A DNA stretch of 63,803 nt, counting the filler, from Dicyema japonicum (lineage: Eukaryota; Animalia; Dicyemida), in the NCBI GenBank assembly GCA_011109175.1. It is 6 parts of 6 records of this genome, joined end to end, with 100 filler letters (N's around TTAATTAATTAA, not from the genome) between each part and the next. Parts side by side here need not be neighbours in the genome. Positions count along the whole stretch, not along the records: positions 1 to 17,365 come from RDEW01000133.1; 5 more parts are not named here. One strand, 5' to 3'. Positions 1 to 63,803 of this stretch are shown piece after piece. Positions within the stretch are counted from its first letter, which is position 1, and each line of letters begins with the position of its first letter. The notes under the pieces were generated by a model that was not told the DNA's origin, ran no database searches, and saw only the letters and a list, made by a program, of their open reading frames with translations. A program made the position numbers and the translations under genes.

Positions 1-3
1 CCC

Positions 4-255
4 TCAAGAGAGCCTATACCCCGTTACTGGTGGCATACCTTGGGAACCGACCACTGCTGCGTCGGCAAGAAAGCGGGTGAAGCCCTTTGCAGTCCACAAC
101 AGCACGGATGAGGCTGGCACAGGTCGACTCCGAGACGAAGGAAAGGCCAATTCGAAGGGCGTTTTCATTATATTCAAAAAGGGAACCAATTGAATATATG
201 CCTTCCAGTCGATCTCCGTCAAGACGTCTGGTATGTTTTTACCCCTCCACGTCAA
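4..255 (-). mobile_element. Possible hAT transposase remnant
   Basis: LTEIDWKAYIQLVPFLNIMKTPFEL loosely resembles the hAT L(S/T)xxEWxxLxxLxxxLxPF segment; similarity is weak. Confidence 0.25.
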
Positions 256-622
256 AGTTTATCATGTTAATGAGGGGACTTGCAGGACTGCGGAAGTGAG
301 AGTCTAATAACATGATGGCTCTTTTTTAACATTAGACTCGCGATCATTAGGCAGTATCTCTATTGCGTGCTCACTCCTGAAGGCCATAATGGAACTTTTT
401 TCCTAAAAATTGACTTTTATTTGTTTTTGTAATTTAAGGCAATAAAGTTTTATCATTTCAGAAATGTGATAGAAAATGTACGATGCTATGAGTTACCCAG
501 GGAGTCACCGGGCAATTACTAATACAGTCTATAGCCGCTTAACTTCTGTGATCGACGGAGTACAGCTGGTCACGGCTAAGTATGATCGTGGTAAAAATTC
601 TATAAAAACACTTAAATGAGAG

Positions 623-950
623 TTGGGTGGCGCAGTGTTACGATTGACGGCAAAAAACCTGATGGCCTCTAGCTCGAACGAATCTCGCTGTTCTACCATT
701 TGGCTGAAAGTTCCACGCATCTTCGATTTTTTGACTTGATGAGTGGCACCGTCATCAGTGAACATCTAATCCGGAACTAGATCGTTTACAAAAGTACTCA
801 CACCCAACAAAAAGAAAAAAGAAGTGAATCGCAATTCTTGGTTCTCCCTCATCTATCAGTTATGATATCTATTCTTCCCTCAAAATAAAGTGTGTGCCCA
901 TCCTGGAAGAAACAATAGCTAACATGCTTAGTCGTAAAGTGCATTATTTA
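623..950 (+). mobile_element. Diverged copy of the tRNA-derived SINE (older subfamily)
   Basis: Head TTGGGTGGCGCAGTG, core TGATGAGTGGCACCGTCATCAGTG, A-rich tract AAAAAGAAAAAAGAAGTGAA, TTCTTGGTTCT and AAATAAAGTGTGTG are colinear with the SINE at 47407-47720. Confidence 0.65.
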
Positions 951-1323
951 TTTAAAAATAGCATTTTGTAATCTTTTTTATGTCTAATCACTCTTTTCAC
1001 TATTTTTAAAATTGACAACAAACCATAAAGTAGCACAAAACTGGACGCTACCAGTGTTCAGTAAAATGTACGTGGTGTAACGCAATAATCGAAAACGAAT
1101 CAGTTCAATCTCGTATTTGTTCTATTAAAATGAAAGAGCAGAACAAGATGGAATCAATTATTTTTTTATAAAATCCTGTGATGTTGTACGGTGACCTCAG
1201 CGGAGGGTAGTTTCCAAGGTTGGGAACACTAACAAAAATATTTGCTTTCGAATTTTAACTAATAGCTTAATTTTAATCTTTTAGTAATTAAAATATAAAT
1301 ATTAATTTTATAAATTATTTATT

Positions 1324-1660
1324 GCAAGGTCCTCGTTATTCCTATAGTAGTGACGTGGGAAGGAATTGCAACAAAGTATCACAAGGGTTATCTGAAGCAG
1401 TTGGGGTAGATAGAAGTTCCAGGCCTATCTACAGTCCACTGTGTTAAAGCGGACCCTAGAGAGCCTGACACTGGAGTATAGGAGGCAGAGCCCTGAGATG
1501 CCATATGGGCAGAGGGTTCAATTGGACAAGGCGCTCTCGGAGTTGTTTCAGCAACCAGAATCGAACCTACCTGAGGAGGCTGGCGAACAGGCAGGCGAGG
1601 AAGGTTGTTGATTATTAAATATATTAACTTTTTTTATTTTTTGTTAAATAAAGTGGGATT
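1324..1660 (+). mobile_element. 5'-truncated 3' end of RLE-type non-LTR retrotransposon
   Basis: Near-identical inverted copy of 3880-4200 (KVLVIPIV...STVLKRTLESLTLEYRR plus 3' UTR GAGGAAGGTTGTTGATTA). Confidence 0.85.
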
Positions 1661-1719
1661 TTTAAATTATTTATTTAAAATCTTTAGTGCTTAAGACTCT
1701 GTCTAATTGGATCCCGTGA

Positions 1720-2730
1720 CCAGGATCTCTCTAAAAGCCTCAGAAAGAGTTCAAAAACAACTACACACGATACCCTGCTGAAGCGCTCTTGTTGTTAAGT
1801 TGACAACTATTGGAACCACTTGCTATGGTTTTTAACGAGCTAATATCGAGGAAAGGTACGAAAGAGACCCTTTCTATATGACCCTACAATCAGACAGTTA
1901 TCTGAAGACAAAAGAAAAGTCGTTTAAAGCTAGCTACGAAGTGTGTGACAAGTTGGCCTCCTTATGCTGAATCAAGAAGACAAAGCAAATCACATTGGCC
2001 GCTATCTCAGGACTTTATTCCAAGTTGGCAATGCAAGGATCAGTCAATTCATTAAAACACTGAAACCACTGTCTACCAGTATTACAAAAGAAGTGATCAG
2101 TGTATTTAATTGACTGAAAAATAACCTTTCGGTCAGCTACGAAGGCGTTCCTGGTGAGCTGTTAAAGTATGCCCCAGAATGCGTTGGAAGTTCAATCGCG
2201 GAAATTTTAAACAACTTAAACGGCACAGCCCCTTTCCCATAGGACACGGAGTACAATTACCACTGGACTGGAAAGAAAGAAGGATCATTAGAAATTCTCA
2301 GACCTATTATCTTATTGGCTACTGTTAGAAAAATAGTATCAATCATCGTCCTAAATCGTACAAAATACAGTGAAAGAATACCTGTCTCACAGTCAGAATG
2401 GCTTCATGCGAAGACGTTAACCATTGATGTTGTATGGAGCTGCGAGGAATTGATCTGAGCAAGGGGTTCGACAGCATCGACATGAAAAATGATGAACATA
2501 CTAACAAACATATTAAATGAGGACTGCCTGTGGCTAGTAAGATTCCTTCTTCAGAAAAAGAGCCAACTTTAAAAGTTGGCATGAAGCACTCTGAAATTTC
2601 TTTAATGACATTGGTACTCCACAAGGGGATTCTCTGTCCCCCGTTTTGTTTGCCGTATATTTGGAGGCGGGGCACAGTTATCATCACCTACCAAACTTAT
2701 ATACGCGGATGATGTGGACTTTGTATCCAC
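1720..2730 (+). mobile_element. Degenerate APE-type (RTE-like) LINE reverse transcriptase
   Basis: Broken RT motifs read across frames: VPGELLKYAP, LRPIILLATVRKIVSIIVLNR, DLSKGFDSID, GTPQGDSLSP, LIYADDVDF. Confidence 0.7.
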
Positions 2731-2769
2731 CAATAAGGACTGTGTTATTTTTTAATTTTATTTATTTAT

Positions 2770-3718
2770 TTTAATAACCCGGGAACACCGAGAAAGAAAG
2801 ACAAAAGAGTTAAACAGTTAGGTAATCCCAGTCCTCGCAATCACTTGTGCCATTCGACGTCTGTGATCTTCCATCGTCCCCACTACTTTCCGGAAGAGCC
2901 TTCTCTCGGTCTTGCAGAGGAATCCGATCGGGGAATTTCTTATCCAATCGGTTTTCTCTTGCCATGGAAGGATCAGGCGAAGCGGATTTCCATCTTCTTC
3001 ACAGACGCGAAGAAATCCGAGCCACGACTACGGATCTTAGCTTCCATGAGTAGTGGGTCGACTGTTGATCCAGTGAGCTCTTTAATCTGGTGATCACATC
3101 CAAGACTTGTCATATGTGAATAGTTCGTGGTAAGGTACCTTCTTCGGTTTACGGGCACGCACCTTAATGTCCAGGTGTTTCGAGAATGGTTTGAAGCTAA
3201 TTCCAGCGTAATGTTTCATAAGGGTGTTAAGATGTAGGTGGCATAAGTGTTCAGGAAAAGACTTTCCGGTTCCGTCTGCATCATCCAGCTCCGACTTACT
3301 TGTTTAAGAGTTTTCCAGAAATATCGGGATGTACTTTTCCTGTCGAGGTGGTTAACTGGATGCTGCCATCTTTTGTCTTTGTGATCTTTTATGCTCTGAC
3401 AGATCCTTTTATTCAGTTGTCTGAAGGCTGTCAAAGACTTCATGTCCGACAGATGGCATCTCTTCAGCCGGTCTCTTTGTTTTATAAGACTTATTGTATA
3501 AGAGCTGAGGGTAGAAATAAACTTCTTGTATGACTATATAGGAATAAAAATATGGTCAGCTTTCTGAATGGCAGCGCTGATAATTTCTGCGGCATCATCT
3601 ATACAGCGAATTGGGGAGGATAATCTCCGGCCAAAAATTTATCCACAAGGTTACTGAAACCAGACCAGTCAACCTTCGTATAATCCTTGAATCTTTTTGA
3701 TTCCGCCGGACCGTCTCC
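2770..3718 (-). mobile_element. Scrambled APE-RT LINE fragments with 3' tail
   Basis: Linker segment RWQHPVNHLDRKSTSRYFWKTLK, APE-like LGCDH, and a CT-rich 3' UTR ending in TAAA repeats like the LINE at 34340. Confidence 0.55.
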
Positions 3719-3879
3719 NNNNNNNNNNNNNNNNNNNNNNNNNNNNNNNNNNNNNNNNNNNNNNNNNNNNNNNNNNNNNNNNNNNNNNNNNNNNNNNNNN
3801 NNNNNNNNNNNNNNNNNNNNNNNNNNNNNNNNNNNNNNNNNNNNNNNNNNNNNNNNNNNAAAGCCCCACTTTATTTAAT

Positions 3880-5915
3880 AAACAATAAAAATTTAATATA
3901 TTTATTAATCAACAACCTTCCTCGCCTGCCTGTTCGCCAGCCTCCTCAGGCAGGTTCGATTCTGGTTGCTGAAACAACTCCGAGAGCGCTTTGTCTAATT
4001 GAACCCTCTGCCCATATGGCATCTCAGGGCTTTCCTCCTATACTCCAGTGTCAGGCTCTCTAGGGTCCGCTTTAACACAGTGGACTGTAGATAGGCCTGG
4101 AGCTTCCTATCTACCCCCAACTGCTTCAGATAACCCTTGTGGTAACTTTGTTGCAATTCCTTCCCACGTCTTACTATAGGAATAACGAGGACCTTGCAAC
4201 CAAGCATCTGCCCCATCTCGTTTGCAAGAAAGTCATACTTCCTTTTTTTCTCCACCTCCACAGTCTGCAAACGGTCTTGAGACGTGATGCCAACCTCTAT
4301 GATAAGGACTTGGCCAGACTCCTTATCGTGTACCACAATGTCCGGTTTATTGTGCTTGACTAGCACCGAGGTACGGATAACACTGTCTACCTTAATTTGG
4401 ACCCTGGTGTTCTCTACTACAGATTGCACCTTATGAGTCCGCAACTTTCTGGTGTGGCGAATACCATACTTATTGCATAGTAGAAGATGAAGACTCCTTA
4501 CTACCTCGTTGTGCCTCCACACATAGTCGTGGCAGAGCATGGATCCACATCGAGTGGCTAAATGATCAACCGACATGCTCCTTGACTTACAGTGGGGACA
4601 TGTATTTGTTGATCGACCCCAAAAAATATTGCGGTCTTGCATATACGTGTACAACGCCTCCGATCGAGGTGAGTTGTCACCGTATTTTAGCCATATTGTC
4701 GACGACTTAAGGTCGACATGTGGGTTGTCCAATGCTCTGAAGAGGACCTTATGAAGGCTTTTTAAGTTGATCTTTTCCATCAAATTATTATATTGTAATT
4801 CGATCAACGCCTTCACATTTACTAGCCCACCATCATCAACACCATACTTAGCAGACAAAAAAGGTCTGATAGTGCCTAGGTGGGTTGCCCGTGTTTTCTC
4901 GGTCGTTATTATGGCGTGCTTCCTAGCAGACACACTTGACCCAGCTATCAGGGTGTCGTGCATTCGCATTAGGATGCGCTCACTTAGTTGGACTACTCCA
5001 CACAGTCCACGGCCGAATTTATCACGGGGTAAATATAGTCTCTCCTTATTGGCTGCCAACACATGGACATGGTTCTCTCTGAGTACTCCACGGATCATAA
5101 CATCCATCTCATCATACTCTTTGGGCTCAAACTCCACAACACCTATGTAGTAGTTTAGCAGCGAGACAGCATACTCATTTAATGCTAGGAACAAATTCCT
5201 TGCATTTAGAGACGTCTTACACAATAACGCTGCTCTTTTACGGATGCCTTCAGTAATTTGTCGCTTTGTCTCAGGCATTATAAGGGACTTTGGAGATTCG
5301 GTAACACCCAGATACTTATATCCTTCGTGTTCCTCTAGGACTCTTACTAACTCGCTACATACTTGCGTGTTAGTCGCAGACTTTGAATAATTCAAATCTA
5401 GCCCTATACTCTCAAAGAATTCCCTGGCACAGACCCCCATGGAGTAGAGCTCCTCGGCTGTTCGAGCATACATCTTCAGGTCATCGATAAAAAGAAGGTG
5501 ATTTGTACTGAAACAGACCCCTTCACAATGAACTGGTATTTGCTCAAACCGGTCATTGAGGCGGCGACTCAATGGCTCCAAACAGAGAACAAAGAGTAGC
5601 GGAGACATGCTATCCCCTGAAGGATCCCCCTCTTGAGTTTTACCTCGCCTATCCGGTGCCTATTATAGTTCAGATGAATACTCCACCTATTCATCACAGC
5701 CACTACAAAGCTGATGAACCACACAGGCATACACAGACTGTGTAGGCACTCGACAAGGTAAGAATGATCAACTGAATCGTAAGCCTTCTTCACATCCACC
5801 CACATAGACAAAAGTGAGTTTCCGTGAGACACAGAAAGGCATTTGTTGATCAAAGCCTGCTCTTTTGCCCCCTGACAATTTCGCACAGTTACCAACTGAT
5901 TCTCGGAGAGAATCC
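3880..5915 (-). mobile_element. RLE-type (R4/Dong/R2-like) non-LTR retrotransposon, 5'-truncated, one frameshift
   Basis: RT motifs VDVKKAYDSVDH, RGILQG/DSMSPLLF (1-nt frameshift in a G run near 5615), HLLFIDDLKMY, YKYLG; CCHC knuckle CPHC...HLATRC; RHNEVV; restriction-like endonuclease KPDIVV...IIEVG...EKKRKY. ORFs 5569-5895 and 3995-5608. Confidence 0.95.
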
Positions 5916-6239
5916 CATTTGCATTTTTTATTAGATTATAAAAATAATTAAAATAATTAATTTATAAAATAATTTAAAAACAATAGGTGGAACATAAATA
6001 TTAGCAATGTTGACTTTTCCAATGACGGTTGGAATCGAGATACCTGTTATTTTTGTAATCTGGTGATAAATGCACTTTCAAGACGTTAAGGTTGCCTCGG
6101 AGAGATTACAATTACTTGTAAACTGCTTAATCTACTGGCTAAATGAAAAATAGTCCGTCGATCAGCCCGGAAAAATCGGTTACGTCTCTCCTTACTTCTG
6201 ATTAGTGAATATCCAACAGGACAGTGGATATAGAAGCAA

Positions 6240-6790
6240 ATGAAAGCAAGTCGCCATTCCAAAAATGGCAGAAGATCTGGGAGTAGTATTCGACACCCAT
6301 ATGACTTTCTCACGCCACGTGGGAAATTTTTTAAACAAATGTGAAAAGAACATGAACCTCTTGAAGGGGATTTCTGGTTTATAGAAGATCGGAAGTCATC
6401 CCCTTCTGAAATCACTATACAGCCAGTACGTCGAGCCATGCACATCATATGCATGTGCATCATGGTGCTCCTCAATTTCTTGGACGAATTTCCAGAGAAT
6501 TGCGGCAAACCCAAAAAAAGGACATTTTCCGTGGTAGAAAATTGATCAAAGGCGATCTAAATTCTACACATACCCCTTGGAAGACATAATAAGAAGAAAA
6601 GGAAGTCAAACTCAACAATACTAGAGGATCATTCGTTCACTGCGTGCTTGTGTTGGATCGAAGGAAGACCACCGGGTCAAGCTGAGAGCCTTATTGGAAT
6701 TCGCCGGGATCACATAATTTCTTGTTTTTGTCTTTAACTGTGGTCTTTGGAAATAAATTTCAATACAAATCCAAAGATTAAAAACAGGAA
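6240..6790 (+). mobile_element. Degenerate LINE RT thumb region and 3' UTR
   Basis: DLGVVFDTHMTFSRHVGNFLNKCEKNMNLLKGISG on the plus strand, followed by a T-rich tail with AATAAA. Confidence 0.6.
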
Positions 6791-6799
6791 CTGAGCCAA

Positions 6800-7040
6800 T
6801 ATCATGTGATATTACTGATTCAAGATGGAGGCTCTTTGGACACTTACTTTACCACGATATGGGGACCCTTGCCAACCAAGCAATGGATGAGTATTTTGTC
6901 TTAGAGGTTTCGCGCTTCCGCGGCCGACGAGGACAAAACTGCCGGTAATCCTAGATGAAGATCTCAGGAGGATTGGAAAGTGCCTTAAAGATGGGGGTGA
7001 TATGCTACGGAACATGGCAATGGATCGAAAAAAATGGGCG
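6800..7040 (+). mobile_element. Possible RTE-like LINE C-terminal remnant
   Basis: FRGRRGQ..LPVILDEDL and LRNMAMDRKKW resemble RTE C-termini (GRP...; xAQDRxxW). Confidence 0.4.
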
Positions 7041-8224
7041 ATGTTAATTAGATTGTTAACTTTTCGTGATCCACATACTTTGTCATGATCTTGGCATCGC
7101 GTGCCTATAATAATAGAATTGTAAGTGATCTTTTCTTTTCAGCAGTTTCTGATTGTCTTGAGTGATTATGAAATTTTCTTCTGGGATTGAAGAAGTGGCG
7201 TTTATATATATTTTTTCGATTAAACTTCGACATCAGATTTTTTTCTACGAAACACATAAATTTTGTTAACTGTGTCTGCTGTCATGGAAGTTGAACTAAA
7301 AAAGGACGTTTAGTGAAAAAAGTACATCTTAAAAATTGACATTCTGGTTGTGACAAAATACTCTCTGCTAAAAAAATCTTATCTACGGATCTTCTAGAGA
7401 AAGCCTTGGTTGGGTTAGATTCATTTTCCAAATTTTTGGTGAACTTGACCTCTTAAAACAAAATAGGGGTTGGAGATACTTAATGGGACGTACAGGTGTC
7501 ATTAGGTATAAGTTTGCTGCTTAATTGAGACTATCCTTCGATATAACTTATTTTAATCTCCCGAATGGATCGAAGCCGTTTTGGTAATTGTGAGTTCTTA
7601 TGAACGAGTTATCTGTTATTATTATGTTCGAGTGGTTCATTTGAATTGTCATTCTTACAGCATGTAATTGTATTCAATTTTCTTGAACGAGAACAAAATG
7701 GGACTATGTCCTCACTTTTCTGTAATACACAAACAAGACAGCAGAAAGATCATGGATAAGAATCTCCATAAATTCACAAGCATCTTATTGTCTCCATTTC
7801 TAAACTGACTGTTGACCGTGTTGAAGAGATACACATATGAGTGAGGCCATATCACAGCAATTAAAAAATTAGTAGAGATGGGTGGTGCCCATATCGTAGA
7901 CGAGCCGGATTTAGCAGGATGTTTTTTCGATAAAGAAACAGGGCGTGGTAGTTAATGATAAATTAAAAAGGGACACAGCTAAAATCTAGAGTAGGTTTAA
8001 CTATGGTACTAAGTCACTGAAGTTCTATAGGGATCAACAGAAATTTTAATGGAAAAGAGAATTTCTGTCTAATTGACAAAGCCGATAAAACTGCGGAGAC
8101 GTGTGAGGAGGAAAGTTACTGGTACAACGAATAGTGAAAAGCAAACACAAGTGGAACACGTAAGTGCATTTAACTAACCAATTAACTAATAAAATTGTTA
8201 AATATTAAAGTGTTAGCACAAATA

Positions 8225-9435
8225 ATTATTAGCGCGACGAAGACTGCTTAAATGCATCTTCCGCCTCCAAAGTCCACTCAGAGTCTCATATGACAACTCC
8301 ACTCCAGAAATCTTAGCTAAGCTTGGATCACTTGCTAGTCATATCGCGCGTGTCCCGGAGGCGATACTGCCATCCGACACTCCTGGTAACGACCCTCCGT
8401 GTTGACAAACGTCTTCGTATAGGCAGCACATGGCAAGACGACATCCGCGATCTCAGTCCCAAAATCCCATGCAACCTATATCAATAATAAAGTGTAACCT
8501 AAATACAACAACCACACAATCCTCGGCCTACTGATTTCTTTCGAATTCCTTCAGCTCCACAAAGTACCAAAATTTAAGCTTCTTCAGGTCTATTTGTCCT
8601 CCTTTGTACCCCAAATCCAGTGCTCCGACTTGGCTCGTTTTCTAACAGTCATTCTTCGACTTACCTGGTGGACTATGCTGAAGAGAGAAATCCCCGATGA
8701 CACCAGATTTGAGATCCTACGACATACGGAATACAGCTTCTTGGCCATTTCGACATCCTTTGAAGTGCCGATGATCCTAGCAGAATAACTGGATTTCTGG
8801 TTCGTTTAATTTTCAAGAAATAGTAAGCATATGCTAATCACTTGAAAATTTGTGGTTATCGGAGGCAATTTTATCCAGAACTGACACACTGTCTCCCAAA
8901 TACTAAAAAAATTTGAGGACTACATACCTCATAATCGTAGGTAGGGTAGAAAGACACGTGTGTGACCGTTTCGCTATCTTTGGTACAAGTGCATTAATAC
9001 CTTTTCTTATCCTGCAGTTGAGAAGGGGGACTCCAGGCGAGGATTAAATTTAACAATGAAGACCAGATCAGCATTTTCAATACTCTGAATTCACACATTG
9101 AGGCAATATGACTCACGAATGTCCGTTGAGAAAGGAAATGATTCTTCAGTAAATAGCTATCACAGTACAGTCTGCTGAAGAAGTCCTTTAGAACAGACAG
9201 CATCTTCAAATCCGCAAACCGGCAAGACAAAATAGCCATTTGGTCAGATTCGACAGATTTTTAACTGAAATATCACTTCACCAGTCATCCCTCGTTGATC
9301 TCCTATTGGTTTGATACAATGAATTAACCTCATTTAACCTCGGTAGAATTCTTTGAACGTGGTCTGACTTACTGCATGCAGTTATATTACTTCCAACTGC
9401 GTCAATTAAAATCAATACTCTCTACCCGTCTAAGG
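8225..9435 (-). pseudogene. NDUFS1: NADH:ubiquinone oxidoreductase 75 kDa subunit (complex I) pseudogene
   Basis: Colinear matches to human NDUFS1: DAVGSNI...QRILPRLNE|EINEG*; LSVLKDFFSRL; TEESFPFSTDIRESYCLN; IENADLVFIVKFNPRLE; PVILLGSSALQR; QVGALDLGYK; [39 protein letters not shown]. Stops TGA at 9285-9287 and TAG at 8335-8337 both replace conserved Trp; several frameshifts; micro-introns retained (9303-9328, 26 nt). Confidence 0.9.
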
Positions 9436-9976
9436 ATATATTGAAGAGTATAAGATGTGAACAATAATTATTATGAACCCAAAAACAATAATTAAAATTA
9501 AATTATGAATTTTCAAAAATAACGATAAATTAAAAATAGAAAAGCAAATTATAACATAAAATATTAAAATATAATAATATTTCGCGAGCGCTGAGAGTGA
9601 TCCATCACTGTTGATCATTGTCAAAAATAAAAATAATCTATTACATCAAAGTTAACTAAGGCCAATTATTAACAATAAACAAGTGATAATTAACTATTAT
9701 TTCAAGTCGTCTTGAATTTTTTTAGTCGTTGTGAATGAACTTTCTTAATAGACACAGAACTATCTTCGACTTTGACAAAATTATTAGACAATTTCTCGAC
9801 AATAGTTACTAAATCCCCATACGGATGTTCAAATTTTTTTAATCGAACAGAAGGATCGTCCCATAATTTTTTTGAATACGAACCTTTAAGTAATTAGAAA
9901 TGGAATACAATATCTCTAACATCTAACTCACATTTTGATCGATGCACTCCCATCTTCCTATTCATTTTCTATAATA

Positions 9977-10918
9977 CAGTGCAACCTCCATTTGGGCGGA
10001 CCTCCTCATTGGGGCACATTCATTTTTGGTATCTGATAATTCTATTGTTTAGGAGCAGTATCTATAATTAAACAAAATTATATGAACTTTATAAATAATG
10101 GGTCCGTACAATCAAATTGTCTTAGTCAAATTTCAGAGAAGAGACAGTCTGTCACAAAATTCGATAAAATTGTTTATGAATGCTTTTTTAAAGCAAGGGA
10201 AGAATTTATTCCCGTTTCAGGACCTATTCTTAAAAACATTGCTATAAAAGTAGCTAGGAATTGAACTATACCTCATTCAGAGGTTCGAATGGTTGGCTTG
10301 AAAAATTTAAGAAAAGAAACAATTTGTCATTTAAGACAATAAGTGGTGAAAAAAATTCGTGTGATATTTCTTGCCTTGGAATTTTTGATAAGTACGATGA
10401 CTATGGAAAGACATGACACAAATACACTCTGAATCAATTACTAATTGTTGGAAGAAAATTGATGCCGTTTTCAAACTCTCTCATTGGTGAATAATGAATT
10501 GGAGAGTTTAGATAACATAATTAAAAATATAATTACTGAAAATGAAGTAGAAAATGATGACGAAATATATACGACGGAGTAAAATGTAATCTATTCTCAT
10601 TTGGAAACAATAACAGCGATGAATACACTTGAAGAGAACATTTTCAATTTGTTTTCCTGAAGCTTTGAAAGATTACTATAATTTCAGGAAAATATTAGGA
10701 ATGCAAATAAAAAAATCCGCAACCGGATGGAACTTAACAGACTATTTTCCTATCGTTAAATAAATTTGTTTTTAATATTATAAAAAAACATTATTTATCT
10801 ATAAATTTATTAAAAAGCAAATTTAAATAGTTTAAACTGTGGATAAATCTAAAGAAAATGCGAACCTCCATTTTTGGGGCATTTTTTTTAAATAGGTGCC
10901 CAAATAGAGGTCATACTG
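9977..10918 (+). mobile_element. pogo/Tigger-like DNA transposon, internally deleted
   Basis: TA-flanked imperfect TIRs CAGTGCAACCTCCATTTGGGC / GCCCAAATAGAGGTCATACTG; CENP-B-type HTH remnant AREEFIPVSGPILK...SNGWLEKFKKRNNLSFKTISGE. Confidence 0.8.
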
Positions 10919-11049
10919 TATAAAGACTGCAAATTCACCTTTCAAAGTTAAACTGGTACTTATCATTTTACTAATAAATAACAATAAAAAACCTTTACTA
11001 TAAATGTCGGGATTTTATGCAAGCTAACTGGATACTGTGGGTTTTTTTG

Positions 11050-14000
11050 GACAGGAGAATCTCATGACATTTCTTAAGAATTGTAAGAACCGAACACACA
11101 GCCGACATATACTTTTAGACACGACTATTTAGATTTATTTGTATTCCGAACCTGTCTTACCGTAGTCATAAATCTTTTAAATTAAATGGGTATCTCATCA
11201 GAAATTAATGGTATCTATATGATGACAGTCTTCTCTGTGTCTGAAAGCTGCTATTCTTTCCTCCATAGTCACCTTCATTGATTAAGTCCGTTGCTAGTTG
11301 AATACTTGTCTACTATTATTTTTTTCGTTTTAAATAGACCTTCGTCTATTTCTAAGATCATTCAATTCGTCGCCTATAGTTAAACAGAAAATACCAATTT
11401 TTGATTTTATCGAAATAATCAATTCAAGTAAATATACCTCTCTGATAAACATTTGCCAATCTACTGTTGTCGCCGAACTCAAGTCAAGAATGTTTTTGAC
11501 TAGTTAAGATCTCCACACAAAAATAAATCGAATAGCATCTTCAAAATTCACTTTAGAGTTCTCTAATCATGTACCTAAGTATGTAACCATGAATAATACC
11601 AGATAATAACCTAATAATAGTCTTACAGATTCTTTTCAAACGGCACCACCTTTGATGCTTTAAGGATTATTGCGTGACCTTTTTTGCAATATTTTTCTAT
11701 TGGAAAAAATCTTTTTTTCTTGTAAAAAGTTTAATAGATTTTTCTTTTTTTGACAAGACAAACAAAGCATCCTAGGATAGGACCGCGTATTTTGCTTGTT
11801 TTGATCCTCGGCCATCAAAACCAGGATAAAGAGGCAATTTAATGTAGGTTGCAAAGGGCGAATATCTATAGTTTCCACGTGCTAGATTAATTTGTGTAAT
11901 GGCATTTACAGGGTATAGTTTAAATGGGAGAATAAATGTCCACGATTTAATGAGAGTAAAAAAGTATTCATAAACATTAATAGGTTCGAGTTAAAAAGGG
12001 ACTTTAGACATTGATGTACTTATTTGCGTGTTCAGGTCCATCCAACAAGAAATGTTATCTCGAAGGAATTAGTTATTAATTCCAGAATATACATAATAAT
12101 CTGTCTCATTTAGACAAAAAAATTATTCTAAGTCAACTAATTAAATGATCCAAGCTTCTACTAACTCCCCAAGTCTTTCTGAGTGGTGCTAGCATCCGAA
12201 AGCGTCTTTTCAAATATCTAAAGAGGAGCGTGATCCAGGTGTGCTTCTTTAGGACTTATTGGGATTTCTCCAAATGGGATCTGGTTCACCTTACTCAAGA
12301 GACTCTCAATAGCTGGCCGACATTCGAAAAGACATCTCCTCATTCCATAAAAGCTTCAGGATCATGGGATTAGTTAGTTTGGTTTTACCATTGGTCTTTG
12401 GAATAATTTCATTTCAACTTTCGTTTTTTCGTGTGAGATAATTCGATTCTAAATTATAATATATTTAACTTTTCAAGCATCTTTGGTTATTATTTACCTC
12501 TGGTCCCTTCGATTGAATGAAATTGGTGGCTAACAGAATGTCAAAAAGAGCGGATGCTCCTAGAGATCCGTCAGGTGTATTTGGTGCTGTGCATAACTAT
12601 CTTGGATATATTATGATCAAAGATTTATGGATATACTATGATCAAGGATTTTAAATTGCCAATCAAGGGTGTATTAAGATAAAACACGAATTATGTGTTA
12701 TACATTAGTAAGCAACTCTAGTGATTCAGAGCTCATTACCTTTAACGTGTTGGAGGGAGTTGATTCAGTCATCCATTCCGCCATCTTTTTTGCTGTCAAG
12801 AATCCGATACCAAGTAGGGAAGAAAACGATTTGGTTTTAAAATCTCTAAGGTTTAACATACTACATCATTAAGACGAATTATTTTATTAAAGTAAAGTGT
12901 TTATTTTTCTTTGAAAGTCTTGGCTCTCTCGGAAAGTAGAGGTGGTGGATTTATTAACCAATCATCTCCTTGTATACGATGAAAAAAATAACTGGGTATC
13001 AGATTCTAACTAAAAAAGTCTGATAAACTAATGTTTCGAGATCAAATCTTGAGGAAAAAATTTAATAAAACTTTTCGGTTATCATAATTTTGATTGGTGT
13101 AGATATTATGAATACATGTTCATTTAAAGTCGATACCACACGTGGTTTTAATATCATCTTCTTATATGTTTATATGTGTTCTCAGCGGCTACCTGGTGGA
13201 AGGGTTTTAAGTTATCAGTATAATGTATTGTGATTTTTATTTCTCGGGGAATTAATGCCTAGATAGAACCAAAAAAAATCCTATGTTCTTAATATCTTTA
13301 GTAAACTTCACGTGACTTCTCAGAGCGGATCATTCTTATATAGGTTCCTCTATTAGAAACTCTTATTTACTAAGTTAAGAATATGAGAGTTCTCAGGTGG
13401 GAATCTAACTCGAATATTAAATTATTCTTATTGGTTTGTCGTATATTTTACATTCGCCAATTGTCTGTCTATTTTTGCTACAAAGGGGTTACATCTATGA
13501 TTCGTTCACAAGAATAATCGTTCAAGAGGCTTATGTCCGAACATCGTCATAAAACTGAATGATCTTTATCAAATATTCAGTAATGATGCCGTGTATCAAA
13601 TTTACAAATAAACAATATAATAAAAAATAATTTTTAATTACATTTGAAAAACTTTAAATAAACTCAGCGGGCGTTGTTAATTCTTGTGAATGGGCGTAAA
13701 CTCAATTAACAAAGTAAATATGCAAAACAATATTGGATATGACGATTCGTTGTATTTTGAAACCTTATTTTAGGGCAAAAATGATTTACACGCGGTTTGT
13801 AGATAGGAATTCGACTACCTTGAACCTACTTGATAATTTTGGTAATTACAACCCACGTGGTCTTGTTGTGCTCATTAGGAAATTAGAGGATTTACAATGT
13901 CTCCATTCAAAGTTGTTACATTTGAAACGTCTTCACTCGGTTGTTCATGTGTGATTATAGTAGATTCTTAAGGGAAAGGTATATTCCTTAAAAAATTCAT

Positions 14001-14750
14001 TTTCTACTGTCAGAACTCCGACTAATTGGAAGAAATCCTTCATTGTAGTTCTGGTTACGATTTAGACCCTACTTGCTGACTTTGATGATATGGTGGCAAA
14101 GTATGAGCGAATAATTGCTTACAAGAGAGTGAGATTTTACTGCTTTCATGATTATATAATTTTCTTTCTTTAAAATTATGTTTCTGATCAGTTTATTGAA
14201 ACACACGAGAAGAACTGGTCTTTTTCTAGTATGCATTGGGTATAGAGATGTTGGAAGCTCTGATTTTAAATAAAATACGTTGTATGTGCAAATCTTTTCG
14301 TTCTAATCTCGTCCTCATAAGCGTTTAAACATATGAGACCCGATACATTCGCTAAGAGATCATATCCATCATAAATTCTCATCTGTAATTCTGATTAATC
14401 CACACAGTATTTAAAACTAAGAATATGAATAATTTCGTGACCTTGCATGATTTTAACACTTAAATACAATAAACATTCCTCGTGTTTTTCATAAAAATCC
14501 TACAATGCGATTATGCTCATAAAGTTGGAGTGATTTCATACAATGTGTACCGAGGCCTGCTTGATAGCTCCTCAAAGTTGCTTGCATGGACAGGTGAGAT
14601 GTGAAAGGTTTGACTACAATCTTTACGTTTGAGAGGTACAAGCAATCGGTATTGACTACCAATCTCATACCAACATCTCAGGATCCGGGTAAACGCATTG
14701 TAAGCCGTTAAGGAAGGTTAAAGAAAGGAAATATAATGGATTCTCGAACG
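11050..14750 (-). CDS. One or more probable micro-intron-rich host genes, unidentified; boundaries approximate
   Basis: Alternating moderate-GC open segments and short AT-rich GT..AG spacers on the minus strand (e.g. NAFTRILRCWYEIGSQYRLLVPLKRK, DFYEKHEECLLYLSVKIMQ, RIQGDDWLINPPPLLSERAK); no family recognised. Confidence 0.3.
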
Positions 14751-15879
14751 GTTCACTTTCAATGATGAAGCATGCAACTATTGGTGGAGTTGTTGTATTC
14801 AAAAGAACCACTTAAACCCTTGTGTTTGCAATGTGGTGCGAATTTTTCAAGCGAATCGATAAAGTCATCTCGCTTACTAGAACTCGCAGAACGCAAGCAT
14901 CCTCAATCACTAAGAAAAGATTTGAATTTTTTACGATTCTATAACAAAAGTCTTGTGTATTTATATAAAGTTGTAGAAATTATCGCCAATACTGTTATTT
15001 TCTTTATTTTTTTATAAATAATCCTCAGTCGAAAATGTTATTCATCCATGATGAAATAATAATCTATTATTTCCTCAAAGGAAATCTTAGAATTACCTAA
15101 AACTATTTCATTCAATAATGATACAATTCTATGAATTGAAAATACGTCATTAATTGTTACATTTAAAATCATTAAATCGACACAAGATTTTCAATTTATA
15201 CGAATTGAAACAAAAATATAAATAATGTTAGCTATGATTATACTAAACTAACATATCCTTTTTACGTGGATCTTCACCAGCCATCCACATGACTTTCATT
15301 TCCTACTCGGACTGTGGATCTGCCGCTTCGCTAATGGATGAGTTCCCCGCTCTTCAAGCCACCTCGACGCGTAAAAGATTTCGTCAATTGGTGTCTTGTC
15401 TCCATGTTTGTGCTCAACAATAATACTTTCTAATGTTTTTCTTTAAAACCACCGATTTAATATAAGTTTTTATTGCCACATCAATCGACAAAGCTTTTTA
15501 AATGATTTCTGTATCACGTGGATGTAATTCCTCCCATGTCAAAACCAGAGTAATAATTTTCATAAAAGCATCTTCATGTCTAAAAACTCATAATATATTC
15601 TCTGCAATGAGTGCTGCTGGTTATTTGTGCGAATCACGCTCTCCATCCTGGAAGAAATTAGCTATGAAGTCAGAGTGGACGATATATGACCATTTCTCAC
15701 TTTTTTCTTTAATAAATTGATTTATTCTTTGCAATTGATGATGCAATAGCAATCGTACTATTGTGAATATATGGATTTTAAAACAAAAATATGAAATGCG
15801 ATATTTACCCATTGTATTTAAACGCAGTCACAATTAGTTAGTTTGTTAAGTAACCCCAGCCTCACTAAATTGTAGGAGG

Positions 15880-17800
15880 CCAACAGTTATTAAATAGTAC
15901 GCAGCAGATGTTGGTCGATCCCATAGATCGGTCAGTCACGGCATTATAGACGAACGAGGAGTATAAGAGCAAAAGAGAGGAACTTCAAGGTTCTCATTTC
16001 CTGATGATCTCCAATTTGGAGGATCTTTAATTCCCAATGTCTCAGATCAAGCCCCTGTTGATCTTGAGACATCCATTAATTGTCCTGAGCGCGTAAGAGA
16101 GGTAATTGTCAATAGAAGTAAGAGAGGCAGATGTTGACCAGCAAGGACTTGCATATTTAATAGTTGTTCTAATGAATTAATCAGATGTTGAGTTCTCATC
16201 ATGCACACTTAATAACTCATCAAATTCTTCCGAAATGTAAGGATAATAGGCATATCGACAGTCAGAATAATCAGAATCAAACACAAATATTTCTATAATT
16301 TGAGCTAACATTTTCGTCCATTTCAACTTGTCCATTATCATTTTTGTAAGCACAATTTCACGTAACTTGGATTTCTTATGAGCTGTTTGAAAAAAAATAA
16401 ATGCTTCAGAGTCTGCCGAATATTCATCATTGAATTAAACAGATTTTTGAGATCTTAAATGAACCAAGGCTATTTGTTCATATGAGCCAAGACATAGGCA
16501 GTAAAATATTGAAATGGACTTCACCGTTCAAACTTTTTTGTTCTAAATTAAATTATTAATCTGTTTCGGTAACTTGTATGAAACCGGTGACATTAAAAAG
16601 ATAGGATGATCTCAGAGATTCATCGAGCCCTGGTGGTCCAGGGTATGTAAAGAGATCCATAACCAATATCGCACCCAGAGGCGGATAAGTCCACTTCTCA
16701 AGCGAAAAAAATTCCATTCTGACGGGCCTAGGAAGAAAAGAGTTCTGAAGCTCTAATCTCAGGAGGTCTGCACTCCTGTATCTTGTTCTCTTCGAGGGTT
16801 CGTATTCCTGTATAAACACAAAATCATGTATATTTTATTCACCCACGTTAGGTCTTTGTTGGAGTAGGGATTTTCCTGGAGTGTTCATGGAGATAGGTGA
16901 ATGTTTTCCACACATGTCTGCAGTTAATAGATTCAAATAATGGGATGGTGAGTGGTTTAGGTCAATCGATTTTCAGAAATATATTGTACGCTCCTCATTT
17001 AAGGTAACCAAGGGCATGATCTTCGACTCCCAGTGTAAGTGTGCCCAACGGAAGATGATTTTAAACAGCCTGTGATAGCTCTCAATACTTAATTTGAACC
17101 TGCTGCAGTTTTGTAGTAGGAAGAGTGATATGTACCCCAGGTTGAAGATGGCATGTCTTGATGACTTGCTTGTACAGAAGCGTTAAACACTTATTTTGTT
17201 GGCCGTTCGGGTGACAAGCTACTGCTCGAAAAATAATTGATGTTCGCTATGGCTTTAGTGGAAAGTTGTTCAAACGTTGGTTGTTAAAGAAGATTAACGA
17301 GTCAAACTCGAATCCGAGAATTTATGATGTTTAACCACTGCAAGAAGTTGTGTTGAGGTATATAGNNNNNNNNNNNNNNNNNNNNNNNNNNNNNNNNNNN
17401 NNNNNNNNNTTAATTAATTAANNNNNNNNNNNNNNNNNNNNNNNNNNNNNNNNNNNNNNNNNNNNGAATCTTTCACACGCAGACAGATCGTGTTCTCCTC
17501 AAGTGAGACATCTTGTATTCTTACAGAAGCAGGATATATGCCCATAGCGTTGGCAGTTGAAACATTTATGTGGGCTTCTTCCGTACAATTCGCATGTAAT
17601 GGTACGTGAGAAATGTTGAAACAATGTCCGACAAGCGAAGTAGCCTCCGCCTATGATCCAACTAGAACCCTTACAAAAGGGAGTCTCCATCTGCCTTGTA
17701 GAAATGACATAAGCTCGTGCTAGATGAGGCTAATTCCTTTACGAATTCATAAAGGTCGTTATCATATACCCATAAAGGCAGGTTGTTCACACAATTTCGA
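15880..17800 (-). mobile_element. Degraded Jockey/I-group-like LINE (ORF1 zinc knuckle and ORF2 remnants)
   Basis: Gag-like knuckle CFNCQRYGHISCFCKNTRC (17499-17690); post-RT segment IKYASPCWS...YALRTINGCLK near 16050-16170. Confidence 0.6.
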
Positions 17801-18519
17801 AAGATCTAGTCAGATTTAACTAAAGCAATGGTTTCCAAGAACATAAGGAGAAGTAGCATCCACATGTTCATATAAATTCCTTTGTCCCCTCCTTTCTGAA
17901 TTCGAGGCGGAAGATCCCGGAGCCTTTGTGACTCAATCTGATAAATCCCGTCAAGTTTACGAGTACAGCACGTTAGAAATTTTGATAGCTCTTTATATTC
18001 GATGTGACAGAAATATGTGTCTAAAGAAGACGAACAAACTGACGGATCTGTCACTTAAAAGAAGAAATCGATTGATACAAATAAAAAGAAGACTCAAGAG
18101 AGTTCTGACATGTCTAGAATACGGAAGAAATCAGGAAAATATGTCAACTTAAACGAGCCGTGGATGATTCACTCACAGAAAAGTGATAAAAATCCCCATA
18201 TTTATGGTATCATTTATGATCAATTTAATTTCCCTCATCAGCTAAGAAACCAGCAGTTTCTGTTTTTTGAAAGTCATTTCCTGACAATTTGGTTGATTTT
18301 TGATGTGACTTAGCTTTCTGAAAAGCGGTTATAACCTCAGTGAGTCTAAACACTCCGGGTTTGAGCCATTCGAGCTTCCATAACAGTTTACCTACCAGAA
18401 GTTGGTTCAGATACTGACAATAATCAACTTTCTCTTCATTTTCCGCGGTTTTTGAACTTCCAAGAGGATGAGACAATTTCCTCTGGTATTTATTATTAAC
18501 TGTTAACACTCTTCCGGAC

Positions 18520-19010
18520 AATACATTCGCGAAGTAGTGGCTTATGGTTCAAAACATGTTTGAACCACGTGACCACACGTTTGGACACGACTTGACTCAA
18601 CGCATTAGTGGTCTCCTGACCATACTTTCGTGAAGTAGTGGATTTTGGCTGAAGGCTTGACTAGAAATCACCGGATAAACTGTGGGAATTATCGTCTTGT
18701 GGCTCAAGTTTTGATTGGAAATTCTTGGATCCACGTGGAAGTAGTTGTTTATGTCTCAAAGCCCCTGGACCCACTTGACCCCACGTTTGGACACTACTGG
18801 CTATTGACTCAACACTTTAGTGGTCTCCCGGACTATATTTTCGTGAAATAATGGTTTGTGTGTCAAGGTTTGACTGGAAATCATCTATTACATGTATGAA
18901 GTAGTGGCTTATTACTCAACCCTTGATTTACCTGCGTTGCTTCACTTTTGGAATCTACTGACTATTGATCAACTCCTTACTGGAGTCTCCCGGCTTACTC
19001 AAAACAACAA
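18520..19010. repeat. Degenerate tandem repeat with recurring sub-units
   Basis: Recurring GAAGTAGTGG, CCACGTTTGGACAC, TTGACTCAAC..AGTGGTCTCC; two full ~240-250 bp units plus a partial third. Confidence 0.55.
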
Positions 19011-20149
19011 AATTCGTATCAAAGTGAGGTGGCTTACAAACCAGTGTTCTTTATAAGAGTTTGAAAAGATCATATTCTGCAAAGGCTCATAAGTCACTTT
19101 CAGAACATAAGACTTTTGCCACATACAACACTTGAAGTTGTAGCTAGACGAAACCACGTGGATTCTTTCACATTCAGTATATTATTCTGAAAATAGACGC
19201 ATAAAGAACTGTGACTACATGAGTTCCGTGAAGGTCTCTAATTTTGAGTATGATGAAAGAACGCTTAGAAAATTATCTCAATGTCTCAATGCTTCTCATT
19301 GTTTCGATTGTTCTGGCAAATTTTAGGGAGTAACTCAGACCTTTTAGTCAGACAATATCAATGGGATATGTTGATTTCCCCTTCTACGAGTTTTTCACAT
19401 AATTATATATGGGAAATTGTATACATATTGATCAATTTGTTAAAACTAGTAATATTGGCCGTCTGTAAAGTTATCTTTGTATCCGTGAATTCCACAAATG
19501 GTATGTTCACGCTTTAAAACGCGGAAAATATCATATAAACTCATTTTCAGACAGGCTCTTCGAACTTTGGATGCGAACATCTTGACAAAGTTGAATTATC
19601 CTCCCTCAACTAACATTCCAGACTGAATTCTAAGCTTAATAGTAAAAAATACTGCTTCTGTGGTCTTTTCCAACTTAACAACGCTTAACGAGGTGTCTGC
19701 TTACTTGACGGTAAAAAGTTTTCAGCAAAATCCCAATATCAGCAGAATGACGCCATCTTTCATAACCGAGAAGTATGGAATGAGTAAAGGCAGCCTCATA
19801 CTGTCTGGCAATCTTGGAGATCAAACAAACGACTAAACTGCGAATGGTCGTGTTTGGGTTAACAAAAATAAGTTTATACGTTTGTTCATAGTAAGAAGGA
19901 TGCCAGTATCCTAATGGTCATTCTCAAATATTAAATTAAAGCATATGACTATCGAATGGATCACAAATTCCATACGGTCCTTCAAGCCGTAGTCAAATAA
20001 AGACAGAATCACAGAGCACGTGTCGTAAAGTAGATTGAAGGTCAAAATATCAAGGGAAATTAGTAAGAATTCGCTTCGAACCGCAAAACTGACTTTTTTA
20101 CGAACAACGTTTAATATGTGACGCATTATTGTACTTTGAATTCTTTCCT

Positions 20150-21450
20150 TTCAGAAAAAAGGAAACTTTGAACCACGGAACACTGCAGGAGCTATATTAT
20201 AATGTCGTTGGTCGTTTCCCTCTAACGAGTATCCGAGTATGTCCGGTGAAGATTTCTGGTCCTTCGTTGGACCGACGGTCGGAAGTTTGGACCGACGGTC
20301 GGAAGTGAATACAATGCATGATGTGTTGCAATTACCGCCGCTTGCTCTTCAGTATTCATTGGATACTTCATTGATTTTGCGAAGCAGTTCTTCTTGGTGG
20401 AGTGTTTTGTTCAATATCTTGATTTTTTACGGATTTGGTCCTTCTGCCCCTGAAGGGCTTTTCTCTTGTTATAGTCTTTATCGTTTAGTATCTTTGTATG
20501 GATTTCTTTTAACTCCTTTGCAAGTTCTGTATGTATCGTCTGATCCTTACTGGTCATCTCCCGCGTGCCGAGGTACTGGCTTGCTGCTTCGGTGACAATA
20601 ACCATTCTGTGATCGCTGACAGTTGTTGAACCTTCGTAAGAGCGTGCGTTTATAAGAGAGCGTTTGTCGTTAATATAATCTAATCAATTTGGTTTCATAT
20701 AAAGACTAGATTTCCATCTGGGTTTCTTCGTTCGCCCATCAAGTGGCTATGTAGCATGCACGATGAGAGAAGGAAGTGTTGCAAAAGAACAATTTGTTTA
20801 CCATGCGGAAATGGCCAAGTATGGTCCCAGGCAAAATTTTTTCCCTCGTCCTAGTCTTCCCATGAAGGTATCTTTTGAGTTCTTTTTTGTTCCTATTTTC
20901 GCATTTAAATCGCCAGTGATGAATATAAGTGATGACATATTCGTTCTACGTCTTTGATAATGCTGAGTGTAATTATCTAGTTCGGTCGGGTTTTGTAACT
21001 CTTCCACAGTGTGGTGAATATACATTTATAATTGATTGTGTATTTTTAGGGGAACATTGGCTGTTCAGACTGATCTGTATTGCGCAGATCCTGTCATTCA
21101 CCCGCCAAATGAGACTGATGTCAGATGATAGTTTTCTGTGAATAGCGAATCCAAGAACATAGTGTTTTGAGTCAGTGGGTAGGCATATTAGTCGATATTT
21201 TCCATGGTTGTCATCGAGGTAGTACGTAATTTTTGTCTCTTGTGTACAGCCAATAGAAACGTTATATCTTTCTAGGTATCAAATAGAGTATTTCTTGACT
21301 GATGATTAGATATTCCTCGAGCATTGAGCGTAAGAAGCTTTAGGGCAAACATATTCTCTCGAATCTTCTGCTTTCTAGACATTTTTCTTACCGTTGTACA
21401 GAGAAGAAACGTGCACGTCACCACCTCACCAAAAAAACATATCTATGCTA
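20150..21450 (-). mobile_element. RTE-like LINE 5' part (AP endonuclease), degenerate
   Basis: LKLLTLNARGI, FITGDLNAKIG, DYILTTN...ARSYEGSTTVSDHRMVI. Confidence 0.75.
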
Positions 21451-21528
21451 CCTCAAAAAATTAAAAATATTTATTAAACAAAATAAAACATTAATACTTT
21501 AAATTTAATAAAATTTTGGAAAATGATA

Positions 21529-21832
21529 CAGTCCGACCCCGAATTGGGGCAGACCCCAGGGGTGGGGCACCCCCGCATTTTGGGCATTTTTTTTGGCCAA
21601 CATTTTGGCAGAGTAAAATGGAAAATCGATAAAAAATATGGAAATTTTGGGCCACTATAAAATTGTGGGGAATGAAATTATAAGTAAATAAAATTATATT
21701 TTATTAATAAATATATAATTTTAATTTACACGTTTATTTACATTTTTTGTTGTGAATGGTTATCAACTACGAAACAAAATTAACGATTGCTAAATTGATA
21801 TTGAAGAACAAATTATCTGAAAGACAGATAAT
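21529..21832 (+). mobile_element. Left end of a pogo-like element, cut by a gap
   Basis: TA+CAGTCCGACCCC...TTGGGGCA TIR related to the 31331 element; ORF start MVINYETKLTIAKL. Confidence 0.55.
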
Positions 21833-21932
21833 NNNNNNNNNNNNNNNNNNNNNNNNNNNNNNNNNNNNNNNNNNNNTTAATTAATTAANNNNNNNNNNNN
21901 NNNNNNNNNNNNNNNNNNNNNNNNNNNNNNNN

Positions 21933-22902
21933 TGACGACATCCAAAAAATTCAATTAGATGTATTTTTTATGGACCGATTTGAAAAATCTAAAAAAAAGA
22001 TACAGAAAATTATCAGAACAGTTAATTTTTGAAGACGAAGGGATAGTATACATAAAATACAAAAACCAGAGGTTACGTTTTTTCCCCCAAGAAGAAAAGG
22101 AACTTGAACTAATAAAAACTATCGAGGTGATTGTTACATAATCATTATAGATTGAACATATGAGGACACATTTTGGAAGAGAGAAGTTGCTTTCGATACT
22201 GAGGAAGGAAATTTATGCAGTAACCCGAGACGAAATTACTGCTGTGAACTCAAAATGCGTCCACTGTCAGGTGCATATGCATTGAATTATTTGTAGTCAA
22301 AAAAGTTGATGGCGACTAAGCCAACAATTACTCCTATTATTGCAAGAGGGCTTAAAGATCGCTATATTGCAGATTTGGTGGATTTAAGAAGGTATGCTAG
22401 CCTTAATAGCGATAATGGATGGGTATTCCTTTCTAATTTAATTGTAGTTGGTTGTGGTTATAGATTCATTTTTCAAATTCGCAGCTGTAAAACTTGCCAA
22501 ACGGAAATCTGCGGAGGAAATTACGAGAAAAACAAGGAATAATTTCTTGATGATTGGTCCCTCATTAATTCTACAGACGGATAATGGGAAAGAATTTAAG
22601 AACAAATGTATGGAAACAATGTGTAATGATTTAAAAATCATACACATAAGTGGACGACCTAAAGCACCATGGATTCAGGGTCAAGTAAAGAGACAGTTAT
22701 TTGTAAATTTATCTTTAGATACAATCAATCGATCAAAAGGTGGATTAGCTCCACTAGTGCGTCAAATGGGTCATTTGTCAGCTATAAGCAGATAGATTAT
22801 AACATGGCAAAGCATCAAGTTGCTAAAGATACCTGCGAACTTAGAGATACGAATGACGATTTATTTAAAAATGTACACAGAAGTCGTCTGAAAAAAATAT
22901 GA
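21933..22902 (+). mobile_element. Ginger2/KRBA2-like integrase with micro-introns
   Basis: Zinc-binding H...H...CVHC; core RYIADLVD, LQTDNGKEF, GRPKAPWIQGQVKR (catalytic E appears to be K); introns at 22127-22150, ~22271-22297, 22423-22447 and probably ~22693-22715. Confidence 0.8.
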
Positions 22903-23252
22903 CCTTTATAAAAAAAAATTTAGATAATAAAAAATTTTGAATTGTTTATAGTGGTTTTTAAACGGAGAACCTAAAAAAATGTAGAATGTAATAAAATACG
23001 TTATTGATTAAGAAAAATTGGTGATGTGTGTTTTGCCGACTCTTGGTAAAATTCATTCGATCAAAAAATTGATAAAAAATAGAATAATTCGACTTAATTC
23101 CATTATCAAGTTATTTTTAATTAATTATCAGGTTATTTTCGTTTGATTTTATTAAAATTTATGAGGGAGCATTATCCACATCCATCCGAACCTGAAACTT
23201 TGGCTTGGAAACTTCCTAAATGGAAGACGAGCACAAGTACTCTGCAACAACA

Positions 23253-23720
23253 TCAAATCAAGATCTCGCTATTTCCCAAATGGAGTCCCTCAAGGCTCCC
23301 CACTATCACCNTGTTATAGCGTTTTTCACTATTTATTTTGTTCAAAAGTGGTTTTTTTCTACATACACGAGCATATATTTGCTCCCTTCTTAAATAATTT
23401 GCGATGGATCTTTTACCGACTGTTCTTCCGGTTATTTTACGGAGATCATTCCTTAAGCAATCAGCTGTTTTTTGGGGGTCCTCTTTAACCAGGTTGAGTA
23501 AAATAAGGATATCGTCCTTATTAAGAATTTTTGGTCTCCCCGAACCTTTCATTCTTTCAGTCGTACCATATTTAATGAATTTTCGGATGAAGTCAGCGAT
23601 AGTTGATTGCGGGATATTAAGCTCGTCAGATATTTTTTTAGTGGTCCAATTTAACGCATTCAAGCTTAGAATCTTTCCTTTTGTTATTATATCAAGCATT
23701 CGTAATTTTATCGAGCGTTA
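23253..23720 (-). mobile_element. Tc1/mariner transposase N-terminal remnant
   Basis: HTH and GSGRPKIL linker, then YARVCRKKPLLN. Confidence 0.75.
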
Positions 23721-23959
23721 AAATTCTAAAAAAAGTAAAAAATCTCACACTCACCAGAATAAACGGTTTTTTATTGCGCTCGTGTAATTAAAATTTTTAA
23801 TTTAGACATATAACACAATACAAAAAAAATATAACAAAATTGATTTAGGGTTAATTTAATGATCCCTTTCGATATCGACAAAGAAAAATATCGGTTATCT
23901 TTGCAAAATATGCCGTATTTAAAAAAACGGTGTTTTTTTGCACCTAGTGTATTTATTTA

Positions 23960-24490
23960 CAAGGAAAAACCGAAAAAAGAGAGAGAGAAATTAATGAGAC
24001 AAAGTATNAAATTCTTTAGCTCATTGTAAGCTAACTCTATTGAGGAGTGAGAACTTTCAAATTTGCACAATAATTCTGCTATTATTAAACTAGTTTTACC
24101 TGGAATTGTCGAATAATTTCTAACAATAGAACTTAAGCTTTTTACTAGAGATTCATCTCTTAGGCTATTTTTTGCAGCCTGAACAATGATTCCATCATCA
24201 GGAATTGTTTTGAAAATGTTTATCACATGTATTAAATTTTTTGCATAATAAAATGCAGCAGTTAGCCAAGTACCCCATCTAGTTAAAACTACATGAGGTG
24301 GAATTCCAATTTCATTAAATAGTCGTTTTCTCTTGTTATTTTTTGTTATTGCCGCTTGAATTGATGCAATAAGAGAATCAATTTCAGTATAAATAGTCCT
24401 GATTTTCATTGAACAATTATGCATCAGATGAGCAACACAAGTTACGTGAAATAACCTTGGATATAAAAGCTTAAGAACTTTTCCAGCTAT
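23960..24490 (-). mobile_element. hAT-like (DUF659-type) transposase fragment
   Basis: LYPRLFHVTCVAHLMHN and PPHVVLTRWGTWLTAAFYY. Confidence 0.7.
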
Positions 24491-24524
24491 AATTATATGT
24501 TAAATTAAAACCTGCTAGCATATA

Positions 24525-26340
24525 CAGTCCCGGTCAAATGTTATATGCAGGTCGATAAAATTAAAAAAAGTTATTGTATTTTCAATACAATTCATTTTTT
24601 TAAAATTTTTTAAAAAGCAAATATATGGATAATTGTTTTATTTATCGATATTTATTTGTTTTTTAATAATTTTCCTTTTGTTTATCGAAATATTAAAGAT
24701 TAAAAAATTTTATCAAATTTTTGGCCAGTCATATGTTATATGCAGGTCGATATATTTTTTTAAAAAGTACATTTTTACATTAAAAAACCAAACACTTTAT
24801 TTATAAAAAATTAAATTGTTAGAATTTTGTATGTCCTCTTTTATTTAAAAGAACCGAATTTATTTTTCTTGGCATCGATTCATACAAATTTGTAATAAGC
24901 GAATCATCAATTGACTTCCAGGCGTTTTTCACAACCTCCCAGAGTTCTGTGACATTTTTAGGAGATTTTTTACCAACTTCAAGCTTTAATTTACTCCAAC
25001 AATGCTCAATTAAGTTGAGATTTGGCGATTGACCTGGCCAATCTTCTAACATCTTAATTTCATTTTTATTCAAAAATTCTTTTGTCGCCTTTGATCTATG
25101 GGCTGGAGCACCATCATGCTGAAACATATATTCCGCATCATATATTTCAGCAAATCCAATGTTTAGTATCCTTTTATACTCATCAGAATTAACGTATTTA
25201 TTACATATTATTAAAGATTTTTTCCCATCAGCACTAATAGCTCCCCATACCATTATTGCAAGTGAGTTTTTTACGGTTTCGGAAATATATTTTGATAAAA
25301 TTTTTTCACCATTAGGCCTTCGTACGTATTTTCTAGATGTGGCGATTAATTGTATTCTACATTCATTAGAAAAAATAATTTTTTTCCAATCATTTGAAGT
25401 CCAGTTAAATTTTCCATTACACCACAATTTTCCTTTTCTTTTATTTGATTCCGAAAGCATTGGTTTTTTTACAGAAATTCGTCCAAATAAATTATTATTT
25501 CTTAGAATTCGTCTAACTGTTTCGACACTTGCATAACCTTCGATATTTAAATCTCTTCTGATCTCATTAGCGGTTTTCTTTGGATTTTTTTTTGATATGC
25601 GAGCCATGTTTCGTACTGTGCGTTCATTCAAGCATTTCTTTCTTCCTGTTTTTTTTTATCTTCGAAACCATTTCCATCCATAAACCGTTTGTATATGTGC
25701 TGAACAGCAAAGCGGGAAATATTGAGAATTTTGGCAACTTTACTTTGGGAAACTCCACTTTGCAACAAAAGTACAGATTTCTGTCGATTCCATATTGATA
25801 CACGAGGCATTTAAATGAAGCATGGTTTTATTTTAATTGAATATTAAATATTAAAGAATAATTTAATCAANTTTTTTTATCTTCGAAACCATTTCCATCC
25901 ATAAACCATTTGTATATGTGCTGAACAGCAAAGCGGGAAATATTGAGAATTTTGGCAACTTTACTTTGGGAAACTCCACTTTGCAACAAAAGTACATATT
26001 TCTGTCGATTCCATATTGATACTCGAACCATTTAAATGAAGCATGGTTTTATTTTACCTGAATATCAAATATTAACGAATAATTTAATCAAAAAATCTTA
26101 TATATTTAATTTTTTAGCGACCTGCATATAACATATGACTGGCCAAAAATTAGATAAAATTTTTCAATTTTAATATTTTGATAAACAAAAAAAAATTATT
26201 AAAAAAACAAATAAAGATAGATAAATAAAACAATTAACAATATATTTGCTTTTTAAAAAATTAAAAAAAATGAATTGTACTGAAAATACAATAACTTTTT
26301 TTAATTTTATCGACCTGCATATAACATTTGACCGGGACTG
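24525..26340 (-). mobile_element. Full-length Tc1 element with long IR/DR TIRs; transposase inactivated
   Basis: TA-flanked ends CAGTCCCGGTCAAATGTTATATGCAGGTCGATA; ~230-bp TIRs with inner repeat (24721-24752 / 26116-26149). Transposase spans 25810-24819 with a frameshift near 25630-25650; FSDE is FSNE and SPDLNPIE is SPNLNLIE. Confidence 0.95.
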
Positions 26341-26342
26341 TA

Positions 26343-26538
26343 GATATATAAAACGACCTGGTTTGAACGCCTGTTGATAAACGATGTTTGTCGTCCGTCC
26401 TTCCTTGGCATATATGAATAAATTTTCTCTTCTGCATACCCTTGAGCATCCTAAATACAGCTGTCCATGTGAAAAGCACTCACTCTCTAAAAATAAGCCA
26501 ACTATCTTAATGACTGTCCCTGGGCCTTGCGGGAGTTT
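26343..26538 (-). mobile_element. Helitron PIF1 helicase C-terminal remnant
   Basis: KAQGQSL / IVGLFLESECFSHGQLYLGCSRV...NLFIYAKEGRTTNIVY. Confidence 0.75.
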
Positions 26539-26638
26539 NNNNNNNNNNNNNNNNNNNNNNNNNNNNNNNNNNNNNNNNNNNNTTAATTAATTAANNNNNN
26601 NNNNNNNNNNNNNNNNNNNNNNNNNNNNNNNNNNNNNN

Positions 26639-27838
26639 AATGAGTCATATAATCCAACCAAATAAAATGCTCCTCGATGGAAATATTTTTGCAGAAATTT
26701 CATTGTCCCGCGCTCTTGTTTATTTGTTATTTTTTTCCCTCCAAGCGCTTTAAGAGCTTCTTGTCTTTGCTCCTCAGTCATGCTGTGGAATCGTTCGTTT
26801 TCCAATTTTTCTTTTTCGATTCTAACAAATAATTTTTAACATTTTAATGCCTTTCAGCCTCATCCTTGTCCATTTTCTGTCTTTTCATCTGTCTGAGAAC
26901 CCAACATTTATGGGCAATTTCAGCATCCTCATGCTCGGAGTCAATCTCATCAATTTGTGTAGGAGCGGGATTCTTCTTTGCACCAATTCTATTTCCTTCC
27001 TCAATCAACTTGAAAATCAACTAAAATATGATTTTACTCTTAATGAATGTTGTCTTTGTTCTTCTCTTATTTTAATGGCCTCAATTTCCAATTAATTCTA
27101 TTTCCTTCCTCAATCAACTTGAAAATCAACTAAAATATGATTTTACTCTTAATGAATGTTGTCTTTGTTCTTCTCTTATTTTAATGGCCTCAATTTCCAA
27201 TTTTTTCTCTAATTCTTCTTTCTCTTCCAACTCTTTCAACGTTATGCGGTCCTTCTTGCTCACAAACACAGGTTTGGGCAGAGGTTTTACATCCTCTTCT
27301 ACAATTTCTTCATATTCCTCATATTCTAACAAATTATGTTAATTAATAATGACTACCTGAGACAAATTCGTCTTCGTCGTCAGATTCCGGTTCAGGTTGG
27401 TGCTTTTTGTCCAAAATTTGTTGTCTCAACATTTGTCTCTTCTCGTATAAGTGATCTTCGTCTTCAGACTCATTTTCTTTCTTGATTTCTTTATTTAAAC
27501 TAAGATATAAACAAATTGAGGGGTAAACTCTAAATTTTCCAATTCTTTTTTGATATTTATGTCAGATATGGAATATGTTGAGATGAAATTGGGAATTGTG
27601 CTGATATTTTTTATTTCCTTCTCTTTTATCTCTTCGTGATCTTCTAATGTGTCGAAATTAGGCCTAGGTATTAATGATATTGAGAAACCTTCGTCCAGAT
27701 ATATAACGTTGGACTTTTACTTTCTGCATAGATATTTCACCTTTAAGATGTATTTTTGAAATTAATACCTTTATTATTTTTAAATGGAACAGCACCAGCA
27801 GTTGAATTAACAAAATTAACATTTTTGTTAAGAGACAT
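26639..27838 (-). CDS. MFAP1: Microfibrillar-associated protein 1 (spliceosome B-complex), 3' end lost in a gap
   Basis: NSTAGAVPFKNNK|GEISMQKVKVQRYISGR; KPLPKPVFVSKKDRIT; MTEEQRQEALKALGGKKITNK...KFLQKYFHRGAFY; micro-introns; artefactual ~110-bp duplication. Confidence 0.9.
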
Positions 27839-27959
27839 AACAACAACAACTGATGTCAACAAATATTTATTCAATTAATATTTAATTAAAATTATTTAAT
27901 AAAAAATAATTAATTAATAATTTATTTTAAATTAAACGGCATTTATTTTTTTGATATTA

Positions 27960-28274
27960 TAAATCGTCACGCACCGGCAGCCAGTATCGCATGCATGCTG
28001 CCTCGAAGAACTGCAATTCCAATACGTTGGTGAAGCCAATACCGCGACTGTCCCTCCTTCGTTTAGCCAGCATGCCCCCAATTACCTTAAGGAATTCCGC
28101 AGTTTTGGATCCCACTACGCCAGACGTCTCTATCGAGATTGGGACAAAACAGAAAAGTTTTCCGATCTCCAAATACTTAGATATCTTCGCCTTTTCTGTT
28201 GCATTAGCACCCCAACCGGGAGAATTGATATTTCGAAAAATCATTGACTGGGAGAACGTGTCTACGCACGTCGC
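27960..28274 (-). mobile_element. CRE-like non-LTR retrotransposon RLE domain (3' end)
   Basis: ATCVDTF...ATEKAKISKY...FCFVPISIETSGVVG...FLKVIGGML. Confidence 0.65.
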
Positions 28275-28854
28275 NNNNNNNNNNNNNNNNNNNNNNNNNN
28301 NNNNNNNNNNNNNNNNNNNNNNNNNNNNNNNNNNNNNNNNNNNNNNNNNNNNNNNNNNNNNNNNNNNNNNNNNNNNNNNNNNNNNNNNNNNNNNNNNNNN
28401 NNNNNNNNNNNNNNNNNNNNNNNNNNNNNNNNNNNNNNNNNNNNNNNNNNNNNNNNNNNNNNNNNNNNNNNNNNNNNNNNNNNNNNNNNNNNNNNNNNNN
28501 NNNNNNNNNNNNNNNNNNNNNNNNNNNNNNNNNNNNNNNNNNNNNNNNNNNNNNNNNNNNNNNNNNNNNNNNNNNNNNNNNNNNNNNNNNNNNNNNNNNN
28601 NNNNNNNNNNNNNNNNNNNNNNNNNNNNNNNNNNNNNNNNNNNNNNNNNNNNNNNNNNNNNNNNNNNNNNNNNNNNNNNNNNNNNNNNNNNNNNNNNNNN
28701 NNNNNNNNNNTATTGAGATTGAGTCGATGTAAAAATATATCCTTTTCAATTATATATACACAAATATATTTTAAATGTAAAATCAGAATACAATTTTTTA
28801 TAAATAAATTTTAAAAATAATTTTTTTATTAAAAAACGTAGCAAAATTAATCAA

Positions 28855-30838
28855 ATGCACTACGAGTTTTGTTCTAATATTGCTAACATAGAAAAACTAA
28901 TAATCCATGAAAAAAAAGTTTGGGGGGATAAAGTATTCTGTCTATATTTGAACTTTTGTAGAATATTATAACTTTTAGTTTATCATTTAAGCAGATTTTA
29001 GAAAGATTTCAGCCATTAAGCCACAAATTTCGAATAAAAAATTGGAGTCAAGTTTTCAAGATTAAAAAAGCCAAAATTAAACCTTATAATAAACAAAGTA
29101 AATTTAAGATTGATAATGAAACGAGTATTTTTACATATATTTAACATTAGAGACAATTCCTCCTTATTTTTGTATTTATGAGGACAGGCATGAAACAGTG
29201 ACCTTTGTTCTCAGCGAATTTTCAGCACACAGCTCAATTCAACTCAATTCAAAAATTTCATTTCTGTTCGTTTTTATCATTTACTTAGAAAAAATATTGT
29301 TTCGATATTATTGCATTATTTTACTCCGGATACATCCATATTTGTCTTAAAGAAACTAACATCAAATCCAAAATATATGTTTCCTATATGTTATTATGAC
29401 TGTGAACTTCTGAACAAAGCCTTTCATAATCTTCTTCACGGGAAATTGGTTATAATTACGGTTAATAAAAAATAGAATAGATATTTGCATATATTCAAAG
29501 AATTTAATGGTTGGAATTCTTGTTATACTGATTGGACAATTTGGATATTTAATCTGATTCCTTTTTCTTATTTGGTTTAAAAAATAAATAATTTTTTAGT
29601 TAAGAGTACTTGATGCTTATTTTATATATGGAATAAAAATAATCTTCAAGTTTGGAATTGCACTTTTTCTGATTTTTACTGGTGCTGAAAGTTAAAATAT
29701 AAAATTATTAAAATCTATAGAAAATGACTTTGAGCTTGAACAAATGAAAATATTTTATAGTTCTTTTAAATTTCAGGATCTTTTTAAGGTAATTTCAACA
29801 TATTTCTTATAATAAATTAGACAGCATTTTCTTTGAAATTTACAGATGAGGACATTGAAGAAGCATTGGTTCAGGATAATACTATTTTGCTGAAATCATC
29901 AAAAATTGATTATAATGAGGNGATTAAACAAATGAGAATGTTTTATAGTTCTTTTAAATTTCAGGATCTTTTTAAAGTAATTTCAACATATTTCTTATAT
30001 TAAATTAGATAGCATTTTCTTTGAAATTTACAGATGAGGACATTGAAGAAGCATTGGTTCAGGATAATACTGTTTTGCTGAAATCATCAAAAATTGATTA
30101 TATTGAGGAAAATATACAAAATCTAAACTCCAAAATTATAAATGTCAATCAAGTAAATAATTTATATTTATATTGCTTAGCTTAAAAAACTATACTCAAA
30201 TATGCCATTCAGAATGGGCTGTAAATCCCCACAGATAAACTTCTGCACTGATGAAGATGGGTGGAGTTTTCAAACGTTTTATAAAAGATTAAAAAAACAT
30301 CAAGAGTCTATAATTTTAATTAAAACTCATAACAACGAGGTAGTTTGTCAAAAAATAATGATTGAGANAACTTCTGCACTGATGAAGATGGGTGGAGTTT
30401 TCAAACGTTTTATAAAAGATTAAAAAAACATCAAGAGTCTATAATTTTGATCAAAACTCATAAAAACGAAGTAGTTTGTCAAAAAATAACGATTGAGAGT
30501 TTTGGGGTGTTCAGTGGATGTAAATTAGATATTCTAATGGATGAAAAGTGTTATCAGGGAAATGGCGAAACTTTCGTGTTTAGTCTCAGTCCAGATTTTT
30601 CTGTACATCACTGGTCAGAAATAGAAGGTAATCAAATGTTTTTTATCCTGAATTCTGAATATTTTTCTGTGGGCGATGGGTTTGAATATTAATATTTAAA
30701 ATAAGTTCTATTGAAGCGATTTTTGTTTTTAATGATCTACTTTCTGGAACAACTCATAGTTGTTCTACGTTCAATAATCCTCCATTGGCTTCGAATGAAT
30801 TTTCATGTATTAAAATCGAAATTATTGGATTTAGTTAA
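28855..30838 (+). CDS. TBC1D24: TBC + TLDc domain protein (TBC1D24/Skywalker-like); start approximate
   Basis: TBC part YTDWTIWIF...RVLDAYFIYGIKIIFKFGIAL; TLDc part FCTDEDGWSFQTFY...FGVF...YQGNGETFVFSL...FSVGDG...GTTHSCSTFNNPPL; stop at 30836-30838; contains duplicated blocks. Confidence 0.65.
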
Positions 30839-31330
30839 AATATCATTTGTTTATTCTATATATTTTGACTAAAATAATAAACATATTTCCATCATATATA
30901 AAATACAAACAGAACATTTAATTTTGACCTACGTCTCGAAAGTTTGTGTCGTAAATACTGGAAGGAGAGAAGAAAATAATGTAGGAACATCCGAAACAAG
31001 AAAGAGACGGAAATGCGTGGGAAATAATGAATTTTACCGTCTTTCTAGTTCAATCAGCAAGCTCAGCGTGAAGAAGAACACTTCAATCGGAACAATTTCT
31101 ATCAGTTCCTAGACGTNTTGTTGCTATAAACCTTATGACTAGAAATTCATTAAAGAAATATTCTTGTACGAATATATCTAGCTCAAAACTCGACCAAATC
31201 CTTATTTACCAAATAGCCACAAGATATGAATACGGGTTTCGACTGCTAATAACAAACAAAACTGTCGGTTGCTTAACCGATACGCAATTATTTTGTTCAC
31301 TATCTGATGACGGTTCGTCATTTCCACATA

Positions 31331-31852
31331 CAGTCCAACCCCTTATTGGGGCGACCCCGGACGTGGGGCACCCTCGGTTTTTGGGGCACTTTGAATTTTT
31401 ACTAGGAGTTTTTTAGTTTATAAACCCCGTTATGGGGCATTTAATATTATATATATTTTTTAGTTCTAATTTGTAAATTTTATTTTAAAATAAATAATAA
31501 TAATAACGTGTTTCTCTTGTTATGCCGAAGAGAATTTCTGTCAAAGACAAATTAAAGATTGCGAAGGCTTTAAAAACTAAAAATATAGATCGATTAATTG
31601 GATCAATTAATATGGATCGATTAAATTTAAAAAATTAACGATGGATCGATTAATTCAAAAGTACAAATTCGGAGAGAAAATAAAGGAACAAGTAAAGACT
31701 AAAGATTAAAATCGTTAAATAAAATTTAAAATACACATCTTTTGGTTTTAAACTAACAAAACGTTAATTTTTTTGTTAATATCAAAAAACCCCTCTATCT
31801 GGGGAAACCCCTGTTTTTGGGGCACTAGGTGCCCCAAAAAGAGGTTAGACTG
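31331..31852 (+). mobile_element. Non-autonomous pogo-like element (MITE-like)
   Basis: TA-flanked TIRs CAGTCCAACCCCTTATTGGGGC / GCCCCAAAAAGAGGTTAGACTG; residual MPKRISVKDKLKIAK. Confidence 0.75.
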
Positions 31853-34339
31853 TATTCAGGGGGAAATATTTGTGCCCAAACTGCTTCTTGGTGGATAATG
31901 CAGTGAAATCGTCAGATCTTGGCCCAATGACTTTAAGTAAATTAAAAAAGCCCTTATGTGCTCCTCTTACACTTGGCGCTCCATAAGTAGATATCCACAC
32001 TTGGTGAGTGGTTTATCACTTTATCTTTTAGATAACTCACAACAGTATCACAAATGTCTTGCCCCGAGCTCGAAATTTGAACGGCATGAGTTTAATCGGT
32101 TCTTGATATGGCCTTTTGGAATTATAGTGGTATTTGTACATTCTCGTTAATATTACTTGACTCGTCACATACAATTAAAAATGCTTCAGCTAAATTTATA
32201 TCAGAAATTTTCATACTGGCAATTGAAAATGCTGATATTTTCTAAAATTTTAATAATTCTGTCGTTAACAGTCTTAGCAGAGAGAAGCATGTCTTAATTT
32301 TCTAAATAATTTTATTTTTGTTTTTGAATCATAGCCATTAGGGGCCACTATAAGGAGGCTCGCTAGCAACAGGTTGNTATTAATAATGTATTGTAATGTA
32401 TTCAATATATAGAATTTATCGACAGATCACATGTGCATAAATAAGTGCCCACTAGACCAGAAATCTGAAAATGAATTAATTATAAAAAATAATGAAATTA
32501 TTAAAAAAATAAGTACAAATTATATAATATTAATAGATATTCCAACAATCATCAAATCTATAAATTTGACAAAAAACTCAACATTTTTAATCGGAACAAT
32601 CAGTCTAATAATCCCGTTGATGTATAATCAAATAAAAATATGTTACTTATCAAAATGCAGTTCAAAGCTGGAAAATGGTTAATTCTAATAACTAAAACAC
32701 ACTCAGGTACAGTCAGACTGATCTTCAGTCCTACACCATCAACCCACGTACTAATTCTATACCTGACGACCCATCAAAACTACGAAATTGAATATCACAT
32801 AAATTGTAGTATTCTCTGTTCTAATCGACAGACACATCTAAGGAATATGGCAGTGGTACTCCTGTTTGGATTAGTTTAGAATATAGACAGTATATTATTA
32901 GGAATGTCACCAAGATTACGGTGTCGGTTATTATTTTAGTCATGTTTATCGGTTATTATAAATATATGTAATGACTAGTACTGATATACATCTATGTTAT
33001 CAATAGAAGGAGAGTTCTGCATTCATACTACACTAACATTCAGAAAAACGAAATCGAACCGTTCGTTATTGAGCTTGACGAGTCTCCCTATCACTCTACT
33101 GCTAATTTAAACATATTATGAATATACTTATTATTCAGGAAATACATTTTGTTCTTTTTTACATATAAATTAGGCAGTTCATTGATCTTAACGTCACATT
33201 TATTAAACACAACACATTATGTTATTATTAAAGACTTTATCTCTGCATTCGTGATTATACTCTCCAGTGTTTTCTTCAACATAACTGACTGGATGTAGGT
33301 CCGAGTTCCGTCTTCNATATACTTATTATTCAGGAAATACATTTTGTTCTCCTTTACATATAAATTAGGCAGTTCATTGATCTTAACGTCACATTTATTA
33401 AACACAACACATTATGTTATTATTAAAGACTTTATCTCTGCATTCGTGATTATACTCTCCAGTGTTTTCTTCAACACAACTGACTGTATGTAGGTCCGAG
33501 TTCCGTCTTCGATAGCCAACTTTTCAACGTAGTTCTTGAGTTGGAAAACATACTGATCTATGAATATAAGAATTTGACAAACGCGGGAGCAATAGCAAAT
33601 GACAGCATCTTAGACGACTCCTTGTTGATGTCAGTTCTGCTGCTCATGCCCTGCTAGCAATCAGTCTTCAGTCCAAATGAAACCAGCAATCATGTATTAA
33701 CTGTTCATTAATGAAGACAGTCTGTTTGATTCGACTATGTTCCCTACATATTAATTATAACTTTTTATTACTTGAATTTCCATCCTAAGATTTAACTAAT
33801 GGCTTGTGTGAAGTAATAATCCCCGAATTCGAACTGTAAATATTTTTGCCCGCATTAACCTATGGAAAGTAATACTTACGATCTCGCTGTCAAGTAATTT
33901 TCAATATTTTCAACATTTAGGGAATGTATGGTTTTTACAATGTTTGAAGCTCAACATCGGAGCATATTATTTTCACGTTTTTGAAACATTTTCGATTACC
34001 AGAAGATTGTACTATAAGTTAAGGTTTTTTTAGTTTTTAGAAAGTGACCTTCGAGTGCTTTGATGGGCTAAAGAATTAAATTTTTGTAATTGATCGTGCC
34101 GGCACATGGAGCTATTCAATTTTCTAAACATCTCTACATTCAGACAGAGGGACCGACCTATAGTTTATTTTTTGTTTATAAGGTATTAGGAATTAGTAAA
34201 AATATACGAACCAGGATTCTTTAGATAAATCCAATTTCTTTGATTTTTTAGGAAAATAAATGGTTATGGAATGTATTTTTGTCGACGAAGTTGATTCCAA
34301 GTAAATTTACTAATTTTTTATGGTTGAATGAATGAATAT

Positions 34340-37011
34340 TTATTTACAAGGAGAAACCGAAAAAAGAGAGAGATAAATTAATGAGACAATGTATGCCTCT
34401 TCTGCGTTGTTCCCTCTTTTTTTATGATTAGTTTCAGAATCGAGAGGCAAATGCTCTCTCAAGAACACTTCCAATCTTTTCCGTCGCGTCGTCCATCTCC
34501 TGAGGGATGGGTTGGTCCAGCTGGAGCCCATTTGCCAATTTGATGGCATATCGTCTCGTCTTTTCGAGCTTAGCGATAATGCCATTCCTTTCGGCAGTGG
34601 GGTACCATCCCTCGAACCCGTAGGTAAGCACTGGTTCGACGCACGTTTTATAAACAAATAAAAACGTTTCCGGACTAAGGTGAAAGTGGATTATGCTCCT
34701 GAGGATTTGAGCGCATTTCCTCCTCCTCGAATCGATGTATCTGAAGTAAGAACCCTTGGCTCCAACTTCAACCCCAAGGTATTTTAGGTTCTCAGTTACT
34801 GTAAACCCATGGAGGTTTCTCGGCGGTTTTCGTTTTGCTCTCTGTTTCGCAATCCAAGTGGCGGTGCACTTTTCTTTTGCGAGTGTCAGTCCTTTTGATA
34901 TGCACCACTCTTCCACTCTTGACACGTATCCTTTCAATTTCCTCCACGAAATGTCTTTTCTCCACGAAGCGTCTGTTATTAGAATGTCGTCCGCGTAGAT
35001 CATAAGATGACTACTGGGATCCACTGGCTTTGGGATGTTGGCGATGTAGATATTGAATAGAAGAGGGCTCAAGACCGAGCCTTGAGGTACTCCTCTTCTG
35101 AGATCCACGGGTTCCGACATTCGGCTCCCACATCTTATGTACGACCGTCTCGTGGATAGATAGCTCTCCAGCCACCTGACCGTCCGACACCCGGGTTTGA
35201 TTTTGGCGACACTTTCCAAGAGTCCCAGGTGCCATACGCTGTCAAATGCCTTTGAGATGTCAAGGCAGATAGCGATGGTGCATATTTTGTCTGCAAGACT
35301 GTGCGAAATGACTTTCTCGAGCTCTCCGAAGCAATTTCCACAAGATCTTTTGCGTCGAAAACCCCACTGCTCCGCTGCAAGCGCACCTGACTCCTCTACG
35401 AAGTTTGAAAGCCTGGTGAAGATAATCCGTTCCATAATTTTTGAGATTGAGCATATTAGACTTATTGGCCGATAATTTTCTGCACGGTCCTTGCTTTTGC
35501 CAGACTTTGGAATCATACGCACGATTGACTTTTTCCAAGAGTCTGGTACGTATCCACATCTCCAACTTGCATTGTATAGAGCGGCCAAGTGTCGTAGGAG
35601 AATTTCCGGGGCATGTTTGAAGACAGTAATCGGAATGTAGTCATAGCCAGGTGCGTTGTTTTTGCAGCCCATAATGGCATTATACGTTTCTTCTAACGTT
35701 ATGACATGGCACAAAGGTCCCGTACGACTCGAGTTTGCTTGGAGACTTCTTAGTGCTTCACGAACAAATTCTTTAGGAACCGTATCAATCGGGTCCACCT
35801 CTTGAGTTTTTGCCAATTGTTCACGCAGATATGAGGGAATCTCTTCAAGTGAGACGGCCAGTCCATCAGCCGATTTTAGCCGAATCTCTTCTCCTTTGCT
35901 CTCTACATGACTGAGTCGATTGAAAATCTTCCAAAATTGAGGGTTTTTCTTATTCAGTTTCGAGCACTGATTCCTCCAAGCGGAGTCTGAATGTTTTCTT
36001 GCGAGATCATTTATCTCTGTTTTCATGATAAGAACTTTCTCCCGAAGACGAGTACAGTCCAAGGGGTCACTACATCGTCTTAACTTCTTTTCAAGGTTCC
36101 CCTTCCATTTTATAAGCTTTCCCAGAGATTCGTCCATCTGTGTCTTTCTGTTGCTATTTGATTTGATGTACTTTTTGACTGAAGATTTTTGAAGGAAGTC
36201 CAGTATAGCTTCTCTGAGAGTTTTATCAAGTTTTTCGATCTGTATATTTGAGGAGATGTTTTCAATTGGATGCTGTATCAGACGCATTTTCATTGCTATC
36301 TCGAAGTCGGACCAGTTTGTCCGAGACGTATCATACCCGATGAAAAGGTCTTCACATATCGTAGTTGATGTTCGCACGCATAATGATTGAGGTAGGTGGT
36401 CGCTGCCAATGTTTATCTCTATTCGTGGTATGTTGCATTGGTGAAAGACGCCAGCCGAAACGAGGAAAACTCTTATCCGGTCTTCCCCGTGATAAGAGAA
36501 ATGGTTTGTTTCTTGCGAGGTCAAAACACTGAAGCCGCATTTCTCCGATAATCCGAGGAGTATCCGACCGTCCCTATTTGTATTTGCGCATCCATATGAG
36601 GTGTGTTTTGCGTTAAGGTCTCCTATTAGAATTCCTCTGTCATGGTTTGCGAAGAAGTCTTCTATAAGTTTAGAATAATTCTTCATTTCTTTGGAGTACA
36701 TAGCTCCTACAGACATCCATCCAAGAGATGTTAAGAGTTCCAAAGTTATCAGTTCACACAAATTTTCTTCTACGATTTTTAAGTCTCTCACCATCAGATT
36801 GTGTTTATAATATATGGATGTCCCAGTACCAGCCACAGCGTCAGGTCGCCACGGGATGCCGATTGATCGAAATCCATCGATTCTGTGATGCTGATTTTCC
36901 TTAAGCTTCGTTTCATTCACAATCAATAAATCCATGTTTACAGAGCTAACCAGGTAGGTTAGCTCCGTAGCCCGTTTTCGAATTGACCGGACGTTGATAA
37001 GCGTAAAAACA
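34340..37011 (-). mobile_element. APE-RT LINE (Jockey/L2-like) with uninterrupted ORF2 and 3' UTR
   Basis: About 850 aa open from the gap to the stop at 34434. APE: INVRSI, NETK, IGDLNAKH, GSDHLP. RT: YRPISL, LDISKAFDSVWH, GVPQGSVLSPLLF, IYADD, YLGV. 3' UTR ends in TAAATAAA. Confidence 0.95.
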
Positions 37012-37456
37012 NNNNNNNNNNNNNNNNNNNNNNNNNNNNNNNNNNNNNNNNNNNNNNNNNNNNNNNNNNNNNNNNNNNNNNNNNNNNNNNNNNNNNNNNN
37101 NNNNNNNNNNNNNNNNNNNNNNNNNNNNNNNNNNNNNNNNNNNNNNNNNNNNNNNNNNNNNNNNNNNNNNNNNNNNNNNNNNNNNNNNNNNNNNNNNNNN
37201 NNNNNNNNNNNNNNNNNNNNNNNNNNNNNNNNNNNNNNNNNNNNNNNNNNNNNNNNNNNNNNNNNNNNNNNNNNNNNNNNNNNNNNNNNNNNNNNNNNNN
37301 NNNNNNNNNNNNNNNNNNNNNNNNNNNNNNNNNNNNNNNNNNNNNNNNNNNNNNNNNNNNNNNNNNNNNNNNNNNNNNNNNNNNNNNNNNNNNNNNNNNN
37401 NNNNNNNNNNNNNNNNNNNNNNNNNNNNNNNNNNNNNNNNNNNNTTGCATTTGTAG

Positions 37457-38293
37457 ACAAGCAATAAATAAGGGGGAGATAAAAAGACTGACTAAAATAA
37501 TATCAGAGTTTAAGAAGGAGAGGGAAAGCGAATTGCAGAATAAAAATGAAATAATAGCTCACTTGAAAGACAAAATACAGGAACTCAAAGCAAAGAGTTC
37601 AATGGAGCAGAAATACATCGACAAGATGTGCAATTTGGAGATGGCTAAGGCACATTCCCTGGCCAAAGACAAAATACAGGAACTCAAAGCAAAGAGTTCA
37701 ATGGAGCAGAAATACATCGACAAGATGTGCAATTTGGAGATGGCTAAGGCACATTCCCTGGCCAATTTGAAAGAAAAAAATTATGTCGGAAATATTCAGG
37801 TAAAATTTGAGTACAATTTCAGCAAATTAGGCGTAAAAGAGAGAATGAAGAAAGATGCACCTCTGAAATTACTAATTTTGTCCAAAGACAAATTGAAGTA
37901 TTATATTTGTGCTTATAATATGTTTTGAACCAAAAGAGCGAAGAATGGGCAGCCAGGTATGACAGTCATGTCGAGGAAAAGCAAAAAGAACTCGATGAAA
38001 TGAAAAATATGAAAGCTTTTAACAAAAAACAGCTGGAAAGACTAAAAATAATGGTATTTGATCGATAGAGTTCAGTGTTACGACTACAGGCATATTATTG
38101 GATCTTATACATATGAGACCAACAAGACAGACTACGAACAGACGATGGATATGGACTTGAATACTGCAGCGCAAACGGTAAGTAGTCATGGTCTTCACTC
38201 TTGTAGATCCAGTCGTGGTTTAGAGGAGTCATTTTGAGACATGGGCTTGTTGCCGTAGGAAAAAAGAAAGGTAAAAAGAAAGCCGCTAAATGA
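37457..38293 (+). CDS. IQCG: IQ motif-containing G / dynein regulatory complex subunit 9, 5' part in a gap
   Basis: EIIAHLKDKIQELKAKSSMEQKY, EEWAARYDSHVEEKQKELDEMK, IQ motif IQSWFRGVILR and basic tail KKKGKKKAAK* match human IQCG colinearly; introns mostly 22-29 nt; a 114-bp duplicated block. Confidence 0.85.
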
Positions 38294-38674
38294 TTTTGAA
38301 AATGGAGACTAACAAAGATTTAACTCAATAATTTTAATTTATTTGGGAAATAGCGTGGTCATGAGATACAACAGTTGTGGTGGCGCTCATTGCAAGTTTT
38401 AAATGGAAAAGAACCGTTCGACATTCCCCACCCTGCAACATCCTTCTCTCTTCAGTTTTGGAAATAAGAGCTCTGTAGTTCCTCTCAATTCTATATCCCA
38501 GACCATCCGTGGTTTGTCTTATATCACTGGTCATCTACTGTGTCCTGTCCAAAAAACTAGTGGAATCTGTTTTGACGAGACTTGACCCTCGCTGAAAACG
38601 TGATCTTTCAGATTCGAGCTCACGACCTTGTCATCAGACGTTATGTTTAGCCAAGAAAGCAAAAAAATAAAAAA

Positions 38675-38755
38675 CGCCGTGAGCAGGATTCGAACCTGCG
38701 CGGGTTACCCCAACAGATTTCAAGTCTGCCGCCTTAACCGCTCGGCCATCACGGC
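38675..38755 (-). tRNA. tRNA-Ser(UGA)
   Basis: GCCGTGATGGCCGAGCGGTTAAGGCGGCAGACTTGAAATCTGTTGGGGTAACCCGCGCAGGTTCGAATCCTGCTCACGGCG: full cloverleaf, long variable arm, poly-T terminator. Confidence 0.95.
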
Positions 38756-40102
38756 TCTTTTAAATTAATGGCTGACATACTTAACTAACTCATACTACTT
38801 ACGGGTTACCCCAACAGATTTCAAGTCTGCCGCCTTAACCGCTCGGCCATCACGGCTCTTTTAAATTAATGGCTGACATACTTAACTAACTCATACTACT
38901 TAAATAATTTATAGTTCGACCCCGTTTTAAAAAAATAAAAACTCATGGGCAAAAATCGATTTTCTACAGGTTAGGCATTTTACTAGTAATATTACTTTTT
39001 TTAGTAATGAACCCCCAAATGTGGCAGGTTCGATTCTGGTTCCTGAAACTGTCTCATGGCTAATGTAGATAGACGTGATGCTTGAAAAGAATGATGGTAT
39101 GAGAATTTTTACATTTTTTCATGAGAGTGGAGCATGACTTCCAGAACAAGATGGGGACTATTGGAATAACCATTCTACTTTACCTCGGCATGAATTTGTT
39201 ACTAATATCGTTTTTTCTGTTTTCGAATAAAATATTATTTTTTATTTAATCTTGAGAAAAATACGCAGAAGATGGAACGTAAAAATATTTATTTATTTAG
39301 AACCAAGAATTACCGACAAAACAAAGGAGAGTAAGAGCCGTCAGGTGATTCTGGCCTCCTTGAGCAGCTGCTTCATCTTTTTCGGTGTTCCTCCCGAGTG
39401 TCGACACATTTCCGGTATGGACGAATGACTTTTTGGAGATTTAGAGGTTTTGGCAGAGCTTTCGTATTTTTCACGAGTTCCCCGAACAAGGTTGGTTTTA
39501 ATATCGAGGAGGAAGATCTTTTTAGTATCTTTGTTACTGTCGGAGGGGTTTACTTTTTTAGGTTGGTGTGGGATATGTTAGTACTTCATGCCNNNNNNNN
39601 NNNNNNNNNNNNNNNNNNNNNNNNNNNNNNNNNNNNNNNNNNNNNNNNNNNNNNNNNNNNNNNNNNNNNNNNNNNNNNNNNNNNNNNNNNNNNNNNNNNN
39701 NNNNNNNNNNNNNNNNNNNNNNNNNNNNNNNNNNNNNNNNNNNNNNNNNNNNNNNNNNNNNNNNNNNNNNNNNNNNNNNNNNNNNNNNNNNNNNNNNNNN
39801 NNNNNNNNNNNNNNNNNNNNNNNNNNNNNNNNNNNNNNNNNNNNNNNNNNNNNNNNNNNNNNNNNNNNNNNNNNNNNNNNNNNNNNNNNNNNNNNNNNNN
39901 NNNNNNNNNNNNNNNNNNNNNNNNNNNNNNNNNNNNNNNNNNNNNNNNNNNNNNNNNNNNNNNNNNNNNNNNNNNNNNNNNNNNNNNNNNNNNNNNNNNN
40001 NNNNNNNNNNNNNNNNNNNNNNNNNNNNNNNNNNNNNNNNNNNNNNNNNNNNNNNNNNNNNNNNNNNNNNNNNNNNNNNNNNNNNNNNNNNNNNNNNNNN
40101 NA

Positions 40103-41453
40103 TAAAAATGCAGTGTGTGTTATTTGCAATGACAAAATTTCAGTTATGAAAGAATACAATTTACGACGTCATTACAATACAAAACATGGACAAATATATT
40201 CCAAATTAACAGGTGATGGCCGTATCGAAAAATTTGAATCACTGCATCGAATTTTGTTATCTCAGCATATAATGTTGAAAAGAAAAACTAATGAGAATGA
40301 ATCTATCACTATGGTTAGCTATAAAATAGCTTATCTGTTGGCTAAAAATGGAAAGCCATTTACTGATGGAGTTTTAATCAAAGAATGTATAAGGCAAACA
40401 GTAGAAGAGCTATGCCCAGAAAAAGAAAATACATTTAAAAATATAAGTCTTGGAGCAAATACGATTGCACGACGAATCGAGGATATTGGTTGCAATTTAT
40501 TCGGACAAATAGCATCCAAGGCACTAAATTTTGGGTATTATTCACTTGCTCTCGACGAATCTATTGATATTTGTGGAACATCACATTTGTTAATATTTAT
40601 CCGCGGTGTTGACAATGAATTTAATATCACACAAGAATTAGCGTCCATCCACAGTATGCACGACAGAACTACTGGAGAAAATTTATTTAAAGAATTACAA
40701 AAGACTATGTCAGAATATAATCTGGAGTGGAATAAACTACATTGTGTAACTATTGATGGAGGAAAGAATATGTCAGGAATAAAGCATGGTTTGGTAGGAC
40801 ATATCATAAAAACTTGCAATTCTGCTGGAGATTCTTTGCCCATGTTTCTTCATTGCATTATTCATCAACAGGCACTAATTTAGTAAATAATCAATAGGCA
40901 CTATGTGGGAAGTATGTGGACATGTCTTGCGTTTTAAAGCCCCTAATTTCTATAGTCAATTTTATTAGATCTCATGGACTTAACCATCGAGAATTTCGTG
41001 AATTTCTTAAAGAAAGTGACTGCGAATTTACAGACATGCCTTATTATACGGAAATACGATGGCTAAGTTGCGGGAAAATTCTCTTACGATTTTTTCAATT
41101 AAGAAAAGAAATATATTTGTTTCTCAAAGAGAAAAACCGAAAAGAAGCACTTTTGTTAGACACAGAATGGCTTTGTATATTGGCTTTCTGCGTTGATATG
41201 ACAGGCCATATGAATGAATTAAATCTCAAATTGCAAGGTTAATTTATTATATTTTATTTTTGAAGGTGAATATGCTCTTATTTGTGATTTATTCACACAT
41301 GTCAAGGCATTCAGGTCAAAACTAATGCTTTTTGAAAAACAATTAGAAAGTAAAAATCATGTCCATTTCCCATTTTGCGAAAAATTCTGTAAAGAAAACG
41401 TGTGTGAATTTCCCGTTGAATTCGCTACCCAAATAATTAGGGATTTGAAAAAA
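40103..41453 (+). mobile_element. hAT transposase (SPIN/Charlie, GTF2IRD2-like) with two micro-introns, flanked by gaps
   Basis: CVICN...NLRRHY, SLALDESID, VTIDGGKNM, HCIIHQQ|ALCGK, TEIRWLS, LNLKLQG|E; introns 40872-40897 (GC-AG) and 41238-41265. Confidence 0.9.
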
Positions 41454-41554
41454 NNNNNNNNNNNNNNNNNNNNNNNNNNNNNNNNNNNNNNNNNNNNTTA
41501 ATTAATTAANNNNNNNNNNNNNNNNNNNNNNNNNNNNNNNNNNNNNNNNNNNNT

Positions 41555-43990
41555 TTTTTTCCAGATCCCTGAGAAATTGAAAAAGCATATGTTCGCTCTT
41601 ATGGGTTATAGGAACCAATCCTCTTCCTAGTCTGTTCCTTGGCATATAATAATAAAGCCTTTTCACGAGAGCCATAGTATTTATAGCTCCGCATAGGCAG
41701 GACACACACTTTATTTAAGTAAAGAACAGTTAATTTTAACTAATCGTAGAACCAAGGAATGATCTTTACTTCTTTTTTTTCTTTTTCTTGTGTGAGTGTC
41801 CTTTCTAGACAATCCAGTACCGCAGTGAGTATCCACTGATAACGGCGTCACTCGTCAAACCCTTTCTGCATCGTAGATGCGTGGAACCTTCCACCAGGTG
41901 AACAGCAGCGAGATTCGAACCTGTAACCTAAGTCACTTAAGCCCGACACCTAACCACTATACCACCCAGCCTGTTCCTTGGCATATAAAGTCTTTATTGA
42001 AGGTTTCAGATGAATTCGATGACTTGTAAGTATCCCGCGTATTTTTATTAATATTCTCGAATTCGTTTGGATCGATATCGACAAGTCCGATGTAGTAATT
42101 ATATAGTGACAGTGCATGTTCGTTGATGGCCTTGAACATGTTAGCAGAGTTAAGTTTCGTATCTGCTAAATTATTTATTCTCTTGTTCATCGTATCAAAA
42201 ATTGCCTTCAATACATCATTCTTCAAAACACTGCTTGACTTATCTTCAAGCACTCCCAGATAGCGGTAGCCATCAAGTAACCTTGCCTCCTCAAATAAGC
42301 TTCGTACATTTGTTGCTGACTTATCAAAATTCTTTTCAAGTCCAGCAGCTTCAAAGAAAGCATTGACTTGATTCATCATTCTTACCAATGTATCCTCTTT
42401 ATGGAAAAATAGTTTTAAATCATCCATAGACAATGGATGATTTGTTGCGTATGAGAGTGACATCCGATATGGGTTGTTAATTATCACTCTCGGAAATTTT
42501 TAACTTAATGATTGCTTAACACATCCATCACAAGGACAAAGATTTGAGGAAACAGTGAATCGCCCTGTAGGATCCCCCTTTTCAGTTCACTACTCCAATC
42601 ATTTTCTGACTAAATGTCAATTTAATCTTCCATTTAGTTACCAAGTTTTTAATAAAATTAACGATCCAAACAGGCAATCCAGATGTCTCAAGTACTTTAT
42701 TCAGGAAATCATGATCCACGGAATCAAAAGCCTTTTTAACGTCTATCCAGGCAGTAACCAAATTATTCCCGTTCTCCTGATTGATACACTGATTTATTAG
42801 TGTTTTCTCTTTGGCCCCTTAATAGAATTGGTTGTTACTAATCAGTCTATATGCTTCAATGTAGTCTGATAGTTTCCTATTCACACATTTCGTTGTCAAC
42901 TCGTACATATTTGGAATACAGGTAATAGGTCTCAAGTCTTTTGGAGACTCACAATTAACTTTTTTCGGGATCAAATATATTATTCCCATGTAAAACCACT
43001 CTTGAGGTGAGTATTCACCATGGATTATCCTGACGATTTCTTCACAAAGTGAGTCATGTATTGATGTAAATTTCTTAATAAAGAAATTGTACACTCCATC
43101 GCATCCAGCTGCCCTCCAGATTGGAGAAATTTTGATCATATCGAGGACGAATTCTTTAATGAAATTAGCATGCATTTCATCAAAGCATGTAGAGTTCTTA
43201 TTTAATTAAAAGACTTTTTCCTCATTGTCTTGTATATTCCAGATGTTCTCCCAGAATGCGAGGCACTCATTTTCATTAAAGCCAAACTTGGCTTTTTCAT
43301 GTTCTCCATTTAGATTCCTGTAAAAGTATCTCCTATTAAGTTCAAAGCACCAGTTCTGTCTTTTAAATTCGTTTCTTGACTGATGAATTTTTAGTTTCTT
43401 TTCTAAGAATTTGATTGCATCTTAGAAACAAAATGAAATTCTTCCAATTTCTCCCTTCTTTGATTTTCAAAATCCACATCCACACAGCATTTCTTCGTCA
43501 TAACTTTGGTTTGATTTCTGATTTGTACCATTCTCTTCTTCAATTCAATCAGTTTCAACTAAATATGGTGACTCCAATTATTCTTTTTTCTTGTAGATGT
43601 TGAGAGAGTTTCATAAGAACATTGTCCAGCATAAACGATATCAGTTATATCGTTTAAATTTACAGGAGGATTAGATTTCATATATTCATAGATCGCTGAA
43701 TTAATTCCTCCTAAAAGATCCTTTTTAATGAGCTGGTGAGTGATTATCTTGGTTTCCGTAAATCACGAGGAATCAATTTGATTTTCCCAATTTGTAGAGA
43801 AAATTCGCTATAGCATCTTGTAAAGTTGGAAATTTCGGTTGAAGGGTTCTGGGAAATTTTATACGATAAAATATCTGCTTTTCTTTCTTTAAGTTTCAAT
43901 AGCATTTGTAAATTTGAAACTGATTTATTGCATGAAAATTTATTATTAAAGGCCTTGATTATAATTTGCCATCCACCACGGGGAATTCTA
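41555..43990 (-). mobile_element. Second RLE-type (R4/Dong-like) retrotransposon, degenerate, interrupted by a SINE
   Basis: WRAAGCDG, LRPITCIPNMYEL, WIDVKKAFDSVDH, MDDLKLF, YRYLGVLE, LYMPRNRLGRGL. Confidence 0.85.
41650..41970 (-). mobile_element. Full-length tRNA-derived SINE with 18-bp TSD
   Basis: A box GGTATAGTGG, B box GGTTCGAATC; TSD CTGTTCCTTGGCATATAA at 41632-41649 and 41971-41988; TTA-type tail. Confidence 0.9.
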
Positions 43991-44436
43991 TCAAACCTTC
44001 TATGAGCAGCTTGTTAATCCACTCAACTTTATCAACCTGCTTTACTTGGTCAATTGCTAGTAGTTTTGAAAAAAAGATCAGGTTGTGCATCCGAAGGAGA
44101 TTCATTAATAATTTCCTGGGTTTCATACATCCCGAGGACCACTTTCTCTACGTTCTTATTGGATTTTCCATCATTAATTTTCGTAAATAGGTCCTTGGAA
44201 CTTGCTTCACAAACATTTGCTGAAATAAACATGCACAACACCACAAGAAAAGTTAATATAAACCTGTCATTAATATTAATTTATATTAAATTTATAAAAA
44301 ATTAAATATATTTTCAAATGCTTTTCCAATGTGTGCTTCTGAAACAAACATGCTCTACACCACAAGAAAAGTTAATATAAACCTGTCATTAATATTAATT
44401 TATATTAAATTTATAAAAAATTAAATATATTTTCAA

Positions 44437-45769
44437 ATGCTTTTCCAATGTGTGCTTCGGTCCATTAAATTTCAGCGACTTCTCATCCAAAATTGGAATA
44501 GAATTGCAGCCAAAAAGTCAGCGGAGAAAAAGAAAGCTCATAGCGCCCTTATTTCATTGGATGTGCTCAATGGTAGAGCATTCGGGGAACTTTGGCCTGG
44601 AATTCGATTAGCCCTGGCCTCTCCTCATAAGTTGGCTCTCCTCACAGAGCGTGGCCGTCACTCCCATCCCCTCATACAAAACCACATTCAAAATGGATGC
44701 TATGATATAATTTCCTTCTGCTTTACTGGTAGTGATGTTGTCGAATCCAACACTGTTGAACTTAAGCACGTGGATTTCAATGTCAAGAATAACGAACCAG
44801 AGCTCCCTGTTAATCATTTTGATAACGATCTATTCCGCTTTGTCCCTGCGGATGATTATCAGACAAATTACGGGACCTTGGAGGGTTCTGTTAACCGAAA
44901 AGACTTTTCCAAACCAGAAATTGTCAAATCCACCATATCCAAGGTAAATCTCCACCGATTGTCTGCCTTTGCATACGAGAGAGGATCTTCCCGGAATCCT
45001 GAGCCCTACCATGACGGTCTGTCTTTTAATTACTTCTCAGATTCCATCGCCCGTTTGATTGATCCTTCTTTCCTTCTCCCTGTTTATGCCTCCGAGGTAT
45101 CATCTGATCCTGTTCTCTTTATTGGCTATGGAGACTCCGATCTGCTGACCATCCTTCGAAGGATTATGTCTCCGAGTTAGTTATTCTTCAGCTATTTAGG
45201 TAATCTCGTCCACCAGTCTTTCACAACGACTTCGTCCTCATCGATTCAGATTTTCTCGGAATGCCAGAACATTAGTGATCAGCTCCTCTCCAACAAAAGT
45301 CCCTACATGAACGTTTCAGCATCTATTTAGTATTAGGTCTTTGTGGACTCCCTGGAATTTAATGACCGATTGATTCTTCCATCGCACGTGCAGATACTTC
45401 ACCCAAAACGCAGCATTGAGAGGGTTCGGCAGATTGAACGGCAGATAAATCTTTTGATGTAAATTGTCTTTAGTAGGCAGATATGGTCTCACTAATGTGG
45501 CCGTCGGGGGATGCTTGATTTACTGTGTGAGGAGTCTCGTAAGAGTTTACACAGATGCTATGATTGACAACCTGTTTTGTTTCCTGTCGATGAATGGAAT
45601 GGGAGATCGTTTTGATTTTGTTGTGGAAGATGTGGATGTTCTCCAACCGACTTTTCAGCAGGTCTTCAGAATTGCTACTTCTCACGGAGGACTGGGTCAG
45701 TTTGTCATTCCATTTCTTCTTGAGAACTACGGACCTCTGTATTTTTGCAAAATTGTGCGTGTGAAATAA
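44437..45769 (+). CDS. NSUN4: NSUN4-like mitochondrial rRNA m5C methyltransferase homolog with degenerate active site (420 aa)
   Basis: Exons 44437-45175, 45200-45312, 45337-45458, 45481-45769 join to 421 codons with no internal stop. FGELWPGIRLAL, LIDPSFLLPV and GQFVIPFLLENYGPLYFCKI match NSUN4. Confidence 0.85.
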
Positions 45770-46148
45770 TCATCTTTTTATACTTATAAATTGACTATCT
45801 TCAATAGTTTGGGTTTATTAAGGGGGAGGTTGCCTTGTCGACCCTGAAATTTTATATGCCCAAGGACCAATTACCTGAGAGGTCGGAAGGTTGAAGTGGT
45901 AGCGTACCTTTATTGCATGAAATATTTTCTTAGCTACATGATAGATGGAAGTACTTGAGTTACCCCCCTTGATACACCACCGAGCACGATTCAGTGGCTT
46001 AGTCTGCTGGAACTGCATATTCAATTTTCATGATGCGACTAAAAGCAGCACTGTCCTCATACCGATCGCGTTGGTTAACCTCAAAAAGCAAGTAACGCAT
46101 ATATAAAGCCCACGTGTAACAAAATACAAAAATTATTAAAAGTTAAAG

Positions 46149-46602
46149 TCATAATCGTTTGGGGGTGTGGAGATTGAACTTCTGTTTGACCCTATTGAGT
46201 TCCTCCCGTCGTTTATCACTATCAACGTCTTTCAGAACCTAAAAATAGCTAAGAGGGACCAGCCTTGTTTGTTTGGTAGTAAAGGACCACCAAGTATCTG
46301 TTGCACACGTTGAACCCTTGAAGGTGGTCACATGCGTTCTTGGCGTCAAAAATATCCTCGTATATGACAAAAGCAGACCCACGTGTTTCATTTGTGCTCC
46401 CACTAAGAGTTAGGAAGCGATGCTTACACTCGAATTTGACGAATCGCCCCATATTTACCAAATATGTCGTATATCTCCTCTGAAGTGCACTTGTAGGGAA
46501 GGTTCCTCACATATAGAATCCTATTTACTTCTGGTGGTAGTCTTACCTTAAAACAATAAGTTTATTAAAATTTACATTCTTTCCTTGAAATTTATTGACC
46601 AT
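46149..46602 (-). CDS. SF3B6: Splicing factor 3B subunit 6 (p14)
   Basis: [19 protein letters not shown]...[11 protein letters not shown]|[42 protein letters not shown]; introns of 29, 25 and 25 nt, the last GC-AG (46239-46263). Confidence 0.95.
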
Positions 46603-46704
46603 GACAGACAACAGCAAATATATTTTCAAGAATTTATTATTATTATTTAAATTTATTTAATTAATAATTAATATATTTAAATTTTAATCATTCATATTGT
46701 AGCA

Positions 46705-46784
46705 GCTTTTGGCTTTTTTGCTGAACGTTAACGTCTGATGACATCGGATCTGTAGGTCGTGGGTTCAAATCCGAAAAATGGAGC
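46705..46784 (+). pseudogene. tRNA-like pseudogene (Arg-like), duplicated at ~46845-46925
   Basis: B box GGTTCAAATCC after AGGTCGTG; disrupted anticodon arm TCTGA..CGGATC; poor acceptor and T stems. Confidence 0.35.
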
Positions 46785-47406
46785 TTTTAGAGAAAATCAA
46801 TTCTCGTCCCACAGAATTTAAATTTTAATCATTCATATTGTAGCAGCTTTTGGCTTTTTTGCTGAACGTTAACGTCTGATGACATCGGATCTGTAGGTCG
46901 TGGGTTCAAATCCGAAAAATGGAGCTTTTAGAGAAAATCAATTCTCGTCCCACAGATACCACCCGTGAGGCGACGAGTCCTTCTGGCACGGCACAGTTGT
47001 TAAAAGAGATCTTCCTACCTTTCTTCCTGACCAAATTCTCTGATGAAGATGCATTATGAATAGTATTCCGCTAAAGAATAAAGTGATGTCCGCGACGGTA
47101 CGAAAAAGGCGGACTTACTTCCCCACCTCTCTTCGGAAGCCTGTAATGAAGTATTGGAAGATGGATTTGGTCGTCACAAGCGGATGTTCTCCTTTTGGTT
47201 CCTTTCTTGGATTAGTTAGTTATGACTGTTTGTGCTGGGCGTACAATGGTAAGCCTGGGGTTAATAGTAATAATGTTAAAGTAACAGTTAAATAACAGTC
47301 CAACATAGTCCTTTAAGGGTGGCATAGTGGTTAGGTGTCGGGCTAAAGTGACAATAGTAATAATGTTAAAGTAACAGTTAAATAACAGTCCAACATATTC
47401 CCTTAA

Positions 47407-47720
47407 GGGTGGCATAGTGGTTAGGTGTCGGGCTAAAGTGACTTAGGTTACGGGTTTGATTCGCTGCTGTTCACCTGGTGGAAGGTTCCACACATCTACG
47501 ATGCCAAAAGGGTTTGACGAGTGACGCCGTCATCAGTGGATACTCACTGCGGAACTGGATTGTCTAGAAAGGACCCACACACAAGAAAAAAGAAAAAAAG
47601 AAGTGAAGATCATTCCTTGGTTCTACGATTAGTTAAAATTAACTGTTCTTTACTTAAATAAAGTGTGTGTCCTGCCTATGCGGAGCTATAAATATTATGG
47701 CTCTCGTGAAAAAGCTGTTA
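47407..47720 (+). mobile_element. Full-length tRNA-derived SINE
   Basis: High identity to 41650-41970; A box TGGCATAGTGG; imperfect TSD ATATTCCC(T/A)TAA on both sides. Confidence 0.9.
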
Positions 47721-47749
47721 AAAAAATATTCCCATAAACTGGCCTACTT

Positions 47750-48530
47750 TTTATGGTTAAAACTTCACATGTTTTTGCTTCATTAAATGTATTTATTATT
47801 GGTCGCATCGTGGATCGGATCACTCTGCGTTTCTTGAAGAAAATCAGTTTCTCACATAAGAAGAGTACACTTTTTTGGAGTCGAACAAACTCTACCCTTG
47901 TCACTGTCTGAGTCGTCGATACGAAGGAATGATCTCGGATTTTTTAAGTCCTGTCAAAAGCCAGAAAATCTGTATGTCCGTATTAAGTTCTGAAAATGAC
48001 TATAATATTCTGTACTGAAAACTGTATAATCACACGTTAAATGTGACAAAATTAATTTATGCAAGTCTTTTCTATTCCCCAAAAAACGATAGCCTTCGTC
48101 CGTAAGAGTTATATGACTACCGATTATTCTCGCACTACTCTTGCGTTGGGAACCGCTGGTATAAACGAAGATCAATTTAGAGTCCCATGCAGGTCATAGA
48201 AAGGATCTTTTACTCTNCACACGTTAAATGTGACAAAATTAATTTATGCAAGTCTTTTCTATTCCCCAAAAAAACGACAGCCTTCGTCCGTAAGAGTTAT
48301 ATGACTACCGATTATTCTCGCACTACTCTTGCGTTGGGAACCGCTGGTATAAACGAAGATCAATTTAGAGTCCCATGCAGGTCATAGAAAGGATCTTTTA
48401 CTTTACCCTATACTATTAGATAATTTCTCGAAATTCCCACAACTGTGGTTGAGGAAGTAGAAGACTATCAGGGTAACACCAGGGTAAACACCAAAAAGAA
48501 TATTTACCAACCAAAAAAGAAAACAAACTA
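47750..48530 (-). CDS. Possible unidentified small gene downstream of the protease
   Basis: Open segments with a hydrophobic stretch (GVYPGVTLIVFYFL) and GT..AG spacers; confounded by a duplication. Confidence 0.2.
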
Positions 48531-48536
48531 GACCAA

Positions 48537-50276
48537 TTAACTAAATATTGGGAACGTAGCAAAGTCCGTCACCCCACAGTAACCATTGAGGACTTTGATG
48601 TATCCATGGGAACCCCAATAGTTCCCCCACGAGTTTTTCAAAATCCAATATATCTCACCGTCTTTAGTGGTCCCATACCCAACCAGCAGCATTGCATGCT
48701 TATTATCATATTTTTCTGAAATGACCCCAAAGAATACTGCATTCGTCGCTGTCGTAGATCCCCGAGTGGTATAAACTGAAAGAAATGGGTCCAGAGTTAA
48801 ATCGAACAGTTAGAGGACCTTCATAGTACAAAGCCGCCATTATGGACTCCACATCTGATTCGACCACTTTATATCCCTTAATTTTGATTAAATTCGTTAT
48901 ATTTTTCTTACACTCCATATCCTTGAATATTATACATATTAAACATTCCCCATGTAGGGTCCGTAAGCTCTTTCTGTCGCAAGTCCATATAAGTGCATAA
49001 ATTTATAGGAGTGAAGCTCATTTCCACCAAAGCATCCTCTGTTTCTTTCTCCCCAAGAGCAGTCAAGTAGCTGCTGTACTGAAAATGACTCTGATTTGTG
49101 ATTTTTAATGAAGTAATGAGACTCGACAATCCCCGTGGATAGAATAGCCCAACAGGATCCACAGATTGCCTGATCCTTTACAGAGGAAACGGCACCTATC
49201 AAATCACTATGAGAATCACCATATGCCCGCCAATCCCAATTACTAGGAAGTTCTGAAGTCCCCTTTGGGGGTTTATAAAATCCTAGGAAAAGGGGGTTAT
49301 TATCCAATATGTGAATTTTGTTATTTATTAAGCACCTAATACGAGAATCTGTTGAATCGATGGCTTTTGGATTGAGGGACAGTTTATATGAGGATTTCTT
49401 CAGGTTATGAGCAGTTGCATAACTCAAATAAGAGAAAAGAGTACCGTACTAAGTTCAAGTGGTTGATTTCTCTTTCGTCGTTTTTATCAACTCCATATTT
49501 CCTGACGGATGCATGAAACTGATCTTTGTGGACTTTTTTTGACCAATCGTTTCCCATATAATCAGAAACTGGGTCGATATGACCTTCTGACTCATCCGTG
49601 ATGTCACAGTGATCTAAAATTCCGAGACTCTGATACAATTGACCAGCTTATTAGCCTGTGATTGCAAGAGGCCGTGTCCATAGGGTTTAGTGTTATAATA
49701 TTCAATTATATATTCGTCATAGAATGACCCGAATAGCTTTTCAATCCCGAAGGTGATGTACCTTAGGGGAACTCCAGTCGTATCTGTGAAGAAGTAGTAG
49801 ATATTAATCAGCCCTAAAGCTGTGAAACGACTTGTCCAGACGAGACACCTTCTATGGCCTATTAAACGACCACGATATGACCAGCAGGGATTCAAGCCTT
49901 CAATTCTCTGCATAATCCTAAGTCAAATTAGAAACCTCAAAGTCGGACAAATCAGGAAATATCGAGGTGAAATGACCACTGATAATGCACGTGGTACGTT
50001 CTTCTCCGTCAAACGAGGAAGGTACAATATTAATACTTCCTGTTAAATCAGATGACACAAAAAATGAGCTGTCTGAGCTATTACTATGATACTACCATTA
50101 TAGTATGAAATTATTGATGATTCTGCATTCCCGTCGTATTTCATTTTAAAAGGAATCCTTATCCCACTGTCCGGTTTTACGATCTCCCCTTCGACTTGGT
50201 ATAAATTCAGAATGAGAGGTTTTACGTCTTCCACATGCCAACATTTCAAGCACAACCATAATAAAATGAAAATCAT
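48537..50276 (-). CDS. Papain-family (C1A) cysteine protease with long N-terminal extension (26/29-kDa proteinase / cathepsin L-like)
   Basis: Signal peptide MIFILLWLCLKC; prodomain; mature domain LPSNWDWR, VKDQAICGSCWA, FSVQQLLDCS, GCFGG, KHAMLLVGYG, YWILKNSWG; catalytic C/H/N all present. Confidence 0.9.
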
Positions 50277-50399
50277 CAAAATTAGGTTAATTTATAATTT
50301 ATTATATTTTAGGTTATCCAAGCATATTTACAGCAATGGTCATAGATTCAAATCCTCCTCAACTAATTGGTCCAGGAATCTCTTCATAAGCCCTCTTTT

Positions 50400-51800
50400 T
50401 TCTTTTTTTAATTAACGTCGTGCCATGCGATCCATTTGACTCAGAAGGTGTCCAATCAATCAAAAGGATCATTTGCTCTCCATTAGATCATTTCTTCGAG
50501 GGTTCCTCACAACTGTGGTTTAGCGCTTGGAAGTAGTTGTCTTTTGATTACTTTGATGGTGGGAACTGGATGCTGTTAATTATCACCAACGCAGACGTGC
50601 AGACTATCACAATAATTTCAACTAAAATTCGAGCGAAAGGAACATTACTCTAACAACTGGATATTCTTTATTTCGAAACCATTTTATTTTGATGGAGATC
50701 AAATGATCCCTTTTAAACCATCCTGACACGTGATGTTACCTGAGACAGGAAAATAATANTTTGCTCTCCATTAGATCATTTCTTCGAGGGTTCCTCACAA
50801 CTGTGGTTTAGCGCTTGGAAGTAGTTGTCTTTTGATTACTTTGATGGTGGGAACTGGATGCGCTTAATTATCATCAACGCAGAAGAAACAGACTATCACA
50901 ATCATTTCAACTAAAATTCGAGCAAAAGGAACATTACTCTAACAACTGGATATTCTTTATCTCGAAACCATTTTATTTTGATGGAGATCAAATGATCCCT
51001 TTTAAACTATCCTGACACGTGATGTTACCTGAGACAAGAAAATAATATGACCATTTGTAGAATCATAGTAATAAGCACCTTCAGTGAACCATAGCCCACA
51101 TTCGCAACACAAGAGACAATGCCAGTTTTTTTTAAGCTTCTCTTGTTAGTGATCCCATAGAGTCTAGGTCGTACACTCCCTTGTGTCAGATCAAAGGTCA
51201 GTACCACCAAAATGTATGATGTCAACTAATATTTTTGTTTAGTTTCATGGTGGGTAATAGCCCATGTTATTTGAAATATGGAAGGTGGCAGACTCAAAAA
51301 CGGAACTATTGGCTACAAATCTATATTAAAATCTCGTCCGACCAAAGATTAAAAAACTCGGGGGATCATCAGTCAGGACTGCACGTATGGATGATACGGG
51401 ATTAAAGAATTGAAAGGAAAGAAAGAGTCAACTAAGTGATCGTAGACCAACAAGGTGGAGGACGAGACCGACGTTGACTGGCATTCTGTATTACCCTTTT
51501 TATTGGATTACCCTTTTCATCAAATACCATTTCGCATTTGAGAAGAATTTGTCTAAGGGACTGCCTTGTATGGTGGTTACTTTCAATGAGTTCCGTTGTC
51601 TTTCAACAAAAAACTCGAAACTTGCTCTAACAAATTTGTTAGCAGTTTCTTTAACTATCCACTTTCCACTATCACAGAAACAGAGTCCTTCAACGTCACA
51701 CAAGTTCATCCAGAACCAGCATAAAAGGTAGACGTCCATTCCTTGCAGTTGTGAGAATTTCTCAAGTGGAATGGGGGAGCAAATGGTAATGTCACAACCT
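50400..51800 (-). CDS. Possible unidentified Cys-containing secreted or membrane protein gene
   Basis: Open, Cys-rich segments (CDQPPSGCDITIC; LCDVEGLCFCDSG) separated by short spacers; exon structure unresolved. Confidence 0.25.
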
Positions 51801-53420
51801 GATGGAGGTTGATCACATACGACACTTTATTGGATAAAGGAAGAAGAGCAACAGAAGAAACAAATAGAAATATTAAATCAATTAGTCACATGGCACCGCA
51901 CTAATGTTGAAACCACGTGCCTTTATCCTTTACTAATAATGTTGGAAATAATACTAACAAAAAGTATAAGTTTCAGAATTTCCAATTTTTTTAATTTTAT
52001 CAGTTCATGACATATGTGAATCGATCGATAAAGAGGTTTATCTTTGTAGTGGGAAAAATGTACGGTTTTTTGGATTAGGAAGAATAGGGAGAGAATTAAT
52101 ATTGTTAATATGGGTCAAATCAAAATCCTGGGTTGTCTGAAGAGGTGGAAACTTTTTAAAACCTAAAAATATAGTGAAGGAAAGAACAGCCAATTTGGGA
52201 TCCCAATTGTCATAAAACATCATTTAATCACGTGTTCTTAGCACTCCCACCAGTTTTTAAAGTTAGTTAGTTAAATTCCCCTGTATCTGAGCGGCTAACG
52301 GCTAAAAAATAAGTGGTAGTGAATGCTAGTAGCTCACATAGATCGATCACTTTCGGCTTCTGGACATTTGAAAAAGTGATTTGCTGTTGAGTCAGAAAGA
52401 TTGCGAACAAGAGAGGACACTTTTCGTATCACTTACTGTATATCCGTATATTAATGGAGAGGAATAGTGTACACAAGGTAGAGGAGCAAGATTTCCTAGA
52501 CTTCCTTCGAAAGAAAATTCTATTAGATCAGGGGTCAACGTAGTATTCTGTTATAATCGAGTATTGGACGACCAATGTGGAAGAAAAATCCAATTTCTGT
52601 TTCAAANCCAGATTTCCTAGACCTCCTTCGAAAGAAAATTCTATTAGATCAGGGGTCAACGTAGTATTCTGTTATAATCGAGTATTGGACGACCAATGTG
52701 GAAGAAAAATCCAATATCTGTTTCAAACAACCTCGATCTTAAGACATGAAGGATGACGTTCGAGACAGGTCATTAATCCAAGACCACTATTAAAAACCAA
52801 GAACTAAATAATCTCAGCATACTCTAATAGTGGACTCAGCATGACACGGTGATCTTCTCTTGTATTAGTCACTCCAGAGTTGTCAGCATTGGACCATACT
52901 CACCTGGAAATCCACTGTTCCGTTAATTTGTCTGATCTTTCTGCCGCTGGAATTTTATTGGAATTGGTCCAAGAGATAAATGGGCCCCAGGAAGTACATG
53001 TATAGGAGATGCATGTCTCGATGTACTGTTTGTATAAACAATTCAAAACTGGATAGTTTCTTAAGGTTTTTCGAAGGTTGGAAACTGTTGATTTTTAAAA
53101 AGTTAATAAATTAATGTAAAATATTAAAGTAATAATTTAAATTTAAATCCNTTCTCACCTGGACATCCACTGTTCCGTTAATTTGTCTGATCTTTCTGCC
53201 GCTGGAATTTTATTGGAATTGGTCCAAGAAATAAATGGGCCCCAGGAAGTACATGTATAGGAGATCATGTCTCGATGTACTGTTTGTATAAACAATTCAA
53301 AACTGGATAGTTTCTTAAAGTTTTTCGAAGATTTGAAACTGTTGATTTTTAAAAAGTTAATAAATTAATGTAAAATATTAAAGTAATAATTTAAATTTAA
53401 ATCCACTCGTTTGTTGCCTT

Positions 53421-54051
53421 ATGGGATCTACTTTGTCATCTCGTCTAAGTGAGCCAGAAATTGAAGATTTAAGCACCGAAACTGGCTGTATTTTTAAATG
53501 TAAATTTGACAGTCAGTAAAAAACAAATACTAAGGCTTTACAACAGGTTTATTATACTGGATAAGTCCGGTCACGGTTTCCTAAGGTAAACATGTGTCTC
53601 AGAAATCCAGCCCAGAGGACTTCCACAAAATTCCAGAATTGGAGATAAATCCCATTCGGGACAGAATAATCAACCTCTTTTTCAAAGAGAACGACAAATT
53701 CATAAACTTCAGACAATTCCTTCGAACACTTTCCGTGTTCAGACCAGTCAACGGGCACGAGGGCTGCGATCGGGTGGCAAAACTGAAATGTATCTATTTT
53801 TCGCAATTCCAGTTGCTTACTCAATCTACGACATCGAGGAGAATGGAGTGATAACGATGAACGACATCCTCCAAGTTCTGCGAATGATGGTGGGACAGAA
53901 TATGTCTGAGGAACAACTGATGAGTATTGCCACGAGGACCACCATGGAGTCCGACTATGACAAGGATGGAGTCATCACTTTTGAGGAGTTCACTAATGCT
54001 ATGGCTAATTTGGATGTGGAGAAGAAAATGAGTGTTCGTTTTGTCGATTGA
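53421..54051 (+). CDS. CHP1: Calcineurin B homologous protein 1
   Basis: MGSTLSS (myristoylation-type start), PELEINPIRDRII, QVLRMMVGQNMSEEQL, DVEKKMSVRF; introns 53488-53512 (25 nt), 53586-53610 (25 nt), 53790-53812 (23 nt). Confidence 0.95.
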
Positions 54052-54500
54052 TTTGCTTTAATATTTAAATTATACCTTTTCCTAAAGCTATAGACAAATG
54101 TCTCCCTACAAGTTTCAATTTTAGGGTAAACTGGATTCAAACTGGTCGTCCGACTCACTTCAAATTTTGGTTTCATATGTTTTTGCAGGGCGTTATTTCT
54201 GGGATTTACCGGTTAAGGAGTGCTTTCGTCAGTTAAGAATCGATATTCAGGGGACAGAGGTCACAGCCTTAACAGATTGGGTAATACATGGACGGTGAAC
54301 TATAGAAAGATCATATAAGTTTTATAATTGTCATTATTAAGTAAAGATTTGGATAATAAGTGTCAATTTTGATGTCTCTGGTAGAGTTATGCTAAGATAT
54401 CCTTTCATATTCGTTATCCTATAGCGACTAGGAATTACTTAGGAACTTTCACGTGAACAATTTTCTCATCGAACCGGATAGTTGAGTAGAGAAGCTTATT

Positions 54501-54650
54501 AACAGCATTTTTACGCAAAGCCATATTAGTTATAGCTTCTCCCAGGCAGGACGCACGCTTTATTTAATAAAGAGCAGTTATCATAACTAATCGGTGGAGG
54601 GAACCAAGGAATGCTCTTCACTTCTTTTTTTATTTTTGTTGGGTGTGAGT
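54501..54650 (-). mobile_element. 3' half of the tRNA-derived SINE, abutting a hAT end
   Basis: Matches the SINE tail (AAGAAGTGAAGAGCATTCCTTGGTTC...AAATAAAGCGTGCGTCCTGCCTG). Confidence 0.7.
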
Positions 54651-55077
54651 CAGGGTTGATAGATTTAAATTATTTGATTTTAATCAAAAAATCATTTAAA
54701 TTTTTTTAATGTCTGAAAGAAAGCGTGATGCCCTCTGGTTTCACTTCGATGAACGCATTATTTCTGGAAAGACCGGGAGTCGAGCCAGATGCCGTAATTG
54801 AGGAAGGAGGTACAATGTCTCGGATGAGGCAGCATCATTTGCTATGTTGAAATAATATTGATATCCCTGAAAATTCGTAGAATCCTGAAAGTGATTTGAT
54901 CAGCGAATTTTTCCCAAGGATGAGAGACCAGTCTTTAATCAATTTCGTTACAACGACGACGTCATCGAAGAAAAATTTGATTGATGCGCAACTCGCTAAA
55001 TACATATATTCCAGTAATACTCCTTTTGCTGCCGTCGGCACATTATCTCAACCTTATCTCAAAAGATGTCGAAGTAG
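54651..55077 (+). mobile_element. hAT element left end with BED-finger remnant
   Basis: Terminus CAGGGTTG; KRDALWFHF...GKTGSRARC; IDAQLAKYIYSSNTPF. Confidence 0.65.
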
Positions 55078-55177
55078 NNNNNNNNNNNNNNNNNNNNNNN
55101 NNNNNNNNNNNNNNNNNNNNNTTAATTAATTAANNNNNNNNNNNNNNNNNNNNNNNNNNNNNNNNNNNNNNNNNNNN

Positions 55178-56350
55178 ATCGGTGATTTATTACATTGCTT
55201 GTGGAAACTCGCATTGTAATTGGGGCTTTTTACGGAGAAGAGACATACGGTGTCTCATGAGAGTGCCCCGATATAGACGACCCCAAATCTTGGCTTTCCT
55301 CTTTAGTTAATGGCTCTTACCTTGTTTAGTTAGTTGGGGTTTTGCGAATAAATCATGTTATCTGTTATCTGTAAGCAATAAATTTTGGCACTTTGGACTT
55401 CTTGATAGGTTGTCAAAAGCATAAATTGGGAAAACTGCGTTATTATGGATAAAAAACTTTCTTTCAAAAAGAAAGTCATATATACGTGTTGGAAATTTAA
55501 TTTCAAAGAAAATTGAATTGCGAAGAGGAGTTCCACAGGGTTCAATACTCAGCCCGCTACTCTTCAATTGCGTAATGAGAGATTTGCCGAAAACAGAGAG
55601 CGTAAATAGTCAAATGATTATTTATGCTGATGACATTCTTGTGCTTGATTCAAGCATGAATAAACAAATTTCATGGAAAAGGGTGGAATCCCATATTACT
55701 AAGATTGGAAAGTGGTGCCAAAACAATGGGTTGACTCTATCGAGGGAAAAAACAACAGTCACTTGGATTGCAAGTAAAAGAAAAAATATTAATTAATTTG
55801 TGAATACTGGGGATATAAAAATCTCTGAAACATTGAACTATCTCGGATTGTTGATAGATCGAAGAGGATTTTTCAAGGAACATATTAAAACACGAAGAAA
55901 GAAAGCTACAGGAATGTTGAAATCTTTAATTCGATTTCATTTGGAGCCTGAAACTTTTCTTTTTGTGTATTCGGCGTGTGTTGAACCATTCATGATATAT
56001 GGTTATCAAGGATGGTTTAGAATAAAAGAAAGTGATGTCTTTGTCAAAAATTGGAAAAGTCCAGAAGATTTGCGATTAAATTGGCATATGGACTGGACTT
56101 AAAATCCAATATCGAAGAGGATTACGACCTGAAAGTCAGAAAGATAGAAAAATTATTACATCACTTATGGAAAATGTGATGTAATTTTTGGGGTCCAAAC
56201 GAAGTAGAGACATGTGGTGTCTCATAAAATGACCCTACACGATGAATACAAACCCACTTAATTAGTTTTGGTTCAGGTTTTGGTTTCTTTGCAGTAATTA
56301 GTTTTGGGGTTTGTTAGAAAATAAAATTTGTCTTGTCTTGTCTAAGCAAT
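55178..56350 (+). mobile_element. Two LINE 3' ends: tail of one copy plus a 5'-truncated RT copy
   Basis: GVPQGSILSPLLFN, IYADDIL, LNYLG, FHLEPETFLFVYSACVEP (same family as 34340); 3' UTR hairpins at 55240 and 56207. Confidence 0.85.
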
Positions 56351-56466
56351 AAATTTGATTTTACACCATTCTGATTTATTTTTTTTTGATTTTACACCAT
56401 TCTGATTTTAATTTCTACCGTTCTACAGTAATTTCTACAGTTCTACAGTAAAGTTCTACAGAATAA

Positions 56467-59400
56467 ATGGTTAAGAAAACAAACACCAAGATACCTGTAT
56501 TAAATCCAGTCAAAAGCACTAAAGTGAAGATCTTTTCTCGCCCTACGGGAAGTGCTACTTCTGAATCCTTCTCCCCAGAGAACAAGACTCCGCATAAGGT
56601 TGAATTTGTTAAACTACCGAATATTATTACAAAATACGATTCCAAATATATATCTAAATATACGGATGAACTAGTGAAATTTGATCATTCGGAAAACTAG
56701 ACTATATTAATTACAGTGAATTCTACTGTGAATACAATTAAAATCGCAAATGTTTTACAATACAATGACCAATACGTATCTATGAGAATGAGCCACAGAG
56801 GACCGGGTTCTTTCCGTCTGGACTTCCGAGACAACTCACACATGGCCACCTACATGGAAGCCATAAATGAGACCTGTCCCTTTGGTCTGGACAACCACCA
56901 CTTTAGGGCAATCTCAACCAAACCATCTGAGATTGTCCTGAGGAACCTTCCGTTCTGGGTGAGAAAGGACGACCTGTTGNGACTATATTAGTTACAGTGA
57001 ATTCTACTGTGAATACAATTAAAATCGCAAACGTTTTACAATACAATGACCAATACGGATCTATGAGAATGAGCTACAGAATGAGCCACCGAGCTATTCT
57101 ACCGAAGAAATCGGTTTGGCAAACCAAAGAAGAGATACCAGTAAGAATCAAAGAAAAACTAAAGAAATTATAACAAGACTTAAAAAATTAAGTGATGCAC
57201 AAGGACCTGGTCAAAGAGATCCCAGGCTATCAAAAAGAAATCTGAAATGAAACCTAAAGTTAGTTCTGGTGAATACCCGCTCCTTGGAGAAAAGGCATTA
57301 TGAACTAGCACTACTTTTGAGGACTGCCAAGGCAGATTTCTTGGTAGCCAACGAGACGAAGATTCGAGAAGGAAGGAATTATATTCTGGAAGGATATGAC
57401 TCAGTTGTCATTCCATGGAAAGATGGAGCAGTTGCTGGTATCGGTACCTCAATCTTCTTTCATAAACTATTGGAAACTCGAAACGACTGCATTTTATAGG
57501 CCGACGATTCGGACTTCGTGTATGTCGACGTGCGCTGTGGTGGAACGTGGATAACCGTGGGAGGCCTATATTCTAAGGACAAGGAAACCGAAGTCGATCC
57601 TAGTGGGAGATCTGAACGCCAAGAACAGGACTTATGTATGTTATGTAAACAACAGGGACGGTCAACTACTGGCTGATTTGGTCGGGGAAATTGGAATCGA
57701 AATCTTGACGTCCGAAGAACCTAACCATTTCTCACACTATGGGGGTGATATCTGGGATTGCCCTTAGAGTCTCCACAACTACTAGACCATGTAGACAGGC
57801 CAAGGTTACTCTGTGATATAGGGAGTGACCATATCCCTATGGAGATGACTATATATCTGGAACCGGATATTATTGAAGACATTTTTCTGTATTATGATAC
57901 CTCGTCGGTAGACTGCGAACATTATCGTCATTATTTATCGAAGAGTATGTAATGAACATTAATTATTCCTTTTCTACACATAATGAGTTGAATGTTTTCA
58001 ACCAAGATTTATCCAATACTATTATGATGTATCTGCGATTATATGCAAAGAAGGTTTACTCAAAAATTATTCCGAAAACGATTCTGTCCTTGCCTCCTTC
58101 TATTCGGAGACTTATTCGCGAGAGGAATACTCTGAAGGCGAAGCACAGACGATGTGTGGACATGTGGGACAGTATAACTTTGAAAAATAATATTGATGCT
58201 ATCCAAAAAGTTCTACAGAGAGCTTGGAAGTAGTATTCAGAAAACCAAGTTAGGAAAACAGCCTTGAACGATGTGTGGACATGTGGGACAGTATAACTTT
58301 GAAAAATAATATTGATGCAATCCAAAAAGTTCTACAGAGAGCTTGGAAGTAGTATTCAGAAAACCAAGTTAGGAAAGCAGTTTTGAAAGTGCACTTAAGA
58401 ATCCTTGCTTGTGGAATTGTACTCCAGACTGACTAACAAAAACTTGAGAGCAAAGAACATTGTACTGGCGGATCAAGATGGAAGAACAATTCCCCTGGAA
58501 AGTGTACCGTCAGTATTCAGGAAATAATTAGAAAACATACAGGAGTAGACCCAGTCATTATTATATCTGAAAAATTCTAGTTCTATGGATCTGAATAGTA
58601 TGGTAGAGGAAATAATTAGAAAACATACAGGAGTAGACCCAGTCATTATTATATCTGAAAAATTCTAGTTCTATGGATCTGAATAGTATGGTAGAGGAAA
58701 TCACCTTGTCAGAAGTCAATACTGCTATACGGGAGTGCAAAAACAAGGCTCCTGGATTTGATAGCATTCCGATGACTATGATTAAAGAAGGATCCGATGA
58801 ATTGCTATCTGTTCTACTAAAGATGTATAAAGCGAGTTTCACCCTTCACTATAAAAGCATTCAATTGTAAAGATGATCCCTAAACCTAGAAAGTCGAGAA
58901 AAGATCCTCTTAGTTATATGCATATAAGCATTATATGTTCTACATCGAAGATTATGGAACGGATTATTTTCAAGAAATTGAATCAATATATAGTTTAATT
59001 TTCTACAGAGTTACTAATGGGGTTTAAGGCCCGGAAGATCGTGCGTAAATTGCATTTACTCTCTAAACTATGAGATTGCAAATGCTTTTGAGAAGAGGAG
59101 CCAGTTGAGCCTTGTCTAAGGCTTTCGACAGTGTATGGCACGAGGCCTTATTCTGTCAATTGGTTCGATCAAAAATTTCTAGACAAATGTTCCTATGGTT
59201 GAAGAACCTGTTGACTGTAAGGATATCAAACGTGCTGGTTGGTAGAAGATATTCCGAAAATTGCTTAAAAGAAAAGTGCCGCAGGGGTCTATTCTAAGCC
59301 TTCTATTATTCAACATATTTATGGAAGACTTTCCTTCTCCACAAGACGTTAGGACCAAGCTGATGATATATGCGGATGTCATCTTAATCCTAGACTCATC

Positions 59401-59720
59401 TCTGAAGTCCTACATCTCTGAGCGACGAATCTGGGCTTTTCGACAGAGTTCGGGTTTGGTGCGAGGTATGAATCTATGAACGACTGCATTGTATTGGCCG
59501 ACGATTCGGAATTCTTGTATTTCGACGTGCGATGTGGTGGAACGTGGATAACCGTGGGAGGGCTATATTCTAAGGACAAGGAAANCAAGCTGATGATATA
59601 TGCGGATGACATCTTAATCCTAGACTCATCTCTGAAGGCTTACATCTCTGAGAGACGAATCGGGGCTTTTGTCGACAGAGTTCGGGTTCGGTGCGACGTA
59701 TGAATCTATCCACAGAATCC
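56467..59720 (+). mobile_element. Fragmented near-full-length LINE (ORF1 remnant plus APE-RT ORF2)
   Basis: ORF1-like 56467-56991; APE NTRSL, ANETK, GDLNAK, IGSDH; RT KAPGFDSIP, SKAFDSVWH, VPQGSILS, IYAD. Confidence 0.85.
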
Positions 59721-59850
59721 AGTTACTTGCGAATATGCAGGCTGGTTCGTTACCTTAGAGAGTCCTATACGCTACGGATACGTAGAGTCTCTTGCCTGAT
59801 ATACCTGGGGATTGCACTGGATGGAATATTGATTTTGATTGATTAAAAAA

Positions 59851-59948
59851 GCAACGGGACATATAATAAAATTGGAACGATACAGAGAAAATTAGCATGG
59901 CCCCTGCGCAAGGATCACACGCAAATTCGTGAAGCGTTCCTCATTTTT
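59851..59948 (+). ncRNA. RNU6: U6 snRNA copy, 5'-truncated with core substitutions (probable pseudogene/retrocopy)
   Basis: ACATATAATAAAATTGGAACGATACAGAGAAAATTAGCATGGCCCCTGCGCAAGGATCACACGCAAATTCGTGAAGCGTTCC..TTTTT matches metazoan U6; only the 3' half of the 5' stem-loop (GCAACGGGAC) is present. Confidence 0.88.
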
Positions 59949-60039
59949 CTTTAAATACAAGACTATCCACGATCAATGAAGAAAATTTGGGATTGATAAT
60001 TGATAATTTTGGATTGATAATTAAACAACCATTGGATTG

Positions 60040-61110
60040 ATAATTATTAAAGGAATCTATTCTAAAAAAATACGAGAGTGTCCATGGATTGTTGACAAAT
60101 TTATGGAAAACAATGAATATCAAATCCTGGTTGGGGACATAAACACTAACATATTGACTATGGTTGTTTCAACCAATCATAATGGAAAATGCCTTGTAAA
60201 GTGGATGAAGTTTGGAGAGTATCTGGAAAATTATCGAAAAAGAAAAAATATATTGTAGCAGGAGAATATGATTATAGGAGTAGAAGAACGCTCTTTGCGT
60301 TAGGAGAAGAATAAGTTAGAAAATAAATTAAAGATGTCTTGGGATACCCTGATGGTCTCACTATTCCAAAAGAAAAAATTCCAAATGTATTATGTCAACA
60401 ATTGTCCAAAATTCAATAGAAGTACAAGATACAAGAATTAATTATAAAGTTACAAGAAGTACAAGATACAAAAAATTGAGATTGCTTTAAAGAGCTAAAA
60501 TCTGCAATTGAAACTTCTTCATGCGTTGTCAAAAACAGAAATTGGGAAAACTTTATGAATATTAAACTTATTTTCACAAAGAAAGTCATATATACGTGTT
60601 GAAAATTTAATTTCGAAGAAAATTGAATTGCGAAGAGGAGTTCCACAGAGTTCAATTCTCATCCCGGAACTCTTCAATTGTGTAATGATAGATTTGCCGA
60701 AAACAGAGAGCGTAAATAGTCAAATGAATATTTATGCTGATGACATTCTTGTGCTTGATTCAAATTCCATGGAAAAGGGTGGAATTCCATATTATTAAGA
60801 TTGGAAAGTGGTGCTAAAACAATGGGTTGACTATATCGAGGGCAAAAACAAAATAAAATCCAATATCGAAGAGGATTACGACCTAAAAGTCAGAAAGATA
60901 TAATAATTATTACATCACTTATGGAAAATGTGATGTAATTTTTGGGTTTGAAACGAAGTAGAGACATGTTGTGTCTCATAAAATGACCCTATACGATGAA
61001 TACAAATCCACTTACTCAGTTTCAGTTCCGGTTTTGGTTTCTTAACAGTAATTAGTTTTAGGTTTTGTTAGAAAATAAAATTTGTCTTGTCTTGTCTAGA
61101 AGTAAGAAAT
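60040..61110 (+). mobile_element. LINE fragments: APE remnant, then a deleted duplicate of 55440-56350
   Basis: LVGDINTN...NHNGKCL; GVPQSS..., IYADDIL; 3' hairpin at 60961-60977. Confidence 0.75.
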
Positions 61111-61364
61111 TTATGTAAAGATACGTAGATAACCAAGAAATTAAAACCGCCAGCCCAAAAAAGGATAATTGGCCCAAGTACGAAGCTTCACCTCCTCCGC
61201 GAGAGTCGGCCTGGCTACGGAAAAAAAAGTTATCAGAAAGTGTTAAAAAAGAGCTAAAGGAAATAGTATCAATACTGAAGGAACTAAGTAACATACTCGG
61301 AGTGGATTTATGCAATATGGTGGATTTGGCCATGGAGTTTCCGGGCCACGAACAAGAAAATTGA

Positions 61365-63803
61365 ATTGAAACTTGAAAATACTGCTGGTGAACGCCCGAT
61401 CCTTAAAGAAAAGGCGTCATGACCTGGCACTACTACTATCGTCCACCAAGATTGACATCCAGGTGAGTGATATCGTCATCATAGACAATGAACTCTCTAT
61501 TATGATGGAGACATACTTAATGCTTTACGCAAGAAAGAGATCCTCAAGTACTAATCATGGAAAGAGCATCAGTCTTTCGATTTCCACATTATCTTTGATC
61601 AATTAAAGGAATCGCTTGAGGACTAAACTCAGAAGGAACAAGACTATCTCAAGAACAATGTTTGAGGGTAGAGGCAAGCAAACTAAACACCAAAGACCCC
61701 TCGTTCTAGAAGTTCACCAAAAGAATAACTAGCCAGAAAAGGAATGACATAAAAATCTCCTTGACCAAGCTAGAAGGTGGACTGTGTTCTATGGAAGAAA
61801 CCCCAGATATTTTTAAGAAACAACTGGATCGTATTCAGGGGGTCAATCCGATGGAGCTTATTCCGAGAAAGACGTTAGGTTCTTCGCGAGAAATTTTAAC
61901 CTACTGTTTGGACGATCTTAAAGATACTGAAATGAAAATAACCACGGATGAAGTCATGACTGCAATTATGAAAACGCTGGAAATCTTCCATTGTCAGAAT
62001 GATACTGAAAACGGGAAAATCGAGGAGGGACCCTCTCAGCTATAGGCCAATAAGCCTCATCTGTTCGATCTCCAAGATTATCGAACGAATTATCTTTAGA
62101 AGGCTTAACGACCACATAGAAGAAAGTGTTTCCTCCTCGCAGAACAATGTGGCTTCAGACCTGGAAATATATACACGGACTGTATCACTAGATGCATTCA
62201 ACGGTATTGAGAGGTCTGGAAGTTAAAAGACGTGCCAATCTTGTATGTTTGGATCTGTCCAAGGCTTTTGATAGTGTGTGGCATGAAGCACTCCTATCAA
62301 GGCTAGCAGCTGCTCAAAAAAACTTCTCATATGGATAAGGGATTTCCTAACAGGACGGATTTCCCAAGTACGTGTTGTAGCACATATGTCGAAAGACATC
62401 ATACTGAAGATGGGAGTTCCTCAGGGTGCCGTCCTGAGTCCTCTGCTATTCAACATATTCTTATCAGATTTTCCAACTCCACCGGAGATAAACACAAAAC
62501 TATCGATATTTGCCGATGATATTCTGATCACGGATACATCTGGCAAATCAACTCTTTCGGAGAAAAGAATCATGTCGTTCATTGGACAAGTTCAGTCATC
62601 AGAAGCAGCCTTACTCACTAGAGATTCCTGAAGTAAACTCAATGCGCTACCTCGGGATAGCGATCTATGGGAATGGTTCCTTCTTGGAGGACATAAGACG
62701 AAGAAGGCGCTTCAAGCACTCTATGTACGTGAAAGTTGTTAGTAACCCTGGAAACCTTCTTGTTCATCATCATGAAGATCATCCTACCGGAACTGCTATA
62801 TGGATGCGAAGCATGGTTTTTCTCTTGCCAGAGATGTTTCTCATAGAAAAAACCAGAAGGTCGGCAATAAAGTTGGCTTTGGGGAAAAGGCTCTGGGATG
62901 CTCTCACCTCTTAAGAAGATATGATTCTAACTTCTTTTAAAAACATCGGAGAGAAAAGAATCAATAGTATCCGACGATAAAAGATAACTAAATAGAGTGT
63001 GGATACATCGGAAGTGTCCAGGCCGGACACGTTTAAATAACCTAAAAATAACTCCTTACTTACTTTGGAATAAATTTGGTTTGGTTTTGGTTTGGAAAGA
63101 CGTTGTGCTGACAATATATACGGAGAATTCATTTCAGCCATAATCAGATTGATAAAGGAAGCAATTAGCAATATATGGAAAGAGGAGACTGACCATTTAT
63201 TGATGGCTGAGGGTGCAAAAATTGATATGAAGAATCCGTCTTTTTGGAAATGCTATCAGAAGATAATGTTTCGAAGTCTGGTGCAGAAAAAATTATACTG
63301 GATAAACCAGACGGGGGATTATGTATAACGGATGAATCAACTTCGATATTCAGGGATCAGCTTCAGAAAATTCACGTTGTGGATCCGTGGAGTTTGATCC
63401 CTGATGTTTGCCGATATATTTTAACACTCCGACGAGGAACTACTTAATGCTGAAAGGGTAATGACCACATATTAAAGAAACTTATCAAAGAGGGTTCGGA
63501 TATTTTGTTTGACTATCTGCGATGTCTTTATGATGGGTGTTGCGACTTGACCACATGTCTTTAATATGGAAGAATGCTGTTGTGAGGATGATTCCAAAAC
63601 CAGAAAAGCCAAAGAGAGTTCCGGATAGCTTAATATGTTTTTTCGCGAACGTGATTGAACGAATCATTTTCAAAATACTAAGCAGACATTTAGAAGAAAA
63701 CGACATAGATAAAGCTTGGAGAATAAAGATTAAATGCAGGGAGAAACGTTACGAAAAAGATTAATAATAAAAAAAAGGAAGAACGGTCCAGGTGTGGAGT
63801 CCA
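61365..63803 (+). mobile_element. Further degenerate APE-RT LINE ORF2 copies
   Basis: KILLVNARSL, YRPISLICSISKIIERII, LDLSKAFDSVWH, GVPQGAVLSPLLFNI, IFADD, YLGI; a second copy WKNAVVRMIPKP at the window end. Confidence 0.85.

Follow-up and report, generated by a model that had tools for sequence, protein, structure and literature searches.

The window, the 17-kb stretch of DNA that was analysed, carries on its minus strand at 8235-9431 a dead, truncated copy of NDUFS1, the 75-kDa subunit of complex I. The copy is colinear with residues ~252-655 of a 729-residue reference, and ultra-short introns are still recognizable within it. We consider it reasonably likely that this is a non-functional, unprocessed pseudogene fragment of a dicyemid genome, a duplicate or rearranged piece of a gene that works elsewhere in an animal still using complex I.

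The homology on the minus strand is far above chance. Pfam searches of the separate stop-free pieces recognize Fer4_NDSU1 (PF22151, E 1.4e-7) at 9281-9421 and Molybdopterin (PF00384, E 1.3e-8) at 8338-8475, with a second Molybdopterin match (E 0.016) at 9010-9090, and the piece at 8338-8475 also matches solved NDUFS1 chains over residues ~545-590 (E ~1e-9). In tblastn, 120 full-length animal NDUFS1 proteins align as colinear HSPs descending from 9409 to 8225. The pseudogene was aligned to the oyster and annelid NDUFS1 by purpose-written dynamic programming aware of frameshifts and introns; the scores are 476 and 442, respectively, against 48 for a shuffled protein, and identity to the oyster protein reaches 47% over 332 aligned codons. 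The motifs appear in changing frames: RRVESID / LIDAVGSN..RILPRLNE, a WISD-like EINE block, ESDQMAILSCRFADLKMLSVLKDFFSRL, LFTEESFPF..IENADLVFIVKFNPRLESP, PLLNCRIRK, PTYDYE / a 103-aa stretch, and LAKISGVELSYETL. The first-pass annotation had proposed a pseudogene from a series of colinear NDUFS1 motifs, a call that holds. Both the Fer4_NDSU1 and the molybdopterin-like domains of NDUFS1/NuoG are present, and the copy is colinear with this family across them; unlike intact NDUFS1/NuoG, it has no open reading frame and lacks the N-terminal 2Fe-2S/4Fe-4S domains, the C-terminal domain and ~40 internal codons. The arrangement of blocks, introns and lesions is as follows.

8235-9431 (-): NDUFS1 pseudogene fragment (Pfam, solved chains, tblastn, alignments).
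9329-9431 (-): block RRVESID / LIDAVGSNITACSKSDHVQRILPRLNE, Fer4_NDSU1 domain (PF22151, 1.4e-7), interrupted by a +1 frameshift within a T run (9410-9413), found with both references.
9303-9328 (-): micro-intron 1, 26 nt, GT..AG, joining RLNE to EINE (alignment).
9261-9302 (-): block EINE..W*SD, locally frameshifted and carrying stops, followed by a deletion scar (oyster alignment).
Stops in the EINE..W*SD block (-): TGA at 9285-9287 or 9278-9280, depending on frame; TGA at 9273-9275; TAA at 9261-9263.
9025-9260 (-): blocks ESDQMAILSCRFADLKMLSVLKDFFSRL and LFTEESFPF..IENADLVFIVKFNPRLESP; lesions are a -1 frameshift near 9157 and a TGA stop in frame at 9091-9093 (tblastn, both alignments).
8928-9030 (-): blocks PLLNCRIRK.. 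and ..PTYDYE; the frame shifts by -1 within a C run near 9029, and at least once again between 8945 and 9000.
8903-8927 (-): micro-intron 2, 25 nt, GT..AG, joining TYDYE to YLGDS (both alignments).
8820-8845 (-): 26-nt non-homologous spacer between ..HKF and FLKIKRTRNPVILLGSSALQR (reading of the sequence).
8665-8819 (-): blocks FLKIKRTRNPVILLGSSALQR and DVEMAKKLYSVCRRIS..SIVHQ; the frame shifts by -1 near 8757 (tblastn, alignment).
8642-8664 (-): micro-intron 3, 23 nt, GTAAGT..AG, joining IVHQ to KTSQVGALDLGYK (KTSQVGALD; oyster alignment).
8507-8641 (-): blocks KTSQVGALDLGYKGG.., ILVLCGAEGI.. and ..EDCVVV, with frameshifts near 8572 and 8530 and, in one frame, a TAG at 8528-8530.
8476-8506 (-): micro-intron 4, 31 nt, GT..AG, joining EDCVVV to VAWDFG (acceptor at 8476 with both references).
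8338-8475 (-): best-preserved block, 46 aa, the end of the molybdopterin-like domain (PF00384, 1.3e-8; solved chains, ~1e-9).
8335-8337 (-): TAG replacing the conserved Trp of REDW (tblastn, both alignments).
8235-8334 (-): final block with homology, QVIQA / LAKISGVELSYETLSGLWRR..; the frame shifts by -1 at 8324-8325 (tblastn, both alignments).

The introns reveal how the copy arose. Each of the four GT..AG segments connects residues that directly follow one another in intact NDUFS1, and the frame is restored every time; for the fourth, which restores it into the next block, an alternative donor would define an intron of 23 nt (8476-8498). The spacer at 8820-8845, which the oyster alignment renders as inserted codons with stops, is probably a fifth micro-intron that has lost its usable 3' AG. 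The spliceosomal introns of the parent gene are thus kept, as in an unprocessed pseudogene, and no A run of the kind found in processed pseudogenes follows the point near 8235 where the homology stops on the 3' side. The compact span of ~1210 nt for ~400 residues had suggested a 5'-truncated retrocopy, but the four frame-restoring micro-introns rule this out: a copy that retains them was not retroposed and comes from genomic DNA. The original description of the locus as a decayed pseudogene with introns, and not a retrocopy, therefore holds. Retained introns, frameshifts and stops, and the lack of a poly-A tail are all shared with unprocessed pseudogenes, duplicated or unitary. The copy differs from the usual members of that class in that its introns are only 23-31 nt long, and four of the probable five retain GT..AG despite the surrounding lesions. 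Among animals, introns below 30 nt are reported only for myxobolid myxozoans and Dicyema japonicum (PMC13644364); the myxobolid medians are 22-27 bp (PMC13644364), and the mean intron of D. japonicum is 38 bp (PMC6736024). Since both groups possess ultra-short introns, dicyemids and myxobolids are inseparable by intron length alone.

Removal of the introns does not produce the uninterrupted reading frame expected of a functional NDUFS1. The spliced sequence still contains 10-13 frameshifts and 3-4 in-frame stops, the count depending on which of the two references is used; overall, we put the damage at ~10 frameshifts and 3-5 in-frame stops, and the lesion load amounts to ~1 per 100 nt. The +1 frameshift at 9410-9413 and the cluster of frameshift and stops at 9273-9290 are independent of the reference, and both references likewise support the -1 frameshifts near 9157, near 9029 and at 8324-8325, the TGA at 9091-9093, and at least one frameshift at 8945-9000. 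More frameshifts occur between ~8840 and 8500, where the two references differ in placement and our own reading sets them near 8757, 8572 and 8530. Directly after the EINE block, an in-frame deletion has removed 38-43 codons, leaving a scar at 9261-9275. These results agree with the numerous frameshifts recognized at the outset, and with the estimate of 35-40 codons missing after EINEG. Of two conserved Trp codons said to have become stops, the TAG at 8335-8337 is solid. The other, at 9285-9287, is ambiguous and only partly confirmed: a better alignment in its vicinity has an intact TGG at 9281-9283, out of frame by ~4 extra bases, followed by a TGA at 9278-9280, so that the pseudogene reads W*SD where the oyster reference has WISD. 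Whichever reading of the stop cluster is adopted, the pseudogene is disabled at 9273-9290. The TGA at 9091-9093 and the loss of the C-terminal ~70 residues are additional to the defects described initially.

Both ends of the gene are missing from the window. No homology to NDUFS1 residues 1-250 or 660-729 is detected anywhere in the 17 kb by tblastn with the 120 references, and the N-terminal 2Fe-2S and 4Fe-4S domains (PF13510, PF10588) are not found in the window either; the absence of a recognizable N-terminal Fe-S domain, first remarked for the upstream region, extends by both tblastn and Pfam to all 17 kb. Outside the NDUFS1 locus and the main reverse transcriptase ORF, stop-free segments of at least 50 aa yield only transposon domains in Pfam. 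One candidate for a second, inverted NDUFS1 fragment, 22 residues (..RKVEVVDLLTNH..) at 12891-12956 (+) corresponding to residues ~239-260, reaches E ~0.04-0.1 with many references, but is probably a chance match: at the DNA level it does not resemble the pseudogene, and its local score is no better than that of shuffled sequence. A short AT-rich palindrome (8216-8235, GCACAAATAATTATTAGCGC region) is located exactly at the 3' limit of NDUFS1 homology and may mark a breakpoint. The exon blocks have a GC content of 42%, the introns 23-39% and the flanks 28-34%. The decay of the copy is substantial but not ancient, as indicated by the GC content preserved in the exon blocks and the GT..AG termini preserved in four of the probable five introns.

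The pseudogene lies among mobile element remnants, being flanked by a DNA transposon remnant, AT-rich filler and retrotransposon debris. Two elements stand out.

3932-5949 (-): non-LTR retrotransposon of the R2 type, reverse transcriptase, 5'-truncated and with one frameshift (Pfam, protein matches).
10040-10413 (+): pogo/Tc5-type DNA transposon remnant with an HTH_Tnp_Tc5 domain (Pfam 3.7e-6; ORFs).

The retrotransposon includes a stop-free stretch of 554 codons, 3 kb from the pseudogene, and, as we read the sequence, a restriction-like endonuclease at its C-terminus. A second R2-type fragment, consisting of the 3' end only, is present at 1323-1572 (+). Among the 120 matches listed for the 3932-5949 element, the best proteins are 70% identical and labelled Octopus sinensis. 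The next relatives among the matches listed, at 35-48%, belong to microsporidia (Hamiltosporidium, Vairimorpha, Dictyocoela), Babesia and house-dust mites; this patchy distribution may result from horizontal spread between parasites or from contamination. Immediately upstream of the pseudogene, the element at 10040-10413 represents a DNA transposon in decay, with no DDE domain recognizable in the scanned segments of at least 50 aa. At 475-593 (-), amid repeat debris, a 5S rRNA match spans the full model length with 50.5 bits (gathering score 38), and could represent a 5S gene or pseudogene, or else an element derived from 5S. Repeats dominate the window, which has a GC content of 37.2% and one scaffold gap of 141 N. 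The published D. japonicum genome has 36.7% GC, 48.9% repeats and 4.1% gaps (PMC6736024). The window combines several dicyemid traits: introns of 23-31 nt, ~37% GC, abundant repeats, and kinship with DNA in the assembly of a cephalopod host. A dicyemid, D. japonicum or a close relative, is therefore the likely source, an assignment drawn from composition and one transposon family, the sole link to a known organism, and not from a conserved marker gene.

This kinship is most apparent in contig VCDQ01002019.1 of the Octopus sinensis assembly (GCA_006345805.1), which matches the R2-type element of the window with 73% DNA identity over 1758 nt. Beside the same retrotransposon family, on the minus strand at 1844-3273, the contig carries a gene for a UAP56-like DEAD-box helicase with two 25-nt GT..AG introns, located at HPSE|VQHQCIPQ and FMQD|PLEIYIDDE. 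The genes of the contig are annotated as octopus ('uncharacterized protein LOC...'). While the labels suggest an octopus origin for the retrotransposon of the window, the 25-nt introns on the matching contig rule it out: a contig whose helicase gene carries such introns is not octopus nuclear DNA, but derives from a micro-intron organism living in the octopus. VCDQ01002019.1 looks like dicyemid DNA within the assembly of its host, O. sinensis being the species from which D. japonicum is collected (PMC6854800). Several other transposon matches labelled O. sinensis are found on contigs of 136-400 kb, and may likewise be parasite DNA.

That NDUFS1 is in fact intact here, with the lesions produced by assembly or sequencing errors or by a non-standard genetic code, is extremely improbable. 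Several of the 1-nt frameshifts do fall in short homopolymer runs (T4 at 9410, C5 at 9029), as errors might. The stops of substitution type (TGA at 9091-9093, TAG at 8335-8337), the ~40-codon deletion and the lost gene ends are, however, atypical of assembly error, and the 554-codon stop-free frame only 3 kb away argues that the lesions are not assembly noise: it implies a low rate of indel errors and is compatible with the standard code. No single codon reassignment can repair the gene, since TAG occupies one Trp position whereas TGA occurs at further ones. A code in which TGA specifies Trp is rejected in view of that TAG, the frameshifts that persist, and the 554-codon ORF. The fragment covers the central part of NDUFS1 alone, comprising the last Fe-S cluster domain and the sequence up to and including the molybdopterin-like domain. 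In the reading that we favour, it would have arisen by partial duplication of a working NDUFS1 at the DNA level, or as a piece of that gene displaced by rearrangement, and would have drifted neutrally ever since, with the working gene placed elsewhere in the genome and complex I still in use. Dicyemid mitochondrial minicircles encode nad1-5, cob, cox1-3 and atp6 (PMC6543705), and all of the minicircle genes except atp6 and nad5 were found by RNA-seq (PMC6543705). Given that the mitochondrial nad genes are kept and nad1-4 transcribed, complex I is presumably in use in dicyemids, and an intact NDUFS1 is expected elsewhere. A dead partial duplicate or rearranged piece is also the most economical explanation in view of the loss of both ends, the transposon flanks, and the broken spare copies of respiratory genes known from dicyemids. 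Truncation alone does not prove duplication, as deletions and inserted transposons can equally strip the ends from a gene that decays where it stands. Database searches for the parent gene found no intact NDUFS1 of the same organism: a word-based search with the 46-aa block returned no candidate of 25-80 aa, and exact look-ups of two ORFs of the window were empty, both results being uninformative with regard to a second copy. Cluster representatives searched with phmmer yielded only generic NDUFS1 fragments, none above 74% identity, and every one retains three residues missing from the pseudogene; the best long match is the only gene on a 1.6-kb JGI contig and does not identify the parent.

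The first-pass annotation read the locus as the signature of an animal losing aerobic respiration, related or similar to the myxozoan Henneguya salminicola. Neither part of this proposal gains support, and the first is probably wrong, as dicyemids keep transcribed nad1-4, cob and cox1-3 (PMC6543705). In its general form, the proposal makes the pseudogene the sole NDUFS1 locus, a unitary pseudogene decaying in place in a micro-intron parasite, a dicyemid or a member of another lineage with no such loss known so far, that is losing or has lost complex I, which we consider unlikely. Introns are kept, as they would be at the original locus, and no second NDUFS1 copy is seen within the 17-kb window, though the window is uninformative about the rest of the genome. 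Dicyemids inhabit the renal sacs of cephalopods and have strongly reduced genomes (PMC6736024), and their extra circular contigs carry nad2 and nad4 homologues that are interrupted by stops and frameshifts (PMC6543705). Against these points stand the open mitochondrial nad1-5 genes of dicyemids, with nad1-4 found in RNA-seq (PMC6543705), and the nature of the copy itself—a fragment without either gene end, lying among transposon remnants. That it is specifically the only NDUFS1 locus of a dicyemid, in a lineage dismantling complex I while still carrying mitochondrial nad genes, seems quite unlikely. It is very unlikely that the DNA comes from H. salminicola itself or from another myxobolid; as loss of the respiratory chain is already published for H. 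salminicola, the proposal would in that case be correct but not new. Myxobolids likewise have ultra-short introns, and H. salminicola lacks mtDNA (PMC13644364), but its GC content is 29.1% (PMC13644364) compared with 37.2% in the window. The closest transposon kin (70% protein identity, 73% DNA identity) are on contigs labelled O. sinensis, one of them with a micro-intron gene, and no myxozoan protein occurs among the 120 transposon matches listed.

Returning to the duplicate or rearranged piece of a dicyemid gene, two comparisons help to place it. In H. salminicola, respiratory-chain genes are described as both lost and pseudogenized (Yahalomi et al. 2020, in the account given by PMC13644364 and PMC10192318). 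The pseudogene recalls this case as a broken nuclear gene of the respiratory chain in an animal parasite that is highly reduced and has ultra-short introns; dicyemids differ in retaining mitochondrial genes for complexes I, III and IV that are largely transcribed (PMC6543705), and one broken NDUFS1 copy does not establish that it is the sole copy. The extra circular contigs of Dicyema sp. (PMC6543705) present another parallel, with broken spare respiratory genes (nad2, nad4) beside working ones. Those are mitochondrial-type genes on small circular DNAs, whereas the NDUFS1 fragment is nuclear, intron-bearing and situated in transposon-rich chromosomal DNA.

As it stands, the locus is nothing more unusual than a dead copy of a gene in the genome of a parasite rich in repeats, and it indicates that the pseudogene originated by DNA-level duplication and not retroposition. 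It also demonstrates that ultra-short introns can retain GT..AG in a heavily damaged copy, and so offers a rough neutral yardstick for such introns. The case carries a caution as well: loss of respiration cannot be read from a single broken respiratory gene without a genome-wide search. The fragment would be of great importance only if it were the sole copy of NDUFS1; in a dicyemid, a bilaterian parasite, this would reveal a second, independent animal abandoning part of aerobic respiration, caught in the middle of the process.

Follow-up and report, generated by a model that had tools for sequence, protein, structure and literature searches.

The locus described here lies within a window of 63,803 nt, made up of joined parts of the Dicyema japonicum assembly (GCA_011109175.1), on a 13.5-kb piece of that window contributed by RDEW01000021.1 (positions 41,554 to 55,077). 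It consists of a gene whose four exons are separated by three micro-introns (Table 1). The original prediction that these exons splice into a clean 420-aa open reading frame holds: reconstruction by hand, checked by script, gives 1263 nt or 420 codons followed by TAA, with the codons split at the exon junctions reading AGT (Ser) and ATA (Ile). The acceptor of intron 3 is the AG at 45479–45480, while use of either of the nearer AGs (45472–45473 and 45475–45476) leads to loss of the frame. Micro-introns are normal in this genome, since those of the adjoining SF3B6-like gene, which lies on the minus strand, measure 29, 25 and 22 nt. Given the base composition of the exons themselves, 420 codons would stay open by chance with a probability of ~3e-10. 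The locus thus carries an intact, spliceable frame, and its composition is of the coding type, with a GC content of 43–45% in exons versus 31% in introns and 29% in the 5' flank (37.5% for the 13.5-kb piece as a whole) and with GC1>GC3>GC2 in exons.

An alternative gene model was considered which uses the off-frame stretch 45217–45274, reading IFHNDF in the manner of motif II (LxCND). This model demands introns of 41 and 25 nt along with a micro-exon of 13 nt, shortens the spacer between motifs I and IV to ~35 residues and has zero match to the NSUN4 HMM, and it was rejected as a chance resemblance. The 13.5-kb piece also contains a cathepsin exon, a search with which gave 0 matches, and searches of the piece for tRNA and Rfam families found none.

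Table 1. Features of the NSUN4 locus, in coordinates of the window
Feature	Position	Strand	Description
119-nt tandem duplication	44220..44458	.	2.0 copies, 97% identity; contains the ATG of the NSUN4 gene; second copy comprises 5' flank and the first 22 coding bases including the ATG
Exon 1	44437..45175	+	739 nt, entry phase 0; aa 1–246 and first base of codon 247; K/R-rich N-terminal tail, NSUN4-specific N-terminal segment, start of Rossmann fold, degenerate motif I
Trp20 of N-terminal tail	44494..44496	+	aligned by MAFFT with the conserved KKKW Trp (human Trp31)
Motif I remnant VLFIGYGDSD	45112..45141	+	replaces VLDLCAAPGGK; G-x-G left
Intron 1	45176..45199	+	24 nt, GT..AG, phase 1
Exon 2	45200..45312	+	113 nt, entry phase 1; 37 aa, 38 codons including split codon; motif II/III region
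Intron 2	45313..45336	+	24 nt, GT..AG, phase 0
Exon 3	45337..45458	+	122 nt, entry phase 0; motif IV/V region; 0 Cys
Motif IV remnant VDSLE	45343..45357	+	replaces VDVPC; Asp kept; Pro and release Cys replaced by Leu-Glu
Intron 3	45459..45480	+	22 nt, GT..AG, phase 2
Exon 4	45481..45769	+	289 nt, entry phase 2; aa 325–420 and TAA; motif VI region and NSUN4-specific C-terminal domain
Motif VI remnant YCVRS	45521..45535	+	replaces YSTCS; nucleophile Cys replaced by Arg, Thr by Val; Cys two residues upstream
C-terminal tail GQFVIPFLLENYGPLYFCKIVRVK	45695..45766	+	8/9 conserved columns kept

Orthology to NSUN4

In agreement with its original assignment, the gene is orthologous to NSUN4, and the animal from which it comes has ultra-short introns. 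All homology searches were run exon by exon, the exons being combined in scripts for base counts only, and the comparison profile was built from an alignment of 13 animal NSUN4 proteins (A1). Exons 1, 3 and 4 are colinear with this profile. Exon 1 aligns over profile positions 24–242 (hhalign E 4e-10, probability 96.7%; hmmsearch 8e-10), exon 3 over positions 319–359 (hhalign E 9e-4; hmmsearch 0.011 among 46 pieces and 0.19 among 824 pieces) and exon 4 over positions 362–451 (hhalign E 1.5e-19; hmmsearch 1e-22). For exon 2, which is Ser/Thr-rich, hhalign found no alignment to the profile. In the PDB, NSUN4 is the sole NSUN member matched: exon 4 finds it at E 2e-5 with other family members unmatched, and the one consistent match of exon 1 is to NSUN4 residues 42–77.

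Two features specific to NSUN4 are present, namely, in exon 1, the segment AL..FD..Y....WPSIR..LL, which precedes the methyltransferase core, and, in exon 4, the C-terminal domain ending GQLVxPxLxxNFGPMYFCKxxR. Like human and mouse NSUN4 (PDB 4FP9, 4FZV, 7O9K), which are both mitochondrial 12S rRNA m5C methyltransferases and MTERF4-bound assembly factors of the large mitoribosomal subunit, the predicted protein combines these colinear segments in a single gene of NSUN4 length (420 aa versus 384 aa), with a basic N-terminal tail bearing the conserved Trp and a Rossmann-type core to which no RNA-recognition domain has been added. Of the 25 library matches at E ≤ 1e-3, 22 align over exon 4 and are NSUN4-like, the other three being long multi-stretch matches.

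The divergence of the protein is considerable. The closest match in a library of 1.8 billion protein representatives has 38% identity, and identity to NSUN4 does not exceed 38% even where conservation is best. The RsmB/F methyltransferase domain PF01189 was unmatched by each exon even at E 10 and was matched in 10/10 comparison NSUN4 proteins scanned; methyltransferase families were likewise absent when Pfam and NCBIfam were searched exon by exon. A word-based homologue search with exon 1 returned 719 candidates, 0 of them at E ≤ 0.01; the N-terminal half is recognisable by profile only. A six-frame search of the 13.5-kb piece found nothing else NSUN4-like.

Catalytic motifs and the distribution of conserved residues

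Profile alignment places the three predicted motif replacements where the original prediction had them. GGCLIYCVRSL aligns ungapped with GGsvVYSTCSL at motif VI, VFVDSLEFNDR with VLVDVPCTTDR at motif IV, and VLFIGYGDSD with VLDLCAAPGGK at motif I. In active NSUN enzymes the Asp-x-Pro-Cys of motif IV orients the base and releases the product. All seven conserved columns of motif I are altered or absent, with C, A, P, G, G and K replaced and the sequence reading F-I-G-Y-G-D-S-D, and the acidic residue preceding the Gly loop is gone. Relative to human and mouse NSUN4, TC has become VR, PC has become LE, CAAPGGK has become GYGDSD and the Q-N that follows motif VI has become Y-T. The region of motifs II and III, whose acidic residues bind the ribose and adenine of SAM in active NSUN enzymes, is unrecognisable, the conserved columns N410, D411, R416, R419 and Y427 having no assignable counterpart while exon 2 is unaligned. 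Neither a TC nor a PC dipeptide occurs in any exon translation, and the junction codons encode Ser and Ile. Off-frame look-alikes of motif I (VLGLCGLPG, 45330–45356; E 9 among 46 pieces) and motif IV (MLDLLCEESRKSL, ~45511–45549; E 2.7 among 46 pieces) are in the wrong order and overlap exons already aligned in frame, and were rejected as noise.

The wording of the original prediction, that every catalytic motif has been erased, is accurate for both cysteines and for the NSUN SAM loop but slightly too strong for the remainder, as the motif IV Asp, the D-R pair and the G-x-G of motif I survive. With Arg in place of the nucleophilic Cys, Leu-Glu in place of the motif IV Pro-Cys and a replaced SAM loop, this protein would no longer be able to form m5C by the NSUN mechanism. 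Given the G-x-G, the motif IV Asp and the upstream Cys, there is a slight chance that some SAM binding or activity remains.

Conserved columns were kept at 0/13 positions within the motifs versus 28/40 elsewhere (Fisher p 6e-6); the loss is selective and centred on the catalytic motifs. Columns D467, D473, R474, R493, Q500 and L504 are kept in the exon 3 alignment, and the first 34 residues of the protein include 9 Lys/Arg and 1 acidic residue. Constraint on this gene would appear to lie outside the chemistry: on the Trp-bearing basic tail and the ALxxxD...WPxIRLAL segment at the N terminus, on the residues that form the fold, and on the GQxVIPxLxxNYGPLYFCK tail at the C terminus, with none on the catalytic residues.

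NSUN4-like fragments lacking the motif VI cysteine

Four other sequences resemble this locus in having the NSUN4 C-terminal domain with the nucleophilic Cys of motif VI replaced: P0004 (ENA ERZ26222911; YCVQT), L001/P0009 (Logan ERR14173670; FCSRT), P0035 (ENA ERZ27279563; FCART) and P0006/L002 (Logan SRR13325281; YTTST). In L001/P0009 motif IV reads DVPT, so that the release Cys is also gone; this sequence has an intron of ~590 nt at the position where the present locus has a micro-intron. P0004, L001 and P0035, like this locus, have a Cys in place of the upstream, normally invariant Ser, and in all of them the nucleophile has given way to Arg or Gln. P0006, on the other hand, keeps Q-N-D and is sister to a normal Trichinella NSUN4 (support 100/98), and its loss of the Cys is therefore independent, so that at least one of the losses among the fragments arose separately.

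A tree of the C-terminal domain, made to date the Cys loss, gives the present locus a branch of ~2.5 substitutions/site and leaves the four sequences of the form x-Cys-x-x-x ungrouped. A single clade of these four lacks support yet is not rejected (AU p 0.16), and adding P0006 gives an AU p of 0.06. It is conceivable, though we think it quite improbable, that the change in motif VI is a shared and conserved remodelling to x-Cys-x-(Arg/Gln)-(Ser/Thr), which puts a long polar side chain in the nucleophile's place, rather than plain decay, marking either an old NSUN4 lineage that binds a flipped-out base or rRNA segment without methylating it or a nucleophile that has been relocated. In a host without mitochondrial translation, the role of such a remodelled protein would have to lie entirely outside the mitoribosome.

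Functional interpretation and rival explanations

Mammalian NSUN4 has two separable jobs, the formation of one m5C in small-subunit rRNA and, together with MTERF4, the maturation of the large subunit. A methylation-independent role, on which the original prediction drew, is documented (PMC3916286, PMC8209036, bioRxiv 10.1101/2021.03.29.437532). In large-subunit assembly mammalian NSUN4 has SAM but no RNA in its active site and holds on to the P loop by its N-terminal tail. Trp31 of the human protein stacks on P-loop A2817 in assembly intermediates, and deletion of the N-terminal tail results in fewer mature mitoribosomes (bioRxiv 10.1101/2021.03.29.437532). We posit that the gene described here encodes a pseudoenzyme retained for its part in assembling the large mitoribosomal subunit, which is the best reading of the locus and one we consider rather probable. 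The protein, presumably expressed, would be imported into mitochondria and bind its partner there, taking a non-catalytic part in large-subunit assembly in the way that mammalian NSUN4 does with MTERF4, and methylation of small-subunit rRNA would have been given up. The proposal that selection preserves only a scaffold or moonlighting role is borne out in part, through indirect lines of evidence: the intact spliced frame with coding-type composition, the motif-specific loss, the retention of the N-terminal tail Trp and C-terminal tail, and the occurrence of dead NSUN4 fragments elsewhere.

It is possible to see the gene instead as a relic on its way out, unneeded because mitochondrial translation, for example, has been or is being lost, and with a stop or frameshift yet to come. 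The absence of all catalytic motifs, the unalignable and low-complexity exon 2, the very long branch and the tandem duplication that disturbs the 5' end would all suit such a history. Myxobolids include Henneguya salminicola, which has no mitochondrial genome (PMC13644364), and in a host of that kind there would be no mitoribosome to assemble, so that the scaffold reading would fail. However, the GC content of the 13.5-kb piece is closer to the total for Thelohanellus kitauei (37.5%, PMC4986447) than to that for H. salminicola (29.1%), and divergence along the gene is far from uniform (p 6e-6). A neutral sequence would, after ~2.5 substitutions/site, have lost its 420 open codons (~3e-10), the three in-phase GT..AG micro-introns, an exon GC 13 points above that of introns and the order GC1>GC3>GC2. 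These coding signals persist despite the length of the branch in the C-terminal domain. Neutral decay is hard to reconcile with the open frame, the coding-type composition and the accuracy of the micro-introns, and we regard a relic as unlikely. A dead paralogue, diverged after duplication and with a different role or none while an intact catalytic NSUN4 resides elsewhere in the genome, would also account for the very long branch, since a duplicate is freed from constraint, and the view taken here covers 13.5 kb of the genome. Nothing else NSUN4-like was found in the six frames of this piece, however, and the NSUN4-specific features kept at both termini are those expected of a working orthologue; the dead forms elsewhere are the sole NSUN4-like matches of their lineages among 1.8 billion proteins, which is weak evidence in the same direction. 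This explanation seems to us a poor prospect.

Least probable, in our view, is that the protein is still an enzyme, either because the upstream Cys has taken over or because the G-x-G loop and the motif IV Asp allow SAM to be used in a different reaction. This locus, P0004, L001 and P0035 all have Cys where Ser is normally invariant, the protein encoded here retains the motif IV Asp and the D-R pair, and its motif I remnant IGYGD is similar to the generic class I G-x-G loop. Against this, motif IV has lost its Pro and release Cys, the Gly loop lacks its Pro-Gly-Gly-Lys as well as the acidic residue ahead of it, Q-N is replaced, and the motif II/III region cannot be recognised. In the tree the four upstream-Cys sequences do not fall together, even though their forming one clade is not rejected, and no NSUN enzyme is known to use a Cys two residues upstream of the motif VI nucleophile.

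If the pseudoenzyme reading is correct, a natural NSUN4 that lacks both cysteines and the cofactor loop but retains the N-terminal tail and the C-terminal domain would be evidence from evolution that the gene can be maintained by its assembly role on its own, and would reveal which NSUN4 surfaces that role needs. The loss seems to have occurred more than once, to judge from similar fragments in other fast-evolving animals, one of them probably related to Trichinella. In the literature searched, no paper linked NSUN4 with "pseudoenzyme", Myxozoa, Dicyema, Kudoa or Trichuris. Point mutants made in the laboratory suggest that NSUN4 chemistry is dispensable. C. elegans in which the motif VI TC-Cys of nsun-4 is changed to Ala is viable (PMC7957426). 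Engineered dead rRNA methyltransferases, among them this nsun-4 mutant, METTL15 (PMC11197891) and MRM2, still support ribosome biogenesis, and resemble the present case in that methyl transfer is lost while the protein is retained, its assembly or chaperone role being the part that matters. Those proteins carry single laboratory mutations and are otherwise intact, whereas the changes found here are natural, extend over several motifs and lie in a protein that is heavily diverged throughout.

Gene structure and identity

The NSUN4-like gene consists of four open segments whose splice junctions were rebuilt manually from the sequence and then verified by script. Exons 1–4 (739, 113, 122 and 289 nt; entry phases 0, 1, 0 and 2), with the split codons AGT and ATA at exon junctions, give an in-frame coding sequence of 1263 nt, or 420 codons and a TAA stop, bearing out the original prediction of a clean 420-aa ORF from four exons. 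At intron 3 the frame is kept only with the acceptor AG at 45479-45480, as two nearer AGs fail. Such tiny introns are normal for this genome: an SF3B6-like gene read from the minus strand and recognised by an RRM match has introns of 29, 25 and 22 nt between strongly conserved exons. The six introns of these two genes in the 13.5-kb piece measure 22–29 nt, four of them with a T-rich 3' end, and among animals median introns of 22–27 nt have been reported only in myxobolid myxozoans and Dicyema japonicum (PMC13644364).

Features of the 13.5-kb piece and NSUN4-like segments on contigs from other organisms
Feature	Position	Strand	Remarks
NSUN4-like gene	44437-45769	+	four open segments; GT..AG junctions
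NSUN4 intron 1	45176-45199	+	24 nt, GT..AG
NSUN4 intron 2	45313-45336	+	24 nt, GT..AG
NSUN4 intron 3	45459-45480	+	22 nt, GT..AG
SF3B6 (SF3b 14-kDa, RRM) gene	46160-46600 (approximate)	-	introns 29, 25, 22 nt
Neighbouring gene	41957-43175	-	
Neighbouring gene	48706-49427	-	
Neighbouring gene	53594-54051	+	
Tandem duplication	44220-44458		2.0 copies
Tandem duplication	46675-46956		2.0 copies
Tandem duplication	47263-47442		2.0 copies
Tandem duplication	48030-48402		2.0 copies
Tandem duplication	50471-51048		2.0 copies
Tandem duplication	52489-52728		2.0 copies
Tandem duplication	52899-53404		2.0 copies
NSUN4-like segments	L001:61-258, L001:845-1111		FCSRT and motif IV DVPT
NSUN4-like segment	L002:278-562		YTTST (P0006)

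All homology searches were run exon by exon. Scanned in this way against Pfam and NCBIfam, no NSUN4 exon matched a family, and a word-based homologue search with exon 1 returned no match. Against the PDB, exon 4 matched the human NSUN4 C-terminus (E 2e-5) and exon 1 gave weak matches, consistent in position, to NSUN4 residues 42–77. A HMMER scan with exon 4 against a library of 1.84 billion representative proteins yielded 25 matches at E<=1e-3, of which 22 are NSUN4-like sequences that align across the exon (top score 46 bits, identity at most 38%), and no close relative was found in that library. PF01189 was present in all ten full-length matches scanned, and the named matches are annotated as NSUN4 (Priapulus, Argonauta, Halyomorpha, Tachypleus, Centruroides, Littorina, Liolophura and Trichinella). 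Thirteen of the NSUN4-like matches were aligned as a profile (A1), to which exon 1 (E 4e-10, positions 24–242), exon 3 (E 9e-4, positions 319–359) and exon 4 (E 1.5e-19, positions 362–451) aligned; no alignment was obtained for exon 2. Searching the A1 HMM against every stop-to-stop piece in six frames of the 13.5-kb piece recovered only the exon 1, 3 and 4 segments, in order. Judged by these similarities, the gene is an NSUN4 orthologue, highly divergent yet colinear.

Catalytic motifs in the window protein and its relatives

In the NSUN mechanism the nucleophile is the motif VI Cys after Thr, product release depends on the motif IV Cys beside Pro, and motif IV also orients the base, through its Asp and the backbone of its Pro (PMC6409601). 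The window protein reads GGCLIYCVRSL against GGsvVYSTCSL at motif VI, ungapped, with Thr-Cys replaced by Val-Arg, and VFVDSLEFNDR against VLVDVPCTTDR at motif IV, with Pro-Cys replaced by Leu-Glu and the Asp retained, while VLFIGYGDSD stands in place of the motif I sequence VLDLCAAPGGK. The Q-N after motif VI is Y-T, and exon 2, where motifs II/III are expected, is Ser/Thr-rich and unalignable. Realignment cannot bring back the catalytic cysteines because exon 3 contains no Cys and the translations of all four exons lack any TC or PC dipeptide, so the original prediction survives the alignment test that it had named as able to refute it. The claim that every catalytic motif had been erased stands for both cysteines and the NSUN-type SAM loop but is slightly too strong, as the motif IV Asp, the following D-R and the motif I G-x-G survive. 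This G-x-G resembles the generic class I loop. Two off-frame look-alikes, IFHND for motif II (45217-45274) and VLGLCGLPG for motif I (45330-45356), were not significant, lie out of order and probably arose by chance.

The nucleophile Cys is also absent from NSUN4-like fragments of other organisms, including three short matches of the exon-4 HMMER scan (P0004, YCVQT; P0009, FCSRT; P0006, YTTST) and P0035 (FCART), which came up when the window exon was searched as a profile together with P0004 and P0009. On L001, the contig of P0009, the motif IV exon reads VLVDVPTSEER, so that the release Cys is lost as well. P0035 is preceded by a 289-aa ORF for which no Pfam match is on record, which hints that this lineage may also have a degenerate core. 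P0006 and the normal NSUN4 of Trichinella are sisters in the tree (support 100/98), indicating that the Cys loss in P0006 is independent. The tree neither supports nor rejects a single clade of the window protein, P0004, L001 and P0035 (AU p 0.16); in all four a Cys occupies the normally invariant Ser position and the nucleophile position holds Arg or Gln, a pattern that could reflect common descent or convergence. Given these genes without the nucleophile, NSUN4 may have lost its catalytic activity repeatedly in animals that evolve fast and are probably parasites.

Selection and inferred role

Conserved columns, defined as at least 90% conserved in 13 NSUN4 proteins and alignable in the window with the start Met excluded, are kept in the window protein at 28 of 53 positions: 0/13 across motif I, IV (PC), VI (STC) and Q-N versus 28/40 in the others (Fisher p 6e-6). 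The C-terminal tail keeps eight of nine. Trp20, in the N-terminal tail, lines up with the conserved Trp of KKKW. Its human counterpart, Trp31, stacks on nucleotide A2817 of the P loop in assembly intermediates of the large subunit; deletion of NSUN4 residues 26–36 leaves fewer mature mitoribosomes (bioRxiv 10.1101/2021.03.29.437532). An open 420-codon frame has a chance of about 3e-10 under the exons' own composition, and exon GC is 43–45% versus 31% in introns and 29% upstream (GC1>GC3>GC2), myxozoan coding regions being reported as GC-richer than non-coding DNA (PMC11905887). Over the roughly 2.5 substitutions per site of the window branch in the C-terminal domain tree, neutral sequence would not be expected to show such a frame and composition, which points indirectly to selection on the window protein.

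In mouse, NSUN4 methylates 12S rRNA without MTERF4, and large-subunit maturation needs the NSUN4-MTERF4 complex independently of methylation (PMC3916286), so the methylation-independent assembly role invoked in the original prediction is documented in that species. MTERF4 binds near the NSUN4 N-terminus (PMC8209036), the N-terminal tail helps shape the peptidyl transferase region (PMC8209036; bioRxiv 10.1101/2021.03.29.437532), and C. elegans remains viable when Ala replaces the nucleophile Cys of nsun-4 (PMC7957426). The window protein retains the tail and terminal domains but has lost the chemistry. We consider it most likely, with moderate confidence, that it is a pseudoenzyme that would work only as an assembly factor, small-subunit m5C having been given up in this lineage; the earlier proposal of a scaffold or moonlighting role under selection is plausible and partly supported.

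The loss of all 13 catalytic columns might also be seen in a relic not yet broken, which the open frame and exon composition on so long a branch make unlikely, or in a dead paralogue with an intact copy elsewhere in the genome, which we regard as somewhat less probable again. Residual or relocated catalysis, for which the surviving motif IV Asp could be cited, seems the least probable with both cysteines gone. Whether the host has mitochondrial rRNA genes also affects how the gene is read: rns and rnl are retained in Myxobolus and Thelohanellus (PMC11034133), and Henneguya salminicola (29.1% GC) has no mitochondrial genome (PMC13644364). The 13.5-kb piece has 37.5% GC, the same as the reported genome total of Thelohanellus kitauei (PMC4986447) and higher than the H. 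salminicola value. As an assembly-only pseudoenzyme, the window gene would plausibly be a natural case of an rRNA methyltransferase whose assembly role outlived its catalysis.

Neighbourhood of the gene

The 13.5 kb hold seven tandem duplications, each with exactly 2.0 copies (periods 90–289 nt, 95–100% identity), an unusual density that could be a real genome feature or a long-read assembly artefact. The first includes the NSUN4 start codon and thereby produces an upstream copy of this ATG at 44318, from which a 20-codon ORF opens. The second duplicates a 141-nt unit with a tRNA-like 3' half, where GGTTCAAATCC resembles a T-arm; ARAGORN and Rfam called nothing there, and the tRNA-like part may be a tRNA-derived SINE or fragment. 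Neighbours of the NSUN4 gene include a papain-family cysteine protease of at least two exons (PF00112), for which a word search with a protease exon gave no match, an EF-hand protein that by eye is like calcineurin B homologous protein, and fragments that by eye are non-LTR retrotransposon reverse transcriptase, with no Pfam match. In the 22-nt SF3B6 intron, a frame with the conserved C-terminus needs the non-canonical ends GG..AG (or GT..GG, by a one-base slide) unless there is a one-base sequence error.
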